A stretch of 31,941 nucleotides of DNA from Trichoplax adhaerens. Taxonomy: Eukaryota > Animalia > Placozoa. The position numbers and the translations under genes were made by a program. This document shows, piece by piece, positions 1 through 31,941 of this stretch. The DNA lies in the NCBI RefSeq assembly GCF_000150275.1, contig NW_002060953.1:1636864-1668804 (forward strand), in the 5' to 3' direction. Numbering within the stretch: position 1 is the first letter of the stretch; every line of letters begins with the position of its first letter. The notes under the pieces were generated by a model. The model had not been told where the DNA came from. It saw nothing but the letters and a program-made list of their open reading frames with translations, and made no database searches.

Positions 1-375
1 ACTTCTATTTTTCATGAACTTAGATCGCCATCCACCACGGCTTATCGACTTTTTAAATACTATAGCCATTTGATTAGCTCTACATATAATAGTCAACAGC
101 TGGCCTACTTCACTTAAAGTAACAAGTATTGATTGTGCTACACAAACAGTACTGGTACATGGAACGACAGATAGTAAAGAAGCAGGAAGACTGAGCAAAT
201 TAAAAAAAAGAAATATATTTAATAAGAAAAAATTCGATGCTTTAATAATAGGAGTTTTCCGATATATTACGATTGTTGTATAAATAAATATCCAGCAAAT
301 TAGATATATTGCCAAACATAAATAAAATATTACTGCAAAGGACCCGCTCGATTTGACTGGAGCCATCTGCAGAAT
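1..375 (-). CDS. Partial class C GPCR (TM1-TM3/ICL2 region), close paralog of the gene at 1192-3966; truncated by the window edge and by the N gap
   Basis: My translation of the reverse strand is open: ILQMAPVKSSGSFAVIFYLCLAIYLICWIFIYTTIVIYRKTPIIKASNFFLLNIFLFFNLLSLPASLLSVVPCTSTVCVAQSILVTLSEVGQLLTIICRANQMAIVFKKSISRGGWRSKFMKNRS. It aligns without gaps to ~1816-2190 of the next gene. Not in the ORF track. Confidence 0.9.
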   Translation of the reverse strand, partial: MLQMAPVKSSGSFAVIFYLCLAIYLICWIFIYTTIVIYRKTPIIKASNFFLLNIFLFFNLLSLPASLLSVVPCTSTVCVAQSILVTLSEVGQLLTIICRANQMAIVFKKSISRGGWRSKFMKNRS

Positions 376-425
376 NNNNNNNNNNNNNNNNNNNNNNNNN
401 NNNNNNNNNNNNNNNNNNNNNNNNN
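376..425. other. Assembly gap (50 N)
   Basis: Run of N. The missing ~1.8-kb ectodomain of the 1-375 gene implies the true gap is larger than 50 bp if that gene is complete. Confidence 0.99.
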
Positions 426-1191
426 TGATAGAATATTCTTACATTTTTCTTAGTACATTTTACAACTGAGGTTAACGATAATCTAATTAATGATGTTCTA
501 CATATAGATACTTACACATTCTTATGCTGTAATCTAACAAGTAAATGAACTATTCGCGTACGATGCTACTATAAGCTATATTTGGGGGTGTATCACATAT
601 TTTCATATACTCGTATATACGTTAAAGAAACTCTTATCAAATAGTTCAGAATGGAGATTTCTTATTGTAAGTTCTCGTCGTTAGTTGTTTGAAGGACTTG
701 CTACCGTAATATACTAGAGATAATGAAAAGGATTTGTAAAATAACGCCTAGAGATTTTTGCTGTAATTTTATTATCAATTATCCATCAAGTGTTATAAAG
801 CTCAATTTGTGGCATGCGATCCTATATCCAGTTTAGAATTTGAAGCAATGGACAACCTATTGCTTTAAGGATATTATAATAAACAAATAGTTAAATAAAT
901 CAACGTTAATTCAGGACAAATTCAGTTTTAAGAACAGCACAAGATTAAGTCAATTAAATCCATTGCCTGAATAAATGATGCTGAATAGCAAACTTTCACA
1001 CTGTGAATCAGTCAATTTGACTAAAGGTATATTTTACTGATAACGAGGCTATCTATCAGAGTCAACTATCCTCAAAATTTACTTAATTCTATCTTTAAAT
1101 TACCAATGCATTTATATTTCGACTGTAAATTGCAATATCTATGGCGTATTGTCTTATTTTATAAGGCATGAATACTCTCGTCGTATTTTTC

Positions 1192-3966
1192 CTACGTGTC
1201 TTTGTTGTTTGTGGATTTTCTGTCATTATTTGATTGAATTTGAGTTGGAGATGCTTTCATTCGATAGGGCTCTACTGAACTGGACAAAAGACTAGCCGTA
1301 GAATTTTCTTGATAAGAAGTTGGAGTTACAAGTCCACGGTGATTAAAGTTGTAGTTTGCCACACTTGCAGCTGCCTGTGAGGGTGTATTCATTTCAGGAT
1401 GAATGTAGATGATATACATTTTAGGTAGAAGGAAGCATAGCATTGATATTACTCCAGTTGAAAAAAGAGAAAAACTGGTTATTTTGCGATTTGTCAAACC
1501 AGTTGTTGCCAAAATAGAGGGAAGACTAGTCGAAAACACGCAAGTAAACATCATAGCTGAAAGAAGGATATAACGCGCTTCATTATAGTTGTCCGGTAAA
1601 GAACGTGTTTGAATGGCAAGAACTAATGCAATAATATTAAGTAATCCAAACAAGATACCATATACTAGTAATGCTGGATTATTGATATAACTGCACATCA
1701 TTTCTATCTTGTTATTAGCGTTGATAACCTTAGTCACTAATACAGGACGGTAGATTAATAAGGCGGCAATAGTCAACTGACTTAAAGCTGAGACAAGAAT
1801 AATGAATAGAACTTGACTTCTATTTCTTACGAATGTTGATCGCCATCTACTTCGACGTAATGATTTTTTAAATACTATAGCTATTTGATTAGCCCTACAT
1901 ATAATAGTCAGTAGCTGGCCTATTTCACTTAATGCAATAAGTATTGTCTGTGCTGCACAAATAATACTCGTAATTGGAAGGACAGAAAGCAAAGAAGCAG
2001 GAAGGCTAAGTAAATTAAAGAACTGAAATATATTTAATAGGGCAAAATTAGATGCTTTAATAATAGGTGTTTTTCGGTATATTACGATTGTCGAATAAAT
2101 AAATATCCAGCATATTAAATAGAATGCAGTAAATAAATAAAGTATTACTGCAACTGACCCTCTGGAATTGATTTCAGCTATCGGCATATCGATGCACAGG
2201 GTATGATTTTGATTTGCTTCAGTAAAATTAACGCATTTTTCACAACTACCTTGATTTATAGTATCCGATATTGTTTGATCTTTACATTTTTTACATCTCC
2301 AACAACATTGCAACAATTGAAAATTAGAATATTGACCGGATGCGACAGCATAACCAGGTCGGCAGTCATCTGAACAGCGAGATATCGGTATATTATCCCA
2401 TTTTTTACCTCCATTCCAAATGATTTCGTTATAGTTTATGGAAAGACCCATCTTCTCGTTCCAGCTTCCAATTTTAGTTTTTATTACAGTATTGACAGTA
2501 GCATTTTTAAATGGTTGAAGATTTATTACTTGATATGTTAATTGACTGCTTCCGTCACGTCGAAAACGGAATTTATTCGTGGTTACACCTTGAAATGAAA
2601 CATTGCGAAGAGCTCTTACAAACTCAGCGTGATTATTAGTAATAAAATTTGGATGAAAGGATGGGCAATAGCTGGAATTACAGCCTAAACTAGCGTGAAG
2701 AGTGTAAGCTAGCGCCAATACCGCGTCCATAACAAATTCAGCAATGTGATTCGTCTCGTAGAATTTACTAAATAATGTTACTTTTAATCGATGATTGAGA
2801 CTGCAAGAAGTTGCAGATAATTTTCCGTTTTGTTTGTATCCTGCCAAAGTTAATTTTTCATACCAAGCAGCTTTAAACCAAGGGTTGTTAGCATTATTAC
2901 ATAAATCTAGGTCATGCAAATATTTTATATAGGCTTTCAATGATCGGCCACTAATGTCAATACCTAAAGCACCCCCAAGTATGTCTCCGCTAATATTACT
3001 TAAACGCGATGATTTAAGCCAAGAGTAAGTGCCTATAAAGGTTCTACCGGTTAAATTCCGAGTTTGTGCTACTTCCAAGAAACTATGAACTACTGCTTCA
3101 TCACCAATGAGAATAATAACGTTAGATCGGTGTTGCCTTTTCAATCTTGAAACTGCCTTATGTAAGTCGAATTGAGTATGATTGGCATACAAAGTTATAG
3201 TCAAAGATATACAGATATTTCGACTTTTTATCGCTGAAGTTAGAATTTTTTCTACGTTGATGAAAGTATCCAAGCCTCCTATTACTATTGAAATCCAATT
3301 CCAATTGAAATAAGACACGATATCAGAAATTGCCTGTGCCTGAACTGCTAATGGTGACGTAGTTCTAAAAAAGTATGGAAATATATTACGATCGTTGAGT
3401 AATGTGCTAAATGAGTTATAACTTATCTGTGGGAAGTACAAACTACTTGTATACGATGCAAGTGCGATCGTAATACTTTCTATTTTTTCAGCTACTATTC
3501 CGATAGTAGGAACATGGCCAGATACCGATGTATGATCAGAAATTAGTGTACCATTATCACCAAATTGCAGAAAATTTACAGTTTCAGATTCGACGAGACT
3601 TGAAGTAAGAGATGACACAGCTAAGTGTCTTGATGAACAGGAATCAAGTATTTTATAACCAATTTCGATTCCAGGTAGTAATGTTGGATTATTATTAATG
3701 AGATAATCAATAGTATAGATCATAGCTTGGGTTAACTGTATATTTTCTGGGCTAAACCTGGAGCATCTAGAAGTTTTAGGATTGTAATGTAGACTATTGG
3801 GAAATATACCTTGTATTTGGACAGAACCATGTCTTTTAGAATAAAACTGTACACCAGAGTTGGCAGAAGATGTATAAGATGGTGTGGTGCTGTAAATGAA
3901 TAAAATAAAGACAATGTTGGGCCTAATAAAATTTGAGATTAAAATAGAAAGAAATATAAATCGCAT
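1192..3966 (-). CDS. Intronless class C GPCR (CaSR/V2R/mGluR-like), 924 aa, subfamily A
   Basis: Hydrophobic N-terminus; VFT motifs (AMIYTIDYLINNNPTLLPGIEIGYKILDSC, PQISY, FPYFFRT, FNWNWI, NPWF, MDAVLALAYTLH); 9-Cys domain (CSDDCRPG...CCWRCKKC...CEKC...C); 7TM with RKTPIIKASN, TRSLPDNYNEARYI, LLPKMYII. Confidence 0.96.
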   Translation of the reverse strand: MRFIFLSILISNFIRPNIVFILFIYSTTPSYTSSANSGVQFYSKRHGSVQIQGIFPNSLHYNPKTSRCSRFSPENIQLTQAMIYTIDYLINNNPTLLPGIEIGYKILDSCSSRHLAVSSLTSSLVESETVNFLQFGDNGTLISDHTSVSGHVPTIGIVAEKIESITIALASYTSSLYFPQISYNSFSTLLNDRNIFPYFFRTTSPLAVQAQAISDIVSYFNWNWISIVIGGLDTFINVEKILTSAIKSRNICISLTITLYANHTQFDLHKAVSRLKRQHRSNVIILIGDEAVVHSFLEVAQTRNLTGRTFIGTYSWLKSSRLSNISGDILGGALGIDISGRSLKAYIKYLHDLDLCNNANNPWFKAAWYEKLTLAGYKQNGKLSATSCSLNHRLKVTLFSKFYETNHIAEFVMDAVLALAYTLHASLGCNSSYCPSFHPNFITNNHAEFVRALRNVSFQGVTTNKFRFRRDGSSQLTYQVINLQPFKNATVNTVIKTKIGSWNEKMGLSINYNEIIWNGGKKWDNIPISRCSDDCRPGYAVASGQYSNFQLLQCCWRCKKCKDQTISDTINQGSCEKCVNFTEANQNHTLCIDMPIAEINSRGSVAVILYLFTAFYLICWIFIYSTIVIYRKTPIIKASNFALLNIFQFFNLLSLPASLLSVLPITSIICAAQTILIALSEIGQLLTIICRANQIAIVFKKSLRRSRWRSTFVRNRSQVLFIILVSALSQLTIAALLIYRPVLVTKVINANNKIEMMCSYINNPALLVYGILFGLLNIIALVLAIQTRSLPDNYNEARYILLSAMMFTCVFSTSLPSILATTGLTNRKITSFSLFSTGVISMLCFLLPKMYIIYIHPEMNTPSQAAASVANYNFNHRGLVTPTSYQENSTASLLSSSVEPYRMKASPTQIQSNNDRKSTNNKDT

Positions 3967-6449
3967 TTTCCTGCTTTTATGCTTAGTTTTCCCCTAGATT
4001 GTAATAATTATTATTAATCTATCTAAGACACAGTAATCGATGTCAGGAGTCTTTATATCGTAGAAATATTATGCTAAAGGCTAGACCAAATCAGCAGCGA
4101 AAGTTTTATCTTATCTTAAATATTTTTCGAAACCAACATTTCTCAGAATTATTAATAAATGTAATTGAGTAATTTTTACGTTGACTTGTAGATATATACG
4201 TATGCGTTTTAATAGCCTAAATTTTACGATATTTATTTTTGTCATGTATAAATTCTTTATTCATATGGATCGGTATTTTAAATCTCCTCAATTATTGTTC
4301 TTCAGTTTATATTTCCTAGTAACAACTATTAATAGCAGCGATTGATGTAATTATTCTAGCCTAGATCTGTCTTACAATGACTTTAAAATATTATTATTGC
4401 ATTACTCGATATGTAAATTTCAGAATGCATTTTCTGCAAAATATTCACAGAGCTTGTAGTTATTCGATAGGTTTATCCTTCCTTTATAGATTTACGTATT
4501 AAATCGATCAACAACAACCCTAGATGAATGTTGTAATATTGCGTTGTTTGATTAAATTCGTCGAGCATATCTAAAATTCGGCTTATAGCAATAATAATAA
4601 AGACTTTAAACAACAATATCATTGTTAGCATCATCATAACTCTCCATAAATGTGAGATGGAGAATATCTATCTGAATCAGGTAAAGAAACGTACTGACTG
4701 ACTCATTCATGCAATTTTCAGTGATCATTTATTTTTTTCTCCTTTAAGCTTTATAGATTGTCTTTTAAAAAATTTATTTCTCTTCAAGTCGAGTTAGCAA
4801 CAAATGGTATTGATTTAGTGCAGAAAAAATATTAAAAAAAATGGCGAACGTAAGCAGGCTTATCAAGAAATAGTGATCACCACAACATTTATTACTTTTT
4901 TTATAATTATCAGCTCTAAACATGTAATCAGTAAACTTTCAAAGCGATATAAACAGTCATGAGGCGTACCTATACTATTTTTTGACTTCAATAAATTTTA
5001 CTTAGGCTGAAAGAATTAAGTTTTAGATGGTACTAGTTGAAATGGTCGAATGTGCGCAGAAGCAAGATAAAATAAAATATACCGATCCATTACTGTATTT
5101 AGTCTTTGTATTCATATATCACAAGTCTGTGATGTTGCATTCTACCATCAGGAATAGGGAATAGGACTTTGTTTAAGATAAAAATCGAACAGATATTTTT
5201 AATTCTTACTAGTCACCATTCTAGTAGATAATTAAGGAAAATATCACTATGTTAGATACTAACTACACGAAGTAAACATTAAGTATTACTCTATTACAAT
5301 AATACATAAATGATCTAGCACCGCCGATTTATCAGTATAGTTCAATAATTGAAAGGCTTTCTTCACACCATATGTTATATATTCAACGTTAGAATAAGTT
5401 AGCTAAGTTCAGCTCACCTATTTCCAATAGTTAACCTAATCAAATATTACTAAATAATAGATTTTATACTTGTTGCTGAAAATGAAACAGATAAAACATC
5501 TTTTTATTTTAGAAATCTACCTCGCTGTCAACATGCAAATTATCTTAAAACAGTAGTGTTGTATATATAGTTAGTAATAGATTAAATACGATATCTTAAT
5601 CATAAAGGCATAAATAAAGGAAACACTATATATGTACGTATATGATAATTGTATGATAGTACTTGTAATACAGTAGGTGATAATATTGTAAAAGGTAGAC
5701 TGATAAGTTGCTAATTGTAGTGCGAAGTATAAACTATAATCGTATCGAGGTGTAACCTCGTGTAGCTATAAATACCGATCAACTAATAATAAAATGCGGT
5801 TACCAATCTTACTCACGGAGTGAACTTATTATTGAAGAACATAACAAGTAGTATCTATCAACATGACCTACGGAAAATTTCCGATCTTAAAATTATAAAT
5901 CCGTAATTTTTCAAGTAATACCTTTTGATAACCAGAATAACTAAAATTGTTTAATATATAGCAATCATGCCATGCAATTTAGAGTCAAAATCAAAATTTA
6001 AAATTTGAGTTATAATGACAATACACACACAATTATTACTCTGATAATTTCAAAGATAAGGTAAATCTACTTGATTTTTATTCAGGACTACAATTTCTTA
6101 GGACATAATAAAATGGTTTAATCCAGTATGTCATATTTTAAAACTGAACAATGTCGATATGTCTGACAATATAAAATGTAAATGACTTAATATATGGATA
6201 TTATTATAATAGTGAAATTTCAAACATTTAAGTAATTACCTGCCCCAAGGCTACGGCATTGAATCCTTTATAGTACATAATTAATTATAAATAAATCAAG
6301 TCCGCTATTTGCGATCTTAATAGCTAGTAGCTTATACCTTTCAATAATGTTGAATTAATTTTATTCGACCTTGTTAATATTAAAAATACCATTAGTTGGT
6401 GACTCTAGCAGTTTAACAGTTAATTTTATGAACGTAAATATAATTTTCT

Positions 6450-9241
6450 TTATAAATCTTCTTGGTCTGTCTCTTCTGAATAATTCTTAGGCTGAATTCG
6501 AGCTGTTAGTACTTTTCGTCCAACTGCTATTGGTGAATCAGTTAAATAGCTGTTGTTAGAATTAAGTGATATTGGTTTTGGAGATGGCCGATTATTATTA
6601 AAGGTAAAATTAGCGACACTTGCAACAGCTTGTTGACGAGTATTGTTTTCAGCTTGATAATAGATGACATAATTTTGGGTAATAGCAAACAGAAGAGAGA
6701 AATAGCCGCAAATGTAAAATTGATTATAGTTGCTACATATTGATGAGACAAACCTGTTGTAAGAAGAAGTGTTGGTACACTCGAGACAGCAACAGTAGTT
6801 ACCATTAAGGAAGCTAAAAAGATGTACCGAGCTTCACTAAAGTTATCAGGTAGCGATCGGGTTCGAAATGCCAAAGTTAACGCAGTGAAACTCAATAATA
6901 AGATTATAACTGCAAAAGCGATTATGCTCGGACTATTGGAAAATCCACACATTAATTCAATATGATTATCATCGTTGATCGTTCTTACAATACTAGCAGG
7001 ACTATAAGCAAGTAGTCCGAGGACAATAGCCTGACTAATAACTTCAGTTACAAGTATAAATAATATCTGACTACTATTGCGAATTAATTTCGATCGGATT
7101 CCACCTCCGCGTGATGTATTTTTAAAAATCATGTCAATTTGATTCGTTTTGCTAATAATGGTAACTAAAATGCCAATCTCGCTTGCACTAATCATAACCA
7201 TTTGAACAGTGCACGCCATTTTCGTCACTGGGATTAAGTAAAGAAAAGCTGATACTAGGATTAATAAATTGAAACAGAGATAGATATTTAATAGTAAATA
7301 ATTAGAACCTTTCACGACTGGAGTTTTGCGATATAAAATAATTGTGACCCATATGAAGATTAGAGCTACGAGGTAAAATGATGTCAGGATATACATTGCT
7401 ATTGCAAATGCTCCATCCCATTTAATTCTCGCTATTTGCATATCTACGCATTCAGTGTGATTATCGTTCGGTTGAGTGTAATTAACGCATTTTATACATC
7501 GTATTTGATTGATCGCATCTGAGATTGCCTGAGGTTTACATTTTCTGCATTTCCAACAGCAAGGATACCTTGATGATGCCATATCTCTCGGCAACTCAAG
7601 GTAATGACCCGGCTGGCAGTCTTCTGAACAACGTGCTGAAGGTATTTCAGACCAATTATTTCCTCCATTCCATCTAATTTTTTTCGAATCAATAATAAGA
7701 TCATTTTTCAGACTCCAAGAACCAATTTTAATCTTACGGACTGTATTTGTAGTAGCATTTTTAAATGGATGAAGAGTTACAATATCATAAGGTAATTGAC
7801 TGCTTCCATCTGGTCGAAAAACAAATCGTCGGCTGGTTATACCAGGAAAGGAAACTTTATGTAAATAATTTTTAAATTGCCCATGATCCTTTGCTATCAT
7901 ATCTGGATCAAATGGCGGGCAAGAATGAGAATTACAGCCTAGTCTATCATGCAAAGCATAAGCTAGTGCTAGTACTGCATCCATAGTAAATTCAGAGATA
8001 TAATTAGCGTCGTAAAATTTATCAAATAAGGATAATTGTAATCTACGATTGATCTTACAATTTTTTATAACTTGTTCAGCATTATAACCCGCTAATGTTA
8101 ATTTTTCAAACCATGCTTGTATAAACCAAGGATTATCAACGTTATTACATAAATCAAGATTTTGTAAATAGTTAAGAAACTTTTTGTATGTTTCTCCAGG
8201 AATGTCTAGACCTAATGCACCCCCTAGTATATCTCCACTTATATTGCTTAAACGCAACGATTTCAACCAAGTATAACTTCCAATGAATGTTTTACCGGAT
8301 AGCTTTTGAGCTTCCGCTACTTTTAAGAAGTCAAAAACTATATTTTCATCTCCAATAAGAATAATGACATTAGATTGATGCCGTTGCTTTAAATTCCTAA
8401 CTGCTCTATATAAAGCTGATTGAGTATAGTTTTCATTTAATGTTATGATTGTGGATATGCAGATGTCTCGATTCCGAGCATTCGTTGTTAATATTTGCTT
8501 GATATTAGTGACTGCTTCATTACCAGCGATTATGACTGTAATCCAGTTCCAATGGAAATAAGATATAAGATCAAAAATAGCTTTTGTTTGTAGTTGTACA
8601 GTTGACGTTGTTCTAAAAAAGTACGGATATAAGTTACGATTTTGCAGCGAATTGGTGAAAGAGTTATAACTTATTTGTGGTAAATTTAAACTGCTTGTAT
8701 ACGATGCTAGTGCTAGAGTAAGAGATTCCGATTTCTCAGCTACTATTCCGATGGTTGGATTGCGAATATTCGTATTATTCTCTAATGATGTTACAAAATT
8801 TGTAAGAATATGATTTGAATTCGGGATTTGACATGTTGCATAAGAAAAAATTTCTTTGTCAGAAGTAACGAGACTTGATGTAAGGGAAACTGAGGCTGCA
8901 AATCTTGATGAGCACGAATCCATTATCGTATAACCAAGTTCAATTCCAGGCAATAAATTTGGATTACCATTAATAAGTTGATTCATAGTGTAAATCATAG
9001 CTTGTGTTAACTGCAAGTTTTCCAGACTAAAGGCAGAACAAAGGTTAGTGTTTAGATCGTATTGCAAGGTATTGGGGAAAACTCCTTGGATTTGCATTAT
9101 ACCAGCTTTTCTAGCAAATTGTGGATTTTTTCTGTATTGATAGGCATTGCAGACAGGCGTAATAGCGCTAGTCAATAAAAAAAATATTGAACTATACAAA
9201 AATTGAGATTTTAAGATTGTAATTTGATTTCTATGAGACAT
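6450..9241 (-). CDS. Intronless class C GPCR, subfamily A, with a 1-bp frameshift just after TM7 (as assembled 899 aa ending 6542; corrected 930 aa ending 6450)
   Basis: Same domain motifs as 1192-3966. At ~6670-6672 the coding strand reads CCC AAA ATT -AT GTC ATC TAT. Restoring one T gives PKIYVIYYQAENNTRQQAVASVANFTFNN...EETDQEDL*, matching the paralog tail PKMYIIYIHPEMNTPSQAAASVANYNFN. Confidence 0.9.
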
Positions 9242-12200
9242 CTTGTAAGGTTACCGAAATAAGTTTTAATAGGACTTTATGCTTAGTGTCGTTAACGGTA
9301 AGATGACTGATTGAAATTTTTAAATTATATTAATATTATTAAAAACAACGATTTAAAATTAAAATTAGCCTGTATAGACGTATTTATCTTAACGTGAAAT
9401 CACATATAATCAATGGAAAAACCTTAGATGAATATTAGACTTATCAGATGATACGGGGCTTCTAGCTAATCGAATAGTTCAAAGTGCAGAATATCAACTC
9501 TTCCTATCGTCAAATCATCAGATGCTAACCATATGTCTGGATCGGCATGTAAATAGCATGAAATTGAATTAATTACTAGTGCTTAGTATTTTTTATTGCC
9601 ATATAGCGTATGACGAATTCCTTCCAGAATGACATAGTAAATAGCTATTGTCAATAAATTAATGTTAACAGTTACCTTAATATACGATTATAAATACTAT
9701 TTTACGGTACTGCAAAGTTTAACTTTCATGCTTCATGGTACTTACTGGAACCATTACCTTGAGTACAATAAACATAATCCTTGAAGTATGTGCGAAAAAC
9801 ATAGTCATAAATATGATTTTACGTAATAACAAAATCAATTAAAGCTACTTACTAGCCCATTAAATCAAAAAGCGCTCATGAAATTACAGTTAATGCCAGA
9901 GTAGTCGAAATCGCGAAAATAGTAACATTTTAGTCCAAATTTAGAGTTCGTTCATTTACATCTTCCTAATTGTACGCCATCAACTTAACGTAATCATTGA
10001 CTAGCATCTTTAAGTAGAAATATTAAGGGTGTTAAATAAGTAAAGGAAATCATAATCCATTTTGTAACATATTTTGGCTCTAAATCGAAAAAGGTGATAC
10101 TAAAATGCGCAAGTTTCTTATAACTGCTGGGGTAATATCCAGTCTTAACACCTATTTTTTTGCTAAACTAAAACTGATCTAAATTTACTATCATCCCACG
10201 TCACGATTTTTGATGATTTGCACATTTATATGGGTTCTTAATAGCAATCAATAAAAGTTCTGAAATTGAATAGTTATTTTTGGCAGCTTTATCATATCAG
10301 AAATTATACTTGATTTAGACTTTAGGCCAAGACATAGCAGTTGATGGAATAAATTTATTTCTTTTTTTGGTATCGATACTTTATACAATTATGTCTTTAC
10401 TGTGACGAGATAGGATAAGACACCATTTTTGATCTGTTATATGACGCAAAAACTTGTTAATTGCTTCTCAGGTCGCTATTAATAGCTTGTATTGAGCTAT
10501 GCTAATTATAGTAGTCATATGCTTTGAAAAGGGGTAGTAGTATCTTGTAATGCTTCGAATGAATTAGAAATGATCATTTTTCTAATATAATAATTAAGGA
10601 TTGCGGCCGATATGCTAAAACGTTGTACTTACAGCAATTTGGATTAAGTGCCTTGGAGTTGTAAATTAGAGGATTTTTCTTTTCTAATCGCTAAAATTAC
10701 GAATGAGCAGATTGCAAACCTAAGAGATAAAACTCACTCGCTATCATGTTGTTATTGATTTACGAATTTGCTATACCAATGTAATAGACAACAGTATTGG
10801 TTGCAGGATGTTGTACGAATCTTCTTTGCCATCAGCTTAGTTACAAGCACTTTCAGCATATTATTAGCTTCATATGTCACGATGAATGCTTATTTAGATT
10901 TACCAACAATAATAGTTGATATTTATCCTAAATAATATATCCTCTATAGTTAGGAAAAAGTATGTTAAAAATATGGTAGTTATTGGAATTGTATCTGAAT
11001 TTTTCATTCTTTAAGTTTAATGCGAAAAGAAATTTGAGGATTGGAATAAAATTTAGAATAGATTATCGTTTGCTCATCATCGATCTTAGCGGATTGATAT
11101 AGAAGAGACTAGAAACTGAGCTAAAGTTGCTTCTTATTGAACTTGGATTACATTAGAAATCTACATTACCTTTGTTGCTTATAACATATTGCCGGCGATT
11201 ACATCTAATCAATTTTCTTAGCACATTTTTTCTTTTAACAACAGTAGCTCATATAAATTAATAATAATTGATTTGAGTTTTCAGCCTTTCACATCTCACT
11301 TATCAATTGTTGCTGTTGATAAAAGAGATAATTTGTCTCGTATTAGAAAAAGATAATTAGATTATTTTGCTTTTTATGCTCCTATACTATATTTATAAAG
11401 TTAATTCAGTAGGAAGAAGAGATCATACGAACGTATGTTCAGCGGATCCAGCAAGATAGATGAAAAAAAATAATACTTGCTTCGATTTAACGCTAGACCA
11501 ATTAAATTTTATTGATTCGTTTAATAATGCCTTCAAAATTGATTCCATTTACGTCTTGAGTTAATTTAATCAATATTTTACTTCTAGGGAGAATTGCTAT
11601 ACGTCATCATCTTTTGTTGTCTAAACAAGCATTATTTTGTGTTAGAATACTTAAACTTGATAAAATTATCCATAATTCCATCAGCGATCACCTATAAACT
11701 TACCATAATGACCGAAAAATAGTCTTGAAATTGTATTTAAATATTGTATTAGAAAGTAGCGTACGTTCATTGCTTTATAAACGTAATGAGCTAGCGCAAA
11801 GGCATTAAAAGATTAAAACTTTCAAATTAGAAGTTGGCAGATTAATAAACATCGACATCCAACAAATTTTGACTTTACTGGTAGGAATTTACGTAATCAA
11901 TATTGTAATGATAATGATTTTAATCTAGCTTACTTAATGAATTAAGTGAGCGGCTTTTCCATTAAGTATACTTACTTTTGGTAAATTCATTCACATTACT
12001 AACACTGCAATATCTTAGCATTAGTAGATGTATGCGTAGAATTAACCTTAAATAACTAAGAATAAATAATTACTAAAATAATAAACTTTTATGAATTAGC
12101 TGTATCGTCTTCTAGAAGATTAAACTATTTGTAATTATTGTATATATACATTTCTTATCGATTACAGTATCAATTTTTATTCTTTTAAGATTGTAATAAA

Positions 12201-14303
12201 TTGCTTATATTTCATCACTGTTCTACCAAAGTTACGTCAATAAAATCGAAGGGTAGAATCTAATTTTGTTTTCGATTCATTTTTAGTTATGACAGCCCAG
12301 AACAAATCCTGTTTTCGTTTAGCAGTAGTAATCAATAATAAGATAACTACTGCTCTAATTTCCATGTTAGTGCTCTCTTTAATTCTCTCAAACGATGCTA
12401 CAGAAATCGGCGTTTCAGCAGATGGCCAAATAGTGCTTGGCGGAGTGTTTCCAATTCACAAACAGTACGATGCCAAAAAGCAGCTATGTAGCAATATAGA
12501 CTGGCAACAAATTATTAACGCTTATGCGATGATATTTGCTATTGAAACAATTAATGAAGATCCTTATTTGCTACCTAATATCACATTGGGCTATGATATA
12601 CATGATGGATGCGGTGACGAACAAGTCAGCGTCAGAGAAACGTTAGACATACTGTTCCAATTCACAAAACGTAAATCTGTGAAAAGAATGGTCATCGTCA
12701 ATGTTCTTTCTCATCTTGCTCAGCCCCTAATGAGTTCTCTACTACTACTTCTGCTATAATACAAGCCGTAAGTAATAAATTGGCAGGTATTATAGGAACT
12801 CAGACTGCACGTGGAAGTATCGATATGCAAGGAATTTGCAAAGTTTTCAACTTAGTCCAAATTACATATGGTGCCAAAGAAGGTCTATTAGGTGATAAAA
12901 CAAGATTTCCAACCATTTTACGAACTATTCCTCCGGAAGATCATTATCCGGCAATTTTAGAATCTATTCTATCCTACTTTAATTGGAAATTTATCGCCAT
13001 GTTGTCATACGTTGGTGATCTAGGTAGTCGTGCCTATGAACAAGCCCGAAAATATTTTCAAAGGAAGAAAATATGCGTCCTTTTAGCAGAAAAAGTTTCA
13101 AGACTGCAGAATAGTATCGCTGCAGCAGTATCGAAAATTAAAACAAGTCCTGCTAAAGTTGTTATTGTTATGGTTACGAATCAGTATCTAACGAGTATTA
13201 TTCAAGAATTTGAAAAACAAAATGTGACCGGTAAGATAATTATTACGACTGGTACTTTGGAAAGCCAGTTTTTTAAGACTAGTCGAGATATAATTGGAGG
13301 AATGATTAGTATATCCCTTAAGCATCGCCCGAGTTCAAAATTTGTAGAATATCTTCGAAAGTTTACGCTTTGTCTCAGTTTGCGACCATTTTTAAGCCAG
13401 GAACTCGAAAATCGCGGATTCACTAATTTTACAGAACAAGATCTTGAAGAATCTTGTGGCCAGTTACTCAATAAAATTGGTGAAACAAAGAAAGATATCT
13501 ATCGAAATTCTTTCAGTATATCTTATGTCGTAGACGCTGTCAATGCTTTAGCTCATTCAATCCATAAAACCTTAAATTGTAGTAACAGTTCTTGTCAATA
13601 TGAAATAGTCAATCATCCATCCTTTAAAAATCAAGTTAAAAAAAACTTATATGAAATATCTTTTGAAGGCGCATCAGCTCCGATATTTAAGTTTGATGCA
13701 AATGGAAATCCTTCCCATATCATCTATTATATCCATAACATAAAATCTACACTACAGAATACATATGACGTCGTCTTGGTCGGTACCTGGAGAAATAATC
13801 ATTTTCCTCCTTTGCACATTAACGATACGCTAGTTAGTTTCGGGCCGTATTCTAACTTAAGTCAGATTTCTAATCCATGCTCATCTACTTGTCAACCTGG
13901 TAGCTATTATCAATACCTAACGAATCTTACATGCTGTTGGAAGTGCATTTCTTGTCCGCTCGGAACAGTCAATAATCAATCACAGTCGTCAAGTTGTTTT
14001 TCTTGTCCTTTAGGAAGCTTAGCGAATCGACAACGAACGCAATGTCATCTGATCGAGCCCTACGAATTGACATTTTATAGTATATGTAGTGTTTACTTCT
14101 AAATACGGTATAGTCTATTTTTAGTAAAAGTCAATTTCCACTAGATTGTAGCATAACTCTAAATATGTATAATTTATATTTAACAAAATACTCTGTGGAA
14201 ATCGCTTTGAATCTAGCTGAATTATATCGTAGCCCTGTCTTAACATAGAAGTAACATATTCTTATTAGTCATTTATGATTTCCTCCTGCTGTGCTTCATA
14301 CAT

Positions 14304-14310
14304 TATAAAA
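14304..14310 (+). promoter_or_regulatory. Candidate LTR TATA box
   Basis: TATAAAA located ~155 bp upstream of the AATAAA, the usual U3-R order in an LTR. AT-rich background lowers specificity. Confidence 0.55.
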
Positions 14311-14461
14311 GCTATCTTCTTTCACCTATCTCGTTAGTTAGTTCTGCTAGTTACACGGTAAGCTTGCACGCTTTACCTATGCTACATTACTATAGCTATT
14401 CGACTAGTCACGTCGTTATACACGTTGTAATCTCATACGGTTTTTCCTTTGCACTAATTCC

Positions 14462-14467
14462 AATAAA
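14462..14467 (+). terminator. Candidate LTR polyadenylation signal
   Basis: AATAAA 75 bp before the LTR end. Confidence 0.55.
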
Positions 14468-14544
14468 CTCTATTCCTCTACTAAATTAACTCTGGTAATT
14501 TACTGTGATCATGACGAATCCACAATCTTCCGAAACATCACAAT

Positions 14545-14562
14545 TGGCGACGAGGATGGGAT
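14545..14562 (+). promoter_or_regulatory. Primer-binding site complementary to the 3' end of tRNA-Ser(GCU)
   Basis: TGGCGACGAGGATGGGAT is the reverse complement of ATCCCATCCTCGTCG-CCA, the 3' end of metazoan tRNA-Ser(GCU) as I recall it. It overlaps the gag ATG at 14556. Confidence 0.88.
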
Positions 14563-16358
14563 ACTCGTTGGTCGCTACGCCTGGTCAATACGATATCCAT
14601 TCAAATCAGTGGCCTACCTACGAAAACCACTTTCGCAATTTCCTCAAGGCCAACAATATGGGAATGGAACATTCCTTACATTTATTTTTGGCGTTGGTTG
14701 GACCTGATGCATACAACATTCTTACAAGTTGTGCATATCCGAAAGCACCCGAGGATCATACCTTGAAAGAACTTTTGGAAATGCTTGCCAATCACTTTGT
14801 GCCGAGCCGACTGAAGCATGCCGAACGTCACAGAGTTTGGAAGAACATGCAACTCGAAGGAGAGTCTATCACTGCTTACGTCTCAAGAATCCGGAAGTTA
14901 GCTACAACATGTGAATTTGCAGGCGACTCACTCGAAGCAAATTTATTGGATGCTTTTATTTTGGGCCTTCGTGACACAGGAACAGTCCGAAAATTTTTAT
15001 TGGAAGAAAATTTAACTTTGGATCGAGCCGTTAAAATTGCACGGGAAACCGATATGGCCTCCGCAGAAGCTCAAACAATCACCTCAGCTAGGACAGAATT
15101 TCTCACACCGATCAATTTCAAACAGCGATTGTCCGGAGCTCCACCAGCAAGGGTTGTACACACAGGGGAATCGCGTATAGCTTCAGATGTTCCACACACG
15201 CCTTGCCCCTCGTGTGGCGCTACTCATTGGCGTATAGACTGTCCTCATCGACAGGCGGTCTGCAACCATTGCCAGAAAACAGGCCACATAGCTAAAGTTT
15301 GTAAACAAAAACACAGTGGTCAGTCAAAGAAACGCAAACGAAGTCACAATAATCAAAAGAGGAAGAAGACCCAAGCTAATGTAATCTTCGAGAAAAATCC
15401 GAAACATCACAGTATACAGAATGTAATCATGTTAATTTATCTTAGTCTAGGCGCTGTTTGTACAGTATTTACTTGGATTGTAATTATTCTATATCGTCAT
15501 ACAGCAGTAGTTAAAGCTTCTGATTTTATGTTGTCACAAATGTTTCTGCTTGGTATTCTGATGTGTATGTCTACTGCAGTTTCTTTTGCTGCTCCAGTTT
15601 CAATGCTTAATTGCTCCGTCGGTTTTATCTGGTTTTGTACATCCGTCGTATTTATTGTGTCCATCATTTTTGTTAAAACTAATCGAGTTTCTAGAGTATT
15701 CGAGTCAGGTTTTGTGAAGTCCTTTAAGACAAGAGTATATCTTAGCTATCAAGGACCCGCTATATTAGTCGTCTTTCTGACCGTAATACAAATAGCAATC
15801 TGTTTTATCGCCAATTATTTCGATCCTATTCAAGTTAATCGACTTGTAATATCTGAAGATATAGTTTATTTGCAATGTCGATCTAATACTCGCATTGGAT
15901 ATGCAATCGCGGTTGGCTATTTTTCTGTTCTTTGTATTTGCTGTGTTTATTGGGCATTTAAAACACGTAAATTACCAGAAAATTTTTGTGAAGCAAAATA
16001 TATTAATTTTACTTCTTTAATCATACTTATGTCTTTGCTAACTATGGTTCCGTCTTATTTCGGAACAGCGGGGCCTATTCAGGCAGCAATATCATCATTT
16101 GGTATAATCACGTTAGCCTTAGCTATTTTGCTTTGTATGTTTAGTCCAAAGTTGTATATAATTTTACTCCATCCAGAACAGAATACTCGTGAAAATGCTA
16201 TAGCGGATATAGCAAATTATTCCTTTAATCAAGTTGGAACCCCAATTACGAGTAGACAAAAATTGGTACATGTAGGACGTACAACGCCTGCTATTTCCCC
16301 AAATCCATCCGAAGTTTTGGAAATGACTCCGGAAATAAGCAAAGAAAGAATAAACTAA
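14556..16358 (+). CDS. Chimeric ORF: retrotransposon Gag (capsid + 2 CCHC zinc knuckles, ~281 aa) fused in frame to the class C GPCR 7TM domain and C-tail (~315 aa); 600 aa from ATG 14556 (in-frame upstream ATG at 14511)
   Basis: Gag motifs WPTYENHFRNFLKAN, LFLALVGPDAYNIL, QLEGESITAYVSRIRKLATTCEF, LTLDRAVKIA; knuckles CPSCGATHWRIDC and CNHCQKTGHIAKVC; junction ...QANVIFEKN-PKHH-SIQNVIMLIY...; no stop until 16356-16358. The ORF is certain; expression is unknown. Confidence 0.75.
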   Translation: MGYSLVATPGQYDIHSNQWPTYENHFRNFLKANNMGMEHSLHLFLALVGPDAYNILTSCAYPKAPEDHTLKELLEMLANHFVPSRLKHAERHRVWKNMQLEGESITAYVSRIRKLATTCEFAGDSLEANLLDAFILGLRDTGTVRKFLLEENLTLDRAVKIARETDMASAEAQTITSARTEFLTPINFKQRLSGAPPARVVHTGESRIASDVPHTPCPSCGATHWRIDCPHRQAVCNHCQKTGHIAKVCKQKHSGQSKKRKRSHNNQKRKKTQANVIFEKNPKHHSIQNVIMLIYLSLGAVCTVFTWIVIILYRHTAVVKASDFMLSQMFLLGILMCMSTAVSFAAPVSMLNCSVGFIWFCTSVVFIVSIIFVKTNRVSRVFESGFVKSFKTRVYLSYQGPAILVVFLTVIQIAICFIANYFDPIQVNRLVISEDIVYLQCRSNTRIGYAIAVGYFSVLCICCVYWAFKTRKLPENFCEAKYINFTSLIILMSLLTMVPSYFGTAGPIQAAISSFGIITLALAILLCMFSPKLYIILLHPEQNTRENAIADIANYSFNQVGTPITSRQKLVHVGRTTPAISPNPSEVLEMTPEISKERIN

Positions 16359-18639
16359 ACCTATTCATCTTAACTACAAAATTTAAAATTGCATTAATTG
16401 TTCATGAAATGTCGGTTATTTCTGAAAAGCAATTATTCGCAAACCCTAAACTTGATGAGAAACTATCTTGTCTGCACTGGTTACTGTATATCTTTCAAGC
16501 ATTGTCTTCCTATATGGCTAGAACATCACTCTATGCAATATGCTGATTAAGGCACTTCTTTCATAAATCATTTTCTTAATGACAGCAACATCATTATATG
16601 TAATACGTCAATTAAGGCATTTCTTTTTTAAATTATCTTATAAATGGATGTAACATCATTATACATGATAATGCCTACATTTATACTAGCAGTAGCTTAT
16701 GCTCGTGCAAAATTTCTTGTCCAAATAATTACTTTAGTTTTGAAGCATAATATCCCATCAGTTTATTATTAACTAGCATAAAAGAGCTGAAATTATATAT
16801 TTTAAGATCTAAGGATAATTTTCTGGTTTTACTAATTGTAAAATGATTATCCTAGTCCTTTACTTTTATAATACAAATTACTGTAGCTATTCGAATCTAA
16901 TTTCAGACTCGATTCGATTATAAGTTTTTTAGATTACTTTAAACATATAAAAATCAGAATATTGAAATTGGAACTTAACTGGAATGAATAGAAAGTTGAT
17001 TTAGCTTTACTTAAGTCATATTTATAATTAGCTCTTTCTACGTTAGTGAGCATTTCAACGCACGTCAAAGTTTAAACGTTTAACATATTACAATGCTAAA
17101 TCATTTTTGAAATCATTTTCTTACATGTTTCATCGCCATATTATACAGATACAGAATGACACATCCTTCTCACGGTGTAAATTTTGAGCATTTAATTCTA
17201 TTTCTATTCTCTTAAAGTTAGCAAATTATTTCTGGTTTGTAGAATCAAACCTGTAATTTTAGTGCCATATCCTATTTATAAATGTATCGTATCATAAATT
17301 CTTGATTATAAGAAAATTAGAGTGAAGCTTTATCATGCAGAAAGTAGTGTATTATAGACTGGAAAAGTAAAGAATTATATATGAACGTGACCGTATGCGA
17401 AGTCGGTCATTTTGCAAACTGCCCATAATTGTCTTTATAAATATATTCCGTGATGACGAAAGGTGTAAAGAAATAAGATTGTCATCTTCACATTTAGAAA
17501 TATGTAGAAATACTACTTCTTGTAGTTATTAAATGATACATAACAATTCGCGCTTGAATAGTTTAAAACTAATAAATACTCACATTTTATGTTTATTATA
17601 ATGTATACTACATAGAGATGCATTATCTACTTCTTGACTGTAGACGGAGTAGTTCGTAGATCACAATCATGCATTCTTTTCCATCATTGTATTGATAGCC
17701 GTATTTGATCTATAGTAGTAGCGCTACTAATACTGATTATTGTGATGTTAATATTAGACATATTCCATTATTAATATTAGCCAGTTAGGTAAATAGATCG
17801 ATATGACTTAATGTATTGTAATTAGGAAGATACCAAGCACTTTACTGCGTTAGATATTATATTAAGCAGATTGATTCGTACTGTAAAATAAAGTGATAAC
17901 CTATTTAAGAAAAAATCTTCAGTAAATCTTCTGTTAATATATCGAAAATAGATTAAAGGAGACATTTGAGCTGAAGGTTCTATAAATTCGATTTTCGTTC
18001 TAATAATCTACGCGTACTATTCTTACAACAAGGACTGCGCTCTACAATAAGCCTAATTTTTAATTTCTACTTGCCAAAGAAAATTTTTTGAGAGAATCAA
18101 ATTTAGATTAAAAAGAATCTTTACGAGACATTATTACGAAGCAATGCATAGTGTTAAGTATAAAGTAACTAATCAAGATTGTAATTTAATCGACTTAAAC
18201 AATGAAGCAACTACAGAAATGAGAACAGAACAGATTAGGTACTTTTGAGCTCAGGATACTTTAGATTAGATAGTCATGCTAATGGTTTAGCAAAAGGTAA
18301 AAATATTTTCTTAGATGTAATAAATAGACAAGTTAATTCATTATTTTTATGCCTGGCATTCATCAATGTTCGATTTTTGTCCGCAAAATCTATATTGCTA
18401 CTTGTAAGCTTTAATATCATATTAAAACACAATTCACACCATATTAATAACTACCAGTGCAGTATGATGTAATTAAAGATAATTCCCTCAACACGAGTTT
18501 GTAGAACTTACTGTTACGATTATTGTAAATCTTGGCAAAAATGGAGACATTCAAAATGAAATATCAAATCGTTTAGCTATTTTATTCAACAATCTTGATA
18601 AATTAAGCACCGATTTACTCAATTTTCTATGCGTTTTGT

Positions 18640-21600
18640 AAGCATACGGTAATTATTAGAATTGTATCTGGATTATTCATTTGTTAAGTTTAGAGCAAAA
18701 TGAGATTTCAAATTAAGGATCGAAACCAAATGTAACCAAGTAATCATTCTATTTTAATTCCATTTCATAGAAAATGGACCATCATCTGCTAATCATTGAA
18801 CTTAATGGATTGGTAACAGGATTTTACCTGGATTAATTCAGTAGCTGCTAGAAACTGAGCTAAAGCTGCGTTGTATTGGATAGTCATTACATTGCAAATT
18901 TACATTGCTTTTGGTGCTTATAAAATATTGCCGTCTTTTATATATTTTTTTGATGTATTCCTCATCATTTTAACATCTGTGACCATACAAGCTAGTTCAA
19001 AATTGACTTAAGTGTTTAGGATTATGCACCTGACATTTCCATTATTGCTGATTGAAGAAAGGAGAAATTTGATTTCTGTTTAAAAATGGATAATTAAACC
19101 ATTTTGCTTATTATGCTCCATTACTATTTTAATATAATAAATATATTAGGAGGAATAAATCATCCTAACATATGTTTAGTGAATTCGACAAGATGAATAG
19201 AAAAATAACATTTTCTTAGATTGAATGCAGGGCAATTGAATTTTATTGATCTGTTTTATAATGCCTTCAAAATTGAATTGATTAGCTATACGTTCCGAGT
19301 TAATCCAATCAATATTTCTTCTTGGGAGAATTGCTATACGTCATCATTATCTTTTATTACTTTATAAAACTCTATGTCATACTAATCAACATACATGAAC
19401 TTGAAATAACCATCCTTAATTATATCAACGATAACGTCTAAACTTGTCATTATGTCCTAAAAATAATCTTAACGCTGTATTTCATATCAGAAAGTAACGT
19501 CCGTGCATTTGCATCTTAAACTTAGCGTAAAGGCCTTAAAACATTAATGCTATGAAATTAGAAATTAGCTGATCGATAAACATTGATGTGCGGTAAATTC
19601 TATCTGCATTGGTAGGGGCTATCGTAATCATTCGTTTAATGATAATAATCTAGATCTAGAAAACTGAACGAATTAACTGAACGCCTTTTTATTATCGATT
19701 TATATGTTTAATTTATTGACATTACTAGCTTATACTACAACATTTTAGCATAAGTGTATTGTTTGGGTAGAATAAACTTTAAATAGCTACGAAATCAAAT
19801 AAATGTTAATATGTAAAGTATTTGAAAATTAGCTATTTCGTCTTCTAGAAAATTAAATTATTTGTTCGCGTATTAACGTAGAATTCATTTCTTATCGATT
19901 ACATTTTCAATTTTTACGATTTTGTAATTGTAATAAATGCTTATATTTTATCTCTATTCTACCAGCGTTGTATCAATAAGATCGAAGAGTAGATTATAAT
20001 TTTGCTTTCAATTCTTATTAGCAATGACAGAACGTACTACATCCTGTTTTCGTTTAGCAGTAGCAATCAATAATAATATAGCTACTGGCCTAGCTTCTAT
20101 GTTAGTACTTTCTTTAATACTCTTAACCGATTCTACAGAAATCGGCGTTTCAGCAGATGGCCAAATAGTGCTTGGCGCAGTGTTTCCAATTCACAAACAG
20201 TATGATGCCAAAAAGCAGCTATGTAGCAACATAAACTGGCAACAAATTATCAACGCTCAGGCGATGATATTTGCTATTGAAACAATTAATGAAGATTCTT
20301 ATTTGCTACCTAATATCACATTGGGCTATGATATACGTGATGGATGCGATAATGATCATGTCATCGTTAGAGAAACGTTAGACATACTGTTCCAGTTCTC
20401 AAAATATAAATCCTGTGAAGAAAATGGTCGTAGTCAATACTCTTTCTCATCTTGTTCCTTTCCACATGAGTTTTCTACTGCTACTACTACTTCAGCCTTA
20501 GGACAAGCCGTAAGTAATAAATTAGCCGGCATTATTGGAGATCAGAATGCTCGTGGATGTCTTGATATTCAAGGAGTTTCCAAAGTTTTCAACTTAGCCC
20601 AAATTACATATGGTGCCAAAGAAAGCCTTTTTAGCAACAAGAAAAGATTTCCAATGATTTTACGGACTATTCCTCCGGAAGATCATTATCCGACAATTTT
20701 AGAATCTATTTTATCCTACTTTAATTGGAAATTTATCGATTTACTGTCGTACGTTACTGACCTAAGTAGTCGTGTCCATGAAGAAATCCAGAAATATTTA
20801 CAACAAAAAAATATATGCATACATTTGTCACAGAAAGTTAAAAATCAGCAGAACAGTATCTCTGAAGCAGTATCGAAAATTAAAACAAGTCCTGCTAAAG
20901 TCGTTATTATTACGGCCACGAATCAGTATCTAACGAGTATTATTCAAGAATTTGAAAAACAAAATGTGACCGGTAAGACAATTATTACGACTGGTACTTT
21001 GGAAAGCCAGTTTTTTAAGACTAGTCGAGATATAATTGGAGGAATGATTAGTATATCCCTTAAGCATCGCCCGAGTTCAAAATTTGTAGAATATCTTCGA
21101 AAGTTTCCGCTTTGTCTCAGTTTGCGACCATTTTTAAGCCAGGAACTCGAAAATCGCGGATTCACTAATTTTACAGAACAAGATCTTGAAGAATCTTGTG
21201 GCCAGTTACTCAATAAAATTGGTGAAACAAAGAAAGATATCTATCGAAATTCTTTCAGTATATCTTATGTCGTAGACGCTGTCAATGCTTTAGCTCATTC
21301 AATCCATAAAACCTTAAATTGTAGTAACAGTTCTTGTCAATATGAAATAGTCAATCATCCATCCTTTAAAAATCAAGTTAAAAAAAACTTATATGAAATA
21401 TCTTTTGAAGGCGCATCAGCTCCGATATTTAAGTTTGATGCAAATGGAAATCCTTCCCATATCATCTATTATATCCATAACATAAAATCTACACTACAGA
21501 ATACATACGACGTCGTCTTGGTCGGTACCTGGAGAAATAATCATTTTCCTCCTTTGCACATTAACGATACGCTAGTTAGTTTCGGGCCGTATTCTAACTT

Positions 21601-24600
21601 AAGTCAGATTTCTAATCCATGCTCATCTACTTGTCAACCTGGTAGCTATTATCAATACCTAACGAATCTTACATGCTGTTGGAAGTGCATTTCTTGTCCG
21701 CTCGGAACAGTCAATAATCAATCACAGTCGTCAAGTTGTTTTTCTTGTCCTTTAGGAAGCTTAGCGAATCGACAACGAACGCAATGTCATCTGATCGAGC
21801 CCTACGAATTGACATTTTATAGTATACAGAATGTAATCATGTTAATTTATCTTAGTCTAGGCGCTGTTTGTACAGTATTTACTTGGATTGTAATTATTCT
21901 ATATCGTCATACAGCAGTAGTTAAAGCTTCTGATTTTATGTTGTCACAAATGTTTCTGCTTGGTATTCTGATGTGTATGTCTACTGCAGTTTCTTTTGCT
22001 GCTCCAGTTTCAATGCTTAATTGCTCCGTCGGTTTTATCTGGTTTTGTACATCCGTCGTATTTATTGTGTCCATCATTTTTGTTAAAACTAATCGAGTTT
22101 CTAGAGTATTCGAGTCAGGTTTTGTGAAGTCCTTTAAGACAAGAGTATATCTTAGCTATCAAGGACCCGCTATATTAGTCGTCTTTCTGACCGTAATACA
22201 AATAGCAATCTGTTTTATCGCCAATTATTTCGATCCTATTCAAGTTAATCGACTTGTAATATCTGAAGATATAGTTTATTTGCAATGTCGATCTAATACT
22301 CGTATTGGATATGCAATCGCGATTGGCTATTTTTCTGTTCTTTGTATTTGCTGTGTTTATTGGGCATTTAAAACACGTAAATTACCAGAAAATTTTTGTG
22401 AAGCAAAATATATTAATTTTACTTCTTTAATCATACTTATGTCTTTGCTAACTATGGTTCCGTCTTATTTCGGAACAGCGGGGCCTATTCAGGCAGCAAT
22501 ATCATCATTTGGTATAATCACGTTAGCCTTAGCTATTTTGCTTTGTATGTTTAGTCCAAAGTTGTATATAATTTTACTCCATCCAGAACAGAATACTCGT
22601 GAAAATATTATAGTGGATATAGCAAATTATTCCTTTAATCAAGCTGGAACCCTTACCAAGAGTAGACAAAAATTGGTACATGTAGGACGTACAACGTCTG
22701 GAATTTCCCCACATCAGTCGGAAGTTTTGGAAATGACATCGGGAATAAGTAAAGAAAGAATAAACCAAATCTATTCATCTTGATTACAAAATTTACAACT
22801 GCAAGAGTTATAAACGAACGCCGCTTATATATAATGAGTAATTGCAACCATAAACTTGAGTAAGAACTATTGCATCTATTGCACATTGGTTGCCATACTG
22901 CATCTCTTTCATGAATTGTCTAATAAATGGCTGTAACATCATTACATGTGGCAATAGCTACATTTCTGACCCAAATAGCTACATTAATTCTGAAGCATAT
23001 TATGTAATTAATTATTGTTAATTAGCTTAAGAGTGCTAAATTTATATATTTTAAGATCCAAGAATAATTTTCTGGTTGTACTAATCGTCGAATAACTATT
23101 TTGGTCCTTTACTTTCCATGATACAAATTATTGTAGTTATTCAAATGTAATTTTAAATCGATTCGATTATGAGTTTTTTTGGATTATGTTAGGCATCTAA
23201 GAATCAGAATATTTAAATGGAAACTTAACTAGGATGGATGAAAGGCCACTTTAGTTCAACTTGTGTCAATGTTTGTAATTAGCTCTTTCTACGGTAGTGA
23301 GTATTTCAGTGCAAGTCAAAGTTAAAGCGGTTAATAAGCTAATAGGCTAAGTCATTTTTGAAATCTTTTTCTGATATGTTTTGTCGCAATTCTATCCAGA
23401 TATTGAATAACTCATTTACTCACGGTTTAAATTTTGAGCATTTGATTTTATTTCTTCTCCCATAAAATTAGCTAATTGTTTCTGGTTGATTGAATCAAAC
23501 CAGCAATTTCAGTGTTACATCGTGTTTAGAAATGTATCACATCGTAATATCTTGATTATAATTGTCATAAACCGACTAATGTAAACGTAATAAGTCAATT
23601 TTATAATTATATCACTTAAGAAATCAGCTGAATAAAAGCTCGAGTGATTCAAAAATCTAGCGATCTAGTAGCTTATTAGCGTAAAGTTTTATCATTTTAC
23701 AGTTTACACCGTATACGAGAATTGGAGTGGAGCTCTATCTTGTAGAAAGTAGGAATTGCATTATAGACTAGAAAAGTAAAGAACTATAAAGACTGCGTAC
23801 ATGAAATCTAATTTCTATACTTAATCTGTAATAGTAATAGGCAACGAATACTTGTAGTATGAAAACAAAATATGAGGGATCGAGTGATTAAGAGTTATTG
23901 ATAATGTCTTTACAAATACATTCCGTGATGACGAAAGGTGTACAAGGAAAATGATTGTCATCTTAACATTTAGAAAAATGTAGAAATAGTTTAATTGAAT
24001 CTTTGTTGTTATTAATAATACATAACAATTTGTGCTTGAATAGTTTAAAACTAATTAATAATCACATTTTAAGTTTATTTTAATGTATACTACAGAGAGT
24101 GGCGTTATGACTAATTATCGTTATGTTAATAATAGAAATTTTCCATTATTAATATTAGTTAGTTAGCTAGCGCGGTAAATAGACCGATGTGACTTAATGT
24201 ACTGTAATTGGGAAGAGGCCAACTACTTTACAGGCGTTAGACATTGTATTAAGCAGATTGATTCGTACTGTAAAATAAAGTGATAACCTATGTAAGAAAA
24301 TATCTTCTGTAAATCTTCTGTTAATATGTCGAAAATAGATTAAAGGAAACTTTCAAGCTTAAGGTTCTCTAAATTCGATTTGTGCTTTAATAATCTATGC
24401 GTACTATTCTTACAACAAGGACTGCGCTCTACAATAAGCCTAATTTTTAATTTCTACTTGCCAAAGAAAATTTTTGAGAGAATTAATTTAGACTAAAAAG
24501 AATCTTACGAGATATTATCACAAAGCAATACATTGTGTTAAGTATAAAGTAACTAATCAAGATAGGAATTTAATCGACTTTAACAACGAACCAGTATATG

Positions 24601-25640
24601 TTTACCATGATAAATAATTTTAATTGGACAGCTGCTATGAATATATATTAATCTTAATAAATTAGCAGGTGTTAAGCGATATAACTGCAAGGTGCTATGG
24701 CTAGCAACTAGCAACATCATTAAGGAGATATACCACTAATAAAAAGAGGATATTTTCATTCGTTATACTCTTAGAGTAATCTTTAAGGTCAAACACTCCC
24801 TAGCAACAGTAATTTAATTGATTTAAAGAAAGAGTAAACTACTGAGATGAGCGTAGAGTAGAATAGACTTCTTTGAGCTCAGGATACTTTAAATTAGATT
24901 CTCGTCGTCATAAATTATTGCTCCATTATTATTAAATATTGTAATAAATGCCTCTATATTTAAATTTTTTCTACCTGAGGCAATTACTTTGTCCAAGTTC
25001 GATTAGAACGAATAGTTATGAGATGATTTTATTACAAATTTATTGATTTACACGATGTAATATACGATGGAATAGTAACTTGGCAAGACAAGTAATTGTA
25101 GCTAACTCTATCAAAGTCTTTGTTGCTACTGAATAGAAATTTCCTTTAAAATCTTACGCTCATTTTATTACATTGCACTGTACAGATCCTACTACATTAA
25201 GATCTATATTCATCCCTCATTTGATGACAAAATAGGAGAAAAGGATTATTCAGTGCATTTTTGAATTGGTCTTGCAACTCTAGCAAAGAGCGAAATTGTT
25301 CTGTTAGATGTCAGACAAGTCGTACGTAGACAACTTAATTCACTATGTTCACGCTTTGAATTCATCGATGTCCTTTTTTCATCTATTACTCTATATCGCT
25401 ATGCTTTACTATTCCATCGAAATGCTATTCTATACTTTATTAATAAATATGATATGATGTAATTATAGATAATCCCCCACCCTGTCCAAAAAAGAGTTTG
25501 AAGAAGTTATCGTTAAGAATTATTGTAAATCTTGGCAGCAATGAATGCATTCAATTAGAAAATAATATGTCGTTTAGTATTTTTATCTAACATTGTATGA
25601 TTAATGGAGGACCGATTTACTTAATTTTTTCTGTATTGAT
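18640..25640 (+). repeat. Tandem segmental duplication unit, copy 2
   Basis: Colinear with 10970-18640 apart from the LTR element and several 100-400 bp indels. Similarity ends near 25640 (ACCGATTTACT shared at ~18609 and ~25611). Confidence 0.85.
20024..22783 (+). CDS. Intact intronless class C GPCR, 919 aa, subfamily B
   Basis: Signal-like segment; [56 protein letters not shown]; 9-Cys domain CSSTCQPG...CCWKCISC...CFSC...C; 7TM with [44 protein letters not shown]. Confidence 0.97.
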   Translation: [919 protein letters not shown]

Positions 25641-26089
25641 AAGATAAAATTTTTAATATTTGATAGTTAAAGTTAACAGCTTTTGAAAGAACGATAGCTG
25701 TTATGGAATTTTAATACCTTAGATTGCGTCATTTTAATATTAGTTGACTCGAGATCCAAATTTGCAGGACAAAGCCGGAAGAAAATTCCATATCATTCGA
25801 TTTCTGATTTCTTAACGTTTCTATTATCAATTCGTATACACAAAAGATCAAGAGGACCTTTATCTTTTTGATCGTTATACTTAACCGTTTCGTTAAAACT
25901 ATTGTACCGTAGGTATATTATAGAATTTTTGCATATAATAATAATACCTACGCTTAGCATTAATAATGACAGCATAGGTGATATTCAGTTATCATTTTAC
26001 AGTTGGCATTAGTAACGGTACATCTACTGTTTTAACCCTTATACTGGCTCTCTCTTTAATCTTTTCAATAAATGCAATAAAAACCGGTT

Positions 26090-26477
26090 TGTAGGAAAAT
26101 TAGAGTACGCTTAGCCTCGAGTAAATAGGACAGTATGTTTGAGGTGTTAATGGCGCTCTATCAGGTGTTATAGGCCTAGCGGATTGTTAGTGGATAATAC
26201 TAGGGATGTTAGTTGTACGGTTAAGTGGGACTGCATGGCGTCTTGAAGAGGCACTGGCACATCTCAATAGATGGTATATGATTGGCCAAAGAGAGGGAAG
26301 ACAATCATATGTAGCTTGGTGTCTTGCACTTGCAAAACCGTATTAAATATGCATTGGATTAAGGAATAGTATAGGAAGCTAAAATAAGAGATTAGTTAAA
26401 TTGACTGAAATACAGAGAGGCCAAATCTTTCCTTGTGCAACTAGATACTGTAAGGTTGGAAATAGTTCAATATTACG
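26090..26477 (+). mobile_element. Degenerate solo LTR (388 bp)
   Basis: Interrupts the GPCR pseudogene between signal peptide and VFT; ends TGTAG...ATATTACG (CA>CG); decayed TSD CGGTT/CGGCG; 3' end (TTCCTTGTGCAACTAGATACTGT...GGAAA...ATATTAC) resembles the reverse complement of 27814-27860. Confidence 0.65.
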
Positions 26478-27191
26478 CGGCGTTTAAAAGATAGTCAAAT
26501 AGTTCTTAGTGGAATATTTCCAATCCATAGAAGTTGTGATCAGAAAATACAGCGATACAATATCATTGACTAGCAACATTTCATTAACGTGCATGGAATG
26601 ATATTTGCCATTAAAGAAATTAATAATAATCCAAATTTACTGCTTAATATTACGCTAGGTTATAGCATACGTAATGGATATAATGATAGCCATATCGCTA
26701 TTAGCGAAGCGTTGGATTTATTGTTTCAGTTTACAAAGATAAGTCCTATCTAGAAAATGCTAGTAATCGATGCTCTTTCTTAGCTTGCTCAGACTATATG
26801 ATATCCTCTACTACTGCTGCAGTTACAGAACTTGACATTAGTAACCAATTAGCAGGTATTATTGGGACTCAAAATTCCCGTAGAAACTTTGATATTCAAG
26901 AAACTTCGAAAGTTGCCGATACAGCGCAAATTAGTTACAGTGCCAAGGGTGATAATTACTTGAGAAAGCAAATATTTTCAACAATTTTTCGAATTATTAC
27001 CTTTGTATTTCATTACCCCAAATGATAGCGTCAATTTTAGTCAATATAAATTGGAATTTACTTAACCTACTGTCACATATTACTGATAGCGATGATATTC
27101 ATCAGCAAATTGTCAATCATTTTAAAGCAAGGAATACAGGCTCACTTTTCAGAAAGTATTTCACGAGTAAAGGAGAAAATAAGTAATGCCA

Positions 27192-27724
27192 TGTCACAAC
27201 GTCGTTTGTAGTAAAAGTAACTAATTTTATTCCTAGCGTAACCGCTCTACCGTAATATACCGTTGCTAATAAGCTTCACTAACTCGACCAGCTCAGTATA
27301 CGACCTTATTCAGCAATGAGTATATCCAGATAACTTCATAAATCCTCTTTATTCGAACGATAGAATATACTACTAGGCAATGTAATATCAGAACTGCTTC
27401 TATGATTAAAGGTACGCTCTTATATACCTGTGCCAGTTTCCATCGGCATAATTCTATTTACAATATACTTGATTTTGTATAACATATATTTATGATAGTC
27501 AGTATAGAATAAATATATGTAATTTAATATTGAGTGTTTACTACTCTTACTCCAATTAACAAATCAACTAGACTTGTTACTAAACAACTCACTAATCAAG
27601 TGTGACAATCTTTATCACACATTCATTAATGGAAATCCATTAACGACTTAACTTATCACAACTCTACTTTAGGAAAAATATGAATAAATATCTTTTTTAT
27701 TTACGGTAATGATGAACAGTAACA
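27192..27724 (-). mobile_element. Solo-LTR-like insert (533 bp), family shared with 30222-30842
   Basis: Removing it restores AGT AAT GCC TTG TCT AAA ATT AAA (SNALSKIK; paralog SEAVSKIK). Ends TGTCAC...GTAACA; TSD TGCCA/TGCCT; minus-strand TATA (~27420) then AATAAA (27348-27353). Confidence 0.8.
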
Positions 27725-27813
27725 TGCCTTGTCTAAAATTAAAAAATGTCAAGCCAAAGTCGTTAACATTTCAGCTTCTGATCATACCCTAACGGAAATA
27801 ATTAACTGGTAAC

Positions 27814-28338
27814 TGTAATATCGTTTCCACAGTAATTTTAGTCCACAGAGGAATCCAGTACTATAAAAGCTTTTTATTACAAGGTTCTAAAGAATAGTAC
27901 AGCAATAATTAATTACTCACAAGAATCTAGTCTAAAGTAATCTGAGCTCAATTAGATATCAAATCTTTTCTCCTCCTTTACGCTCAGATTTGTACACCTT
28001 ATATACTTTTCTCTGAATCTATTTAAGGCAATAACATCGTCTACAATCAGACATGAATCATCACTACATTTTACAGTATTAATCAAACTGCTACAATATT
28101 ATTACTTTACCATTAATGTCCAACACCGTAAGGTATTGGGCATCTTTACAATCTTAGTATTTCAAGTCGTATAACGTCCTGTACCATAATTAGTTAACAG
28201 CTATATTAGTGAATAACACTTTCTAATATAGTAGTTACCAGTCACCTAAATCTAGCAGCACAAGAATATCTATTTTTAGAAACTTAACTATTCTAAATAT
28301 AGTACGCAACACAAGCAAATCTAGGGTGCATCACTACA
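27814..28338 (-). mobile_element. Solo LTR (525 bp), related to the 14085 LTR
   Basis: TGTAATA...CACTACA with perfect TSD GTAAC (27809-27813, 28339-28343); removal restores ACTGGTAACACAATAATT (paralog ACCGGTAAGACAATTATT); the minus strand begins TGTAGTG like the 14085 LTR and has TATA then AATAAA. Confidence 0.88.
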
Positions 28339-30221
28339 GTAACACAATAATTAAAATAGGCAACTTATGAAACCAGTTATTTTTTACCAATAGAGATCTA
28401 CTAGCAGGGTTAATCTGTATATCATAAAACAATACCTATCAACATTCTCTTGGCGTATCTCACGTTCAGAATAAGGTAAAAGTACTAATACATACAATCC
28501 ATAAGATATTAAAATGCAATAACAGTCCTTGTCAACGTTAAATAATCAATAATCCATCGTTTAGAAAACAAGTCAAAGAAAATTTGTATCGGATATCCTT
28601 TGAAGGCAAATCAACACCTTTATTTCCATTTAATAAGAAAGGAAATCCTCGTTATATTACTTACATCCTCGTTACCTTAAAATCTCAGAGTGGGCAGGCC
28701 AATATATATTATATTGTCTTTGTTGGTACATGGAAGAGTCAAAATTTTCCCTTATTACAGGTTAACGATGATACTGACATTGAATTGGGATCCTATTCTA
28801 ATTTAAGTCAGATTTCTGGTCCACATTCATCAACTTGCCAACCTGGTAGCTATTATCAATTCATTGCAATTCGGACATGTTGTTGGAAATATATTGCTTG
28901 TCCTCTTGGAGCTGCCAACAATCAATCAGTCACCAACTTGTCATGCTTGTCCATTAGTAAGTTTGCCAACGCAGTACAAAAATAATGGTATAATCTTGTT
29001 CACGTATCTTATCCTAACTATTATCATACCGTCTTGACTTGGATCGTGATTATTCATTATTATCATACAGCAATTGTCAAAACTTCCAATTTTATATTGT
29101 CGCAAATGTTTCTACTAGGCATTCTCATGTGTATATTGGTGGCAGTTCCATTTGCTGCACCAGTTACAATTATTAAATTGCTCGATAGGTTATATCTGAT
29201 TTTGTACATCAATTACTTATGTTATGTCGATCATCTTTGTTTAAACCAATAGGTTTTCTAGTGTTTTTGAGGCAGATTTCGTAAAATCTTTCGAAGCGAG
29301 AGCGTATCTTGGCCATCGTGGGTTCATTCTCGTGGCAATATTTTTAACTTTGATACAAATAGCGATATGTTTTATCGCTAATTATTACGATTCTATTAAA
29401 GTTCATCGCTATTTTATACCAAAAAACATAGTTTATCAACGATATCGGTCGAATACTCTCGTTGAATCTGCAATTACAATTGATTATTTCTCTATACTTT
29501 GTATTTCTAACGCTTATTGAGCATTTAAGGCAAGAAAGTTGCTAGATAACTATTGTGAAGCGGAAAACATAAACTTTACTTCTTTCATGATTCTCATGAC
29601 TTTATTAACCATGGTTCCGTGGTATCTTGGCACGGTGCGGCCCATTCAAGTGCCGATATTACTATTTAGTATTGTCATCTTTGCCTTGACTATTTTGCTT
29701 TGCTTGTTTACTCAAAAGCTATACATTTTTTATTCCACCCAGAACTCAATACTCGTGAACATGTTATGACCAATATAGCTAATTTATACTTCAGCTGGAA
29801 GCTGTGGAATCAATGAGGGGAACAATATTCACGTAGGCCTCAAGATCGGCGTAAATTCATTCAGTTCCACCAAAGTTTCGAATGTAATGCAAGATATAAC
29901 GAATGATAAAGTAGAGTAAGATTAATTTACAAGCTATACGAAATTAAGTAGGCATAGAATTTAGAGTTAACAGGTAGGTTAGGTTATAAATATATCAAGA
30001 ATAATCGTAACTGCCTCTATTGTAGTGTTTCACGGATTGATCTAGAGTAGATTCAAATGCCTTAGTTATTAAATTATGCCACGTTGGTTTTGGTCGATTA
30101 TCTTCGTATAGAAAACCAAATATCCTGGCTTTAAGTTTATTTCTTTATATAATACTTTAATTAGATAAAAAAATCGAAACTTATACATTTGAAGAACAAG
30201 CTATTGATAATGATAATGTCT

Positions 30222-30842
30222 TGTCACAACGTCGTTTGGAGCAATCAAATTCCCGTTCCACACTTATCCTACTCTCTTCTATCGTACAGTAAAACCGCAA
30301 CCAAGCGTCACTACTCGCTCTACTTTAGCTAAGGGCCTCAGTCAACAGTAAAAGGCGGGCTAGAAGTGTTTGGATAAATTTACTAAACTAACTTTATTAG
30401 GTCTGCGTATTTTCCTCCTCCTCAGCGAGGTAAATTACAACCCTTTATATACTTGTACCAAATCTACACCTTTACAACCTGTTAATTATTCTTATACATA
30501 ACTTAGTCTTTTCTATAGCTTTATAATCCTCTTAATTACTATCGGACAAATATGTGTTAATTAATATTATGCGCTAATAATATTATAGCCCCAATCAACA
30601 ACTTAAATCCGTTTAAGATCTAACAGATTCCTACAAATGTGACAACCACCATTTTAGCGATTACACGTCATTGGCATATTAAGTACCTTACTTCTACACA
30701 TTCGATAACGGAAGTCCATTAACGATTGAACCTCACAATTTTTCAACAGATCATAATATTTACAATTATCTAAACTGAACCGTCTACTTCTACTTTAATA
30801 ACATTATCACATTGTTAATTAATAATATCTTAAACCGAAGCA
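30222..30842 (-). mobile_element. Solo-LTR-like insert (621 bp), family shared with 27192-27724
   Basis: Shares the 17-bp end TGTCACAACGTCGTTTG, similarly placed TTTATT and TTATATAC.TGT.CCA, internal TGTGACA and the GGAA.TCCATTAACGA block; TSD TGTCT (30217-30221, 30843-30847). Confidence 0.75.
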
Positions 30843-31941
30843 TGTCTTAATTATCATGGAAGAATTATACGAACGCTAACATTTAATAGTAACTGGTGCA
30901 CAATTAAATACAGCATTGATTCAATTTAATCGCGAATTCAAGGACGATGTGTAATTTCAAATTCTAAAAGTAGGAATTCTTAATTCAAATATGGATAAAG
31001 TTTGGGTTAATTTCATTCTTCACTTTTAAATAATCCCTTTTGGTTGAGTAAAAATTTAATAAAAGTTGCAATTTAAACCATTTAATTTTAGTCTTACTCA
31101 CCGTAGCCAAGCATCAACATGGATTAACATATAGGTCCGATTACTTTTATCTGAAGTATTTTATAAAAGTATGATTAGATATAAGTTAAAAAAGTAATAG
31201 TAATTTGATGACAGTTGATAATCATTAAAAGTTTAAGTAGCTTCACTAAAATTGACAGCTGGCAGATATTCTTTAGAATCATAGACCTATCTGAGTATGT
31301 TTTGTCTACCAGTGCATGTAGCAGTTATAGTAACATTGATTTGATATAAAACCCGTAATAGTCTGTTCTATTGCGAATTTTTTCGCAAATGTAATTCGAT
31401 TTAGCCCAACGAAATGATTTTTCTTTACATATTTCCTGCTTAAAAAACTCAGAAAATACGGTAATTTATTCAATTTGTTTTACGGTGATCTATTTGATAC
31501 GTAATAAGTTGCGCATAGTTGGAGAAGCAGGTTTACTACTCTACAATATGATATCGATGATAAACTCTCGCTTACTTAGGTCACTCTATTATATATTTTT
31601 GATTCATCTCAATCAAGCAGTCAATTTACAGGCTGTACTGTATCTTATAAATATATCTTTAGTCTATTGATTCGACACGATATATTAAATATTTTAATTT
31701 CGTTTTCTTTACTCTTTGTGTTTATAAATTGCTAGCGTAGCCTGATCTCTTTGTATAACTTTGAATGATGTTTTACCTCATGAGTTATAACTCGTAAAGT
31801 GTCAAAAAATGTTTAACATAATTACTTTTAACTTAATTCATTTACTCAGTGTAAAGGGTACAGTAGATTATGAAACTGAAAACAATATTATTTATACATT
31901 TATTTAAGATATTACAGTACTCAGAGCCAGTTTTATTCCCG

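Follow-up and report, generated by a model that had tools for sequence, protein, structure and literature searches.

The window analysed here is a stretch of DNA of 31,941 nucleotides that matches the Trichoplax adhaerens H1 reference at 100%, and within it lies a cluster of class C GPCR genes, intronless and arranged in tandem. Receptor gene A (paralogue A, 12289–16358; the features of genes A and B and of the insertion described below are all on the + strand) is a single coding exon that holds a 1327 bp insertion, and paralogue B (20024–22783) encodes an intact class C receptor of 919 amino acids and has the empty target site at 21822–21826. The cluster paralogues have the complete VFT–NCD3G–7TM layout by Pfam. 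An additional, degenerate receptor copy is found at 26490–29913, so gene death is ordinary within this cluster. Scanned against Rfam and for tandem repeats, the window gave no matches, and six of its ORFs had no exact counterpart in a protein collection.

The N-terminal coding part of gene A (12289–12676, frame 1) comprises a signal-peptide-like start and the beginning of the Venus-flytrap domain; residues 1–133 of paralogue B match 12289–12687 in this frame by tblastn, and Pfam ANF_receptor matches there too. Gene A, in which an earlier note on this DNA had described the insertion, is not otherwise intact: a 1 bp deletion relative to paralogue B, common to H1 and H2, shifts the frame at about 12676/12677, near codon 130, as seen from the alignment with paralogue B (column 412) and from a change of tblastn frame at the same point. 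The remaining Venus-flytrap domain and the cysteine-rich domain (NCD3G) occupy 12678–14084, up to the insertion site (Pfam ANF_receptor E=8e-36, NCD3G E=4e-10), and residues 131–623 of paralogue B match gene A from 12678 to beyond that site (tblastn). The insertion separates the cysteine-rich domain from TM1, and the upstream receptor ORF ends at an in-frame TAA (14100–14102), 16 nt inside the LTR. Beyond the insertion, 15417–16358 encodes the 7TM domain, the C-terminal tail and the stop: the Pfam 7tm_3 match (15417–16151, E=3e-49) spans profile positions 7–251 of 251, giving a complete class C domain, and hydropathy reveals seven hydrophobic segments, with a PKLY motif within TM7. All of the domains are therefore present at the locus, but the signal peptide, Venus-flytrap domain and cysteine-rich domain are not in frame with the 7TM domain, the class C layout being broken by the stop in the insertion and by the frameshift. 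Judged from these two independent lesions in its sequence, the receptor encoded by gene A is dead; in the H2 copy of gene A the ATG and 38 bp have also been lost.

The element inserted in gene A

The insertion consists of a 5′ LTR, a primer binding site (PBS), gag and the last 14 bp of the 3′ LTR, and is flanked by a 5 bp target-site duplication (TSD), GTATA, at 14080–14084 and 15412–15416, of which the 3′ copy supplies in-frame codons as part of Ser-Ile. Empty sites with a single GTATA are present in paralogue B and in the H2 contig L002. The 5′ LTR (458 bp, 14085–14542) has TG...CA ends, a TATAAAA motif at 14304–14310 and an AATAAA motif at 14462–14467; its end, previously placed at 14544, is corrected here to 14542. 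The 3′ LTR tail, TCCGAAACATCACA (15398–15411), is an exact repeat of 14529–14542 and stands immediately 5′ of the second GTATA; such 14-mers would be expected by chance about 0.01 times in 2.6 kb, an estimate in which the position is not yet counted. The 18 nt PBS (14545–14562) adjoins the 5′ LTR and is complementary to the tRNA 3′ end ...ATCCCATCCTCGTCGCCA, its plus strand ending in TGG as the complement of ...CCTCGTCGCCA. The primer is presumably tRNA-Ser(GCU); neither the window nor the H2 contigs gave, in a tRNA scan, a tRNA gene bearing on this identity. A small RNA with a matching 3′ end has been reported from ticks (PMC4592253).

Between the two copies of the TSD there is thus one LTR and 14 bp of a second. 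What an intact element would carry between gag and this tail, namely protease, RT, RNase H, integrase and a polypurine tract, is missing, as is the bulk of the 3′ LTR. Searches by tblastn with three gag-pol relatives found no pol remnants in the window or the H2 contig, gag alone being matched. The earlier note was right that pol and almost the whole 3′ LTR have gone. The locus resembles other insertions of LTR retrotransposons into coding exons in its TSD, TG...CA LTR, PBS and gag, in a host ORF that ends within the LTR and in a downstream host exon in frame with the coding sequence of the transposable element (TE). It differs from them in consisting of one LTR, gag and a 14 bp tail only, and the host genome is among the most TE-poor in animals, its TEs making up 0.13% of the genome and being fragmented, judged inactive and, in most other copies, degenerate (PMC2871265).

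The gag sequence (14556–15397) stops where protease would start, with the LTR tail directly after it, and contains capsid helices (about 14610–15101), zinc knuckles of the forms CX2CX3HX4C (15204–15242) and CX2CX4HX4C (15261–15302) and a basic tail (15327–15368). The structural elements already recognized in the earlier note (LTR, PBS, gag capsid and knuckles, and a complete in-frame 7TM domain) are all present, with small corrections of coordinates. In the HMMER searches that it had proposed, the receptor half gave the strong 7tm_3 match described above, whereas the Retrotrans_gag match was weak (E=0.0015) and fell below the cut-off. A phmmer search, in a set clustered at 50% so that longer gag-pol copies more than 50% identical would be hidden in one cluster, returned 12,744 gag relatives; the long ones that were checked are gag-pol proteins with RT, RNase H or integrase domains, and one of them (P0044) has the full order gag-PR-RT-RH-IN. 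The AF2 model of gag has nine helices and a mean pLDDT of 86, and nearly all of the Foldseek matches listed are retroviral, retrotransposon or gag-derived capsids. With a capsid-fold ORF retained and a CCHC nucleocapsid present, gag is, on its sequence and predicted structure, of the Ty3/gypsy type; like members of the Metaviridae it has a two-lobed helical capsid, two CCHC knuckles and a PBS adjoining the LTR, and it differs from them in the absence of pol.

Clades of Ty3/gypsy such as Mag and Tag are delimited by RT. The element is accordingly assigned to Ty3/gypsy by its gag, and the earlier placement near Mag would require an RT, which this copy does not have. Outside Trichoplax, identity to the nearest gag does not exceed 39%, searches of 5.8 billion and 1.84 billion sequences gave no close relative of this gag, and a gag-only query for other placozoan gag copies of 157–499 amino acids recovered only the H2 fusion. 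The gag piece was catalogued in 2010 as the Gypsy fragment ABGP01000706.1, with Gypsy-6-I_NV from Nematostella as its best Repbase match and its class given only as ‘Gypsy’ (PMC2871265).

We propose that a Ty3/gypsy-type LTR retrotransposon entered the single exon of gene A, making the 5 bp duplication, and that pol and most of the 3′ LTR were lost either after integration, by deletion, or beforehand, if the cDNA that integrated was already deleted internally. Two separate events had been thought necessary, but integration in a single step of a cDNA in which gag was joined to the U5 end, with both integrase-recognized termini, would suffice. The TG and CA termini with their clean TSD, the disappearance of pol and the polypurine tract without trace and the identity of the junction in both genomes are consistent with such an origin; nothing specific counts against it, although post-integration deletions are common too and no full-length parent was recovered in which to look for microhomology at the break. 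We regard the single step as a possibility to be taken seriously, if only tentatively.

The Gag–7TM reading frame

A stop-free frame runs from 14505 to 16358, giving 617 codons when counted from a mechanical GTG. Its in-frame ATGs lie at 14511, within the LTR, and at 14556, within the PBS, the latter opening a protein of 600 amino acids. The insertion plus one TSD measures 1332 bp (3×444), and gag is in frame with the complete 7tm_3 domain. The insertion does lie at the boundary of the cysteine-rich domain and TM1, as had been claimed, and the join falls four residues (SIQN) ahead of the hydrophobic TM1. The caveats attached to that claim, that the frame had a 1-in-3 chance of being kept and that the topology may be abnormal, both hold: in our proposal, the 3′ junction would have put gag in frame with the 7TM exon by chance, and the 40 residues before TM1 contain 11 Lys/Arg against 1 Asp/Glu in the fusion, where the native receptor has 2 of each. 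No signal peptide was found on the Gag–7TM ORF. Given this charge and the missing signal peptide, the native N-out topology of TM1 is unlikely in the fusion. The predicted protein is like class C GPCRs of the calcium-sensing and metabotropic glutamate type, and like engineered ‘headless’ 7TM forms of these, in its complete 7tm_3 domain and PKxY-type motif in TM7, but differs in that a cytosolic-type, highly basic Gag replaces the ectodomain and signal peptide.

The LTR keeps its TATA and poly(A) motifs. With the terminator copy of the 3′ LTR lost, any LTR-driven transcript would continue into the 7TM domain. Such a transcript, or read-through, might instead yield a 7TM-only protein from the internal ATG at 15429. 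Even when the ectodomain is absent, 7TM domains of class C receptors are able to fold and to respond to allosteric ligands. The 7TM domain is intact, and the H1 annotation contains a model of just this kind (309 amino acids, 15429–16358); however, this model appears to be ab initio, many AUGs and the whole gag ORF would lie upstream of 15429 on an LTR transcript, and 7TM-only homologues were not seen as a conserved class. A look-up of the model returned the H1 reference alone and no transcript-derived contigs. A headless receptor made from this locus is accordingly very unlikely.

Gene conversion and the comparison of H1 with H2

Excluding the insertion, gene A from 13150 to 16196 is at least 99.7% identical with paralogue B (about 20892–22606). 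Site by site, over 13385–14084 and 15412–16196, the two genes have three differences, and 100 bp windows from about 13237 to 16168 all show 98–100% identity, whereas most of those outside show 74–87%. Read from this pattern, a gene-conversion tract between A and B spans the insertion site. The sharp edges of a near-identical tract within otherwise divergent genes are those of interlocus conversion between tandem paralogues; the Trichoplax tract differs in crossing a 1.3 kb heterology present in one copy only. Because the partner is a functional paralogue, the intact 7TM domain needs no selection on the chimera, and conversion, on our reading, has held this part nearly identical to paralogue B.

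Near-identity of A and B around the site would also invite mis-threading of reads, and the H2 contigs end at the repeat edge, so an assembly artefact, in which the Gag/7TM junction would be absent from the animal, had to be considered. In the independent Trichoplax sp. H2 assembly the 3′ junctions, LTR tail and TSD are identical to those of H1. Two assemblies that were made independently, by different technologies, and that show allelic differences elsewhere in gag thus agree on the junction, tail and TSD, and we reject an artefact as scarcely credible. The H2 assembly places the insertion on paralogue B, its reads (2×150 bp, inserts of 500 bp) being too short to phase the 935 bp identical flank; a real transfer to paralogue B was considered.

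Between H1 and H2 the insertion alleles differ at 7 of 1253 bp, and the H2 fusion protein (P0001) is identical to that of H1 at 478 of 481 residues. An insertion described as very young is therefore young in a relative sense only, being common to the H1 and H2 alleles. The PBS carries a single C>T at 14551 in H2. The LTR is identical in H2 from 14163 to 14542, but 14085–14162 is unrelated to the H2 sequence; with its first 80 bp or so wholly different between the two genomes, and no second LTR for comparison, the 5′ LTR is at best putatively intact. Neither the H2-specific 86 bp LTR start nor the H1-specific 78 bp had a match elsewhere in the sequences compared, and the two starts are not reverse complements of each other. 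Within gag there are three synonymous and three nonsynonymous changes, giving an omega of 0.28 (P=0.12). Only 5% of substitutions in gag would yield a stop, so an open gag frame is expected under neutrality, and we suggest that the frame is still open because the insertion is young, with only these six coding differences between H1 and H2, and because conversion with paralogue B has preserved the 7TM part.

What the locus encodes

We therefore favour, with a probability of about 85%, a reading of the sequence in which the locus is a transposon-disrupted receptor pseudogene and the open Gag–7TM frame is most likely a by-product, and we infer that no functional protein is made from it. Weighing against a by-product are the 285 gag codons without a stop in both genomes, when most other Trichoplax TE copies are reported to be degenerate, an omega below 1, albeit not significantly so, the LTR motifs together with the loss of the 3′ terminator, and a model predicted across the H2 junction by MAKER, an evidence-guided annotator.

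The same features might be read as exaptation, with the LTR driving a Gag–7TM protein that the animal produces and puts to use; this might be a self-assembling capsid that binds RNA and is tethered to the membrane, or might serve to load a receptor module on to particles. Neither genome has a stop in the ORF, the predicted capsid fold is of good quality and the 7tm_3 domain complete, the LTR promoter motifs are kept while the 3′ terminator is gone, and omega is low. However, that omega is not significant, conversion from paralogue B accounts for the intact 7TM domain, the basic segment before TM1 and lack of a signal peptide predict an inverted or frustrated topology, H1 and H2 do not share the first 80 bp of the LTR and the rest of the locus is decaying. 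In addition, this architecture was seen nowhere else, with no other Gag–7TM protein among 5.8 billion proteins and the fusion found in T. adhaerens H1 and Trichoplax sp. H2 alone; of 14,572 Trichoplax ESTs, from H1, none matches a TE (PMC2871265). Arc/dArc1, PEG10, PNMA2 and MOAP1 share the capsid fold and are among the best structural matches of the Trichoplax gag, but these domesticated genes no longer have LTRs, and they are expressed and kept across species by purifying selection, whereas the Trichoplax copy keeps its LTR and was found in H1 and H2 only, with an omega drawn from six differences. Exaptation is in our judgement very improbable, and the functional proposal of the earlier note, a membrane-anchored capsid or particle-loaded GPCR, gained no evidence in its favour and some against it. 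The specific form in which the LTR promoter is active and Gag–7TM is inserted in the membrane with Gag in the cytosol, as a capsid and RNA-binding module on a class C core, seems to us slightly more improbable still; if it were true, the open frame kept in H1 and H2 would reflect use and not youth.

The fusion had been thought undescribed. Its gag does appear in the published TE table (PMC2871265) and the fusion ORF is in GenBank, although we found no paper that discusses the Trichoplax fusion, and a search for literature on Gag–GPCR or Gag–transmembrane fusions found no relevant paper. A pseudogene here has direct consequences for annotation: retrotransposon Gag makes up half of the H2 protein that GenBank lists as “Extracellular calcium-sensing receptor, partial”, and the 7TM-only model of H1 is a piece of a broken gene. 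Should the chimera prove to be expressed and stable, it would be the first natural fusion of Gag with a GPCR core known to us, and only then would it carry biological weight. As we read it, three ordinary processes have met at this locus, in an animal genome with very few TEs: the insertion of a retrotransposon, the decay of a pseudogene and conversion between tandem paralogues.

Anatomy of the interrupted receptor gene

The AT-rich window matched the T. adhaerens H1 reference assembly (GCA_000150275.1, scaffold DS985251.1) at 100% across 19.4 kb, with its first base at scaffold position ~1,636,864; a 50-base N run at 376–425 is a gap in that assembly. Class C GPCR genes that lack introns form a tandem cluster in the window, and every one combines ANF_receptor (Venus flytrap), NCD3G and 7tm_3 domains. 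By domain search we located receptors of 924 aa (1192–3966) and 899 aa (6542–9241) on the reverse strand and, on the forward strand, the interrupted gene A (12289–16358) and its intact relative, paralogue B (919 aa, 20024–22783). The fifth copy, also on the forward strand (~26490–29913), is degenerate, with several frameshifts, ~48% protein identity to B and ~1.4 kb separating its well-matching blocks, and is another pseudogene of the cluster.

The insertion in gene A is flanked by the TSD GTATA (14080–14084 and 15412–15416), which is present as a single copy at the uninterrupted site in paralogue B and in one contig of Trichoplax sp. H2. A 458 bp 5′ LTR (14085–14542, TG...CA), with TATAAAA at 14304–14310 and AATAAA at 14462–14467, precedes an 18 nt primer binding site (PBS; 14545–14562) that is overlapped by the gag start ATG at 14556. 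The gag region (14556–15397) contains the knuckles CX2CX3HX4C (15204–15242) and CX2CX4HX4C (15261–15302) and a basic tail (15327–15368). After it come 14 bp (15398–15411) that repeat the 3′ end of the LTR exactly, and the receptor sequence restarts 4 residues upstream of TM1. The insertion plus one TSD measures 1332 bp, a multiple of three. As the earlier note had claimed, Gag is in frame with a complete 7TM domain: the frame 14505–16358 runs for 617 codons without a stop, and its gag-like region precedes a complete 7tm_3 match (E=3e-49, profile 7–251 of 251). The upstream receptor frame of gene A still stops, at a TAA (14100–14102) 16 nt into the LTR. We also noted, 3′ of the TATA box in the LTR, a 36-codon upstream ORF (14379–14489) and an in-frame ATG (14511), both before the gag ATG, and a C>T change at 14551 in H2 that gives one more in-frame ATG within the PBS.

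Identity of the gag region and its H2 counterpart

Scanned in full with HMMER, a set of 1.84 billion representatives returned 12,744 gag relatives, the best non-self identity being 39%. RT, RNase H or integrase domains were present in the long relatives checked, and in one of these (P0044) an N-terminal gag is followed by protease, RT, RNase H and integrase, which is the Ty3/gypsy order. No pol remnant was found within the window, and placement in the Mag clade needs RT, which this gag copy lacks. The AlphaFold model of gag, with 48 sequences as input, had a mean pLDDT of 86 and displayed nine helices, two lobes and two knuckles. Its listed PDB neighbours were nearly all retroviral, retrotransposon or gag-derived capsids (MLV CA, dArc1 with a target TM-score of 0.73, dArc2, PNMA2, Arc, HIV-1 CA, Copia and PEG10), a coherent set with modest E-values of at least 2.6e-3. 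The PBS is complementary to the 3′ end of an animal tRNA, which we take to be tRNA-Ser(GCU).

A small RNA matching the PBS complement has been printed (PMC4592253). The 2010 Trichoplax repeat survey, which put TE content at 0.13% and reported neither active elements nor ESTs derived from TEs, had already catalogued the gag fragment as Gypsy (ABGP01000706.1, best hit Gypsy-6-I_NV), and its repeat table also lists related degenerate gag copies elsewhere in Trichoplax (PMC2871265). One of these has a similar PBS and an ATG at the same place (PMC2871265), in support of a gag start at 14556.

A search of 5.8 billion proteins with the fusion as query identified a 481 aa H2 GenBank protein (P0001) that is the same Gag–7TM fusion (478/481 identity) under the name ‘Extracellular calcium-sensing receptor, partial’; a second H2 protein (P0002), whose gene model begins in a shifted frame, represents the empty site. 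At this locus the H1 annotation holds only a 309-aa 7TM-only model (15429–16358) and a 186-aa flytrap fragment (12526–13121), and both these split models of the broken gene and the H2 name for the Gag–7TM ORF are misleading labels. Our literature search found no paper discussing a Gag–GPCR fusion, and to that extent the fusion is undescribed, but the ORF was in GenBank and the gag fragment in the 2010 survey.

The deletion junction, LTR tail and TSD proposed for H1 are real, as they recur identically in the insertion-bearing H2 contig (L001, NOWV01000346.1). The two insertions differ at seven positions in 1253 bp, one in the PBS and six in gag (three synonymous and three nonsynonymous), with none in 382 bp of LTR or in 709 bp of 7TM. 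Nei–Gojobori counts for gag gave pN=0.0046, pS=0.016 and an omega of 0.28, which with six differences is indistinguishable from neutrality (binomial P=0.12). As only 5% of possible gag substitutions create stops, neutral evolution to this degree of divergence is expected to leave the gag frame open. At the 5′ end, the initial 78 bp of the LTR in H1 (14085–14162), with the canonical TG start, are unrelated to the initial 86 bp of the insertion in H2 (L001 9420–9505). Beyond these differing ~80 bp, however, the LTR shows no difference, and both junction contexts represent the same event.

In H1 the insertion lies in A and B is intact, whereas the H2 assembly joins the insertion to B-like upstream sequence and has an empty A-like contig (L002). 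This H1-guided assembly used 2×150-bp reads with 500-bp inserts (PMC6057997), which cannot phase ~935 bp of identical flank, so that its placement of the insertion is not reliable. The two H2 contigs terminate at the A/B repeat edge (the equivalent of 16120), and at an internal breakpoint of L001 (3718/3719) a tRNA-synthetase region absent from the window is joined to the equivalent of 16122. These features likely reflect an assembly break or mis-join at the A/B repeat, and the apparent insertion in B of H2 is therefore not reliable; the simplest reading is that H2 has the same arrangement as H1.

Gene conversion and decay of the host gene

In H1, identity between A and B is 74–87% through the bulk of the upstream coding sequence and ~87–91% in the C-terminal tail, but at least 99.7% over ~13150–14084 and 15412–16196 (against 20892–21826 and 21822–22606). 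This sharp-edged tract spans the site of the 1.3-kb insertion, which is in one copy only. Such a tract is the hallmark of interlocus gene conversion, by which the chimera's 7TM was recently copied from a functional gene. A Gag–7TM product that is in use would also account for an intact 7TM; since that domain is a recent conversion copy, its integrity is uninformative on selection on the chimera, and we regard such use as very improbable.

Relative to B, gene A has a 1-bp deletion at ~12676/12677 that shifts the frame after ~130 codons and is common to H1 and to the H2 contig whose flanks are A-like. The H2 A-like copy (L002 9700–10200) has in addition a start ATG changed to ACG and a loss of 38 bp, and the insertion-bearing H2 contig has an extra 1-bp deletion at the equivalent of 13638. 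From these lesions, the ectodomain part of the gene A locus is decaying.

Origin and expected fate of the fusion

In the account that the evidence favours most, a Ty3/gypsy element, or an internally deleted cDNA keeping both ends, integrated within the coding exon of one receptor paralogue, now a pseudogene, and loss of pol happened to put gag and the 7TM in one frame. The chance needed would be one in three for the frame, a caveat of the earlier note that we retain, together with a stop-free 14-bp tail. The two-event origin suggested in that note fits the loss of pol with the frame kept, but the internally deleted cDNA fits as well. That the frame is still open is explained by an event that is recent on the scale of the mutation rate and by conversion, which refreshes the 7TM. 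We estimate the probability that the open Gag–7TM frame is a by-product at roughly 85%.

The fusion has no signal peptide, and its 40 residues before TM1 contain 11 Lys/Arg against 1 Asp/Glu, compared with 2 and 2 in the native receptor, bearing out an earlier suspicion of abnormal topology. By the positive-inside rule, this basic flank and the ~280-residue folded Gag should remain cytosolic, which would reverse the native N-out orientation of TM1. As the other helices retain a native bias of their own, misinsertion and degradation would be the likelier fate of the fusion. At the RNA level, since the 3′ LTR terminator is gone, a chimeric transcript would be expected if the LTR promoter fires.
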